In this document: positions 1-64,000 of the stretch, piece by piece
How the letters are laid out: each line of letters starts with the position of its first letter
Numbering within the stretch: the first letter of the stretch is position 1
Assembly: GCA_047495785.1 (NCBI GenBank)
Contig: JBLDXI010000045.1
Coordinates: 558,001-622,000 of the forward strand
Origin: Lepidodermella squamata
Taxonomy: Eukaryota; Animalia; Gastrotricha
Direction: 5' to 3'
Length of the DNA stretch: 64,000 nt
Notes under the pieces: generated by a model
Told to the model about the DNA's origin: nothing
The model's input: only the letters and a program-made list of their open reading frames with translations
The model's database searches: none
Translations under genes and position numbers: made by a program

Positions 1-129
1 TTCGGAGGCATTCAGTGTGACAAAAACGAGATTTTTAGATATGTAAACAAACAATCAGAATTTTGAGTTTCATGACAATAAATGGTGACGAATTACGAGC
101 AAAAAAATAAGGTCGAATGGTCAAATAAG

Positions 130-2727
130 TCAAGATCGAGGTGAGTTGCTAGCACCATTTATCGCTCCATTGATACCAGATATCGCTTGGGCGTATGCCT
201 GCGTTGCGGCTTGACGGGCCTCGGCCGCCCTCGTCAGCATCTCTCGAATCTGGCGCAGAATATCAGGCCTTCGATTCGCCAATTCAAGCGGCGACTCCCC
301 GGAAGCGCCAGTCGAAAGTGACGGATCAGCGTTGTTTCTGAGAAGAAAATCAACCGCCTCGAGTCGATTCCACTCCACGGCTGTGTAAAGCGGGCGTTGG
401 TAGTCGAAATCGTGGGTGTTCACATCGGCCCCGGCTGTTACCCAGGCCTCGAGTTGACTGACGTCGTTCTGGGCTGCTAAACTGCACAACTCGTGAGACA
501 ACTGCGTCGGCATCATATGCAAGTGAGCTCCCTTAAAATAACAACAAATAACAGTTATGTATCGAACGCTTCAGTGAACCAGCCCTAAATGCGATAAGGC
601 AAAAGCTGACAATGGTTTGGTGCGACCCTAATTAATATTGCACGCTGTCTGAACTAGATAACTATTTACAAGAGTTATCTAGAAATTTTGACGTGCCAGG
701 AAAATAACTCACAACAGTAAATAATACTCACCCCTCGTCTCAGCAATTCGATGATTTGAAGATGCCGACCTCGAACGGCATCTATTAAGGCGGTGTTTCC
801 GAAACGATCTCGGGCGTGGACTGGCGAGCCACGCTCGAGTAAAAATTTCACGCAGTCAGTCGAGCCGTGGCCTGAGGCAACGTGTAGCGGTGTCCGGTTG
901 TCATAATCCATCGTGGCGACCGAAGCACCCATCTCAACCATTGATTTCAAAACCCGAATATTATTATCTAAAATTTAAAAAAAAATCAAATGAAGAACTA
1001 ATAATTACAGCCAATTTCTCACCTTTCGCAGCCATGCACATGAGCGAAGGGTAAAGAGACTTGACCAAAACTTCCATGTCTTGCGACGAGCTGAAATTAA
1101 GGCCAAGTGAAGCCACAACACGGTGTAGGACATGACGCCGATCTGAGCTGTCACTCAGCGCCGAAGCGTCTTTACAATGCAGTTCGCCTCGTAGAGACCG
1201 CTGCAACATTTCTCGCTTAGTCGGCAAATCCCACTCATCCTTGCCGAGTACGTAGCTCAATTTCATCAAGGCACATTCTGGGGTCATATCATAGCCAGGC
1301 GTCACCCCCGCATCGATCAGCGCCCGCCCGGTTGCATAGAACGGCTCGACACCGCCCTTGTAACACTGAGTAATATTCAAAAATATCACACCTCGTTCTG
1401 ACGCTTCACGTATTGCTTTCAAAATATCAGCTCGAGAGTCAGGCCCATTCCCAGCGCCGTAGGTTTGAAGCACAATGCCTTTGATAGGCGGGCGGCAGAA
1501 GGCCTCGATCGTCTCAGCGGTCAACGTTGGGAACAATCTGAGCAAGGCGACATTTTGCGACATTCGCTTTTCGACCAGAAATTTTTCAAGAGCATTTTGA
1601 TTAAACAGCCCGGACCAATTCACAGTAATATCGACCTCAACCTCGGCCAGAGGCGTGCAGTTGGGAGACGCGAACGCACCGAAATTTGATGTGTGACACT
1701 TTGTAGCACAGCCTAAATGAGAAAATGACATAAAATCGATAATTTGTCACAGAGGAAAAACTTACAGCCTCTGAATAACTTATTAGAGAAGAAGATACAC
1801 ACTTCGGGGATACAGTAGTTCGCCGCAAGAGTTAGCGCTGCCAAAAAATTCGCCCTTCCATCACTCAGCGTCTCAAAAATAGGGATTTGTGAGCCAGTCA
1901 AGATGACAGGTTTCCCCAAATTTTCCAGCATGAATGCAAGCGCTGATGCCGTGTAAGCCATTGTGTCAGTGCCGTGCAGGACCACAAAGCCACTGTATTC
2001 TTCGTAGTGTGCCTTAATATCAGACGCGATTTTGATGTAGTCGGCCAGCACCATGTTGGAAGAGTCAAGCAGCGGGCTGTATTCGTAAACCGTGAATAAA
2101 ATCCTGCGGCCCTTCTTGTCCTCTGGCATAGCCAACAAATTGTACTCGATACTTCTATCAGAATTGATATGTGAGCCGACTTGAACAGGGGAGGCATTTG
2201 CGTATAAGAATGCAGTGTCGTCATTCGTTGCTTCGACAGGTGATGAGAGATCGCTAGCTAGAGCTTCTTGGTATGCTTTCGCAAAAATTGGGTCGTTAAA
2301 AATGGGTTGCTGGCATAGCTGATCTGTCAAATAGTTCGCTTTCGGTACATAAACACCGTTCTCAACTTTCATTCCCACAGTTCCTAAACAAAGCATTTTA
2401 ATAGAAATAAATAATTCGATTTCGCATAAATATACCTCCAGTATAAATAACCATAACCTTGGCAATTCGCTCCAATGAAAACTTCGGCATAGCAACTTTA
2501 GGTTTCTTCCGTACATTTGCAGACATCTCCGCGTCGAAACTGTTCATTCTTATCACAGATCGATTCAAATTGGGAGAAGTCGGCTCGCTATTTAGAGTAC
2601 TTTCTGATACTTGCTGAAGAGCTGGTACTGCAGCGGAAGGAGCATTCGATTCCGAAGCACCTTCGGAAGCAGGTCGATGAAGACGTTTCATTGGTCCATT
2701 AGTTGCAACTCTCTTAGTATCAAACAT
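130..2727 (-). CDS. ASPG: L-asparaginase (type I) with C-terminal ankyrin repeats / 60-kDa lysophospholipase; 5 exons (2436-2727, 1766-2383, 1023-1712, 732-967, 130-531)
   Basis: The spliced product has YTGGTVGM, LLDSSNM, HGTDTMAY, TGSQIP, FASPN and TYGAGNGP asparaginase motifs, then ankyrin repeats (DYDNRTPLHVAS, DRFGNTAL). All GT-AG junctions keep frame. Confidence 0.95.
555..697 (-). ncRNA. Box H/ACA snoRNA, copy 1, in the last ASPG intron (532-731); candidate guide for the 18S site equivalent to human Psi1367
   Basis: Hairpin-H box (AUAUUA)-hairpin-ACA+3 nt layout. The 5' pocket (AAUU / UCAGACA) is complementary to conserved 18S UGUCUGG-UU-AAUU. Paralogous to three copies at 3090-3858. 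Confidence 0.8.
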
Positions 2728-3089
2728 ATCTAGATACGTCGAGAGCAGCGGGAAAGATATAAATTATGAAAAAAACAGGCACGCGAAACGTTGCATGAAA
2801 GATTAGGTCAATTACACTCAACGTGATGTTGCATGTTAAGCGAAAAAAAACGAATACTCTAGATCCAACTACCATGATGCTATAAAAAATACTAATGCAT
2901 TCCGGGTGTTAATGCTCAAGTGAGCTAAGAGAATTGTAAGAAATGGTGGTGCGGTTTCAAGCCAAAATGGTGTAGTAAAATGCTTTAGTGAATCTCAATT
3001 CATGATTTTCCAATTCCCAATTCCCAGTTCTCGATGCAGCCGCCAATTCCGAACCATCGCCAATACCTAATAGAAAAGATAAAAGAGTG

Positions 3090-3238
3090 AATTGTAGCGA
3101 ACGCTTCAGTGAACCAGCCCTACGTGCAAAGCAAAGGCTAACAATGGTTTGGTTTGCATTTCAATATCGCGCGTTGTCTGAGCCCAGTAGCGATTTCTAA
3201 CCAGAGTTAGCAACGCCACGAGGCTGATTAAACGCGCA
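3090..3238 (-). ncRNA. Box H/ACA snoRNA, copy 2 (intron 3067-3273); H box degenerate
   Basis: Shares the 3' hairpin (AAACCAUUG...GGUUCACUGAAGCGUUCGCU-ACA) and the CAGACA pocket. The H-box position reads AUAUUG, which is imperfect. Confidence 0.7.
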
Positions 3239-3402
3239 GAGAGTTTTCAATGGAGACATAAACGGAAAAATACCTTTTAGAGTGTGCACTTTCATAGTTC
3301 GTTGGAACTTGTCGACGATAACACATAATATCGCAGAGTTTACGACCCACGAAAATTTTCAGTTGGCCACGATATCCACTGAGAACCTGAAAGAAAATTA
3401 CA

Positions 3403-3552
3403 ATATGTAAGCGACGCTTCAGTGAACCAGCCTTAAGTGCTAGGCAAGGGCTGACAATGGTTTGGTTGCTTCATTAATCTAGCGCGCTGTCTGAACCTGG
3501 TAGCGGTAAAGGTATCAAAATGACTCCCGGCTACCAAGGAATTAGACGCGCC
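3403..3552 (-). ncRNA. Box H/ACA snoRNA, copy 3 (intron 3387-3590)
   Basis: H box AGAUUA, terminal ACA, conserved pockets and compensatory changes in the upper stems. Confidence 0.8.
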
Positions 3553-3709
3553 ACAAGAAATAATTGCACGAAATTATTGGCTTGACTTACATTTTGTCAG
3601 CATTTATCCAGCAACAAACAACGATATTTCGACCCGTAATTGTTGTCGCGTATCCTCGACAAAGGCTAAGTGTACAACCTTAGTGGGCTGCACCTGGAAA
3701 CAAAAATTA

Positions 3710-3858
3710 AATTGTAGCGAACGCTTCAGTGAACCAGCCCTAAATGCTTTGCAAAAGCTGACAATGGTTTAGTGCGCCCTTTAGTGTTGCGCGCTGTCTG
3801 AGCCTGATAACGGTGATGATTAAACAAATAATCACGTTACCATGCAATTATACGCGCT
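3710..3858 (-). ncRNA. Box H/ACA snoRNA, copy 4 (intron 3694-3899)
   Basis: H box ACACUA lies 14 nt from the top of the 5' pocket. Terminal ACA-AUU. Stems GCGCG/CGCGC and CAGCUUU/AGGGCUG. Confidence 0.8.
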
Positions 3859-5060
3859 ATTTACTAGTTGATTGTTCCAAACGATTGAGAATGACAAACC
3901 TTCATTCGGTAGATGTGATGTGCACCATGAAAAGCTGTTAACAGCAGCAGCTTGAAGCTTAGCTATTCAACTGTATATCGCTTAACAATGAATGATGGAT
4001 AATGGCTGCTTCCAAAGGAGCCTTCGAAGGACATCAAGAGCAATGATCATACAGCTACGAGTAAAGGTTTAATGATGAACTGAAGAGAAGGCATGATTAG
4101 AATACTGTAGTTGCACCCTCGCGAGCTATGGGCCGATCGACGTGCCACGTGGTTCAGCGGAGAGGACGAAAGCATGCTTTTCCTAAGGAGGTTATCTTTG
4201 GAATGAGCCCAAAACAGCTGATGCAACACCTTAAACGAGCAACCCACCCTAAAAACTTTTTAACTTTATAATTAAATAATTCATCAAATCTTTTTATTTA
4301 TAATAAAAATAATTAAAAATAGCAATGCATTTATTTGCAATATTATATGTTTGAAAAATATTTGAATATTTCGGTTGGGAGGGGTTCGCGGTGTTTTTGA
4401 ACTTATTTGGTCGTAATAGTGCTGCAACCTGACTATAGCTCTGAGCCAAGTTTCTTCTTCTAATCACCGGTTACTTTTTGAAGGAATAGCAATGCACCTG
4501 GTTGACATTTTATCAAATTAATCTCAGCTTTCCATTGAAACGGGAAACGGTATCACAGTGGAACCAAATAGGGAATGTCGGAAACGTCGATACATCTACT
4601 GCTCCTGTTTTTTCATTCAATTAAAATTGCTGTGCATTATTTTTGCTGACCTGAAAGAATTTAGCTGCCAGCTTTTTTGAACTTACTAATCGCATAATTC
4701 CAATATGTGCCCAGGATTGAAGTTTTCGGCATTGAGGTTGAGGCGCCTGGCGACCATAAGCACCCAGCATGTTTTCATATTTAATATCGCTGTCTCGGGG
4801 ATACTTACTTATCTCCTTCAAGATTATTTCAATTTTTGCTGCTACTTGGGATCCTACGAAAACGCCGTAGTTATTGGTTGCTATTAGCTCGATGCACGAC
4901 TCGTTATAGCTGAAGTGCAATGCTCCATAATGATAATTCGTTCATAATTTTACATTTGTTAACTAAAAAGCTTGATATCGCTGACAACACGAAAACAAGA
5001 TACTATGCAGCTGGAAGTAACGAAATTTGTTTATCCCGTTATTTATAGGACATTTATTAA

Positions 5061-6210
<1,150 letters not shown>

Positions 6211-7333
6211 CCGCCAGCACGTGTAAATACGCACGATTTTAGTCAATGCGCTCTCTCATTCTAGTGATGAATTTTTCGGTTTTAATAATGTTCATTCGAT
6301 GATTTTCGGTTACTTTTCTGTGAAAAAGCAGCGCTTTGCTCAAAAAGCATCAGAATAACTGTTTATATACCTACATATATATATTGAATTTTGACTACCC
6401 GACGATATACGCTAACTTGAGCTGCCATAGCTTACAATCGGGATGACAAGACGAGAAACAAAAATCGATTTATACTTTTACCATCAATATGAATTATTAC
6501 GAGAATCACGCTGTTTTTTAAATTTATCATCATCATCATATTCAAGCTGTAATGATAATGATAACGTTATTATTGCTACTGTTCTACTTTGTCTACATTA
6601 TCGATCGAACAACCGATCCACTTTCGATGATCGGTTTCAGCGTATCGGACAGGCACTAAATCGTTCTCTCTCTCTTTGAAATGAAACCTGCACAATGCCA
6701 TGCCTGTTTTTGATGTTTTCGTTGCGTATTGAATTTGATAATAAAATCAGTCATTTTCTCAGTTGATTATTTTGAGCGTTCATGTTGGGTTACTTATGAA
6801 AGGAACATTCGAGCTTTGACACTACAGCTTGAGCTCATGAGTGACAAATCGAAGTCAAATTACCAAATCGAAAGCGATTCATTGCAGAATAGCAGCAGTC
6901 AACTCGAAGTTACTGAGCTCTCTTCGCGCTGACTGGGTCACAATTCGGTACACGTTGAATAGAACCATAACATTGGAGTGGAGGGATAGCCATCAATGAC
7001 ATGATGCAGTTGTCACGTATTTAATCGATAGAATATTTTCCGATTTGCTCATCATCTGATGTCCTCAAGCGTTAAAATATGAATGTCCACTGTTCTCCTT
7101 TTCCCGGAATAGCCCGCTTGAAATCCAAGGAGGAACCGCGCCGTTCGAACAAAACGGTTATCCGAGTAAATACATACAACTATAGGTACTGCTGAACGAT
7201 AATTTGATATTGGTACGAGATGCAATCGCAACAAAAATTCGAATATGGCCAGTTCAGATCTAACTACAGACCAGTTACGAATGCTGCATCGATTTACGCG
7301 AGGAATTCTACAAACACTATTTCAAGATAGGTA

Positions 7334-7735
7334 CCGTAAATGTTGAAATACTAGCCCGGGCTTCTAGATTTTCAATATCCAAAAAGGGTGGGCTTCTATT
7401 CGAGATGGGCTAATAGAAATAAGTAAAGGGCAACCGTTCTAACTTTATTCATCTTCTAAGAACATTTCCGCCTCATCGTTGCTGTAATCACACTTATTCA
7501 TAGGATCTCCTTCATCATTTGAATCATTTTCATTTTGCTGAGATGAAGCTATAGAATCACTTGTTTTGGCAAAAAATGAGTCAACCGAGTCGCTTTGCTA
7601 TAGCCGTACAAATTTACGTAATAGCCTGGGCTTCTATTCGAGGAGAGCGTATGGGTCAATGTATCGTTGCTTGGGTGGGCCTCTATACGAGATGGGCTAA
7701 AATTCGCGAATAGGCTAGTATTTGAAAATTTACGG
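7334..7735. mobile_element. Tc1/mariner-pogo type MITE, ~400 bp
   Basis: TA target duplication. TIRs CCGTAAATGTTGAAATACTAGCC / GGCTAGTATTTGAAAATTTACGG. Internal repeats of GGGCTTCTATTCGAG. Confidence 0.85.
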
Positions 7736-10700
7736 TATAAGTGATATATTCTGCGACTTCCAAGCTATCTTACCAAAGCGGGACCATGCCAAGATAATTT
7801 TAGGTACGCATATCGCCAATAGCTAACATTTCCTGTTTTCACAGAGTTCTGTTTTGAGATTGAGTTTCAATAAACAAGAAACTGAATTTCAAATGGTGGA
7901 TACTAAAGATTATTTCTCAGAATTTCTAAGATTTTGGCAAATTGTTGAATTCACGCTAAAATTGAACTAAAATTAAGTTTTTTTTACACTTGCACCTATG
8001 TCGAATCGAGCCGCCTAAATCGTCGCCAACGATATATATCAGCAACGGCCACTTCTTGAATCTCATAAGATTCAAATTACACGATGCCCTCTATCAACTC
8101 TATCAAGATTTGACCTCATCAAATTAAGTGGACCAATAAAGGCGGACACGCGTACAGGTGCGTCTGTGTTTGCGCCGTGTCTCGGAGGTGCCGGTGTTTG
8201 TTTGCCGTAGACACGAAGCCGCGAACTTCGATCGGGCGTCGCATTAAGGCGGAAGGCCGGCCATGTGATCGGCGCAACACTATAGGCAACAATAGTAGTC
8301 GGCCCGGCTTTACGACGCCTAATTAGGCTCACAGCAACCATCGTCATCATCATCTCACAACAAAAGCGCATCGACACGAGAGAGCGAAAGAGAGAAGAGT
8401 CATCGTAAAATGAGGCTAATGTCATCGATGGAGACGCTGATGCTTTTTCACTTTGTTAAAGGTGCTGCCACCATTTTGCGCTGTTTTGTGTATCTGTTTT
8501 CCGGATCATATAGCAATAAGATTTCGCGCACGCTTTCGTATAATATAATTTCGCCGCCGTTATATGACCGGCAGCAACAGGTTTTGTTGACCCCATCATC
8601 TTTGATTTTCCAAGTCAAAATTTGCGCGTGTGCGTGTTCAACAACGCGAACCGCCGCCACGCGCTGGAAGCAATAAGAAGACATCTCGCTTTCCGTATTA
8701 TTATTATTTCTTAATAATTATACTTTGTGTTAAAACGTGTGCGCTCGCTCGTGTTCCTGGTTTCGCATTTTACACCGCCGTTTCGCAGTTTCATATCTTT
8801 CTAATATTGAATTAATATATATAACGCGGCCTCATATATCTATGGCGCATCTGAGCCGGAAACACTCGGCCGAGCCAGCTTTCAGTCTATTAACGTTGTT
8901 TTGTTTGGTGTCTTGTTGTCACGGCTATTAAGTTTACTAATAGCTTCGAAGAGGCTTTGTTTCTGCCTACTCAGCTGTCAAAAAAATATTCAGTTTCGAG
9001 CTGCAACACACAAAACATAACTGCTCATTTTTCGTTGAGTATCAGTTACCGATGATGCCAACAAAAGATAATAAAGAGCCCGAGAGTTAAGTTTTTTGTT
9101 TATCCTTTTATATAAGCCATTATCGTCGTATCGTTATGATCGCTTATTTACGATGAAGGCATATAGCAGTAGCCGTTAATTTGACCACTGGCGAAATGCC
9201 ACAAGGTGACACAAATGTACCCGTGGCAATCGAAAATATACCGAACCGCGCAGCGCTGGTGCATCGCGGAATTCTACCTATTATTTCTCCACCACCACCA
9301 CCACCAGCGCAAAAGAGGCTACCTTTTGTGTTTTTTATATAAGCGCTTTGTTTTGATAAATATTTTTGCGCACATTCTTTATTACAGTATTTACCGGCCG
9401 ATAAAAACAGATGGCTCGATGATGAGTGGGATCGGCGTTTATTATCTTTTTTTACGCCGCGCGCCCTCTTCATCCCAGCCGATATAACATTCAATTTTTC
9501 TCCACTGGTCGATTTAGAAAACATATTATATCGCAAGGTAAATAATAATAACACGCCTTATAGCTGTAAGCACGCGAAAAACGCATCGTCTTAAATAAGC
9601 GTCGGGACGGGCAATAAATCAGCTCAACCGGTCAGTTAAAACAAGGCTAATTTCGTTTTAATGAATTTATTTACCTTGATCGCATTCGTAAAGACTTTTT
9701 ACAATAACAATGCCATTGTCTTAAGGTATAAATTGCGTTTTTGATCTCGCAATCACGCCTTAAAAATTGCGCGCGCGCACGCAGGTAAAAGCGCGTGTAG
9801 TAAAAAGCTTCATTCAGCGAATTGAAAACCATTGTAATTTATCGAAGTGTAAAACTCGACCCTGACGATGATTATTAGCGCGGTTTATTTTCGCGGCAAT
9901 CATCATCGTAATTTAGGTGTTGAGACCAATGCTTGTGTTGTATGCTATATTATGTTATAAAGCCGTCAATTTGTGGTTACGGCTAGGGTTAGATCCAAAA
10001 CGCACGCTTCGGCTTGATCCCGCTGTCTCGGCAATAATCCGCCCCAACAATAATGCCGTCGTAAGCGTCTGCGAACCGTCAAAATTTCTAAACAAACACT
10101 AATATAATGAAAACGCCTTGATTTATTAGGCTGCGCGCGCTTTTCGAAAATTTCGCGCAATACCCGATTTTTTTATTGACAAGTGCCGACACATGCGAGC
10201 ACGAGTTTTGTGTTTACGTCATGTTCATGTCGTCTTAATACCGGAAATATTACCTTAATAAAACAAGGTTTGATATTATATTGTTATTTATACATTGTAC
10301 AGCCTTAAAACTCGTGCCAGTTTGCTACCTATCTGCCTACCATCAACCAACCAACGTCGAGTGGCCACCAACGTTCGTGTTGTGGCGTTTTATAGGGTTC
10401 GCAAAACGACGTCGTTGCGTGAGCAAACGACCTGTTGTAGTATACACCGTTTTGTATGTATTTCCATTTTAGCAACTTTTCTTCGAAGACTGTTTTTCGT
10501 AAACACGCGCAGGAACAAAACGAGACTTGAGCTCAGTTTTCGCCAAAAATTATTGTATTAATAATGACTCGGTATTACTACTGCTGGACAAATTTAACGC
10601 GTCGTTTTCTACCTTGCTAGTAATATTATTACTACGATATCATGACAAATGTGACATCTAAACTAGCATTTTGCTACCTTGCGCGCGTATATTTGGTATT

Positions 10701-12221
10701 AGCATTTCATTACACGCACCCGCCTTTTTGCTGATGCGCTCCAACTTGAAATGAGTAGTTAGCACTAGCAGTAGTCGTGCGAAAAATGCGATATTTTATG
10801 ATGTATCATGTTTAAGAAGTAAACGTATAATAATTCCTTATATACTTTCCGTTTCACGCGTGCGCAGTGGGCAAACAAAAAATGAACTGCGGCTCGAGAT
10901 ACCAATGTCGCACATGACTTTTTGCGACACAAGGCTTTATTGGAGGTGTGACCTGCGCTCGCCTTTTAATGACACGAGCACACAAACGCGATGATTATTA
11001 CATTGCCGGCCGCGTTCTCAAATCTTCTTTTATTCGACCTGCGCCATGATAAGTCATATTAGTTGCTACAAAAATCTTGCGAATAATTTCGAACGCATTT
11101 TATTAGTTTTTTCCCCATTTCTAAATTATAAAATAATGTAATTTTCGCAAGTTTTGCATAATAATGAGGCATGAATTACTAGGGGCGGGAAATTGGTTTT
11201 GTTCATCGTGCAGTAAGGCGTCGCAATTAAAGACGGCTCAGCTTGAATTTTGTACCCGATCTAGTCTAGTTTCGGTGGTCGACTTCCCGCAGTGCTTGCA
11301 CCTGCAGGCATGCATGGACAACACTTCGTAAAACGGGCCCATTTTTACGATACCTGCTAACCGCATGGCAAATATTGTTTCGACACTCGGCCATTTAGAG
11401 CCGTGTTTTTTATTGTTGCTGTTACTATCATTTAGATACGATGACCTGTGCCCACTGCTGCCTGTGTTTAATAATGCATGTCGACATGCTTTGTTTTGTA
11501 TCAAACCCGTCTTTCCACGCGCTATTAGCGGAATACTCGGCCCTCTAAAATGTTGTAGTTTAGGCGATAAAAGTCAATAAAAATCTCGGCTCGCTCGAAA
11601 ATGCACAGAAGCACGGTGAAGCTTTATAAATTACATTCTAAAACAGCAGCAGAGCTAGTGCGCCGTGGTTGGAAATACGTAGTAGTAGCAGTAGTATGGC
11701 AACATGCAAACAAAAACAAAAATAAAACAAAAACAAATAACAGCGAAATATCGGCACAGACAACAGGCCTGTGATTTTTCGCGATAATTCGCCCGTCTTT
11801 TTTCGGACTCGCGCGCCCATAATGGCTTCTTGTTGAACATACAAGCTGCTGGGACATGCGACGGGTGACAGGCGACGGAAAACAAACATATATATGCGAT
11901 GATCGTATCTTCCTTATTATATTTTCTCGCCGTCAGCGGAGTGCTTTATAGATTTTATTACGCCGGTCATCGTCTTTTTATTGCGCGCTAAAATTTCTGC
12001 TCGCGCGTGTTTTGTTTCGAACGCGCCGGTTTTTTCGGCGTGGTGACCGCCGCGAGCGCGAGACAAAGGCCGTGCGCCTTGTTTTTTCTTCAATATACTT
12101 ACTTCCCATCCAATTTACGCGCATCAACTTTTTGTATTTTTCTTAGGTATTATCACACTTTTTTAAATTACTGGTATCGCACACTCGAGAGGGAGAACGT
12201 AAAAAAACTGTCGTAGTTATT

Positions 12222-15200
12222 ATGCGACTTGCACTGAATTTTCTGCTGATACTCGGCGTGCTGCCGGCCGTGATCACCGCCGCTTCGGTGAAATCGGTGG
12301 CCGAGTTGGATTTCAAACTAAAATCGACCATCGATAATCTGACAACGAGACCCGGCAAATTGCCAACCCCGCCGGTTACAACCCCGGGCCCGGGAACCCT
12401 ACCCGATTTCTACCCGTTCGGCCCTGAAGTTGGCGATGCGATGCTGCCGCGAGATGACGACGGCTTTTCTCCCGCTATCGAAATTCCAAGCGGGTTGCCT
12501 ACTTTCGCCTCGGTTCAGCAGCGGGCGTTTGTTAACACAAATGGAATGATTTCTTTCACAAATGGCATTAACGAGTACAAACCTCGACTATTTCCTATCA
12601 ATGGTACCGAATGGCTGATGCTGGCTATTTTTTGGACCGATGTCGATATCAGCCCGAACGACAAAAGCGGCACCGTTTACTACCGATCGGTGTTACCATC
12701 GGGTGATAAGTTCATTCTTGATCAGCTGACGTCGGAAATTCGGATTTACTTCCCGAATATGGTTCACTTCGAGGCTCAATTTGCGCTCATTGCTACTTGG
12801 GTCAAAATTGCGCCGTATCGAGCTCATTCTTACGGAATTTCTGACGATGCTCGAAACACCTTCCAAGCAACTCTGATCACCGATGGAAGACACAGCTTTG
12901 TTATTTACCGCTACCATGCTGTTGAATGGTCGTATCAGGTTCGTGAAATTTTTGGATTTTTATTCATCAAAAATATTATTCGAGTCAACTGTCTCGCGAT
13001 ATCAAAATTTCAAGCTTTCTTTCGGCTTAACATTTTAATTTTATGAAAGAAAATTGGCTCAGCTAGTCCAAAATTCAGCAATTATATTTTCGGAAAATTC
13101 GTTGCGGAATTATTTGCTAAAATCGCTTGAAAATCCTACTATAAATTTTGATAGCTTTTTAGGAGCCATTTTCTAATAGGTCGTATCCATAATCCATAAC
13201 CTGTATCTTTGAATGCAGAGAGCACTCAATTTTTTATTTGATTTCGGCACCAACATTGAAAATTTGCGTCAGATTAAACCTACTGTGGTTGCATTTGTAT
13301 CGCATAGTTTGAAGATGGGCGAAAGCTTTAAGATCACCGCCTAGCTTTAAAGTTAGGATAGGTTAGTATTAGAAAAGGTTGGTCATTGTTTGAAGCTGTA
13401 AATTTTACTTGAAATTGAATTTAGTTAATCATGACTTCATAATTCATAGAGATGAAGTTTCCAAAAATCCAGAAATGAGGCCAGTTAGGGTACCAGATCC
13501 CAACAAATTTACTGCCTTTTAACGGCCTAGGACCCGGCTGAAAGCTGATTGCTGATTGAAGCGCTTGTCAATGACAGTTAATGAAAGCGGTTATTTCTTC
13601 TCATTTTGAATAACCTGTGGCCTTAAAATTTAGTCAAAAAATCAAAAAATTATAATATTTTATTTTAATAAATATTTATGTTTTTCTTATTTTGTCATAG
13701 CTTTCGACGAAACTTACCTATGCGCAAGCTGGTGTTAATTCCGGCGACGGTCGTTGGGCAGCTGTCGATGGTTCCGGAACTTCAGCCATCGCCTCAGCCG
13801 CAACACGCCGATCAAACGTTGGCCGGCCTGGTGTATGGGCGTTCCGGATCGATCAAAATGCGGTCGTTCTATCAGAATGCCGACCTCTCCGCTCGAACCG
13901 ACGACCCCAATCCACGGCTTCCCTTCGCATTTTCCCGCCATGGATCCACTTCTCAGGGGATACAACGGTATCCCTAAGTGCTCCATGCCTCGATCTCACC
14001 ACGATTCAACGAGCTGATTGCCAATTAGCTGACCTTGTCAACGGAACAGTTTTAACCCAAAAAATTCCTGCAGTTTTCAGCATCCCAGACGGCTCTTCAG
14101 TCGGATCGCTTTCATGCCAAATACCCGCAATCCCATCATTCCCAACCAACGCAACAATCGGCCGGGATCAAAGTGTTCTGCTTAGGCTAATCGCAGTAGA
14201 TAAAAGCGGTAAGGAGTGGTCATTCGTCGGAAGTTTGAATGTTCTCATGACCGTTCAGCAACCTGACCGCAAGTTTCACATCAATGGCCTGGATCGCTTT
14301 ATCTGGAGCGGCCTCGAGGAGGTGAGACTTCGCTGGGACGCCTCGGCTAGCTTCGCCCAGCTTCAAGGTGCTAAACCGAAACTACGCTTCGAAGCCCTGG
14401 TTTTCACGGGAATGGTCCGAGATGGCCGGCTCCTGTCGACAGATGCCGAGGTTTTCCCGCTGGATGACACCCTACTAAGCCGGACAGTCTCGGCCGGATC
14501 TTCGCAATCGGCCTCTAACCCTGTGTTCTATTTGAAGGGTGAACAAACTGTTCGGCTTGACCTGCTAGAAGCCCGAATTTGGGAGAGAATTCCTCAGCAA
14601 TCTCCCGCGTTGATAATGGCATCCCCTGATAACCAAATCGATAATTCAGTCTACTTCCTGGATGGCGAGACTATTGTTAGCGGGACGAGTAGAGTGACTA
14701 GTAAAGTCCCACTCGGCGTTATTCTCCGCCTGATCGACCCAGCTGGCGGGACAAATTTCGCCCTAACAACTGGTCTAGGCGTTTATCGGTCATTTGCTGA
14801 ACACCCTGTTTTCGTTTGTGTTGACTGGATCAACCGAGAAATGGCTCGGCAATCTCAAGCCGCCCCGGAGGAGAGTATCACCTTCGGCAATCGAACCGCC
14901 CTCGGCTGCCCGCCGTTGGAGAGGCAAGCAACTGCCGACTTCCGATTTCAGGTCGATTCCCTCTGCAGGTCTGGCTCGACCTCGCCAGCGTTTTGCTCAG
15001 ATTTCAGGCCCTTCAAGTGCTACGAGCCTGTTGAATCTCGCGGCCATCTGTGTTGCTACTCGTCAGGCCGGCTTTGCCCGAATTGCGGTACGACAACGTT
15101 CGCATCGCCGACCTCGCGGCTGCTGGAGCACATTTTCAGCGATGTTTTTCCAACCATGTCGTGCTGCCCGTCCCTCACGCCGGGTAATTTGAATAAACAC

Positions 15201-18200
15201 CACGCTGACCAGTTGTCCTCGGCGCCGTTGTGCCAAACAACTTTCCGCCAAGTTCGCCCCTCGCCTGATAATGGCACGCTGTACCGGGCGCCGAGGTTGG
15301 CTGCGTTTTATGGCGACCCGCATCTGCAAACTCTTGATGGGTTTTCGTACACGTACAACGGGGCAGGGTTGTTTCAGTTGTTGGAGACAATTCCGAGGAA
15401 GAAGGGCTCCGTAGATTATGATCCGGAGAACGAGGATGAAAAGGATGTTTATTTGTCGATTCAAGGCCTGTTTGAACCACTTGGCGATGGAACAGTCATT
15501 CAAGCGTTGTCAATCTTCGATGGCCAAACGGTAAGCTTCTTTCTTTTCTACAATGTATCTCATAGGTAACTCAACAAAAATATTGGCAATTTCCGATTAA
15601 TGGCCTTGGAAATTATAATTAGCCGGAAAATGCTAATCAGCTATATATGTTAAACTAGGTTAAATACCGAAATTTAAAAATTGACGAACCATAACCCCTG
15701 GGGTTTTCGGTTTATCTTCAGTGAAAACGCGGATAAGTTCTTACTAGCTTTAAGTTTGGGAAAAATACATCTGCAAAAATGCAAAAAATCAAATAACTGA
15801 GTAGAAGATCATATACCTCAAGTTGCTTTCCGCAATCCAATCTTGATGAATAGTTGAAGTACTCTAACTATAGGACTAATTTTCAAGAGGATCTTAAACT
15901 TAATTTGTTGAAAGTTTGGTTTAAGGGAAAGTCGGTTTGCCTTTAAGTAAAGGAAAGCGCAGCTTGGAAGGTTTCAAATCAATGGGACACGTAGGTTTTG
16001 CTGATGTATTAGTGGGAAATGCCCCTTGAATTTTAAATGCGAATTTGCTAGAATAAAAGATTCACTACTTTAATTCCAACCTCCAAACCTTCCACACCTT
16101 CCGAACCTTTTGAAAAAAATATCACAAAATTCAGAAACAACTTCTAACTAGTTTTTTTCCTTTGTACCACAGTAACTGGTCGATATTCAATATTTTAATA
16201 TCAGATCCGAAAACTCATTTTTGAAGCTCCTATGACTTCATTTTTCTTTATTTTCTACTTTCTCACCCCCAATTTTGATATCGCCATCTTGGAATCTTGG
16301 AATTCTGGAATTCTTAGAGCTCTTGGAATGATCCATGAATTTATTAATTTCTCCATTTTTGCAGGTTGTTGATGTGTTCGTCCGAGAAAGCAACGGTGTT
16401 GTCGTCTATATAAACGGGTCATTCCTGTCGCCTTTCGCCACATCTGTCGGCAACTCAGCGTTGAATCCGAATAGCAAATCTGAAGAGATCGAGATCGTGC
16501 AATCCATGCCAGGCGCAATCGGTCCAGCTTTTGTCAGCGCTCGTCGGAAAGACAATTTCCGCGTTTTCATCGAAACTGTCAACTCGACAGCTCTCAGTGC
16601 ACTGGTTTTCCTCGACGAGCGGCACTTGAGTCAAACACGAGGCTTACTCGGGGTCTGGAATCGCCGGATGGACGACGATTTGACTCTGCCGAATAACACA
16701 GTTCTACCCCTGAACTCATCTGCCGCGATTATTCACCACGTTTTCGGCGAGAGCTGGTCTCTGCCGGCCAATATGTCGCATTTCCGAGTGCTGCGTCGTC
16801 GGAGTGTGTTCAATAACCCTAAGAACAAGGATTTCAGGCCGCTGTTCGCTGACAGCCCTGAAATGCTGGTGGCTGCGCGGCAAAACGGGGCGGCGGCTGC
16901 GAAATGTGACGCAGATTTGCAGTGCCTATTCGATTTATTGGCGACGAAACGCCTCGACGTAGCAAAATCAACGCTCAGTTTCAGGTAAAATTTCGAACAT
17001 GAAGTCATGCACTTGAAAATCTAATAAACCATATACCAGTATGTGCAAACCGATTAGAACTTGGGAGAACAACAGGGTTGAATTTCCTGTGACGAACCGG
17101 GATGGATTAATTTTGGCCCCACTTGAATTCTATCGATCCACCGAGTTCAATAATCAGGAAAAAGTCGAATTCTTTTCGGGAATCTGAAACAGCCATACGA
17201 TATGATCTTCTCGCCCTCCATAGAACAAAAAATAGCGCTAAAAATAGAATTAAGGAGGTACAAAAGCTAGCATTAGGATTTCCCGGAATGAATAATTGTC
17301 TTGAGAACTTGAACGTCAATGTTGATTGAGAATCTTATATTGAGAATATTCATGCACTGTTTTAAGCTCAAGGAACCTTAAATTTCAAAAGCATCCCATG
17401 AAAATTAGTTCCCTTGAATAAGCTTATTGACCATCCATAGGTTCAATTATTTTCGGCTCTAAGCCGTCGTCCCATTGACAAGGATGTTCCACCACTGAAG
17501 TTAAGCCTTTTAGTCCTCATTTTTCAGATTTTTGCTATTTCGAATTTTCCTCTCTTGATCAATAATAATGCACCATAGACCCTGGGATTTTTTATTTTAG
17601 CTACCCGGTACCTCAGCTTGGTAGAAATATTTTGAATCTTGGCTTCAAATACTGTTGATATCAGCAAAATCACGGATTGCAAAATCGATACCGGTAATCG
17701 ATATCGGCTCTACAGGCTGAAGTATAAACTTACCGTCCAAAAAACGCGTAATAATGAGGACTTTTAGGCATGGTAATGAAGAATTGAGATTTAAGGAAGA
17801 TGTAAAACTAAAAAAATCATATTTTGGGCAAATCTAGGACTAGAGCTTCAACTTTTGTGCTGAAACCTTACATTTTGGGGATTTGACCTTCAGCAACATT
17901 TTGATAATATTTTATTATTTTTTTTCGCTATGAATTCATTTTTTCTTCGTTTTTCAGGCGGCGAATCAACGAACTACAACATGACTTACGCTTGGATACC
18001 TGCTCTTTCCGAGTCGATCAACTAGTCGTTATTACTGCTCCATCAGGTGACATCTACACAACACCTTGCCCTCATGGTAAAATTCATCCTCAAACTAATT
18101 TTCGAACAATTTAACGATTTTCAACTCAATTTCAGGCACAACATTTGCTGGATTGTCGTCGAATGAATTTTGTAAAATAACCGCAGATGAGCAACTGTCC

Positions 18201-18848
18201 GAATTGCGGAAACGCGCCATCCGCGACCACGTCGACGGCGAGGAGGCCTTCGCCATGTCCGCAGCCTCGCCGTCCTCGCCCATGGTCATCGTTCAGATGC
18301 CGGTGTGCAACAACCCGTCGCCGGGCCTGCTCGGCGTCAACGTCGGCGGTGTAGTTTTCGTCAACTCGATGCTTCACATAGTCATGTACGCCATCCTCGT
18401 GTGCCTATGCATCATCCTACTAACGCTGCTCGCATTTTTCACGTCGCGCCACCGCCTGGCGCTCTGCTGGCTGCGATTTTGCGCACGCGCCAAAAAAACA
18501 CGCGGCACAGCTATGACGTCACACCACGTTGTCGTCGTCGATGCGTCACATCGCCGGCAATCGGCGGCTGAATCGTCGCTGTCGGGCGATAGCGACGAGG
18601 CGGCGACCAACTCGAGCCGGACATCGTCGTCAAAAAACAACAAAGAAGACACGGCGGAGCGCAAGCAGTTACTCGGCGATGAGCCTGAGAAAGCAAACGA
18701 AGCTAGCAGCAGCAGCACTACTACTACAGCTCACCAGTCTCGGACGTTTGTTTTTCTGCGCGGTCACGTGCAAATACCAGTTCGACGACCTACAGCAGCC
18801 GAGCCGTCAAATATTGAACACCCCTCTACATCATCATCATCGTCTTGA
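12222..18848 (+). CDS. Mesh/SUSD2/MUC4-like type I membrane protein: signal peptide-NIDO-IPT-like-AMOP-VWD-TM; main exons ~12222-12938, 13701-15530, 16364-16984, 17958-18077, 18136-18848
   Basis: Signal peptide. NIDO motifs (FWTDVD, NTFQATLITDG, SNVGRPGVWAFRID across the splice). AMOP-like cysteines. VWD GDPH autocleavage motif (FYGDPHLQTLDG) and GLLGVWN. TM segment followed by a cytoplasmic tail. Confidence 0.85.
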
Positions 18849-21800
18849 AAACTTGAATTTAATACTATACTGTAATAGTGTTGTATAGCAGCAGCAGCTA
18901 AATGGCACGCCGCCATCATTTTCGATACTTACAGATGTAAACTCGTGCCCCGTTTTGTTTGAGTTGCCCATAGCCGAGCGCGTGACTTTTTCGCATTACT
19001 TCGAATGCGCACGCGTCAACTTGTACATTGCGCACGACGCTCCTATTTTAATACAATTTATCACCACCACCACCACTATACTTGTGCCTTTTATTGCTAA
19101 GCAAACCGCGGCTGCTGTGCCCCATCATCAGCACGCCCATCCATCGCAATTAATACAATCAAATTTCGATGTCATTTCTTCTCACACCTTAATAGTATCA
19201 ATTGTAGGTAAATATTACGCGATGTTCGCTTTTAACTGTTAAAATTTTACGAACGCGCGCCGCCGCCGCCGCCTTAATGGCGGCCTTGACATATAATTTT
19301 TATCACTCACTCGATGAGGCTTTCCGCGTCGAAAAATGTGCATTCGTTTTTTCGTTATTATTTGTCGTCGTCGTCGTCGTCGAAAAATAATAATTCAGCT
19401 TAATAATATCTACGCCGTCTTTCGCCGTGTTATTTATTAATAATAATTTTTGTTTCGCCCGTTTTTATTACATACCGGGACTTTAGATTTATTCAATAAA
19501 AATCAGGCCTCTATTATTGTTGTGGCTCGCAAAATTATTACTATTAACAATTTATAGCCGTACGATGAGTTACTTTCGTTTTACCAGGCTTTTGATTACA
19601 AAATCGTGCCATTGGTTTTGTTGTCGTTTTACATCCTGTGTTTACAACTCGTCAATTATCATTTATTATTCAACGACTTACCCTCTCTATAGAGCTGTTC
19701 TAGATTTTAGCCGTTGATTTACGCGCTATAGTATCTGAAATTTTTTCACGTGCCGTGGAATTTCTAGCGCCATCATCACTTGCCACCTCAAGAGATGTTT
19801 TTCGTGATTTTGCTCTCTCCTTTTTATCGTGTCCTTCCGTCTACGCATACCTAGGCGTGGGTGCATCGGTCGGCTTGTTTTTGTAAATAAAAATTCCGAT
19901 ACATATAATATGTGGCCGCCGCCGCCGCCGCCACCACCAGTGCGGCGTCACCTCTTTTTCTTTGCATGACAACTCTTATAAAAATTAGATGATGGTTCAA
20001 GTACAACTTACCAGCAGGTGAAGTAGTCACCTGCTCACCAATGGCTACTCGCGTGTTTTTTGTTATTTTAAGGCCACCATAGCAAGTACCGCCATGTAAT
20101 TGATACGGCACGTACTCTCGCTTTTTATAACTCGCAACACGAACAACATGAGTTCCTGTATTAGGTGTAAGAAAACTACATTTATAGCTGTGTTGTTATT
20201 TTAAGGTTACATTTTTAAGGCGGCACGAAGGTTGAAATTTCAATAATCAAAAAGTGCAAAATATTTTCTCAACACCTAACCTACCTCAAAAAAAATCTAC
20301 CTCAATCGTTCTTCATTCGTTGAATTTTGTTGACAAACATACAAATTTTAGAACCTTGTGAATATTTGTTGAATTATTATACTAGAAAATTGTTAGATTT
20401 TATTAATATTATTAATATGATATATAATATTATATCCGGCTAAGCAGTTATGAATCGGCAAGTGATTTTGATGGAATAAAAATTTTCGAACAGTTATCAA
20501 CGCTTTTTGGATACCTACTTGTTGCTTTCGACCGTGGTGAGTTTTTTCCGTGTTGAATATTTGTTTACCTGGACGCGCGCAAAGACTTGATATAGCCGCG
20601 CAAAGAAATGAGAAAAAAACAAGCCGGAAGCAACGCTGTTCATCACGCTGTTTACCAAGTGGTTTCAGCTCAAGTACGAGACAATATTTTTCTGCCCGAG
20701 ATGACCTCGTGATATGTATATGATAACATTATAGCACACTTTTTAAGATTACTCATCGCGTTTCTATACTCGGTAATTAGCTGCGTTTTTTTCGTAAATA
20801 TTTTTCGGATCAGTTGAGGAAATAAATTTTTGTTATTTCCCGGGCATTTACTAGCACGTCGTGTAAAATATTTCAACATATAAAATTACGATATAAGCTA
20901 CACGAGAGTAGGTAATAATTGCACGGTATAATTTATATCAGAACTACTTATAAGCGTATAATAATATTTTAAGCATGCGATAATTTGCATTAAAATTTGC
21001 GACACTTTATGACACGTACACACCTCAGCTCGGCGCGGATTAAGCCTAAGAATATATCGCGCGCTCGCCGGCTGAAAAGCGCGCACATGTCGCGTTTATG
21101 TTTTGTTTATGGCCTAGTTTAATATTTTTGCGGTTTTGCGTTTTGTTTTTGTTACTGCTGTATATGTCTATGTTTTGCCGTTGTTTGTTGTTTGTTGTTG
21201 CGAGGAGCAGACGTCGACGTTTCCATGCCTATTTCGCCGCGTTGTATAGTTTGGTTTCATTCCGGCGTAAGTTTAATATAGGTATTCGTCACCGTCGCAA
21301 TATTGTAATATGATTATTATTAGAGCGGGCTATTATAGATATTTCAAGGCCCGGCCCGCATTTAATGGCATCTACTACACTTCTTGACAATGCGCGCACT
21401 GTTGAACACGTGAGCGCCTCGATACGATATGGCTATAGCGCGCAAAATATATAAACGACGCGCATTTTGTGCGACAAACTCGACAAAGAACCGTCGTCGA
21501 ATTGGTTTGCCTGCCTGTTGTTATTATTGTTATTATTAGTGTCGTTACATGCATTATCGCAGCACTAATAATTCGCGTTTTTAACCGCCGAGTTTTGTGT
21601 TTATACCGCGCGCGCCGTGTGTGTATCCTTGTTTTCGGGCCGCGCTTGCCAGCGTCGCGGAACGGCGGGCCGGGATAGATTTTTGGGCTCTTGCCCCGAC
21701 GTAACCGGTGTTATTTTTGTTTTATCGCCGCACGGCTACAAACGCTGTCACACGTAAACTGCGCTGAACAATATAATCAAGATGTTGTTAAAAATAGGTA

Positions 21801-24800
21801 AGTATATTAGACCCGACTGCTGCCGCGCTGGCTATCGCGCGGCGAAACATAGTGTCCCTGCCTAGAGCCGGCTGTATTATCGCCTAGCCTAGCCCGGCTG
21901 TGCGCTTCACTCATGGCCCGCGGTGACGTTCTTAATAAATTGCCGTATAATGAGAAGGCGTCTTCGCAGGACACCTGGAACGCGAAGCTTTGACTGACTA
22001 TTGCTGCCCAGTAATGGGCCCTGAGGTTCTATTATATAGATTGGCCACTCGGCTATTTATTATTCCTAGTTCTCATATTATATATCCTATAAAACACGGT
22101 AATTAGCGAAAATACACGTTGTTGCCTTTTATGCGCGCTCATCTCGTTGCTGATGATGCTCTAATGGCTTTCTTTCAGCGAAAAATCAGCCCGGATCCCT
22201 TGCAGCTTCTCTTTTTATTACCGCGCTTCTTTGTTTGACTCGCATGTTACAGCATTGAAAATATTTCCATACCTAAATACGAAGCCATTCTAGCCTAGTT
22301 TTAAATTGTCCCATTTTTAACAAAAGTTAATAAATTCTAATTTTGAAGACATTATTAGACAATTTTGGAACTCATGATAACAAAAATTAAAAATTTATTT
22401 CAAATATCTAGAAAATTAATTGCTAAACCCGCCTTTCCGCATTTTTTCGAAAAAATTTAATTTATTTTAAATTTGTCTTAATTTTACATCCGCAGATTTT
22501 TTCTCGAAAATTGTGTAAATTACTCTCGGAAATATGTTACTCGAAAAGCTGAGAGGGCCACTTCAAACTTCAAGTCATGATACTTGAAGATTTCTCGAAA
22601 AATTTGAATTTATTTAACCTTCTTTTCCATTTACCAGACCTCATCTATGAAAGCTTTAGTTGAGGTAACCCGCGATACATATAACGTGTTTGCCGATTTA
22701 TTTGTTGTTACAATAGCCACAAAGCTGTCATTCTGTTTTTAGATTTCAACACCCGCCTATATTGTACATATATTACTGCGTCAAAGCGCTCACCGCCTTG
22801 CGAGTGCGAAAGTTTGCGGAAGACGGCGATCAAAAAGCCCGGGTATCATCCACAGCCGCGCGACAGCCGACACCCGCATATTATATCACCGTGCCAAATT
22901 GTATCATCGTCATCATCAACGCGAGCAAACACCAGCATTTTTACACCGCTGTGTCGTTGTTTGATACGTACAACACAACTACTACGTTATTATTACATCT
23001 TCATTTGTCGAGCGTCGCACTCTTTCGTTTGCTTTTTCGCCCCCATCTCGAGACAGCGCAGGAAGCATTTTATTGTCGACACCCTGACGATGATGATGTC
23101 ACCGCGTTATTACAACTGCGTTAATCTAGCCCGCTCTTCCGTTTGTCTTCGCCGCCGAGTTTATATTATTAGCCAGTCGTAACATGCCCGCTGGCGCTAC
23201 TTCGCCCTTTAAGCCGCGAATGCTGTTGCTGAGCAAACCTGCGGCCGCGCCAAAACGCGCTGCCGGGCTTACTTCTTGACAACTCTCAAAGAGATAACGT
23301 CGCCTCCATAATAAACCCGCTCATCTATTGAGACACCTCAATGAGTGTATCGCTTTAATTGCGCAAAAATACTTTGTTTACTGTCTGGCAATATTTTTGT
23401 TTTATTTTTTTGAAAAAAATACCGGCGTAAATACCTGGCGGGATTTTTCGTTCCCAGCTTAATCAACAAAAATAACAACTCACTCGATTTTTTACGCTCG
23501 AAATCACGCTTATTTTATCGAAGAAACGCGCGCGTGTGAACAAGTTTTGCGCGTCGCCGCCTCGTTGAGTGACCTATTTTATTCTCATTCAAACGACCCG
23601 TGCGTCAAATTTAAAAGCATTACCTACTTAAACGTCATCCTTAATAGACCTGACATCGTGTTTTCTCCAAAAATGAGCTTCGTTTTTAGATTCATTTTTC
23701 GGTTAATTACGCCAGGCTAAAGCAGAAGCCACTTGAACAATAGGATGTTGCTGCATTTTTCTACGCGCCGCAATTAACAGCTGAGCGTTGAATTTCAAAA
23801 ATGCAGAAGCAATAAAATTGATAACGCTCGCATCATCTATGCATTTTTATTTTGACGCCACCACTGCGCGTTTAGCGGCACCTTTTCCGAACAATACCTG
23901 CCACTGCGCGCCGAATTGACTTCTGGACATTTTTGCGGCGACTTGTCAACTCCAAGTGACAACTGCCCGATGGGTATGCATTCAAAAACTTGGTTTACTT
24001 GACGCTTAAATAAGTTGCCCCAAGCTACACGAATTGTTATATTCTAAAAAAATTAGCGAGGTACTGCTATAACGTTTAATTCGAGCCGGTTGGTTCTACT
24101 TAACATATTTTAAAGCCTCATATAATCCAGGTTTAATTTACTTCAATTAAAGACATACATTTCGGGGGTTTCATTTTAACTTGAGGAATGTTCTTAAGTG
24201 AACTAGATTTGTCTATCATTTGTACTTGGATTGATTTGTGGAGAAATTGCTAAGTCCGTCATAATCTACCTTTGATATAGTTTTGGGAAAATAACCTATA
24301 TTCCTTGGGCCAAGTAATAATTTTGCTAGTAAATCAGTTGAAGAGGCTGGATTGCACGCGAATTAATTCGTCTTTTAAGGTGTAGACAGCCATCAAGACG
24401 TTGCGGCGTCAAGAGCTCGAACGTGCTTGCGCTAATTTCGAACATTGTCACTCGGCGCATTTATTAGTGGCGCGCGGCTGCGAGAGGCGATCATTGCAGT
24501 TTTAGCACGGCATTTAGCCATCACAACGCGCGACTGTCAAGCACTGCGAACGTGCTGCTCGGCGTATTTAGCCGCGATTAAGCTCTTGTGAAGCCCCAAC
24601 TTTTCTAAGGTCAGGCCAAGTCGTTGTCGTAGTAAAATCTCGCAATGATGAACCAGCGTAGTGAAATGCGCTGATAATTCGGCTTGATTTTATATCAAGT
24701 GCATTAGCATAGCCGCTCATGTCGTTGTTATTTATTGTTCTGCAACGGGGATTGTTGATGTTGATGTTAAATTTTAATATTATCGCTTCTCAGCTGCGCG

Positions 24801-25452
24801 GCGTTACGATTTTAGAAAGCGAAGAAATAACGGCGCGCGGTCATCGCCGCTCGACCGCAAAAGGTCACGATGGCGCTGGACGGCTCGGAAGCCGCGCGGC
24901 TTAGATGACCCGCGCCGGCAGATAGCAGCGGCGCGTAGCCAACAGCGCGCTGGCGCTTCTTCGTCTTGCTCATCACCTTGAGCGCGCGCGCGCATTCCGC
25001 AAACAAGGGCGATGACAATGGCTTTGTCGCCTCGGAGCTCGCGAGCAGCAGCGCCAAAAGCCGCGCGCGCAAACATTTGCCTGCCGCCGCCGACGACGCC
25101 TTTTGTTGTCAGTTATTGTCAACAAATAATTTCGGCAAATACCTGAACCCCAAGAAGTTATATCCATTCATGGGCTATCGGCTGATCCGCGCCGCCAGGT
25201 GCCACCACCTCGTGGCCGCAGCAATTTAATAATTAAGCGCCGCGCGGCTAAAACGTCACCTCGACGGCGCTCATGCCCTAATAACCATAACAACCAACTC
25301 TTGTCAATTCAAGTTTCAATTCTTAATATTATTGTTTTCTGTCTAGAGGATGTTAAAACTGAGTGATTGTGAAACCTGAGCTAAACGACGACTTCTTGTT
25401 ACATTTATTTTTACGAATCATTCGAAGCAGCAGCAGCTGAATTATTATTAAC

Positions 25453-27105
25453 ATGGTCGCTGGGGAATGTTCAATCATCGCCGGTGTCATCGTTACCTGC
25501 GTCCTAGCCGTCTTGTCCGGACTCTGCCTCGTACTCGCCCTCGTTTTCTTCGTCTACGCTCGAAGAAGTAATTTTTTTAACTTTTTTGAAAAAATCTGTT
25601 TTAGGTTAATTTTATTCTCGAATGCAATTAGCTTCACTCTCAATTGACCTAAATTTGTTTGCGAATTTTTTAAATTTTTTAAATTTTTTTAGAACTCGAG
25701 CAAATTGCGTTTGTCGAACGATCAGCGCAAGGCAAAAGGCAACAGCAGACTTTACGACGCGGAAGTGATGGCATATTAAACGGGGCCTATGTTGCCGATG
25801 ATTTGAACATGCAAGAAGCTGGCTCGGCCGATCAAATCGACGGAGCTTACCCGTTCGGCAACAAAAATACCAACAGCCCTAGTTATCTGGTCAGCAAAGA
25901 ATTCTTCCAAAATGACGTCGAGGTAAAAGTTCAACATTTTTTAAATTATTTTAAATTATTGAGAATTTAATTTCGTTTAGAAATGGACTAAAGGCCTTAA
26001 TCAGGACAAACTTGTTTATCGATTACTAGCTGGCGATGTTAACTTCGAAGTTCGCCCAGAGGATGAAGCCTCGGGCAATAAGTCGCCATTTTACCTGGCA
26101 TTTGGTGGTGTTAAGGAAGCTTCGGCCCACGTTGCCGGCGCTAATAAGCTGTTGAAATCGGGCGATCGCATTCACGCGTTGATGCTCAACTGCAGCGCCC
26201 TGGCTGCTGGTGGGCAACTCGACGAAAACATGGCGCAGTTACTCCTAAAAGTGCTGCGGCTTATCGACGACCAGCCGGCTGCTTTTGTCGACGTTGTCTC
26301 AACAGCGCCTCACGAGCGACTCGTCGACGCGGGCGAGACGCCGTGCGTTGTTACTAAGGAACAAGAAGCAACGCAGGAAAGCAGCACCGAGGCAACGCCA
26401 GGCGAAGTTGACATGGCCCAGGCCGACTTGTCGACGAGTGAATCGAAGGATTCTGGCCGTGAGGAGACGCATACAATGAATTCTGAGCATGAACACGACG
26501 AAGCTTCAAGTGCTATTAGCAGCACTGATGACGCAGCGGTTTCACCGCAGAAAAAAAGCTCTTTCATCGCAAGGTCGCGGGGACATAGTCGCCGCAGCCG
26601 TGACTCAACTTCAACGGATCAAGGTAATTTTTCAGAATTTTTATTAAGCTGGATTTTATATTAATTTATTATCACAGCTTTCCAAAGTACGGAAAGTGGT
26701 GATTCAGCGACTAGTGGTAGGGATCTGCAGGAGCTTGCGATTTCCATCGACAACGTTCGACCTAGTGTCGTGGCAATGGAATTAAGGCGGAGTGATGATT
26801 CATCATCGCCAGCTAGCGAATCGATTGAGTTGACCGCGCAACATCCGGCTTACATTGGAACCGCCATCAATGGTGACGTGGCGGCGCTGCCGCTGCCGGC
26901 GCCTGACTTACTTCGGACGCCGCCTTCGCTGCACGCCGACGACGAGTTGGTGCTCGACGAAGCCACCTTAACGTCGTCGTCATCCTCGTCATCGTCGTCG
27001 TCGAGCGACGACGAAAAACAACCTCCCTCCTCGCCCACCAACAGGTGCCATCTAAATAATGACCTGGCGCAAAATAACCAAGTAGACGCATATATGGCCT
27101 TATGA
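25453..27105 (+). CDS. Single-pass membrane protein with a degenerate PDZ-like segment and a Ser/acidic low-complexity tail (4 exons)
   Basis: N-terminal TM anchor followed by RR. Exons ~25453-25568, 25693-25922, 25981-26623 and 26678-27105 splice in frame. LLKSGDRIHAL resembles the PDZ beta-D motif. Confidence 0.6.
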
Positions 27106-28316
27106 TCGATTCACCAAAGTTATACTTGATAATTAATTATTACGTCATTTTTTTTCTATTCCGCAATTGTACCTCATATAAAATAGCTACGCTCAATTCA
27201 TGTAGTGAGTAAGGTGTTAATTTTCAGGGTAATTAGGGGCACTTTATTAGCAAATTTATATTTTTGTCAAATCGCAGTCCTTAGTAAAAAATATACTATA
27301 GAACTTTCTGAGAGAGAGAGACAACAGAAAAAATATGAATATATATCTGTATTATGATATGCAAATTGTACAGGTGTGTAGCTGCCGAATTCTTGCGCAC
27401 TTTTTTCGTTCGTGTTTTTTTTCGTTCTTCCGCCGTCACTTGAGTCACTTTGAATCTCTCGCTCATAAACGTTTTATTGCGCTTGTTGTATGTTGGCCGC
27501 CGTGCTTCGCATTGAAGCCATCATCCTCCTCATCATCATCATCACCGCCGTTTATAACATTCATCGTCACCTCGCTCTCTAATTGTGCCGCATTTTATAT
27601 TGTTATCATGAGTGTGTATTAAAATTAATTTCCAAGGTATCACTATGTTATATATAATACCGACAGATGAATTTTGTTACGGCGATGATGTTATGCTCCG
27701 AAAATTTCTAGGCGATGGTCATCTCAGCCACCAGAGAAAGAGAGATATGAAGGCATCGCTTATTCGTGCTGTAAGACCGCTCGGCTAACTTCACAAGCGC
27801 ATGAAATGCGAGTGTACATTGTAGGAAAATTTATTGTAATTTCTAGTTGACGTAGTTTTACTGTAAAATCGCAACTTCTTCCTCAGCAGCATTAAAAAAT
27901 CGAGTACCAAAAAAATTTATTGTGACGGAGTATAAAATAATATCTTAATTTCTGCTATATATTTAAAGAAAAAAAATCAGATCATTTTTACCTCAATATT
28001 TCTACTGCTTGAATATAAATAGTAACTCCGTGTATTAAAGTGTCTTAGCTACTTGAACACGAGTTGACGTGTCGCATCATCAGCTCAGCCTACGTATCAA
28101 CAGCCAGGCAGAGGCGCAGTATGTGTAATTTCGAGACAGAAATTTATTGTCATTATAATATAACATCTTATTATTATTCTCTGAACTTGAAAAATTCAAA
28201 GCGATTTGTGCATGCTGAAAATAAAGTTTTACGAACAAATAAACTGAAATGAAAATTTTCAAAAAACACCGGGATTTTTATTCTTGAAAGACATTACAGT
28301 GATAAATTTCGCGCTC

Positions 28317-29213
28317 TCAATCGAGCTCATCGTCAAAATTGCAGTGGGTTATTTCAACCTCGCCGAATTCGAACGGCTTGATGAATTGATAAGCATTTGC
28401 GTCGCTTTTACTCGTAATTGCCGGTTTGAAAGATATCCCAGGAATAGGCTCGTCCAAACTCGACGCGACTTGCATTCGAAAGTTCATCAATTCATCGACA
28501 TTCAGGTCGCGAGTTGACTTTTGCCGCAGCGATTCAAGCTGCGATTTCAGCCGTTCCGAACTTTGGCAACACGCCGCGTGATACTCGGCCATAGCCGCCT
28601 CCACATCTTCCACAGCCTTGCCTTCAATCGCAATGATTTTCGCGTCGAAAACGCGCCGAATATCGTCCAGAATTTTAGCCGTGAAATCTTTCAGATGGCA
28701 GTGCAGTTGTTCGAGGTCGATTTTTTTCTGCGCCTCTGCATTCGCCGATCTTTGCTGCGGCGTTGGCACGCTTTCGTAGAATTTGATAACATCTTGCCGC
28801 AATTCTTCGAGGTGAACAAGCCGGCAAGGCTGGCAGAACGTTACGAAGCAGTGTTTACATTGCTGCTTAGCAACGCCGAAAATGTGCTCGCAAGATTTGC
28901 CGCTCGCTTGATTATTTTCTTGAAGTTCGAAAAATTCTACGACCTGTTTCAGGCCGATGTTGATGTGATAAGCCGAGACGCCGTTCGGGCTGACGCGGCT
29001 CTTTGCTCGGCAACTTGGGCAGATTATGAAAGGGCGTGATTCATTGGACCGGTCAATCGGCATTCGAGAGAGACATTCATCGCATAGAGAGTGGGAACAT
29101 CCGGGTAAATGTCGAGGATTCCGGTAGTAACATAAGCAAATCGGACATGTGATTCGAGAACGAAAATCCTCAACAGCATCGGCCGATGTCGAGGATGAAG
29201 GTTGATCAGTCAT
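28317..29213 (-). CDS. Intronless TRIM/RBCC E3 ligase (RING, B-box-like, coiled coil)
   Basis: C3HC4 RING CPIC..LPGCSHSLCDEC..CPSCR, then CEH..CKHC..FCQPCRLVH and a helical C-terminus. Confidence 0.85.
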   Translation of the reverse strand: MTDQPSSSTSADAVEDFRSRITCPICLCYYRNPRHLPGCSHSLCDECLSRMPIDRSNESRPFIICPSCRAKSRVSPNGVSAYHINIGLKQVVEFFELQENNQASGKSCEHIFGVAKQQCKHCFVTFCQPCRLVHLEELRQDVIKFYESVPTPQQRSANAEAQKKIDLEQLHCHLKDFTAKILDDIRRVFDAKIIAIEGKAVEDVEAAMAEYHAACCQSSERLKSQLESLRQKSTRDLNVDELMNFRMQVASSLDEPIPGISFKPAITSKSDANAYQFIKPFEFGEVEITHCNFDDELD

Positions 29214-29516
29214 CGCAAAAATTGCGCTAAGAAAATATTCTAGTCCAGTAAAACAGATAAATCATAACGATGAGGTGAATGAACTGTCATGGTAGATAGA
29301 TAAATAGCTGCTTGCCTCGTCATTCAATACTCTACATACAACCACTGGAATTATGGGTTTTACGTGTGTGGAAAGCACAACATGCAAATTACTATACACG
29401 AGAAAAAACAGCTACTGAGCAAACAACACGCGCCATTTCCGAGAACACTGAAGCTAGTCTGTGCCACGTGTTGCTCAGACCGTTTTCGACTGCGTCCATT
29501 GAAAAAATTGAAGCTC

Positions 29517-31419
29517 TGCCCCCTGTGAGGATCGAACTCACGACCTCCAGATTATGGGGGTTATGTTGGAATCTAGCTTAAACTTTCCGTATCTTTTCCT
29601 AAGTTAGGCTAAAACTTGAGCCGAGATCTTTCTAAATATCCAATTACTCCGGGACACTTTTCTAGTGTTGTCCTATATCATTTCTAAAACCAATTGTTGA
29701 ATCGTCCCTTTTTAATTTTCAATGTGTCATCTGCAAGAAGCAAGTGAGATTATGGAATATAATCTAGAACGATTGAGTTTTTCAGCAGCATTCTTCCGCG
29801 GTGTCAATATGATAAAATAACTAGGTAGATGGTAGATAAAAAAGTTGATAGGATTTCACGGCTATCCAGTTGGCTATTTATTATTATTATTGTTATTAAA
29901 TGATTCAGGAATTATACACGTTTAGAATCTCGACGGCCTACCGGAGGCAAGGCTGGACAATCAGGACCGAGGACTATTTCTTTGTAAATTGTAAATTAGC
30001 TAGCCTTGAATTTTGATGAAAAAATTTTCCGCCGACGATGAGACGACTGAATTATGATGGCTTCTCGCAAACACCACCGAGGAGCCATGTCAACGAGGCG
30101 ACGAGGCATTAATTATAAGAACATGAATCTCCATGCTTGAATTTGAAAATTTTTAAAATCATTTCATCAGTAGGTATGCCCTGGAAAAAAGGGACAACCC
30201 ATAGTTACGAAACAGTGAGACGAGGCGGCCGCGTTGCTGCACCATGCCAATACAGTTCGTCATTTCTAGTTCTCGCGAGAAGTATTTTTCAACTATCATG
30301 CGAATTGGCAAAAGTTCTCTCTGAATTTGCCATTGAGCTGGGGAGAATTCATGGCCACCTAGCTGTTATTGTTCAGGTGAATTAAGCTTCTGTTGAATTT
30401 TGAATTTTTTTGCATTATTCTTCTCAAAAAATGTAGTTGGGCATGAATGGCCTAAAATTCATGAAATCTGCAGCTGATCTGAAGCTAGTCTATTTTTGTG
30501 CCTCGAAGACGTACATAGGTAATCAGTATAATCGTAATCGGTTAGATATTAGTGAATACCGGTGCATCATGGCGAAATCCAGCGCTTCAGGAATTCGGTC
30601 AACTGGGCTGAAAACCCAATGAAAACCCACCTGATACATTCCATTATGATTACGAAATATTGTTTATGTCTCTAAAATTCTTAACCTCATTTCTTAATGA
30701 CCTGAGCGTAACAAAATAAACTGGGGCAATTTAATTTGATTTATAAAGTGGCGTACGGGGCGGATTGGGGACAATAATATATAACAATTCAATGCCTGAA
30801 ATAATAATTTTTCAGCGGTCCTGAGCGGGGAAAAATTAGTTCGCCAATTATATCGAAATATTGTAATATTGAATAATAACTATTTTGCGATAAATTCAAC
30901 GCAGAAAACGTTTATCATTGACCGATCGCAAACGAAATAGTCGGGACCGTCGAGAAATATTGCGAGTAATATTACAGCCGAAAATTTAGATTTTTTATTG
31001 ATAATATTGGAATGAAAATATCATAACGCACTTTCAACTTTTCGAAATTTTGAATTCCGCGCCATCGAGCAATGGCGCTATAAGACGCGCCATCCGCCGG
31101 TTGGGCCGTAATACCCGTTTTTTTGTAAACCTCCTCGTACATGGTTTGAAAAATTCTGAGTTTAAACCAGGTTTAGCGGATAAAACCTCTAAAACCTGCA
31201 AATTTTCTCTCATTGGTACATAGGTTTTTTAATCGAACATAGGAATTTTCTTCTATTGCTCCATTTTATATACGCGAACAATGGTGAGTCCCAATACGCA
31301 ACAATGGTTGCTTTGGAAATGAGAGGAAAACTTAAACCTTAAACCTTAATCCAACATAAGGAAGGTTCCAACATACGCCCCTATGAGACTGGCGCTCTAG
31401 CCAACTGAGCCAAGGAGGC
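29517..31419 (-). pseudogene. tRNA-Met(CAT) elongator gene split at the anticodon by a 1826-bp insertion (5' half 31382-31419, 3' half 29517-29555)
   Basis: Joining the halves and removing one TAT copy gives exactly the reverse complement of the intact tRNA at 38875-38948. Confidence 0.95.
29556..31381. mobile_element. Non-autonomous DNA transposon (GG-terminal TIR, 3-bp TSD; PIF/Harbinger- or Zator-like) inserted in the tRNA-Met anticodon
   Basis: TIRs GGGGGTTATGTTGGAATCT vs GGGGCGTATGTTGGAACCT. TAT is duplicated at 29553-29555 and 31382-31384. Subterminal CCAACATAA repeat. No transposase ORF inside. Confidence 0.88.
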
Positions 31420-31934
31420 TGCTTGCGAATATAGAAATTCTCTTTGCTCTCAACTGTAAGAGTCTGCCCAACTTCAACCTTCGATACCTTCTTATCGCTT
31501 ATGCTTTATCTCTAAAACATTATCAAGGTCGCTGAGTATCTGGCTGAGACTTATTTCCAGAACTCTGAGTGGTTACTAAAGCTCAGAGACGGTTTTGGTA
31601 CCAGCACAGTTGATATTGAATACCTCAAACTTTCGGAATCTCGATTTGGGTGAATCTAAGTTTCCAACTGAATTCATTGGTTTTTTTGCAAAACTTTCCA
31701 TCCTGGCCGGTATAATACACGAGAAAAATGTATAGAAAAAGTCAATAGCTGAACTAAAGCGTCCGAAAAATATTAAACCAGTTTTATTGCTGGAACAATT
31801 TATATAGTTTGAACAAATACTTCAGGGATGAGCAGAGGGAAAACGTTAATCCGATGATTCCTAACAAATCACGATTGCTGGAGTAAAAAGTATAGGTAAG
31901 TTATATAATCTGGGGGAATCAACATTCAAAAATT

Positions 31935-34900
31935 CTAAAAGCGAATTGCACGCTTCGACACAGCAATCTTGCACACTTCTTGAAGATCTGGCGTCATGCA
32001 GCTTTCTGCATCAGCACCGTGGTTCAGCAGCTCAACCATGGTTTTGATCGCTTCGTCTTTTTCGTACCATTTAGCTGCACGGATTGCCGTAGTTGCAGCA
32101 CGAGACAGGGCCGAGCGCTTTTTGTAGTCCTTGTGATTGACGAAATCAGAGTTCGAGTTTTGCTTCAAGATCAAGCGGACGATGTTGACATAGGTGTCGC
32201 GAGACGCCAGGGTCAGAGCGGTAGCAAACTTTTCTTCAGTCTTCAGATCGACCCTTGCCTTCTTGTTGATCAAAGTTCGCACAGTTTTGTATCGGCCGCT
32301 CAGGGTTGCCATGATCAAAGGAGTGAAGCCTCGGTATTCCTGAGCGTCAATATCGGCGCCGTTATCGATCAGAAGGTTGACGATATCGAGGAAATGGCGT
32401 TCAGTGGCAACATGAAGAGCTGTCATATTGCCTGCAGGTGATCGAGCGTCAACAGGGGCACCGCGCTCCAGCAATTTCTTAACAACATCATACTTGCCCA
32501 AGGAGACGGCGTTGTGAAGAATGGGTCCAGTCGCAGACATCTTCGATACATCGAATCCATCATCAAGCATTTGATCAATGATGTAAGTGTTGTCGCTGAC
32601 AATTGCTTTAGCCAATTCATCGAAAGCATCAAGTTTGAATGCGGTCAGGCAAGTCTCAACCCGACACTTGCTGATATCAGCTCCCTTTTCTTTCAGGGCC
32701 AGCACCAACTCTTCCTGCTTCATCCTGCCAGCAACAACCAGAACAGTGTCGCCATTGTGATCCGGAGTTTCCAGATCAATCTTCGTAGCGTCATTCATAA
32801 TTATTCTCTGCGCAAGGTCGTACAGCTCATTTTCGATAGCGAGGTGCAACGGAGTCGACTTCTTTCCTTCAGCGGGCGAGCATAGCGTTTTCGTAATATC
32901 GACGCCACCATGTAGAAGAGACTCTGCAGCCTCATGCTGTTTTGCTAGGATGGCGGCAATGAACGGAGTCTGGCCAGTTGAAGGGTCGCAGAAGTCTTTG
33001 TCCGCACCGCTTAGTAGCATGGCCTCCATTTGTTCCAATTTACCGGTACGAGCTGCTTCGATGAGCTTCAAGTCGACGTTGCCAAGGCACAGGCGATGTT
33101 TGCACTGGGCGGTATCAGCCTTTTGATCGACCAAATACTGAATTTCACCTTCATCATTGTTGCGTTCGGCGATATCAAGCGGCTTCTGATTGGCTTTGTT
33201 CGGCTTGTTGATCATCTCAGAGATTTCAAAGCTCTTCAACTTTTCGAGGAGCGACTTGTTGTTCTGGAGCAAAGCAGCCATCAGCAAAGTGTTGCCATCT
33301 TCGTCCACAATGTTTGCGAGATTGCCGTATTCTACAGCCAACTCTTTCGCGGCTTCGGTCTTCTTTCCATCGACCAACTTTTGGAGAATTTCAAAGGGTT
33401 TCAATTCCAGAGCTTCGATTAAGTACTTCTTGGTGATAGTCTCAACTTCGCGAGTTCCTTTTTTGGAGCTGAAAAGCTTCTTCGCCATTGGCTTGTTCTG
33501 GGCTTTGGCAGCAATAGAGATGGCGGACTCTTCGTCGTTGCTCTTCATCCAACAATCAGCACCTCGCTCCAATAGCAGATCAACCAGTTCCTCCCTCTTC
33601 TTTGTTACGGCATCGATCAGGAACGTGCTGTCAGATTCGACCAGTTCAGGATAGGCCAACAGCTTAGCCATTTCGACGTGGTTGTGTCTAATGGCGGAGA
33701 TGAGCAGCTTCTTATCGTACTCCCGATCTTTCTTCTGGAAGTGATTGACCAGATACTTGACAACTTTAGCGTCGTTATCTTGAACAGCATTTTCGACGAA
33801 TCCTTGATATTCTTCTGCAGGTGGAAGGCAGTTCTCGCCTTTGCATGCTTCAAGCTTATCCGCCAATTCCGAGATAATTCGGCGCCAGTAATAATACATT
33901 TGCTGAGAAACTGCAAACTGAACAGCAGTCTCGCCTTCGTCATTCTCTGCCTTGATATTCAAGTTTTCGTCGTTCAGAATGCGTTTGAAAATTTCTTCGT
34001 TGTCAGCCTTCATAGCTTGCATTAAAACGGTCATCGAAGCATCGTCGGCCGTTTTGGCGTTGACATTCGCACCATTCTTCAGCAAGAGCTCGACAAAGTG
34101 GACCGACTCTGAAGTTACTGCCTTCAACAGCGCTTCGTCCTTCATTCGTTTGTCAACACTCTTGATGATTGCGTTGAAATCGGCCATGTTGCCGCTTTCA
34201 ATGCTGCTCAACAGACGACTTCTGAGAACTTGATCGCGCTTGTCGTTGCATTTCGTTGATTTTTCTGGGCATTTTGCACCGCGAATAACAAGCTCGGTGA
34301 TCACTGCATCGTGCTGTTTTGGCTCCTTGATTGCCAAGGACAACGCATTCTCGTTCGAGCCGGCTTCGACATTGATGTTGGCGCCGCGATCTAGGAGCAG
34401 CTTCAAAGCTGCAACATTTCCGGAAACTGCGGCAACTACGAGCGGGGTTTTATCTTGATAGTCTCCGCAGCCTTTGCGTTCAATGAGACCTTCCTCGCCT
34501 TCGATAAGCAGCTTGATCAAGTCAGCATTATTGCCGGGTTTCGCGACGACAACTTGAAGGGCATTCATGCCATTGTGAAGGTTGGGGTCGCATTCAAGGA
34601 GCAAAGATTTGTCGACCAGCATAGCTTTAATCGCTTCCTTATCTCCCTCGTGAGCAGCTTTAAGGAAGTCAGCTAGCTTAGCATTTCCAGGCAAAGATGT
34701 TGATGATCCTGAAGCATCCAGAAACCTCTCAGAGGCAGTGGTTGTTGCTTCAGAGGAAGTTTCAGTTGCAGCAGATGAAGGCTTATCTTGACTTGTGTGG
34801 GTCGTGGTTTCGGCAGCACTGGTTTCACTGGCTTCTCGAGTTGATACTTCACGATTAATTTCAGATGATTCAGTGGTCGATGTTGAAGATGGCTTTTCAG

Positions 34901-36614
34901 TGTTGGAATCAGTAGCGGCGGTGGAAGGAGCTTGGGTTGAACTTTCAATCAGCAGTGAGCCCTTCACAAGTGGAGCAACGACAGTAGTAGCTTCTGTAGT
35001 AGCTTCTGTGGAAGATACTGAAGGACTAGTTTCTTCAGCATTTGATTCGGATGTTGCAAGCGGAGTAGAGGGAGCATCTGCAGTTGTAGATGACGGTTCA
35101 GTAGTAGAAAAATCTTTGACTTCAACAGTTGATTTTCCCGTAGTTGTTTCCGACATTGTTGGTTCAGCAGATTGATCTACTGCTTGTGATTGCTGAGATA
35201 ACGCAGCGATTTGGCTTGAAGAATCTTCAGTTGTCGACGAAGTGGGCGCTTCAGTGGTGCTATCAATCGATTCACTGGCAGCCGAGGGCGTTGAAGCCTC
35301 GGCGCTTTTCGAAGCATCAGTAGTATCTTCAGCATTTGGTTCGGATGTTGCAATCGGAGTTGAGGAAGCTTCGCCGATTGTAGATGATGGCTCAGCAGTA
35401 GAAAGTTCTTTGGCTTCGACAGTTGATTTTTCGGTGGTGGTTTCCGAGGATGTTGGTTCAGCAGATTCATCTACTTTTTGCGATTGCGGAGATGGAGCAT
35501 CGATTGGGCTTGAAGTAGCTTCAGGTGTCGAGGAAGCGGGCGCTTCAGTGGTGCTTTCAATCGATTCACTGGCAACCGATGGTGTTGATGTCTCGGCGAT
35601 TTTTGACGGAACTGTAGTATCTTCAGTATTTGATTCGGATGTTGAAAGCGGAGTTGAGGGAGCTTCGGCGGTTGTAGATGATGGCTCAACGGCTCCAACA
35701 GTAGATGTTTCGGTGGTGGATTCCAAGATTGTTGGCTCAGCAGATTCATCCAAGTTTTGCGATTGCGGAGATGACGCCGCGGTTGAGCTGCTTGAAGTAG
35801 CTCCAGTTGTCGACGAAGTGGCTGGTTTAGTGGTACTTTCAATCGATTCGCCGGCAGCCGTGGATGTTTCAGCGCTTATCGAAGCAACTGTGGTAGGTTC
35901 CGTGGATTGCTCAGGCTCAGTATTAGATGTTAAGGCATCAGCTAAGGTCTGGCTGGTTGGTTTCGTAGTGATTTCGGTGATGTTGGTTGGTTCAGGTGAG
36001 GTTGGTTCTTCATCATCTTCGTAGTCCTCTTCAGTCGCAGCGGGTTCAGTGTTTGATGCTGCTATAAAAACGTCATTCAATCAAGCCTCTCAACGTTGTT
36101 ATTGGGTAATCTTTTCCTTACTTGGAATGCAACCCTTGGGAGTGATATCCCAGGTTCCATCACGTTTGCATCCATAATCTTTCGGACCATCGACTTTATA
36201 ATCGGCCTCGCAAGCGATGACCAATCGCGAACCAGGAGGAACTCTCTCCTCCTCCTTAGCTCCGGTGAATTGATCAGGTGGCGATGTAGTGGAGTACTTA
36301 AGGGACTTGATTTTGAACGCGTTAGACAACTTCGGAATCACACAGCCTTCCTGTACTTCCTGTAGTAATACTCGCATAAAAATCATACCATCTACACATT
36401 CAATAGGTGCTAACCTCTTCATCTTCGTATTCCTCATCCTCCGGTGTGGTCGTCTTATTAACGTCGCCCTGAAAAGTATATTGGATATCGCATGGTGTCA
36501 TTTGTATTTCATACTGAGACATACCGTTTCTAGCTCTACCAAAGGGTTCGATGCTGCCAACGACAGAACAGCGGCTGCTCCGCACAGAAGAAGAAGCCAG
36601 GCTAATCTTGACAT
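31935..36614 (-). CDS. Secreted ~1500-aa protein: signal peptide, sushi/CCP domain, Ser/Thr/Glu mucin-like repeats, ~20 ankyrin repeats; exons 36525-36614, 36415-36468, 36122-36359, 31935-36061
   Basis: Signal peptide MSRLAWLLLLCGAAAVLSLAA. CCP pattern C-VIP...C-EADYKVDG..YGC..DGTW..PKGC. In-frame splices in phases 0, 0 and 1. Many TPL/TAL-H..A..G...V..LL..GAD repeats. No TM segment seen. Confidence 0.85.
35030..35855 (-). repeat. Three ~285-300-bp coding tandem repeats (mucin-like stalk)
   Basis: The unit ESIESTT..SS..QSQ..DESAEPT..ETT..ST..EPSST..STP.ATSE.N.E recurs at about 100-aa spacing. Confidence 0.8.
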
Positions 36615-37432
36615 GCTATAATTTCTAATTCCTAAAATTTACCGAGAAATAATTAATATGAGAAGAAAATTGTTCACGCTGCCATGAAATTTCGGTGAAT
36701 AACTCGGATTTTATAGACTAAAATCTCGTGAATTACGGCAAATTGCGCTATACCATTATATGAGATCCGGTAGCTCATATTTCATCACTGATGTTAATTA
36801 GTTCGAGTTAGACAGGAAAGCATTTGCTAGAGCTCAAAAGGTCACAGAGAGCAAAGCGGCACGTATTTAAAATCAAAATGTATTAAATTACCCCTCTCTA
36901 TACCGGAGTTCAGCAGTTATAACGCGTGATTATGATTTTATTTAACGATGTGAAGCTCCTGCGCTTTTTTTCTGTACGGAAAAAACGCATGTTCGGGAAT
37001 CCGGTACGAGTCAGGTCAGGTCAGGTGATGACGAACGCCTGCATAGCAATTAACCGCGCAGGCATTGTTTGTCTGCTATCGCTTAATGCTGATTCAATTT
37101 ATAAATTCCGAACAATTTCTCGTGATCAATTCTGCATGTAATTATTAGTAATTTGGCATCAATAACACACTGTAACAGATTAATTAATCCTATTTCCAGT
37201 GCCAGCACCATGGTACATGTTACCCTAGTGAGCAAATGCTAAATTTATTTTGAACCTGTCCAGTTCAGGGCTGAAATGAGAACGATGTGATAGTGATAAC
37301 AAATGTAACACAATTTTTGTTGGCAACGATTTCCAGCAGAAATAATTCACTTCATTTTATTGTTTCAATTGTAATTAGTTAATTTACTAATTGCAAGCCA
37401 GTAAAAATGTGCAGATCGTGGCATTGTTAGAT

Positions 37433-38271
37433 TTAATCGTCATCGTTGGGGTTACGGGCAAGACAGTAGGCATCGTTGGCCGCAGCAGACAGCTTTTTGC
37501 ATTTTCTGTATATTGTGTCAAATTGAAATAAGTACAAATAATGAGAAAATTCGAGTATTATTACAGGCCCTTGCAGCAGCCAGCTTGCTTTCCACACGGA
37601 GCACCCTCCCAACGGCAGGTGGGGGCAGCAGCATAGGATTCAGGCTTCGGAATTAGACAGATGGCGTCGCCGGGAGCATCGGAGAGAACGCGGCATTCCC
37701 TTAGAAGGCAAAGTGTTATGATGTAAGCTATGGACACTTGGAGAAATAAGGAAAGCCTTACATGCCATCGCAGCAAGTATTTTCTCCATCACAGGGAGCA
37801 CCTTCCCAACGGCAGGTAGGGGCAGCAGCATAGGATTCAGGTTTCGGAATGAGACAGATGGCATCGCCAGGAGCATCAGAGAGAACACGGCATTCCCTAA
37901 ACAGGCACAATGTTTATTAAAAAGCTTGGAATTGTTGGAGAAATGAGGAAAGTCTTACATGCCATCGCAGCAAGTATTTTCCCCATCACATGGAGCACCC
38001 TCCCAACGGCAGGTGGGGGCAGCAGCGTAGGATTCAGGCTTCGGAATCAGACAGATGGCGTCGCCGGGAGCATCGGAGAGAACACGGCATTCCCTTGGAA
38101 GGCAAAATTTTATGTTATAAGCTAAGGTTAGTTAGAGCAATAATGAAAGTCTTACATGCCATCGCAGCAACCGGTTTCCCCATCACAGGGAGCACCCTCC
38201 CAGCGGCAGGTAGGGGCAGCACTCGCGGCGGCCATCATTGCGACGGCAATAGCGACGTAGGTGAGTTGCAT
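37433..38271 (-). CDS. Secreted 197-aa precursor with four tandem inhibitor-cystine-knot (knottin) peptides; exons 38156-38271, 37959-38093, 37762-37896, 37565-37699, 37433-37505
   Basis: Signal peptide MQLTYVAIAVAMMAAASA, then 4x C-X6-C-X5-CC-X4-C-X11-C (e.g. CRWEGAPCDGENTCCDGMECRVLSDAPGDAIC). All introns are phase 2. TATAAATA at 38345-38352. Confidence 0.92.
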
Positions 38272-38874
38272 TTCGAAGTTGGCGGCTTTTTTTTTAGCGG
38301 AATTAAGTTTTAGCGGAATGATTTTCGGCCTAGAAATCGACCGGTATTTATAGCCTCGGTTGTGGGAACTAGCCGAGGCTGAATCTTTTTCAGGTCTAAG
38401 TGCAGCCTGATAATTACGGCTGAGTGGTTCCACCTGGTGGGTTTGAACCGAAAAAACAGCACATATTTGTTATCAGCAACCGTCTTGAGAACGCGGAAAG
38501 ATAGGTTTTTGGCAATAACTCGTGGCGGCCGAATGAAGAATTCTAGAAACTTCTAGAACGTCCGTCGAATCTGGAGCATGAAAAACAGAACCAAGTCACG
38601 AACAATGATTCATCAAATATTAAATTGAGATTTTTCATCAATCAATCAAGGGCCACTTATGTGAGCATTACTCTGAAGGTTGCCCTGCTCAACCCGATCA
38701 GAAAGTTCACGATTTGTTTGCATTTCTTGAGGAAATTTCTGAAATGTAAGCTTCGATTTATTTTCATGCAGAATTTTATTTCTATTTCAGCGGCTGAAAA
38801 TCAGTCGAAAAAAGGAAGAAATGTCTAGACTTATTTTATTATGATCGCCAATCGCCAATCGCCAATCGCAAGCA

Positions 38875-38948
38875 GCCTCCTTGGCTCAGTTGGCTAGAGC
38901 GCCAGTCTCATAATCTGGAGGTCGTGAGTTCGATCCTCACAGGGGGCA
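38875..38948 (+). tRNA. tRNA-Met (CAT), elongator, intact
   Basis: Acceptor stem GCCTCCT/AGGGGGC, anticodon loop CTCATAA with the U31-U39 pair, T loop TTCGATC, and a T5 terminator 9 nt downstream. Confidence 0.97.
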
Positions 38949-40060
38949 GCTTCAAATTTTTAATTTTTTTCGTCCTCCCGATCGCTTCTAATTTCCTCTC
39001 TTCACTCGGGCGATCTAATATCACGAAGACGATGAATATGATATTTTGTATTTTTCTCGAAATTCTGTCTCCAGGAAGCAATAAAACGAAAGCCAGTATA
39101 TAAGAACCAGCCATAGCCAAGTGCAAGCTAATATAAATAAGCCACTGTGCGTGAAGGAAAAAACACATTCTTGAAAATTTCAATTTTATAAGGCCGCACG
39201 GTCCAAGACTTACGAGAACTGCGGCTCGTTCGTTTTTCCGCCGCGGTTTGTCAAACTTTGCGCGATGTATTTTTATCGAGTCGATCGATGCGGCCAAGAA
39301 ATTGCTACATATTCTGGGCGTCTATATAATTGTCTATAGTCTATACCCCTTCATTTTCGCACTGAAATACAGGAAAATCCGACGCGGCACGCTCTTATAA
39401 AGCATGAAATAGCCTCTTGTAATATTTTCGCGTGTTTTTATCGATTCCCTATTGGTAAAAACAAAACGCGCGACTGCGGTGACCAACGAGTCGTAAAACC
39501 ACAGCCTATCAACGTCCTGCATGTGGAGCAGTCTTGTGAAGGGATTACTATTATTATTACTAAAATAATGTTTTCCCCCGACTTCTTCACGCTATACCCA
39601 GAAGATTTCGTAATTTGGTATTATCAACTCAAAATCGAGCCGATGATGCTTTTATTGCGCCTTTTACATTGTAACATGTCCTTTGTGGGTCTAAATAATG
39701 GCCCGTGGTGGCTAATCGCCAAGAAAATAAACGACGAACTTGGCGACTATTTTTAGGCTAGCACTCAAAACATTGCGGCGACAAGCTATAAGCTATCGGC
39801 AAATAATACAGCCGCGAGCGCCGGCTCCCCGCTCAATTACATTATTTACTAGTCCGCTTTATGTTACATTCGGATTTTTTCATTTTAATTCCGGCCGCGC
39901 CCCGTTTCGATGAATGAACCTAATAAGTTTTTTTCTCGAAAACTATACTGGAAATTTAATTCCGTGTACTACCCCTACATCTATATCGCGATACTGTTCG
40001 CACCAAAAAGACAGCTACAGCTATTTTTTTTCTTTAATAAGGCATTCTTTTACGTGAAGA

Positions 40061-40735
40061 ATGTTAAAATCTGCCGCCGATGTTGTGGCTGTCATTTTAT
40101 CGCTGATGCACCTTCTGCTTGGCATTGTGGCCGTTGGGTCTGGTTTCATATCGACAGTAAAAGCTGAAGTATGGATGGCGTACAGTCTTGGACCGATTTG
40201 GACAGGGGCTGTGGTAAGGATTTTCCATGAAGAAGTATACCTATTCCTATACCTATTCGGAATCCCTATAGTTCATTTTCACTGGTTTGACCGGATTTCT
40301 CGCTATGAGACGCCGAACTCTTTACCTAATCCTGTGTTTATTGGCACTCAGCATCACTGGAATCATAGTGGGAACAGTCAGCATTCAGCTACTACGGCTT
40401 GGCCTCGTGAATCAGACAACTGATGGACATTCCTACGCCAAAGAGGTACCTAAAGAAATATTTGAGAAAAATTCATAATTTTCGTTTTATAGGTCAAAGA
40501 TACGTTCGTGCTAATAGCTCTTGGTGATTGCTCACTCGAAATTTTCGTCTGTTTACTGACGATTGGAGTCGCGTTGAAAATCGCCCTCGACGTGAGGCGC
40601 GAAATGAAGAAACGCCACGAAGGCACCTTCTACGTTCAGGTCGTTGGCGAGAAGGAAATTTTAGTCGTCAATAACATGCAATCGCTCGACGGAATGCCGA
40701 CGGGACACCCACCCTCCTCGTCCACAAAACGGTGA
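40061..40735 (+). CDS. Four-TM CD20/MS4A-superfamily protein, TMEM196-like (3 exons)
   Basis: Four hydrophobic helices. PIWTGAV|FIFTGLTGFLAMRRR matches the family P.W.G..F...G..G...K/R pattern. Confidence 0.65.
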
Positions 40736-41630
40736 TTGCACCTCCGCTCATTCATCTTCGTCCAGACACAATACAATTATTGGCCATTTTTACCCACTCG
40801 TATCGACTGTGGCTTTGGTGATTCACGATGACGGAGCATCCTTTGACGAATATTACACACGATCTTTCAACTTAAGCATCTCACTATCTCCATCTCACCT
40901 GATGACGTTTAACACCGTTGTGTACATGAAAAAATTATCTGCTCCACATCCTTTTCGTATCTGAAAAAAATCAGACTAACTGGAACGCAGAATCCAAGTT
41001 TATTCATTATTTTCATCTCTCTTCTATAATAATATTGATAGAGCTCTGTAAACAGGCGTAGAAAGCATAGTAATTTTTTCTACTCAATAATCAATAGTTG
41101 CGACTATGACATGATTTGCTATGAAAAACGGGGAGAAAACAAATACTTTGATTTTTATGTCACATTTAGACTGAGCTAGGCACTTTTTAAAGCTTTAATT
41201 ATTGAAATTCGGGAAATTATTTGGCACAGTTTTCAATCATAACAATTTTCCGCGGTTTTATTTTTATAACTGTTTTCAAATAAATCTACCTTAAACCAAT
41301 TAATATTCCAGCTTTTTGATTGAATATATGCAAATAATACGAGACCCGTGATTTCATCACGTTTTGCCAAGGTATCGAAAAATCGTTTTTATTCAGCACC
41401 AAACGACGAAAAGGTGTGTAGTTTAGGTTGATATATACTGTTTTATTGCAGACAGACACGAGCATTTCGCAAGAGAATGTAGCCGAAAAAAAAAATACAT
41501 TATTTAATCAAACACTGATGGAAGGATTATAAGCAGGGAAGCAGCGCAAGGTAACTATAGCAGCTATAAATAATTTGAGCCGCAAAATCGAATTATATAT
41601 ATGAAAAATATGGTTAATATAAAGTCAAAT

Positions 41631-44600
41631 TCAGTGGTGGGGTGAATGCGGCACGTGTTCCGAATCCATCGACCCGGGTTCCAGGCCAGAATATAAAACC
41701 GGCCGTTTACAGGCTGACTCGTCAACCGCCGCCCACGCCATTCCCTCGGTGTTGAACGCGAAACCCCACCTGCGAGATTTCTCATCACTGCTTTTATTCC
41801 CGCAGGAATCGCCGCCAGTCGAAGGTGAAATGCAGATCACACCCCCGCTGCCTCCGCCCGGGGTGCCCTGCCAGTTCGAGGCGAGGTGTTCGACGGCTAA
41901 TTCAGCCGCCTGTTGAGCCGAGTGGCCCTTTTCAATGAAATGAAGGCACGCCCTAGCAACGCAAGTCGCCATGATGTGCTCGCCGATTCCAGTCGCGGAA
42001 ACAGCCCCGAGCCGGTTGTCAGCCGCCGTGCCGCAACCGGGCAGCGGGGTGTCACCCACGCGGCCGTCGATTTTACCCGTCAAACCACCTGTTGACGTCG
42101 CAGCGGCCACATTGCCGAACCGGTCGATGGCAACAGCGCCGACAGTTCCGCAGCGAATTGCGTTGTCGTTGCTGTGTTCCTCTCGCCATTTCACGAATAG
42201 TTTTCGCGATTTCTCGCTGATCATCTCAACTTCGTCGCATGTTGCTATGCCGTGTTGTTTCGCGTAGTCGTGGGCGTAATCGCCGACGATCAGATCACCG
42301 CCGACGTTTTCCTCCCGGTTACACTCTTCCATGATTGCTGAGCATAGATCGATCACATTACGCACGTTTCGCACCGCTCCGCAGGCGCCAAATCGGCGAG
42401 TAGCGCCGTCTTGCAACATCGCGTCCATTTCAACGTGCCCCGTCCTGGTCAACGACGAACCGCAACCTAAATTAGAAAAAATTAAGCTGGAATTTTCATC
42501 AATTTTCATCAAATGACAACTTAATCTAAAATTATTATCTGATCGTTTTTGGTGTGCGAATTTAGTTTAGGGATTAGGCTCCTTCGCCCTGCTGCCCCAA
42601 CTGCGGATGAGCTTGCCGTGGAGGAATTGCCAACCTCGGGAATTATGGCCCAGCTGACTTCTGCTGGACCTCAAGGCCTGCTTCATTACGCATTCGGTAC
42701 CTTGATTGAGGCTATCGAGCCGTTAAAGGCAGAAGTTACGCCTAATTATTCTACGAAATTCCAAATGCGCTCCATTTACCACCCCGATGGTGATAAGTAC
42801 CTGCTGCGCATCGATGTAGATAAATCGACGCGAGTGATTGGGCGACTCGACTACAACGCCTTGTCCGGCTTCTTCCCGTTAAACGTGCCCGTGGAACCAG
42901 ATGATTGTGGAAAAGTTTTTGAAACGAAGGAAGACAGACGAGATCCTTGTGTGTTAATGCGACTGACAAAAGTAAACGAAAAATCAGAGACTGGCAGTAA
43001 AGATGGCCGAAATGTGGAGTTCACAAGATTCGATTTACCCGATCCAAAGTCATGTAATTTATGGTATGAAATTTCGACTAACATCTGGGACCCGATTGAA
43101 GATGTTGATCCGGTCACTGGATTCTCGCAAATGTACCTTCGCTTCGGCTAAGAGCTACCAGCCATATCGAGACTACCGCTTTCACTGCATTCGGATCTTG
43201 CAGCCTTTTACTACAGTACCTCGAAGAACTCACAGGCTGGGTCTGCAAGACGCTAGGCCAACAAGTTCGCGTTGTTGTTTACGGGCGACAGCATATCTAA
43301 GCCCATGCAACAATCGAACTCGACAGTGAGCATCAGAAAATCGACGCGGTGCTACAAATCACTGATATGAGATGCAAATTCGGTTACAAGGCTTTGTGTG
43401 TAGATTCTGCGACCGGATTCAGGCAGCTATTCCGTCGAAGACGTACAATATTATGATCAGAGATATTCTGCTTCATGCCACGGCCACATACCTTCAAGTC
43501 GTCCTGGGAGTAAAAGCTGATATCCACACTGTGGAGTTACCCACCAATTTTTGATCGTTTCATTATCATTTTTGGCGGCATATGCGACGTCGATATGCCG
43601 TGGTACAATGGGGTCAAAACTATCTAGTACAAGGCTACAGGATGCATCATGCACGCACAGTATGTCCGCCTTAGGCAACTCGCTTTTCCTTTCTTCAACC
43701 GGGCGCTCGAGCACAGAAGCCCTATTGGCGACCTCCTCCTCGCCCGTAGCTCTCCTCTTCCGGGCAATCACTCCCCGATGCCGTGTTTCCCTCGGAGGAA
43801 TGTACTATTACTCCAATGTGTTTCCTTCACTCAGACTTTTTGTTACCCATTGATACAATTTTTGGGCTGAATTCATGCACGCAGTAGCCAACTCGCCTTG
43901 TTCTTAAACATTTGGATGCTATTTGCTTTAACATTTGGAAAATTTGTCAAGCCCTACTTATTCCTTTTTACGGGCATTCAATAAAAATGTTGGAAAATCA
44001 AATGAAAGTTGGTCGTTGGTTGGTGAAAATTTCAAATCTTAACAGAAGGTTTTCAAATTTTCAATTTTTTCAATAGCAGTTACTTTACCTGCGTTGAATA
44101 CTGGATCATTTTCCATGACTTTCACAGCCTCCTTAACTGCACTAACAGCCGTCTTCGCGCCTGATGTCAAGCATCGATATCCCACCAGCGCGGCTTGTTT
44201 CACGCCGCGCATGTACGGCTCCCGATATTCCTCCCGAACAGCGCCGGAACCAGCCCCGCCATGCACCAGAATCGTAATGGGGCCATTCGATTCATCAGAC
44301 GTGCGCTCGTTTTCTTCTTCCGGCCGGGCGAGACTGCTTAGATTAGTATTCGAGCCGTAGGGGTGGGCGTCGAAAAGCGACGAGCTGGACAAATGTTTGA
44401 GATCGCCGAGGATTGTCGACCAATAGAAATGGTTCGGTGTCGACTGGGCGCCGCCGCTGACCAGCGACAAGGCCGCGCATTTTCGCCGATTGATGCGCTG
44501 CTCGAGGGAGGGCTGGAGCGGGGAGGCGAACGAGAAAATGGACATTTTCATCGCCGGCAACTGGCCGTTAATGTGCAACGCGAAGACAACAGTTGGCTCG

Positions 44601-47600
44601 TCAATGTATTTACGAAGCGAGTTTGAGAGATGAGTCGATAACGACGGAGTGACGCCTCCCGCCGGGGTTTCGCCGCGGCTCTGATAGTCACGCATCATTT
44701 GAGTCGTCAGCCAGGCGAGGCACAGGCCAGAGGTTTTGTGGTTTTTGTTGAGACTGACAGTGATTGCGGAACCTATTTTCGAGTCGGCGTACATGGCTGA
44801 GCCCATAACAACAGAGTCTTTGAGCCTCGATGAGCTCTCGACGTTATGGTGTTCGTTAAACGAGCCGCATGCGATGTTGCCGTTTCGATCCGCAGCAATT
44901 ACATGCATGCTAAGGAAAAAAAGAAATGACAATTTCGAATTAGTTACTTTCGAAAAATAACATTCAGGATAAGAGAAAATTAATTTAAGCTCTGAATTTA
45001 ATGGGATGCAACCATATGAAATTCGAAATTCGATTTCTGAAATTACGCGATAATCGGTATAATTCAAAAGGTAATAATCGGTAATTTACACAAAAATAAC
45101 TATTCTTGCATAGTTTTCAAGATTTAAGGAATAGGCACGAAATATTCAAAATTTGACGATACCGTAACGCGCCCTAAATTTGGACACCCTAAATTTGGAC
45201 ACTTTGAGCTTTAGCCCCAAATTTCAATTTGCGCATAACTGATAAAAATTTAGAAATTTCACTGAAAAATAGCTCCTTACTGGGCTTTCCAACGATACCA
45301 AATTTGCCTATACTTTCATATACTATCGATTTGCGAAAAATCGCCGAAGCTCGATCACTCAGAAAGAAGTTTTGGGACCCCCCTTGCCAAACGCTCACCT
45401 GTGAACGGTTGGGGCTGAAATTTTTTTTGCACATAGAAATGTACCTAAACTAAAGGGTCCCCCACAGAGCAGCAGGCTTCAAAGCAGGGAAAACGCACTA
45501 AACAGTCCTCTCAGCAAGCGCTCAGGCTTAGCCTCTGATTTTCAACCAATCGACTAACATGATGGTCAGCTATTCTAGCTTTTCACACCAAAAATTGAGG
45601 AACATAAGTCATCAAACCTCCGTAATATGACTCAGACCTCACTTTGGTCGAAAAAGTCGTTTTTCGACATTTTTTCAAAATTCATAAGCCGGACTACTTA
45701 AGTTATGATGAGTCCATATTCAGAAAACTACGCCGAATTTTATCGTAATTAATTCGATTTATGGTTGCGTGGCGTTTGCACCGCTTTTTGAGTTTATCCT
45801 GCTTTGAAGCCTGCTGCTCTGTAGGGGACCCAAACTAAATGCTGTAAAAAAATCTCGGCAGTTGGACGAGCCAATTTTTATACAGGTGACTTTGAATTAA
45901 GGCTCTAAATTTGGACACTTTTTCGCCTACAAGCATGAAAAAAAAACTGCGGCAATTGAAAACTGAAAATATATAGAGTAAATAAAAAACATATAATATT
46001 TTGAATAATATTTTAACAACAATTTAAATATTATTTTGCGTTTTTGACACGCAGTTTACCCGGGAAAATCTTTTTTGGCAATCCGTCTTGGCAATGATCG
46101 TTGACGAGAAATCATGAAGTCTTATCTGAACTTTAACTAGTCATAGCAGTTGAGATCTTCAAAGAGGAATCTGTCAACGAACTTCAAACCCTTTTTAACA
46201 CTATTTAACGTTTTAACGTTTAACAATCGCATATTTGTTTAGAAATTATACTAAATATGAATAATATACTAGCTTTATTGATTTTTACCGGCCTACTGAA
46301 CTGTGGACTAGCTAAGAAGTACAAATTCTCTGCAGAAGATCTTCAAAATGCAATTTACAAGGTACAGACGAAGCAGTTGTCGCTACGGAGAGCTGCGGAA
46401 GTCTACAAGATTGGCAAATCAGATCTATTTAACAAGATTCATTCTTTACATCTGCGCCCCATCGGCCGCCAGATGTCCTTATCTGCTGAAGAAGAGGATC
46501 ATTTGACCTCAACCATAAAAACTCTTCAGCTGTGGAATCATCCGATGTCCCGTGAGGATGTCATTAACCTCGCGAGTCGTCTTGCTGGCAAGGACTTGGG
46601 CGTCAAATGGTTGAGGGAGTATAAGAAAAGACACCTTGACCTATCCGAACGGGTGCCTAGTAATAAACCTGTGCAACGTAACCATATGAACAGTCACAAC
46701 TTGATCAGACAACGGTTTGAGACCCTAAGGAAGATCCTGCCTAATAACCTGCCTGCCAGAAATGTAGTCAACCTTGATGAGACTGGCATTCGCCTTGCGT
46801 ACGGGTCAGGAAAAGTGTTTGCTATAAAAGGAACGAGTCGTGTCGATCAAAATGTTGACGGCAGTGAAAAAGACGTCGTTACAGTGTTGTTCGGCGGAAC
46901 CGCATCCGGAATCTCAACTCCGCCGTTGGTTATCTATAACGGTAAAACCGGTGATGCGAACCATATGCAGGGTGGACCTGCTGATACTCAATACACTGTT
47001 TCTGAGAACGGCTGGATGACCGACGACAACTTCTATTTCTATTGTAAGAATGTTCTTTTCCCGTTTTTGAAACGAAATGCCGATCCGAAATTCAAGATAT
47101 TTGTGTTATGGGATGGCCATATATCTCATATAAGCCTTCGTCTTGTCGACCTCGCTATAGAAGAAAATATTGAGCTGTTGTGCTTCCCAGGAGGCAAGAC
47201 CGACTTGCTGCAGCCTCTCGATTTAACGGTATTTGGCCCTATGAAGAAAGAGTGGCCAAAGATAGTAAACTGATCGGAATAGTTCGAAGCGATCTCAAAA
47301 ATGGGAACGGCAATAAAACCCGTTTAATATGGTTCTATGAAGTTGAAATTTTGAGTTATGCAAGAAAAAAGATACGCGATCATTTAATAAATTTTTAACA
47401 TCCTCAAAAGTCTCTTCACTAATTCCAAATAATTTGTATAATGGCTCCAATTTTAATGGCCATGTGACAGATGTCTAAACTAGTAAATCAGTGGATAAGT
47501 ACCTCAAAGGCCAAGTGTTGTCGAAGATATAGGTGTCCTCTTGCGAACTCGTAACCGATTCAGCCGAAGACGAAGAATGAGTCGAGGGTTCTGCTTTCTC

Positions 47601-48086
47601 GCCAATAACGCTTTCAATAAATTCGCGGCCACTATCGCCACACAACAAATTGTACTCGGTATTGTCCAGAACGTGTCTCGAAGCATCGACCGCATGCACC
47701 TGTTCACTCCGGTAACACCCAACAGCGCCACTTCGCTTCGACCCTCCGTCCATGAGAAAGGAGCTCTGATAGAACTCGGACTTGCCTTTGTAAGGCCAAC
47801 GACCGCCATTTCGGCTGAATTCATTCAAAACGTAATGAATGACATCGACAGCACTTGCGTCGCCTAAAAGCTGCTCATGCGCTGATCGGACCACTTCGCT
47901 GATTGACAGCGATTCGTTGTCATACGATGATTCCGAGGGCGGGCGTTCGGTGGTTGGACTCGATCGTTGGCTCGAATCGACAAAACACCCATCTGCGTAA
48001 ATGAAAACCACTGGCAGTACTACCTGCTGATGGTGTCGCCACAACGGAAGTGTACTGCCCTTTGAATCACGATTCAGCGACGCCAT
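41631..48086 (-). CDS. ASRGL1: Isoaspartyl peptidase/L-asparaginase (Ntn hydrolase) with an extra degenerate N-terminal copy of the same domain; exons 47503-48086, 44089-44909, 41631-42466
   Basis: C-terminal domain: VHGGAG, ENDPVFNAG|CGS, EMDA, G-TVGAVAID (nucleophile), TSTGG, GRVGDTP, SATGIGE. The splices keep frame. Confidence 0.88.
42549..43880. pseudogene. Unidentified decayed coding-like insert in the ASRGL1 intron (+ ORF 42549-43151; stop-interrupted - ORF ~43457-43875)
   Basis: A 200-codon ORF whose frame continues past isolated stops, and GC higher than typical introns here. No recognisable motif. Confidence 0.25.
45162..47273 (+). mobile_element. 3'-truncated pogo/Fot1-like DNA transposon with a DD35D transposase ORF (46257-47273), in an ASRGL1 intron
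   Basis: Left end TA|CCGTAACGCGCCCTAAATTTGGACAC with repeated CTAAATTTGGACAC. The ORF has Psq/CENP-B HTH, NLDETG, WDGHISH and QPLD with 35 residues between the last two Asp. No right TIR found. Confidence 0.9.
45455..45831. mobile_element. 377-bp MITE nested in the pogo element (8-bp TSD; Merlin- or Mutator-like)
   Basis: ~35-bp near-perfect TIR GGGTCCCC(C/T)ACAGAGCAGCAGGCTTCAAAGCAGG. AAACTAAA is duplicated on both sides. Confidence 0.9.
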
Positions 48087-48404
48087 TTCATAAAAAATAT
48101 CTATCAGAAAAAATTCGACATGAATATCAAAATTTTTAATCATTGTAGGCAAATTTAATATGGTACAGACATCTATCTGTATGATAAAAAAGTGAAACGA
48201 GAAAGCTGAAAACGGCGCGTAATTCAGATGCTAGTTGTTTCAGATGAACGGCCCAAGATGAGCAAACACAACAGGCGAAGACAGAGAGGGCACGGAAGAA
48301 AATTCGAACCAGCGATAGAAATTTTTTTATCACGAATTTTTTCGATTTAATAATTGAATATTTTTTTTGCTATCGGAAGAGATTGTCGATTTGATGAAAC
48401 CGGA

Positions 48405-51287
48405 TCATTGACATGGCGCAGGCTGTGATAGGCGCTGAGGCGCAACTTGACAACAAACTTGGCGATGCTGAGACCAATGCTTCGTCTGGCAATCGTAACT
48501 GCAATAACTCGCGTATCGGCTGTAAAAAAATAACAAAATAATTAGCATGGCTCAAAAGCTTAGAAATTGCATAATAAAATTACCAAGCAAAAATAATGGA
48601 GGAAAAATATTGAAATTACAGTAAATGAATTAGAGAATTAATTGATTTTTCAATAAATCTGGTAGAAGAAATTCGGTTGTTTTCTTCTTTAGCATATGAA
48701 ACGCGCTTGAATTGGTATGGACTTCATATCCCATAAAAGAATCCTTCAAATTATCACTTAAAACTGGTCACGAATCGCGTTGAATTTTCTACAGAAAAAC
48801 TTGACATTTTGTAATATCCTTAGGTGCTTATTTTACGTAGAACTTATCGAGAGCAATGGGCAATCATAACAAATTAATTTCGAGAGCTAGTCGAGAAACT
48901 CGATTTTCTCGACCGAATTTTGCTGTTTCTCGTGCTGTTTTAGGTGCAAATTAATTCAAGTCAACCATGGCTATTTTTTAATCAAGCAAATGAGACTAAA
49001 ACCAACCAGCAGTGCAAAGTAGCTTCAGACTTGCAGTTCGTGCACCAGTGCTTGCTTTTGGCATCGTTCACCTGCCGCTCGCCATCAGTAACAATAGCTT
49101 GAACTAGAGTTTGCATGAATTCAGCCCTTTCGTACTCCACCAATCGATTCGTTGCCGAATCATCTACAACCTCTGCAGTAGATTTCGGACTCAATAATAC
49201 TTGACTAGAAGATGGGATTAATTGTTGAGCAGCGGCGACGCATTTTTGAATGCACCCGACTGACGCTTGTTGGAAGGCTGTTGAAACGTTTTCTTCGCAT
49301 TTCACTTGCAGGGCGTCGCAGGCTTTGAGAAACGACGTCAAACCGTCGTCGCCCAGATCACGAGACGCCGCTTCGCGGAACATCGCGAAAGCAGTTCGCA
49401 TCGAGAGTGACAGCTGAAGCTGCTGCTTTTTACTGAACGACTCCGCGGCCTTAGAGAACACCTCCTCAAAATTAATAGGAGGCAACTTGGGTTCTTCAGC
49501 GACAGGCACGGGGTCGTTTTGAACGATTAAAGGCGGCTGTTCGACCACTTTAATGGAAGCAGCAGGCAGATCATTTGTACTCGGTTTCTCTGCAACAGGA
49601 GTAGTAACTTTTTTACGATCGACCTGATCGAGGAGGTTGAATTTGGGCAGTTTTTCGTCGGCAATTACGCCAAATAATGGCCGGGAAAGACGATTCTATA
49701 AATTCGAGTCATTAGCCAAGAATTAGGGAAATAAAACTGCCAAGTACCGTTGTCTCGTCATTTTTTGCATTCAAAGCGGCTCGTAACTTGTTCCGCCGCT
49801 CAGTTTTCGTTTCTGCGGTTTCCGGAATTCCATCTGAGCTAGAGTCAGAAGTATTGGAACTCCGAGTAGCGTTGTCGTTGTTATCGACTTCGCCTGATTT
49901 GTCTTGTTTGTTTTTGTGATCCATCGCAGCGATTTGGAAGCTCAAGGGCTGAGTACCCAAAGTCCTTGCATTTTCAACAGCTTCCGAAGGCGGAGCATTG
50001 ACCATCCACATTTGCATCATAGGTTGTAACGAAAACGGCAAATTGGGAGGGTAATAACTGAATGCCCCAAATCGAGATCTAGCAAAAAAATTCGATGATA
50101 ACATGAAGTTTCTCCAAATAATCGACGCACCTTATATTGTCAATGTGGCTGTTCAATTCGGCCATGGCATCGCTCAAACGTCCGCGGTTTTGATTTTTAG
50201 TACCATCAGGCGGAGATTGTTCGGATAAAAAATAGACTTCGTTAGGTGACAGTTTTTGCTTTGTATGATCAGCGAAAAAATGAACGTGAACTCGCAGAAC
50301 AGAGGATTGATCTGAAGTTTCGTTGTAGCAGCTTAAAACTTTAGCGGGCCAATATGGATAGCCTGCAAGTTTTGCCCACACAAGAGCATGGGGAGGCTGA
50401 CAAACATCGGTGAACCAAGTTTCCTTGCCGAGAACAGCGGATCGATAACATTCTGGACATGCTTCGATTTCCTGCGTTTCTTGTTTCGCATTAAAAAACA
50501 GCTTCTTCGCATTCGTTGACAGTGGATGGTCTAAAATAGAAAAAAAATTATATTCAAAGATTAACTACGTCATAGCTTGCCTCCTGAATTGAATACAATG
50601 CAATTATGCAATATCCATGAAACGTCGCTCCTGAATTCTGCGAGATTGCTGTATTCCTCATGCCGCGCTCTCTAAATCAAACCAGTTAATGAAGCGCTCC
50701 GTGGTTATAAGATATTGAATTTTAACCTGTTCAATTTTGAGAAGAGACATGGGATGGACTATCACTTGATAATAAGTGGGATACATCCGTGGATCAACAG
50801 GTCCGTAAAAGTGATCCATATCCTTCTTCAACTTTTCTACCACTATTGATAATAGTGAGTTTAGCTCGGCCTTTGACAGCCTGTAAACCCGCCAAAGCTC
50901 GGGATTTTCCGCAAATGACTTTGTTTCATATTTCATCATGTCCTGACAGTACGGGCACATCCACCGCTTGATCAATGAATTCAACGCTCTAGCGCATGAC
51001 CTATGGTAAGACCGACCACATCTTTCCGATAAGCACAACATTCGATCTTCAATCTTTTGGATATTTTTATGGCATTTAAAACAGTATTCATCCACCTCGT
51101 TAGGGACGACGCTCCCGTTCTGATTGCTCCGATTGCTATCGCTATTATTGCTGACTTTGGCGAGAGGTTCATCAACATCATTCGATCCAGCATCGTCATC
51201 ACCATTACGGTCCTCTGGTTCGGTATAATTCACCCGTAATCCTCGAGTACTGTAACGCTCATTAATCTTGATTGACGCTCTCTTCAT
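48405..51287 (-). CDS. ZMYND8/ZMYND11-family chromatin reader (PHD-bromodomain-PWWP-MYND), multi-exon
   Basis: PHD (YCFKC..CGRSYHRSC..WMCPYC), bromodomain (YPTYYQVIVHPMSL), PWWP (WAKLAGYPYWPAK), and spliced MYND (WCTNCKSEATLHCCRYASYCSYDCQTKHW). Confidence 0.9.
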
Positions 51288-51345
51288 ATAAATAACACTT
51301 TCTAGGTAATTATCATAGTCAATGAAACGCATGAAAAAGAATATT

Positions 51346-51756
51346 TCAAAGTAAAACACTGTCCAAAATTTCGAGAAACCAAAATGACTCGATGTTAGCA
51401 TCACAGAGTTTGGTGTCACTTCTTGAGCCACTAGTATGAAGGAGGTGTATCTTTTGGGCAAGAAGAACAATACTTTCGTCCAAAGCACGTGCTTGCGATA
51501 AAATTTCATTTTGTGTGGCAATTATCATCACATAGTCTCCGAGTTCAACACGACGATTCTGGGGAGGAAGAAAGCTGAGAGCCTTGTTCACATTAATAAA
51601 CGAAGCTGCTCCTGTTCCATCGTCAATTGTCAGAGTATCAGTTTCTTCGCCGATTTCTACGACAATTCCTTGAAGCCAAAGCATGTGAGGCGATGAGAAG
51701 CGCTCCGGAAACTTCAACAGCAGAGCCGCACATGTTTTTTTAGCGCATGCGGTCAT
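51346..51756 (-). CDS. RMI2: RecQ-mediated genome instability protein 2 (OB fold)
   Basis: LWLQGIVV, IDDGTG, GDYVMII, AQKIHLL and the terminal ESFWFLEI match the RMI2 pattern (WMQG, GKYVMV, ESMWELEV). Confidence 0.8.
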   Translation of the reverse strand: MTACAKKTCAALLLKFPERFSSPHMLWLQGIVVEIGEETDTLTIDDGTGAASFINVNKALSFLPPQNRRVELGDYVMIIATQNEILSQARALDESIVLLAQKIHLLHTSGSRSDTKLCDANIESFWFLEILDSVLL

Positions 51757-52504
51757 TATAAATAAAGCACCCGCAACTACAAAGAATGCAAAGCTGAAGT
51801 ATAATAAGCCGATTAAGAGACAAAAACAAAGAGAAAAGTGTTACTGTACGCTGCAACTTGTAAAGTATAATAAGCGAGCTTGGTATAATCAAGCTCTTCA
51901 AGATGTTTGCTCCAAAAAACAGACATGTCTCATGAAAGCAGAAGAATACCAGATAGGTACATCACATGAACGATACGTCCGAGTTCGGCGCTCGCCAAAA
52001 AAAGCTAACCAAACATTTCCCGCGAAATTCAAAATCTACGATTTTTGGTTTAAAATTTGAAATAAATTTATTGCTTAGACTTTTGAATATTATTTTGTAA
52101 AGTTGAAGATCAAAATTCAAAAATACACACGAAAATGTTGGACAAAAAACTATCGTCAAAAAAACTTCAACAAGTTAGCAATAAATTTGGCTAAAAACTA
52201 TGCAATATATTTCGTCTAATGTCTTAATGGGAGTGATTGTTTGCGAAACTTGATTGTCAGTTGTTATTTGCTAATCGTATGGCAGTTACGTGTGAATGTG
52301 AATTCAAGTTTGATACTTTTAACTTATAATCGATAATCGCAGCGTCTCATGAGAAATCCAGCGATTTATAATTTATATTTTCTTATAAAATGTTTTGCCA
52401 TCACATAAACCACTAACTATTGTATGGCAGTGCATGGTGCTCTTTCCGCAACCCAATCTTATCATTTCTGAATAGGAAATGCTGAACCCAAAAATTGGCG
52501 TTAG

Positions 52505-53172
52505 CAGTGACGGCGCCAGGGTGGGGCAAGGTGGGCGCTGCCCCCTGTCAAAGGCAGCGTAGCAAATTTTTTTTAATAACGAGCTTTATCCCATCCTAGC
52601 GTTTTGCACTGAAGTTTTATCCAAAAGTCGTATTCACAAGAACTTGCCCTCTGCCTTTTGCGCTATCCCAGTTTACCTTGCAATGTCAATGATTTATCAT
52701 TTTAACATTTCCAGAACTTGTTGGCGCCTTTATCCTGAGCCAATCAGCTAATAGCGCTGTTAGACAGGCTGGTGACTAAGCCCACCCCCTACCCTATATA
52801 AAGCACTAAAATAACGCATTTTGTTTTGAGAAAGCAGTTAAAAACTTGAAGGAACGCGGTAAAGAAAAGATTTGAAAAGATTGAAATTTTCGACTTTCTC
52901 CGACCTTTATCCCATCATAGATGGCAGGATTAGAAAAATTTGCTACACTGGGCAAAGGATCTTGCCCCTTGAAAAAATTTGTCAGGGAACCCGATTTCAG
53001 GTATTTCTAGACTATTTCTGACAAAAATACTCAAGAAATAACGTTGGCTAAAGCTCGCTTCGCTCGCACGGATGTTTCTGCAACAGCAGCTATTATCAAG
53101 TATCCCAAACCATAGCTATAAGTAGGGCGCCCCAGCTTGCCCCCTGGCTATATTACCCTCACGCCGCCCCTG
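52505..53172. mobile_element. hAT-type non-autonomous element
   Basis: Perfect 8-bp TSD GGCGTTAG (52497-52504, 53173-53180). TIRs CAGTGACGGCG / CAGGGGCGGCG. GC-rich subterminal GCCCC motifs. Confidence 0.88.
52555..52950. mobile_element. Second hAT-type MITE nested in the first
   Basis: TIRs CAGCGTAGCAAATTTTTTTTAAT / ATTAGAAAAATTTGCTACACTG. 8-bp TSD GTCAAAGG / GGCAAAGG (7/8 match). Confidence 0.82.
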
Positions 53173-53334
53173 GGCGTTAGTTGAAACTGCGGAACCGCCT
53201 GAGCAGACTACAGAACATAAGGATCATGGTGGAGTAGCTCTATATCTTTCCGCATAGCTGTATTGTTAGGAGAATTCGATATACAGAATATTATGCATTT
53301 CTTGAATTTTAGGCGTGAATGACATTGTATTACT

Positions 53335-54114
53335 ATGAGCTTCGAGAGAAAATGCTACCGTGACAAGGCGGAAGAAGTATGGCAAAAGCTCCAGGATTTA
53401 GTTACAGAGAATGACAATTTGACACATGGTCTCCTGGAAAGTCAATCTGAATTGAAGCAGAAAACAGCTGAACTTGATGAGCTGTCATCGAAAGTTGCCG
53501 ATTTCCAGCGCATGTACTCGGACCTAGAGCGAGCTTACAAAGAGGCAGCCGGCGCGGCAGAGCAAAGGGAAGAACTCATATTCAAGTTAGAAACCGAACG
53601 TCAGAAAAACGAGGCCTTGGAGGCGCGATTTTGCAGTATTTTGGAGCATTCTGCCCGTCTGGAAGGGGACATAGTCACATTGCAAAACCGACTTCAGGCA
53701 TCAGAGAAATCTAAGGCAGAACTTGAGGATGTGCTGAAACGTCGCGATGGTAGCTCTGGAATTGGACCAACCCGCAATGGAAATGCCATATCTCCTCCGT
53801 TGAACACAAAACAAGGCCCCTCGTGCCAAGATCCTAGAGCTGCTGGCTTTGGCAGTGGTGTTCTTGCTGGCGGTGGCGATGACTGGATAGTTTCCCCTCC
53901 TAAATCCAAGAACAATGTCAGGGCTTTGAATCAGACCTACGACGCCGCTCCTAATTATGCAAGTGGCCTATTCGTCAAAAAGTCGTCACAGGAAATGCAA
54001 CCGCCGCCCAAAAAGCATCGAGCTTCTCATGAACCCAGCTCATCGCGACGTGATGCATCAATGCTCATTACCTACGGCTCAAAGAAACGATCCCAAAACT
54101 CGTTTTACAACTAA
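53335..54114 (+). CDS. Uncharacterised protein: N-terminal coiled coil with a disordered basic C-terminus
   Basis: 259-aa ORF with a heptad-rich first half and PPKKHR NLS-like motif. In-frame stop upstream and an AG acceptor 22 nt before the ATG. Confidence 0.7.
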   Translation: MSFERKCYRDKAEEVWQKLQDLVTENDNLTHGLLESQSELKQKTAELDELSSKVADFQRMYSDLERAYKEAAGAAEQREELIFKLETERQKNEALEARFCSILEHSARLEGDIVTLQNRLQASEKSKAELEDVLKRRDGSSGIGPTRNGNAISPPLNTKQGPSCQDPRAAGFGSGVLAGGGDDWIVSPPKSKNNVRALNQTYDAAPNYASGLFVKKSSQEMQPPPKKHRASHEPSSSRRDASMLITYGSKKRSQNSFYN

Positions 54115-54241
54115 AGAACAGACCTACTTAGGTTGTTGAGAGAATTTGTTGTGTTGTTATACGTGCAAGATTATTTCCTTACTGAACAGTATTTTTAGTT
54201 CGTTCATATTTCTTTAAAATTGTTACAATAGGTGTTTTAAG

Positions 54242-56186
54242 ATGATGGAAGTATTTAGCACGGCTGACCAACCGAGTTGCTGCCCGCGTTGCGATGCCGT
54301 TTCGCGATTTTTCACCCGACTTCGAGAGCCGAACTGTGGCATCGATTTCACCGATGAAGGCGACGACTTCGCTCAACTTTTGCTATCTGCTGCCGCTTAT
54401 GGTTGCATCAAGTAAGTGAAAACGTGGTGGCTCTTCTCAGAGGGTAAAAAATTGGCTTTATAGACAGAAACCTCCTCCTCGGCTTGTTCCAAGGAAAGTC
54501 GCAGTTGCTTCTTCGAAAGTTTCGCGAGAAAGCTGTGCTATCGTCCCGTCGTCTCAGCCTGAAATAAAACCAGTTAATGTCTCAAATCTAGTCGTTGAAT
54601 CATCAGTACGGAGCGTTGAAAGTCCGGCTTTACAGCTTGAATCCTCCGACATGGATGTCGAAAACTCACAGCCGATGCCTGAAATCGTGGAACCGGAGCG
54701 TAAAATGGTCGATGCCGCAACTTCTTATTACGTTCAAACCACCCCAGCGCCAATTAAGGCTGTTGCGACCGCGAAGAAACGCGCGGCTGTTGATGCGGGA
54801 ATTCAAACTTCGGACAAATCGCTGATGGCTTTAGGAGCGGCCGCTCAGGCAAATGACAGTGAATTCACGTTACCATCCCCGGTTCTTCCAGTCGGATTTG
54901 TGGCTAGCGAACGGAAAAGTGCCGGTGTTCAAGCTTTCAACTCGCCTATTGCTAGTTATTTGGCCCGGCGAAGTTTGGGGAATTTAGCCGACGAATCGCC
55001 TCATGTCAAAAGACTGACAATTCCAACCGCGGTACTCGCTCCGAATTCAGCGCGGCAAAGCATTCCACCACCAATTGTCGCAAACTCGCCCCCTATTGGA
55101 TCGCCTCAGCACATGGACATGAGTGCGAATAACGTTGTACCAGCCACAATCAGTGAAGCCGGCTCAGTTTCTGTTATATCGAACCAGTACGCCTTTGGTA
55201 GTCAACAAACTCAGAAATCGGCGCGGTCAAAACCTGCGCGGTCTCGCGTATCAGTTCTTCGTGAAGAGCCTGGAGCAAACGGAATGTTTCCGGCGGCTAA
55301 ATATCTTCCATGCATTGGTACGTTGAAATGACTTATTTCAAACCATTTAAACCCGATTTTTACCATCGATCGGGGGAATTACTTTGCCCATTATTTCATT
55401 ATTTTTTCAAGTTTCGGTTGCTATTCGTTCTTGTACATTTTTATGCGCCATTTCTCACAATCCGGACTTCAAAACCGGTCAAAAAGTTGTCCAAATTAGA
55501 CAAATGCAACTAGACAAAAATCAAGTTATTAGAGAGTTTTTTAAGTTTGCAGGATTAATTTTGCTAAAATTTTGTGTTTTTAATTCCAGTTCTACCATCG
55601 CCAGCAGTAGCTCGGAGAAGATCACAGCGCGTTCGCGTTTTCGGCAACAGCGGAATCGTTCGTCATCCTGATCATTTTGTTGTCGGAATTCTATGCTGCT
55701 CTCGAAGTGAACTAGGTTCGCCTCTTTACTAGCTCCGCCTTATATGTTGCGATCATTGGCTATCTTATAGGTCGAATTCAACTATTAGCCGAGCCTTTGT
55801 TGCCAGAAAATAGAAGCAAAGAAGCGAAACCAGCGTTAGACAGTGGAGAAGTGGACCGGTATTTGAATGCCGAGCTAGCAGACGGCAGTGGTCGAATTGC
55901 GTTGACGTCTACAAACACCAATTCGCGGTACTTCGGCCTCTTCTTCCTATCGTCAGCCGGGCGCTCGGTCCGCAAGGTCACCTCAGGGTATTTCAAATTC
56001 ACCGTGTTACGGTTGAAGGGAACGCACCTGGTTTTGACGCTGAACGACGCCGAGTTCAATTTTACGGTTGGCAGTCAGTTCGCCGTTCAACCCGGCGACG
56101 AGTACGCCATGTCGATCCATCCTAATAAGAAGACCAACGAAGCTATTCTGGCGTTCGACTACGTTTTAGCTGCGAATAACGACTGA
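54242..56186 (+). CDS. Divergent centromere protein C candidate (disordered body, partial CENP-C motif, C-terminal cupin); exons ~54242-54411, 54464-55317, 55590-55695, 55771-56186
   Basis: The spliced product has RRSQRVRV followed by a terminal cupin (LVLTLNDAEFNFTVGSQFAVQPGDEYAM..NEAILAF) that aligns by eye with the CENP-C/Mif2 cupin. Confidence 0.6.
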
Positions 56187-56452
56187 GTAGTCGTCGTGTC
56201 ACGCGCGTTGATCCTTCACTGTACTTTATTCTATGCATGCTCGTTTTTACATCAATAAATTTCCGAGAAAAGAAGAAACTGGCGCATGTTTTTTCCCTTG
56301 ACAGCAGCTGTAATGCGTGTAAATTACCTGGTCGTGTAAACAAGTCATTGGCTTGTAGCCACATTTGTCAATAACAAGATTAAAAAAAATGAGGAAAAAA
56401 ACCAATAAATTTTTTATTTTATTTTCAACTCAGCATAAAATCCGGAAGTTGC

Positions 56453-57148
56453 TCAGGCAGTGTCATCTTTGATTGAAAGACTTTGTTGGCAGGCGTCGGA
56501 TAGCTCATCTTTACTAGCTTTCTGCTTCGAATTCGCCGGATTAGGCTTCGAGCCACGCCTTTCTTTTTCAGGCTGAGGGGCCGCTGAGTCAATCACAATA
56601 GTTACAGGCCCATCATTAGCTAGCTCGACGACCATTCGCGAGCCAAATTGACCCTTCTTCACACGACCAGGGTCGCCGATGAGTTTTTGAAGAGTTTCGC
56701 AAAAGTAGTCGAAAACCTTGCGTGAATCTTCGCCGGGCATAGCGGCGTGAAAATCGGGTTTGCTGCCCTTTTTCAGCGAGGCGCAAAGTGTGAATTGGGA
56801 CACGCATAAAATTGATCCATTGATTTCCATCACGTTTTTCTCCCATCGTTTTGCCGAGTCCTCGTCATCACCACCTTCAAAAAGTCGCAATTTCGCTAGT
56901 TTTGAAGCCCTGTAGAAATACAATAAAATGAATTCAGTGGGGAAAATGGCCGCCATTTTACATTTGCTCTGCGATTTCCATTGTGTCGTCAGTAAAAACT
57001 CCGACCAAAGCCATTATTCCTCGGTCAATCTTACTAATCGTGTCACCAGAAACTAAAATGAGTAAGAAATTCAATGGGCTGTCCATTTTTCAATTTCCTG
57101 CCTACCCGTGACTGATGCCCTGAAGACGCGTTGAGCCACAATCCGCAT
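56453..57148 (-). CDS. DTD1: D-aminoacyl-tRNA deacylase (3 exons)
   Basis: MRIVAQRV..ASV, LRLF, VSQFTL, KPDFHAAM and NDGPVT motifs. Confidence 0.95.
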
Positions 57149-57884
57149 TATTCGATTAAATATTTGAGGCCTAGTTAAAAAAACGAACTCTCATTATATA
57201 CCGATGTATTTATTATTTTTTCAGCGTATCGCGAATAAAACGGTAACAATCCACAAAACACAACAATTTGCATAGCGAGCGAGACATTCAAGGAAAATTC
57301 TATTTTCAGTATATAAGCAGAACAGCCGAATAATAATTATTACTCTCAAATTGTGGAACAGAATGAACCTAACATCGACGTTTGCACAAAGGTGTTTGTT
57401 ACCTCAGAAAATTTATTGGCAATACACAAGTAATAAATGTCGAAAACTGGAAAAAAGAACAGAAAAAAAATTCAGATCCAAGATAGCATCGTATAAACAA
57501 AAAACATTCCACCAGGTTCTTCATGAGGTTTCATACTATTATTAGTAACTAGCCGATCTGCACAACTCGGAACAAAATAATCCAACGGATAGAGAGATAG
57601 GCGGGCGGAGAATGCGGATCGCCACAAATAGAAGAGAAGAAAACGACAAACAAGTGGGAAAGCCTTTAATTGAGCGCTTGTATTCCAACTACTAGCAGCT
57701 TAGCTTAGCCCTACTTGATGCCGCCTAATATTTGAATATTAAAAATGTCATAGTATTATGCGATAAAAATCACTGGACAATTATTTCAACTTGAAATTAT
57801 ATTATATTTCTTTATTTATTACTACCAAGGCAATATCTTTGATAGTTAAAGCTAAAAAGTCACTGGTACACAGAAAATTCATCG

Positions 57885-59377
57885 TTAAATGCGGAAACTC
57901 TCGAGACGCCCGTCAATATGTCTCAGGCGCAGATAGACATCAGTGCCCAAGCCGGGCATGGTTTGCAAATTCAGCGAACCGCCAAGGTATTTCGCATAGG
58001 CCCGAGAAGCGGGTAGGCCAAAGCCGAAGCCATGCATAGGGCCGCCGACTGGACCGGCCGCGTGGGAACCAGTCGCCGTTAGAGCACCAATGCCGAACTG
58101 CGAGTCTTTCAAATGGCGAACAGTGCGGCCGCCGGTTGTGAAAAGATACTCCCAAACCCGTTCTTCAAACGTGTGTGGGATTCCGCCGCCTCGGTCTGAA
58201 ATTCTGACCAGGAAATCGACATCATTCGACACAATGCTGATATTAACCGGGGGCAGGCCGTCGCTGTCCGCCGTTAAAGAATCAGCTTCATCCTCAACAA
58301 ATGGCAAATGGGTTGGAGTTGCTTTGCGCTTGTGATGCGTCTCAACAACGGCTCGAAATGCGTTTTTGAACAACTCGTAGACTATGTAATCGAGCGGCTG
58401 TGATATATACGGGAAAACAGCGTCGACATGACCAGTTATTTTCACGGGAGGCGCTAAGCCATACTCGTGTTCGCACAACTCGCGGGCTTCTTCCGCCTTT
58501 GCTTCAATCAGCTTTCGAGGCGAGAATTTCAAATTTATGATACCGACATGATTGGGCTGAAAAAATGAAAAACATGAATTTTCATTAAATTCCCAGAGAT
58601 TTCTATATTTTTCATAATTTTTGAAAAGTTTAAAGAAATTTCAAGGTTCTTACTCTTTCTTCGTGGAGTGAAATATGGTGTTCGGCTAGCATTCGAATGC
58701 CAAGTCGAGATGTGAGCATTGCATCAAGGAATTCGCGAAGCATCTCGCGGTCTTTAATATAGTGACCTGTTTCATCGAGACCTTCCGCCAGGTAAGTCAC
58801 CACATTTCTATGGTCGTGAAGCAAGGCTCTCAGCAGATGGCAATACGCACGGTCGTCTTCAGCAGTTTCGATTGGTTTAAAGCTCCAAAGCTTCTCAAAA
58901 GCTCGAACGTACAAATCATGCACGGCTAGGAGAGCCGGCGATGAAGCAACGATAAATGGCAGATTCCTCATATCAGCAATTCGATGTGAAATGCGAATGG
59001 GCATCTCTTTTTGCACATACTGAGCACTTTTCTGAAACATATCCAATCGTAAAAAGATTTGATAAATTCGAAAGTTTTCACATTACAATAAGATAATTAG
59101 AGTCAACATTTCTGCCTGAATACAGCATAATGGTAGGCGTAAGTCTGACGGATGGCTTTGTTTGATACTCGTCAATGGAAGGCAAGCTGAAGAAAGATTT
59201 GAAAACGGCACGCGATCGCTCTTTCAAATTGCGTAGAGCTTCGTCGGACGACAGTTCAGTCGCCGGTGATTTCGGAGTCGCGTCCTTCGTGTCCTTGATG
59301 TTATTACTCGACGATTGGTGGCGAACCTTTTGCGAAGCCAGCAACGAGGCTCGGCGGCCAAACATGACCTTCGACAT
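57885..59377 (-). CDS. BCKDK: Branched-chain alpha-ketoacid dehydrogenase kinase, mitochondrial (3 exons)
   Basis: [74 protein letters not shown]. Confidence 0.95.
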
Positions 59378-59592
59378 GTTGGATTATTGCAGGTACTAAT
59401 CACTCTCTCTAATAATTTCTCATCTAAAAAAATACCATAAAATTAGCGCAGGTAAATGAAATTTTCATTCAAAAACTCAAAAAAAATTGCAAGAAAAATT
59501 TATCGTTGAGATACAACAAGGTGCTAGAATTTATCACAGCAAAATATAGTTTGATCACATCAAATGCTTGGCAAGTAGAAAAGAGCGTGGTG

Positions 59593-62415
59593 TTAATCGC
59601 CACCGCTGTTGCAATAAGCGGCATGAATATCAAGATCACGTTGGTTGCTGTAGGTTTTAGAACAATGAGTGCACGAGTACAAATCCCAATTTAGGCGCTC
59701 GTTTTTCCTCGAATTATCCTCATGGGCAAAGGGTGATGACGGCGGTTGGGGCGGTATATTAGCGCGCGTTTTACCAGCCGAAGCGATTCTCGTTTTCAAT
59801 CGAATTTCAGCCGCCATTGTTGCCTGGCGAGTTGCAGCCCGAGATACAACAGATGCTGGTGGCTTTTGCGAGGAAGTCGCGGCGCTACATGACGGTAAAC
59901 TTGGCAATTGAGGCAACGCCAATGTCGCGTCATTTTTCACTCGAATCTGACGTAACGCTTCTTCATGCTTCGGATCCGGTCGCCCATAGCTGTTACTCCG
60001 ACTTCTCGGTAGACTTCCATCGCTCTGTTTACTGTTATAAGCAGCGATTGCCGCAGATACCGAGTCCTCTTCATTTGTGGTAGTCGGAACTCGCCACAAT
60101 TGAATTGGCTGTTGGCCATTTCCGTTACCAGCCCGGCTGAAATGCGAAAGTTCCGACTTCATTTTCGACAACTCCTGCATTTTTTGTTTGACAGGATCTT
60201 CGTCGATCGGCTCGTCATTGTCCACGTCTTCCACATCGCCATCAACATTCCCGTTTTTCTTGACGACAAATGTTGAGCTGCGTTTCGAAAATAATTTCGA
60301 ATTGTGCTGCTGAGATGCACTGACTGGGCGATCGTAGCTGCGAACAGATTCGCGGTCAAACTCTCGGGGGCCGCCTTCTGATTTAGAGGCACGCGATGCA
60401 AACGAAGAATCGGCTTTGGCCTCTCGCAGCTTTTTCAGGGATTTCTCAAGTTGAACAGCCTGGCTTTGCAAAAGCTGACTTCGTAATTCAGTGGCTGTTA
60501 TTTGCCGCTCCAAGTCGACACATATATCTCCAGAGGCTAGTGTTGAAAAAAATCAATTATCTAGACAGGGCAATATAAGAAAAATTACGTTCTGCGTATG
60601 GCAAAGGGCCGTTGGGATCTGGAAACGCCAAAAGCAACATTTCTTTATGTCTATAGCCGGCTATCTCTTCCTGTAATGCGTTGAGTTTTGACTGTAACTC
60701 GGCTAATTCTTCCTTGTTTCTTCGCTGACGGCTAGTCTCTATAGACGAAGGTGGCCTAGACTGCTGACGTCTGAGTTGATCCACTTCAATCTATAAGGAT
60801 GAGCAAACAAACAGACGACGTAACAATAAAATACTAACACAAGAGGACTGACCTCTAGTTTAATTTTATCTTGTTTCAGCAGTTCCAACTCCCGTCTTTT
60901 GTCCTCCAAGTGGTCCTTCGTTGCGTCAAGCTGGCCCTCCAAATTTGATATTTTTATGCGAAAATCATCACTTGAGCGATCCATCAATGACATTTGTTCG
61001 AGTAAAGAATCTTGTTTAGATTGCAGCGTTTCGCACCTCGATCGCATAGATTCGGCTAACATCGTAGCGCGATTCAGCTCGTCTTTCGTGGAACTCAGCG
61101 CTTGCTTCAACGAGTCTCGTTCACTTGTGACAGCAACGAGATGCTCGTTTATAACTTGACTTTCAGCTGATAGTCCGTCAAGATTGCTCTGCAGTCGATG
61201 AAACTCTTCGAGCAAACGCTGCTTCTCATCAACAGAACTCTTTAAATTGTGAACCTGATCAAGCAGGCTTTCTTTATCGAGCACCAACTTTTCGTTACGC
61301 TGTCTCAGTTCAGCAATTCTACTTTGCGATTCCTTGTCTGCAGCAATCCAGCGAGCTTCGGCTTCCCTGAACGATTTCGAATGAATTGAATCAATAACCT
61401 AAATAAAATGTACACAATCGTTAGTTGACTGGCGAACTTGAGGAATATTACCGAGAGGTCAGCTTTTTTCCTTAGAAGTTCCTGCTTTGTAGTTTCCAAC
61501 TCTTTGGTAAGTTTTTCAACCTCAGCTCGCAACGGATCAATTTGAGAAAACAACCAGGACCATTGTCTCTGAATCTTATCAAGGTCCAATGATAACTCGG
61601 GAACCAAGCGTTGAAGGTCGGTAGCTGAAAGCCATGACATTCCTTCGTAATTTTTCTTGAATTTTGCGACAGATGATGGGACTTGTTGATTGATAACCAA
61701 ATTTGAAACGCATTCCAAAACTGAACGCAGACCTTCTTGTACAATAGCACACGATTCGCAGGGTTTAAATGCCGTATCGATGGTCTGAGTACCTCTGACG
61801 CAAGATTCCGACGCGATTTCTGGCTTTTTAATCTTGAATTCTGCGGTGAATTGCCTTTCGGGAGGCTGAGATGCCTTTGGTTTAAGTATTTCAGCTTTAT
61901 AGGCGGCATCTACTTGCGAGAGCTTGGAATCTTTATTAACGACTTCCTTCTGCAAGTCTGCCAAGTACTGCAGCAACGCACTGACTTTTCGCCAGTAATT
62001 CCGAGCCGTTTTCCCCGCAGATTTCGGATTTATTTTAGATTCTCGGTCAGCAGATTGAGGCACATTGTGCGAGCGTTGGTCAACAAAGGCTGATAAAGCG
62101 TGGAGAAGCAGCAAAAACCTATAAAAGGACTCTTGTAGCTGAGATTACTACATCTAAAAAATTTAGTTTATACCGATCAATAAGCAGCTCTAATAAGGCT
62201 GTTTGGATAATCAGTTCCTCATTTTCATCATCAGTCAAGCGATACTTTTGCAACTGATCAGCAATGTTGATATCGTAGCCATTGCGATCTGGATATTTCC
62301 AGGAGGTTTGATGCAGGGGCCCAACACGCGAAACAATATCAAGAATGACACTGTGAACATCTTCGATATCGGCTTTTAAAAGCTCCACTTGATATGATGC
62401 AGCTGAGCCAGTCAT
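59593..62415 (-). CDS. CCDC157: Coiled-coil domain-containing protein 157, multi-exon, with a C-terminal C2HC finger-like motif
   Basis: SRVGP....SWKYPDR, LLELLIDR|FLLLL, TQTIDTAFKPCESCAIVQ and LLLAFPD motifs, plus a long coiled coil. Confidence 0.85.
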
Positions 62416-64000
62416 TTTGATCTTAGAGCCCTAACACAAGGAAAATCTTGAGAATATGAAGCACAATCAAAATGACATAAAAGCAAGAAAAAAAGTTCCA
62501 AGACTCACACAAAACGCTTAGTTTAAAAACGATACGGAAAAACGAGACAATAATCACATCGTAATAGCCAGTCGCCTCCGAATAATTGATTCTTGCATGG
62601 CTCGATAATGAACTAAAAAATGACTGAGAGCTTTGGGTACAATCAACAGCGCGATCAGTTCGACCGGGCGACATCGGGGACAAAGTCCATTTTCTTGGCA
62701 GTCCACAATATTTGCAGTTTTTTAATTGTCACCAGAAATAAACTTTATTATTGTTATCATTTTTTATATGTATTTTATTTGATTATCGAAAAATAATTTT
62801 TGCTTAGCAAACGACGCTATTGATCGATACATCGGCATCCGTTTATGTCCTTTGAAAGCCAACCAGCCATTCATGGTTCGTTAGAATAACATGCTTTTGT
62901 CTTCTATCAGCTGTCACGTCGCCCCCATGCCGTGAGATGCTCCTTTACCGTTAACATAAATATTTCTTGTTTTTCACTTCATTTTGGATGTGGGACAGTA
63001 ATTGGCAATTTATGCATAATAAAGAATAGCAAGTCAGTAATCCCTATCTCGCTACATATTTGGCTGTTTGCCGCCGTTAAATATTTTTATCAACGTTTCG
63101 AGTTTCCAGTCGTTGCAATAAATGTAGTTTGAAATATTCCGCATGAGTTCTAGCTGATAGATCGTTTACTATCGATCATTTAATTTAATTTTATGTATCT
63201 AGGAATCTCAAACTCCAATCTTCCCAAACACCAAGCTCATCGAAATTAAATATCAAACCAAGAATCTTATACTTATTCTCCCTGGTGACTTAAAGATTGA
63301 CGGTCTTCTTAGTTATCTATTTTTATGATGCATTTACAGCCTGCGAATCACGTATTTGATCTGAGTTGTATGACTTAGGTGAACTGCGTGAATTAACTGT
63401 TTTAAAATGTGTGAATAGCTATAATCTAATAATGCTGAATGCTGAATGCTAATTACGCTCTATTCGCTGACCTTAAAAATGTACAATTTGCGATTTACTT
63501 TCATGAGTTATTTAGGTACTTGCAACGTCCTGCAGAACTCTAGAATTCTCCGCGTTTAGTAGAAGCATCCCGATTAAATGTAAAATTGAGCAAAGGTTTC
63601 CCCATGATAACTGAAATATCCACTCAGATCATGGAGTTTTGAGCCTGGATCATACCAAATGCAAATGCAAATGCTGCGATCTGCAAATCTCGAGACTGGG
63701 GCGGAATAGACGGAGTAGAAATTGTTTCGCCAACCGCTAATTTTATATGTTATACATTTTTTCTTTAAATTTTAAATTTCTTCGAATTAAGATTAGTCCG
63801 TGGCATAGCATGCTTCTTCATGTCGCTATCATAATAGTTGAGGTAACTTGACACAGCGACGTTCTAACAGCAGGTCTTATTTTAAATATATACCTGTGCA
63901 AATAAGAACCACTCTAAAGAAATATATTAGTTGAAATAAATAAGTCCGTGTGGCTCGCTATTGCTACAGAAATAAGCCTGTCATTTTCGATTATTTATCA

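Follow-up and report, generated by a model that had tools for sequence, protein, structure and literature searches.

A putative non-autonomous TIR transposon splits an elongator tRNA-Met gene in the anticodon loop in Lepidodermella squamata

The window analyzed here is a stretch of 64 kb of Lepidodermella squamata DNA. Its minus strand contains an elongator tRNA-Met(CAT) gene (31419–29517) that is interrupted by an insert of 1826 bp (Table 1). Nucleotides 1–38 of the tRNA (31419–31382) and nucleotides 36–74 (29555–29517) are 100% identical to the uninterrupted gene at 38875–38948, and their order is kept. The triplet ATA (Sprinzl positions 35–37) is found on both sides of the insert and once in the intact paralog. 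This anatomy is directly observed. It agrees with the first-pass annotation, in which the insert was described as splitting a tRNA-Met gene into two halves identical to the intact copy, with a target duplication (TSD) of 3 bp at nucleotides 35–37. A U31-U39 apposition and a normal T-loop, read directly in the sequence, mark the broken gene as one of the elongator type.

The gene at 38875–38948 is the sole intact tRNA gene in the window. The broken and the intact copy also agree over 9 nt of upstream and about 15 nt of downstream sequence. A 7-nt repeat (3.7 copies, 38844–38869) is located immediately 5' of the intact gene and is absent upstream of the broken one. The T6 terminator downstream of the broken gene suggests that this copy was functional before the insertion. 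The interrupted copy is almost certainly disabled and now a pseudogene. The insertion had also been described as recent. It is probably young, but in a loose sense: the halves and the intact copy show no differences in 73 nt, which limits the divergence to <4%.

Table 1. Features of the interrupted tRNA-Met gene, its insert and the intact paralog.
Feature	Position	Strand	Remarks
5' part of tRNA-Met(CAT) gene with A box and anticodon	31382–31419	-	Sprinzl 1–37; exact match to nt 1–38 of the intact gene
TSD copy 1, final 3 nt of the tRNA 5' part	31384–31382	-	
Putative non-autonomous TIR element	29556–31381		1826 bp; GC 0.38; no ORF of 100 aa, no recognizable transposase; single copy in the window
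TIR adjoining the tRNA 5' half	31357–31381	-	begins GGGGCG
Subterminal repeats	31329–31358	-	TIR core present once more, TATGTTGGA; short run of TTAAG(GT) units
First T4 run on the tRNA strand	31327–31330	-	possible Pol III stop; 52 nt inside the insert
Two open stretches in the same frame, with a 60-nt GT..AG segment between them	30119–30619 (30119–30376; 30437–30619)	+	possible gene remnant, unsupported
TIR adjoining the tRNA 3' half	29556–29580	+	begins GGGGGT
TSD copy 2	29553–29555	-	ATA on the tRNA strand, TAT on the plus strand
3' part of tRNA-Met gene with B box	29517–29552	-	Sprinzl 38–73; exact match to the intact gene
T6 terminator downstream of the broken gene	29502–29507	-	read in the sequence
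Intact paralogous tRNA-Met(CAT) gene	38875–38948	+	proxy for the empty target

The TIRs of the insert have a length of 25 nt and are imperfect. With the TSD read as 3 bp they match without gaps at 20 of 25 positions and at 15 of the 18 terminal ones. A match of 15/18 at the exact ends has a chance probability of about 2e-6. In the 64-kb window the terminal motif of the TIRs is present at these two sites alone (0.12 expected). If the TSD is read as 2 bp or 4 bp, the ungapped match drops to 8/18. Thus, the target duplication is most likely the 3-bp ATA/TAT. Readings with a TAA target or a 2-bp TA duplication were dropped, because the ends of the element become asymmetric.

A duplication of 4 bp (CATA/TATG), which had been noted as possible, is formally allowed with a gap in the TIR alignment and would place the element in a group with 4-bp TSDs, such as Sola2. 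CATA flanks the insert on both sides, and an indel of 1 nt within a G run is a common change. However, this reading reduces the ungapped TIR match from 15/18 to 8/18, and the extra base agrees by chance in 25% of cases. Sola2 elements have 4-bp TSDs and GRG termini. Their TIRs are usually long, which speaks against this reading. A 4-bp TSD is therefore a tentative alternative that we consider rather unlikely. It would alter the classification of the element, not the question of targeting, and is compatible with an untargeted insertion.

Inward of the TIR that adjoins the tRNA 5' half, subterminal repeats are present (Table 1). Repeats of this kind are often regions of transposase binding. Both TIRs contain a B-box look-alike in which the position of C56 is changed to G (29565–29573 and 31364–31372). 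Sites with one mismatch to the B box occur at 2.9 per kb and strand in the window, and the look-alikes in the TIRs amount to about a 1-in-10 coincidence. The first five bases of the element (31377–31381) resemble the 3' acceptor strand of the tRNA and pair with the tRNA 5' end in a predicted fold. This pairing is no better than that of shuffled sequences (z -0.5).

The insert contains no ORF of 100 aa and no credible match to a transposase domain. A Pfam search with 20 six-frame fragments of the interior gave matches at chance level (best E-value 0.011 for a SPOC-like domain; DDE_5 with 0.29), and an Rfam search of the insert returned nothing real. The three longest plausible pieces of the insert had no credible match in sequence or Atlas searches. 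Remnants of DDE or Myb/SANT genes, such as autonomous PIF/Harbinger elements carry, were not found in the insert, nor was a coding remnant of an ISAzo13-like transposase, the type of Zator. The two open stretches in the same frame (Table 1), each searched singly, have no credible homolog. Two HMMER matches of an interior piece of 86 aa are artifacts, in which weak scores were summed across tandem-repeat proteins. The 31-nt end of the element had no match among metagenome contigs, and the element had none among phages. Two viral matches to the TIR pattern are preceded by TAT and ATA; they lie within intact phage genes, have no partner repeat and are regarded as chance matches. The same applies to 45 prokaryotic matches to the TIR pattern, which have no paired TIR and random flanks. 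Judged from its sequence features, the insert is a non-autonomous TIR (cut-and-paste) DNA transposon.

Elsewhere in the window, a MITE of 377 bp (45455–45831) has TIRs of about 52 nt that begin with GGGTCCCC; it is flanked by an 8-bp duplication, AAACTAAA. By the length of its TSD, we take it to be Merlin- or hAT-like. A pogo/Tigger-like ORF with HTH_psq and DDE_1 domains is located at 46257–47273. It was rejected as a partner of the insert, since the TIR motif of the tRNA-interrupting element is absent nearby. A single-exon ORF of 298 aa encoding a RING-finger protein lies on the minus strand at 28317–29213, 300 bp behind the broken tRNA gene; a homolog search with it returned none. The ankyrin protein of the window has distant matches only. 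Four related repeats of ~130 nt are present on the minus strand (555–696, 3090–3216, 3403–3551 and 3710–3794). Their Rfam matches to the H/ACA snoRNAs SNORA42/80 and SNORA15 are weak (E-values 0.004–0.8, below the gathering score). They are probably a cluster of paralogous snoRNA genes.

The element was compared to transposon groups with similar features. Dada elements are DNA transposons that insert into tRNA genes near the anticodon (PMC3706591, PMC8869645), and Dada families cluster around the anticodon (PMC8869645). They have TSDs of 6–7 bp and no TIRs (PMC3706591, PMC8869645), whereas the present element has TIRs of 25 nt and a TSD of 3 or at most 4 bp. Accordingly, the earlier exclusion of Dada holds. 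Furthermore, Dada elements have subterminal repeats and a specificity proven by multiple copies, in contrast to the one copy found here, which has no transposase. No repeat of the Dada type, mirroring the target in the subterminal region at equal distance from the TSD, was found in the insert. A Dada derivative might be considered, as internally deleted Dada copies exist and the superfamily targets tRNA genes, but the length of the TSD and the TIRs speak against it. An assembly or amplification chimera could be suspected as well, since whole-genome amplification often precedes the sequencing of tiny animals. Matched TIRs together with a TSD and both tRNA halves in order are not expected from such an artifact. 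Both explanations are highly improbable.

Like PIF/Harbinger and other PHIS groups (PMC4482050), the element has an AT-rich TSD of 3 bp and TIRs shorter than 60 bp that begin with G, and these groups include non-autonomous derivatives. Short TIRs that start with A or G are a feature of PIF/Harbinger, and the agreement is weakly diagnostic. However, PIF/Harbinger duplicates TWA, and the TSDs of the PHIS groups are TWA, AT, ANT, CWG and TNA (PMC4482050). The ATA/TAT of the insert is outside of all of these, and a TAA one base away was left unused. With Zator the element shares a TSD of 3 bp and a TIR length of about 25–33 bp. In amphioxus Zator-1, the family compared here, TIRs of 33 bp and duplications of TAA/TTA were described (PMC12905397), whereas the insert has ATA/TAT and no transposase remnant. 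The assignment to PIF/Harbinger or Zator in the first-pass annotation is doubtful, as ATA/TAT is not TWA and the adjacent TAA is unused. By inference, the best candidate for mobilizing the element is a transposase of the PHIS-like or Zator-like type. Like the present insert, Pokey, a piggyBac element in 28S rDNA (cited in PMC3706591), has TIRs and a short AT target and resides within a multicopy RNA gene. For Pokey, a preference for one rDNA site has been shown; for the present element no such preference is evident.

The insert can be placed at position 37/38, the canonical site of tRNA introns, and this placement had been considered meaningful. The tRNA-Met gene is GC-rich. Its AT-only triplets are just ATA, TAA and AAT, and all of these lie within the anticodon loop. 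The TSD leaves the insertion point ambiguous across four boundaries, and each of the three triplets, if hit, yields an insertion readable as 37/38. The insertion described here can be read as 37/38 and equally as 34/35. Because all AT-only triplets sit in the loop and each of them reads as 37/38, the position speaks neither for targeting nor for a resemblance to introns. Whatever element with a short AT-rich target enters this gene, it will seem to occupy the intron position; for the present family, the AT preference is taken from this one site.

True introns at 37/38 are present in seven loci of a near-identical elongator tRNA-Met from other eukaryotes (L001–L007 on contigs of the JAABU series; L001:4915–5000). 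These loci were obtained by scanning metagenome contigs with the host tRNA sequence, comprise three variants and have 26 nt exactly in common with the host gene. Their introns are 29–30 nt long. The position readable as 37/38 is shared by the insert, these loci and canonical eukaryotic introns (10.1101/497545). However, the canonical introns have a length of about 30 nt and a pair to C32, whereas here 1829 nt intervene, no such pair is present and terminators are found inside. The base facing C32 (the third-last intron base) is A in the insert and G in 7/7 true tRNA-Met introns, including all three variants. In fly cells, splicing drops sharply when the base-32 pair is broken (10.1101/497545). 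The insert contains 23 runs of at least four T on the tRNA strand; the first T4 is the one listed in Table 1 and the first T5 is at 31153–31149 (+229). The distance between the A and B boxes is 1875 nt, compared to 46 nt in the uninterrupted gene. Displacement of the B box by this distance should prevent the assembly of TFIIIC.

The gene would still be functional if the insert were a giant tRNA intron that is transcribed and then excised by TSEN. Apart from the placement at 37/38, this idea is compatible with a predicted fold that joins the two TIRs and keeps the acceptor and anticodon stems. In addition, intron stems of at least 8 bp aid the splicing of reporter introns (10.1101/497545). Opposed to this are the A opposite C32, the 23 T runs and the separation of the two boxes, and a functional gene of this kind is scarcely credible. 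Splicing of the insert is very unlikely, because the C32 pair is missing, T runs occur early and the B box is 1.8 kb away. In this respect the first-pass annotation, which listed a T4 run ~50 nt inside the insert and the lack of a C32-G anticodon-intron pair as arguments against splicing, is probably correct.

Two other suggestions made there were not borne out. The first was that the TIR could pair back with the anticodon arm. Among random 20-mers taken from the window, 9% pair with the arm as well as the TIR does (-6.8 kcal/mol), and the predicted fold of the full precursor has the TIRs paired to one another and not to the anticodon arm. The second was that the insertion may be a model for the birth of tRNA introns. 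Through the TSD, the anticodon recurs at the 3' junction as a direct and not as a complementary copy, which differs from canonical 37/38 introns. That the splitting of tRNA genes by mobile DNA seeds introns has already been proposed (PMC3293823). In Caldiarchaeum, a tRNA-Thr gene is likewise split by mobile DNA (PMC3293823). That case is archaeal, the mobile DNA encodes a recombinase and an intact gene is restored, whereas in the present case the gene is simply broken.

The best reading, and a probable one, is that the element inserted without targeting at the one AT-rich site that the gene offers. The DDE transposase that mobilized this non-autonomous element would be encoded at another place in the genome. 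A staggered cut of 3 nt at ATA/TAT (positions 35–37) and subsequent repair would have duplicated the three bases. What made the site suitable would have been its short AT-rich sequence, perhaps together with open chromatin, and not its location in a tRNA gene. The broken copy would then be silenced, with the B box 1.87 kb from the A box and oligo-T runs stopping Pol III, and TSEN would find no anticodon-intron pair in it. The loss is presumably tolerated because an identical tRNA-Met gene is located 7.5 kb away. The AT preference of the family is read from a single TSD, and this argument is partly circular.

A rough base rate yields 0.1–19 chance insertions in anticodon loops genome-wide, assuming 1000–5000 tRNA genes, 1000–50000 insertions and about 127 Mb. 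The low end of about 0.1 applies to young elements only. Thus, one insertion in an anticodon loop is expected, or nearly so, by chance. De novo insertions of Mu and P enter tRNA gene regions at background rate (PMC7337890), so untargeted insertions into tRNA genes do occur.

Alternatively, the element may belong to an undescribed, non-Dada TIR family that targets the anticodon loops of tRNA-Met or of several isotypes. Such a family might recognize a longer target sequence or be tethered to TFIIIC/Pol III, with the multicopy genes as a safe harbor, and would resemble Dada in its mode of action but not in its anatomy; both the family and this mode of targeting are unlikely. The clean insertion within a gene of 73 nt would fit, as would the precedent of the Dada families near the anticodon (PMC8869645). 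The TSD matches no listed PHIS group, so the element is not obviously part of a known family. However, one copy is at hand, the identical gene at a distance of 7.5 kb carries no insert, a Dada-like subterminal repeat mirroring the target is lacking, and the center of the TSD misses the dyad of the anticodon stem by 1 nt. No second copy of the element was found within the 64-kb window. As had been cautioned, one insertion cannot prove targeting, all the more so at the only AT-rich spot of the gene.

As it stands, the untargeted insertion is an ordinary event in which a transposon made a tRNA pseudogene. It is of small value in its own right: the clean comparison with an empty site fixes the ends of the element, and the ATA/TAT duplication is unusual. 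Even a targeted insertion would be a poor model for the birth of tRNA introns unless splicing were shown. In a literature search, Dada was the one eukaryotic DNA transposon found to insert inside tRNA genes. If other copies of the present element were located in anticodon loops, this would point to convergent safe-harbor targeting and to a site-specific integration enzyme. The targeting of tRNA genes would then have arisen twice independently among eukaryotic DDE transposons, the second time in a family unrelated to Dada.

Follow-up and report, generated by a model that had tools for sequence, protein, structure and literature searches.

We analysed a 64,000-nucleotide stretch of Lepidodermella squamata DNA (the window), in which two neighbouring genes for predicted secreted proteins lie between two tRNA-Met sequences (interval 31420-38874). 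This layout probably arose as a side effect of gene duplication, insertion and fusion, the tRNA 'bracket' being an accident of descent and no device, in a neighbourhood that would be a normal but fast-changing piece of animal genome. An initial annotation of the sequence had instead proposed a regulatory cassette. Its description of the gene content held, since the interval contains just two co-oriented genes, both on the minus strand and, as it had stated, less than 1 kb apart (approximately 820 bp). We refer to them as gene A, a knottin-type precursor, and gene B, which encodes a Sushi-mucin-ankyrin protein. Models of both genes were based on GT-AG sites, reading-frame phases and conservation among paralogues. 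An exact look-up of eight open reading frames of the window in a protein collection gave no match.

The intronless TRIM gene reported just outside the interval is an intronless open reading frame in that position, but all of its RING matches fall below the Pfam gathering scores (23.8 bits against a cut-off of 25.2); no B-box match was found, and the cysteine pattern was recognised by eye only.

28317-29213, minus strand: intronless RING / B-box-like / coiled-coil open reading frame, 298 aa (RING E-values 5e-5 to 2e-2)

Disruption of the left tRNA-Met gene

The flanking tRNA-Met sequences had been described as a divergent pair of identical genes. Their orientation is indeed divergent, but they are not identical genes, as ARAGORN and Rfam find only one and the left copy is split into two parts.

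38875-38948, plus strand: intact elongator-type tRNA-Met(CAT), followed by a T-run (ARAGORN; Rfam RF00005, 65 bits)
29517-29552, minus strand: 3' part of the broken left tRNA-Met, 36 nt, identical to the corresponding stretch of the intact tRNA, followed by GAGCTTCAATTTTTT
29556-31381, unstranded: non-autonomous TIR transposon, 1,826 bp, with TIRs GGGGGTTATGTTGGAA and GGGGCGTATGTTGGAA and a 3-bp target duplication, TAT
31382-31419, minus strand: 5' part of the broken left tRNA-Met, 38 nt, preceded by TCGCAAGCA

An inverted copy of the 5' part of the right tRNA, together with nine upstream bases, is found at 31382-31428 and forms inverted arms of 47 nt with 100% complementarity (expected in shuffled sequences, 0), while a second inverted arm of 41 nt now lies 1.8 kb from the first. 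Similarity between the arms stops 9 nt past the end of the tRNA. The transposon that separates them sits in the anticodon loop of the left tRNA, between standard positions 37 and 38. At least ten other copies of this element are present, with 87-97% identity, and nine of ten show a clear 3-bp target duplication, with a different triplet in each case. A preference of the transposon for tRNA genes was rejected, as none of the ten other copies is within a tRNA; its landing at the canonical tRNA intron position was therefore a coincidence, and the family evidently inserts without target preference. The left copy illustrates how the chance insertion of a transposon can mimic a tRNA intron. With TIRs of approximately 16 nt, no coding capacity and a multi-copy family, the element resembles non-autonomous TIR DNA transposons that generate 3-bp duplications (PIF/Harbinger-like and others), although its target triplets vary, unlike the TWA target typical of PIF/Harbinger.

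The flanks shared by the two tRNA sequences, to which the initial annotation drew attention, are present but are common to the whole tRNA-Met gene family and not particular to this pair. The nine bases upstream of the left tRNA are common only to it and the right tRNA, and given these bases the left copy could alternatively have originated through an old inverted duplication of the module. Genome-wide there are 78 intact copies of this tRNA-Met, and the sequence of the right copy is identical to that of 70 others. Close pairs are common, with 41 adjacent same-contig pairs spaced at most 10 kb apart, seven of them divergent; the copies on contigs C15 and C18 are located in dense multi-tRNA arrays.

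Probable co-duplication of tRNA-Met and Sushi-mucin genes

Gene B belongs to a contig-specific family of five Sushi-mucin genes, the other four being simple-type paralogues on the same contig, C45. The three loci of this family account for every one of the five tRNA-Met copies on C45, from which we infer joint duplication of the tRNA with the gene. A tRNA is absent from one of the five members. In the course of events that we propose, an active, divergently oriented tRNA-Met about 1 kb upstream of each Sushi-mucin gene would have been copied along with it, and the second, inverted tRNA-Met at the far end of the interval would have been destroyed by the chance insertion of the TIR transposon with its 3-bp duplication. 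The right tRNA has been retained beside family members through approximately 25% sequence divergence, and the locus offers a worked example of a tRNA gene hitch-hiking with a duplicating gene family.

In the Sushi exon the paralogues are 76-85% identical, with dN/dS values of 0.24-0.58 that indicate purifying selection. The paralogues lack an ankyrin part and finish in a conserved short tail (..ACRRNVLS.SL.I.AKF..YFLG.*). Remains of a lost family gene lie beyond the intact tRNA, and there the sequence upstream of this tail is unrelated.

39566-39825, minus strand: fossil 3' end of a lost Sushi-mucin family gene, comprising the last ~25 codons and the 3' UTR (69-77% identical to three paralogue 3' ends)

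Homology to the paralogous loci also divides the right-hand part of the interval into three segments.

36615-37245, minus strand: upstream region of gene B, with TATAAA at -101, homologous to the upstream regions of paralogues
37246-38750, minus strand: locus-specific segment of ~1.5 kb with the entire gene A, its promoter and its poly(A) signal (boundaries approximate)
38751-38874, unstranded: 5' flank of the intact tRNA, including (CGCCAAT)3, homologous to tRNA flanks at the paralogous locus

The segment carrying gene A is unique in the genome; at the paralogous locus (852-856 kb of C45) both units have its two flanking sequences directly joined. At the third locus the copy has its own deletion at this site and is uninformative as to insertion or loss, and on the unrooted family tree insertion and deletion each count as one event. 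We favour insertion here over loss from the paralogues, in which case the segment would have come to sit between the tRNA and the upstream region of the Sushi-mucin gene. A 17-nt inverted repeat (37128-37144 / 38759-38775) was considered as the ends of a mobile element carrying the knottin gene, and was rejected because its left arm belongs to the ancestral upstream region, being present in the paralogues, and no target duplication accompanies it. A 16-nt match between the Sushi exon and the knottin exons (repeat family D6) is at chance level by our estimate.

A four-unit knottin precursor

Gene A fits the earlier description of a tandem knottin precursor with a signal peptide and internal repeats.

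37433-38271, minus strand: gene A, five exons (38271-38156, 38093-37959, 37896-37762, 37699-37565 and 37505-37433), encoding a signal peptide and four knottin-type units

The signal peptide, MQLTYVAIAVAMMAAASA, is followed by four tandem six-cysteine units joined by IPKPESYAA linkers. The cysteine spacing C-x6-C-x5-CC-x4-C-x11-C, read by eye across exon junctions, is found in all four units and falls within the knottin (ICK) pattern C-x3-7-C-x3-8-C-x0-7-C-x1-4-C-x4-13-C. Three of the units are anionic, with sequences that are the same or almost the same; the fourth is cationic. The array has a period of 197 bp, corresponding to one exon plus one intron. Exons 2 and 3 differ at 10 positions, all of them synonymous, and the introns are 73-79% identical; comparison of the knottin units gave a dN of 0 and a dS of 0.42, values which point to strong purifying selection on the units. 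The gene has a TATAAA at -81 and an AATAAA signal after the stop codon.

The units have no Pfam match, and a search of single knottin exons, each consisting of two half-domains, against 1.84 billion representative proteins returned no genuine homologue. The sole match (P0241) was dismissed as an artefact, a translated CRISPR array adjoining cas1/cas2. Look-alikes retrieved from a protein atlas with a language model, again with single-exon queries, include spider toxin families, with scores of at most 0.84, and offer weak leads only, to small disulfide-rich families.

The architecture of gene A is the one that defines SCREPs, namely a signal peptide and at least two tandem homologous disulfide-rich domains, with nothing more. 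It shares the short linkers of such proteins, among them the double-knot spider toxins DkTx and Hi1a (PMC6262176; ScrepYard, PMC9885460), and the likeness extends to the inhibitor cystine knot pattern, here read from sequence alone. Unlike DkTx and Hi1a, gene A has four units instead of two, three of them strongly anionic, with a phase-2 intron inside every unit, and its array would have grown by duplication of the 197-bp exon plus intron; its host, moreover, is a non-venomous microscopic animal. The product would enter the secretory pathway and yield one tetravalent knottin protein or else four separate peptides. Such a precursor is of interest for its occurrence in a non-venomous, little-studied phylum and for the very clear mark that selection has left on the peptide.

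A Sushi-mucin protein with an ankyrin array

The signal peptide, internal repeats and ankyrin content that had been attributed to gene B were all found, the repeats as mucin-like units of 294 nt.

36525-36614, minus strand: exon 1, signal peptide MSRLAWLLLLCGAAAVLSLAAS (conserved in five of five family members)
36415-36468, minus strand: exon 2, acidic stretch (from sequence reading, with GT-AG introns)
36122-36359, minus strand: exon 3, Sushi/CCP domain (PF00084, 27.9 bits against a cut-off of 20.7)
34651-36061, minus strand: exon 4, acidic Ser/Thr/Pro/Glu-rich mucin-like part (S+T 41%, E 13%, no Cys)
31935-34650, minus strand: exon 4, ankyrin-repeat part, ~900 aa (Pfam Ank_2, E 4e-72)

The Sushi domain has its four cysteines and the conserved tryptophan, the order C..C..C..W..C being kept in four paralogues, and the mucin-like part of about 470 aa contains three of the 294-nt repeats (35027-35908). 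No membrane segment was found in gene B, the maximum 19-residue hydropathy being 1.69, in an ankyrin helix. The conserved signal peptide, the Sushi and mucin parts and the lack of a membrane segment predict secretion, and the sequences support the view that the products of both gene A and gene B are built for it. Gene B resembles secreted Sushi/CCP-mucin glycoproteins in its signal peptide, its CCP domain and its acidic Ser/Thr/Pro-rich repeats, and differs from its simple Sushi-mucin paralogues in having the additional ~900 aa of ankyrin repeats and no conserved family tail. Extra mucin repeats and the ankyrin array would have replaced that tail within the same exon. The product would be a secreted acidic stalk, probably O-glycosylated, capped by a Sushi domain and, at the opposite end, by an ankyrin solenoid.

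An AlphaFold model of the ankyrin part consists of helical-hairpin blocks throughout (mean pLDDT 80). Homologue searches with this part found only generic ankyrin proteins, at most 25% identical over most of the query, and the closest relatives within the genome are 34-38% identical. An ankyrin cluster on contig C17 was rejected as paralogous to gene B, its similarity being merely generic. As in the latrotoxins of spider venom, the predicted product is a large extracellular protein with many ankyrin repeats, whereas its N-terminus consists of a signal peptide, Sushi and mucin parts in place of the latrotoxin N-terminal domains. In a sequence search of the PDB, latrotoxins (E 6e-40 and weaker) were outranked by ankyrin-1/2 (E 6e-69) and by designed ankyrin proteins, which speaks for a generic similarity and no specific kinship with latrotoxins, contrary to the venom connection previously suggested. 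Gastrotrichs are not known to have a venom apparatus. The combination of Sushi, mucin and ankyrin parts was absent from the database matches and from the literature searched, in which we also found nothing directly relevant on extracellular ankyrin proteins or gastrotrich adhesive proteins. Extracellular ankyrins are rare, which makes the architecture of interest, and the ancestral simple Sushi-mucin form survives next door, so that the birth of the fusion is traceable.

Ankyrin repeats are overwhelmingly cytosolic, all four paralogues lack them, and the homologue searches yielded no orthologue by which constraint on this part could be gauged. The array might accordingly be a recent non-functional fusion, or be made as a separate cytosolic product from an internal start or promoter. 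We consider this improbable, since exon 4 stays open across 1,381 codons, even though the array, at 34-38% identity to its nearest genomic relatives, is no fresh copy. The ankyrin part moreover has 15 cysteines, including five close pairs in the loops between repeat blocks, as expected of disulfide staples in an oxidising compartment; in the model these pairs may form disulfides. At least one other giant ankyrin open reading frame in the genome starts with a signal-peptide-like sequence. A bolder proposal is that a disulfide-stapled extracellular ankyrin solenoid, carried on a mucin stalk and born by fusion, would act with the newly arrived and strongly constrained polyknottin as a binding pair in one secretory cell type, for example in adhesive or epidermal glands. 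We regard this as doubtful.

Alternative explanations for the arrangement

The reading put forward in the initial annotation, a co-regulated secretory (defence, adhesive or venom-like) cassette that is insulated or invertible through its flanking tRNA-Met genes, has in its favour that both products carry signal peptides, that genes A and B are adjacent and co-oriented, and that the right tRNA was kept near family members despite their divergence. tRNA genes can act as chromatin barriers or insulators in yeast and mammals, and the present locus is similar in that duplications have left an active Pol III gene in place some 1-2 kb upstream of a Pol II gene. It differs from such barriers, as far as sequence tells, because one of the two 'boundaries' is destroyed and the association is explained by co-duplication. 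With the halves of the left tRNA 1.8 kb apart, at most one boundary remains, and the two intact TFIIIC-bound genes of a paired tRNA insulator are reduced to a single intact gene, a co-duplicated neighbour of the Sushi-mucin family that one of the five members does without. Nor do the genes form a conserved cassette, as neither the knottin gene nor the ankyrin array occurs at any other locus of the family, and the former, which probably arrived late, interrupts sequence contiguous in the paralogous loci. Co-regulation found no support either, since each gene has its own TATAAA and the two upstream regions share k-mers at chance level only; separate TATA boxes would be compatible with shared enhancers. 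As to inversion, the arms are short (47 and 41 nt) and no recombinase is found among the neighbours in the one assembly examined. We therefore find this reading unlikely, and the 'cassette between tRNAs' should not be carried forward as a regulatory device.

The same co-orientation and 820-bp spacing could be taken to mean that genes A and B form a single polycistronic unit resolved by spliced-leader trans-splicing. Such an operon is very unlikely, as a separate AATAAA follows the stop codon of gene A, and gene B has a TATAAA of its own, in an upstream region inherited from paralogues that have no upstream gene; 820 bp would also be long for a known operon spacer. A technical origin of the inverted tRNA or of the mucin-ankyrin junction also has to be weighed, because the DNA behind the published L. 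squamata assembly had been amplified, and multiple displacement amplification is known to create inverted chimeric molecules (PMC11660948). An assembly chimera nevertheless seems to us extremely improbable, given that the authors of the assembly found no chimeric contig (PMC11660948), that the sequence between the tRNAs is unique and not palindromic, that the mucin-ankyrin junction keeps its frame, and that the transposon junctions in the left tRNA show a clean 3-bp duplication, as do those of other copies.

tRNA-Met genes around the interval

The initial annotation placed two genes, here called gene A (a four-knottin precursor) and gene B (signal peptide-Sushi-mucin-ankyrin), between two identical tRNA-Met genes, a pair that our searches did not recover: ARAGORN and Rfam each find one tRNA in the 64-kb window, and the second is present solely as two - strand pieces around a transposable element.

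38875-38948, +, intact tRNA-Met(CAT), found by ARAGORN and Rfam
31419-31382, -, left tRNA bases 1-38, exact match to the intact tRNA
29556-31381, 1,826-bp TIR element between the left tRNA pieces, with terminal repeats and a 3-bp target duplication
29552-29517, -, left tRNA bases 39-74, exact match to the intact tRNA

Because the element splits the left tRNA in two, the interval (31420-38874) has a working tRNA gene on one side and, on the other, just the 5' part of a dead one. The element ends in imperfect inverted repeats (GGGGGTTATGTTGGAA and GGGGCGTATGTTGGAA) and has at least ten other genomic copies, at 87-97% identity. Among the ten other copies whose ends were read, nine have a clear 3-bp duplication, every triplet being different (target triplets include ATT, TAA, CAA, CAG, AAA, CAT, GAG and TAG), and none lies inside a tRNA. 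It is a coincidence that the left tRNA is broken at the usual site of introns in eukaryotic tRNAs, between standard positions 37 and 38. The right tRNA is of the elongator type, judging from its TΨC arm (GTTCGATCC). A (CGCCAAT)3 microsatellite lies directly upstream of it (38848-38868), the paralogous loci having a single related copy.

Across the genome searched (121.2 Mb in 151 contigs; window GC ~43%), the tRNA-Met 74-mer occurs 70 times identically and 78 times with one mismatch permitted, with 57 copies on contig C15 and 10 on C18, where the sampled copies sit within dense Arg-Thr-Met-Glu-Val-Ala tRNA gene arrays. Neighbours at most 10 kb apart on the same contig make up 41 adjacent pairs, a count that includes the broken window copy, and seven of these are divergent. 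The flanks that the two window copies had been said to share are indeed present, but they follow a family-wide pattern (..AAGC(A) / tRNA / GCTTCAA-T-run), in which leader and trailer can base-pair and so lengthen the acceptor stem. The nine identical bases that precede both window copies (TCGCAAGCA), after which similarity ends, are the longest upstream match, and the two may therefore be each other's closest kin. The repeated multi-tRNA unit, with Ser nearby, forms large arrays at C15:1.6-2.4 Mb and C18:0.23-0.33 Mb, which include several inverted pairs and contain most of the 78 tRNA-Met copies (e.g. stretches L017, L018, L020 and L021).

tRNA-Met and Sushi-mucin genes on the same contig

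The window's contig, C45, carries four intact tRNA-Met genes and a broken one, and all five are found where members of a single small gene family, that of gene B, are located.

C45:852-858.6 kb, locus 2, 255 kb from the window, two tRNA-Met genes
C45:791.4-795.9 kb, locus 3, one tRNA-Met and two more family members
window 39566-39825, just past the intact tRNA, fossil conserved tail and 3' UTR of a lost Sushi-mucin gene

After each locus 2 tRNA come sequence homologous to the 5' flank of the right tRNA, the gene B upstream region, a signal-peptide exon (up to 92% identical), a Sushi exon and the start of the mucin exon. On this evidence, tRNA-Met and Sushi-mucin gene appear to be a co-duplicated module, and the fossil tail is a leftover of an older tandem array. 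With the left tRNA broken and the other apparently duplicated together with its gene, the proposal that a tRNA-Met pair insulates or inverts a cassette finds no support.

The signal peptide is kept in all five family genes, dN/dS of the Sushi exon within the family is 0.24-0.58, and units differ by 22-30% in DNA; an unrooted tree sets the locus 2 members (L2_B1, L2_B2) against (window, (L3_Ba, L3_Bb)), the latter pair being from locus 3. Intact paralogues are small: L3_Ba encodes a signal peptide, Sushi, ~150 aa of mucin and the conserved tail ..CRRNV[LM]SFSLNIAAKFDVS[YF]L.N*, L2_B2 has two Sushi domains, and the ankyrin part is absent from every paralogue. Beside the locus 3 genes, a cysteine-rich ORF of 167 aa (L032:2155-2658; C45:790155-790658, -), in which C..CNNC..RG..CC motifs recur, may encode another small secreted protein.

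Gene B, a Sushi-mucin-ankyrin fusion

Gene B has a four-exon, clean GT-AG model.

36614-36525, -, exon 1, signal peptide
36468-36415, -, exon 2, acidic stretch
36359-36122, -, exon 3, Sushi domain (PF00084, 27.9 bits, over cut-off)
36061-31935, -, exon 4, mucin-like part, then ankyrin repeats

Exon 4 opens with ~470 aa containing 41% Ser+Thr, 13% Glu and no Cys, and including three 294-nt repeats, and continues with ~900 aa of ankyrin repeats (Ank_2, E 4e-72). Together with the signal-peptide exon, this bears out the earlier description of a large secreted-type ankyrin protein with internal repeats; no hydrophobic segment is strong enough to span the membrane. Unique to the window copy are the ankyrin array and additional mucin repeats, which, inside a single exon, stand in place of the tail typical of the family. 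The fusion is of interest in itself, and its simple ancestors survive nearby.

Ten of the 15 Cys in the ankyrin part form five close pairs (C-x4-C, C-x6-C, C-x8-C), which an AlphaFold model of this part alone (mean pLDDT 80, pTM 0.43) places in loops between helical-hairpin blocks, a predicted placement that fits small disulfide staples without proving them. Against 5.8 billion proteins the ankyrin part finds generic ankyrin relatives only (at most 25% identity over most of the query), and its nearest relatives inside the genome are 34-38% identical. Since ankyrin-1/2 and designed ankyrin proteins match it better than latrotoxins do among solved structures, the suggested latrotoxin analogy has no specific support. 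Giant ankyrin-repeat ORFs also occur on contig C17 (L014:3414-7875, C17:2705413-2709874; and L013, C17:2666000-2675999), one opening with a signal-peptide-like MITRLLLLICLNLFGGIHAG followed directly by ankyrin repeats and another ending in a hydrophobic tail, and the L. squamata genome may more generally encode ankyrin proteins that are secreted or anchored in the membrane.

Gene A, a knottin-type precursor in a segment of its own

38271-38156, 38093-37959, 37896-37762, 37699-37565 and 37505-37433, -, gene A exons (clean GT-AG model)

The tandem knottin-type precursor of the initial annotation, predicted to be secreted, was confirmed. Gene A has a TATAAA box at -81, an AATAAA signal past the stop codon, and a product with a signal peptide and four C-x6-C-x5-CC-x4-C-x11-C units, a spacing that reads as the inhibitor cystine knot pattern. 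A phase-2 intron (59-62 nt) interrupts every unit, and the linkers between units, IPKPESYAA, are free of dibasic sites; the first three units are strongly anionic, and the fourth is cationic with an acidic end tail. Between exons 2 and 3, 10 of the 135 bases have changed, all synonymously (dN 0, dS 0.42), and the introns are just 73-79% identical to each other, a combination that argues for strong purifying selection on the peptide and for a real gene. The precursor is of interest as one of the SCREP type, with four constrained knottin units.

A single knottin exon has no Pfam match and no second copy in the genome. Its sole match among 1.84 billion representative proteins, a 361-aa 'protein' on a JGI metagenome contig (L012, 7262-8347), was rejected as a false positive, being a translated CRISPR array beside cas1/cas2. 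A short inverted repeat, CCTCGG..CCGAGG (38352-38390, -), upstream of gene A, abuts the TATAAA box.

The stretch holding the gene (37127-38870) has no other genomic match. In both locus 2 units the tRNA flank (equivalent to the window down to ~38751) abuts the upstream region (from ~37245) with essentially nothing between, so that in the window a ~1.5-kb segment, running from ~480 bp upstream of the gene A ATG to ~190 bp past the stop codon, interrupts otherwise contiguous sequence. It is simpler to assume an insertion in the window lineage, and the segment has neither terminal repeats nor a target duplication; a clean deletion in the locus 2 ancestor would likewise be one event on the unrooted tree, and locus 3, with its own deletion at this site, is uninformative between the two. 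The published L. squamata assembly was derived from amplified DNA (PMC11660948), but three features of the locus as a whole argue against a chimera: the fusion in gene B is in frame, the transposon has clean junctions, and the intervening sequence is unique.

Regulation, putative role and neighbouring genes

Although both genes are real, their proposed co-regulation found no support in their upstream sequences. The upstream regions of genes A (599 bp) and B (818 bp) share k-mers at chance level (six common 9-mers against 3.0 expected and a maximum of 12 in shuffles; no common 10-mer), the genes have separate TATAAA boxes, and the gene B region was inherited from paralogues without a knottin neighbour. 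Gastrotrichs are not known to have a venom apparatus but possess adhesive tubes, cuticle and epidermal glands, which makes a putative function in adhesion, surface coat or defence more plausible than one in venom.

The remaining genes of the window are housekeeping or mixed (asparaginase family, pogo-like transposase, bromodomain/PHD protein, NIDO-domain protein). Three - strand ORFs at 41631-48152 have partial Asparaginase_2 matches, and two of these ORFs flank a pogo-like DDE_1/HTH_psq transposase ORF (46257-47273, +); the group may represent a tandem set of asparaginase-family genes that has a transposon in its midst.
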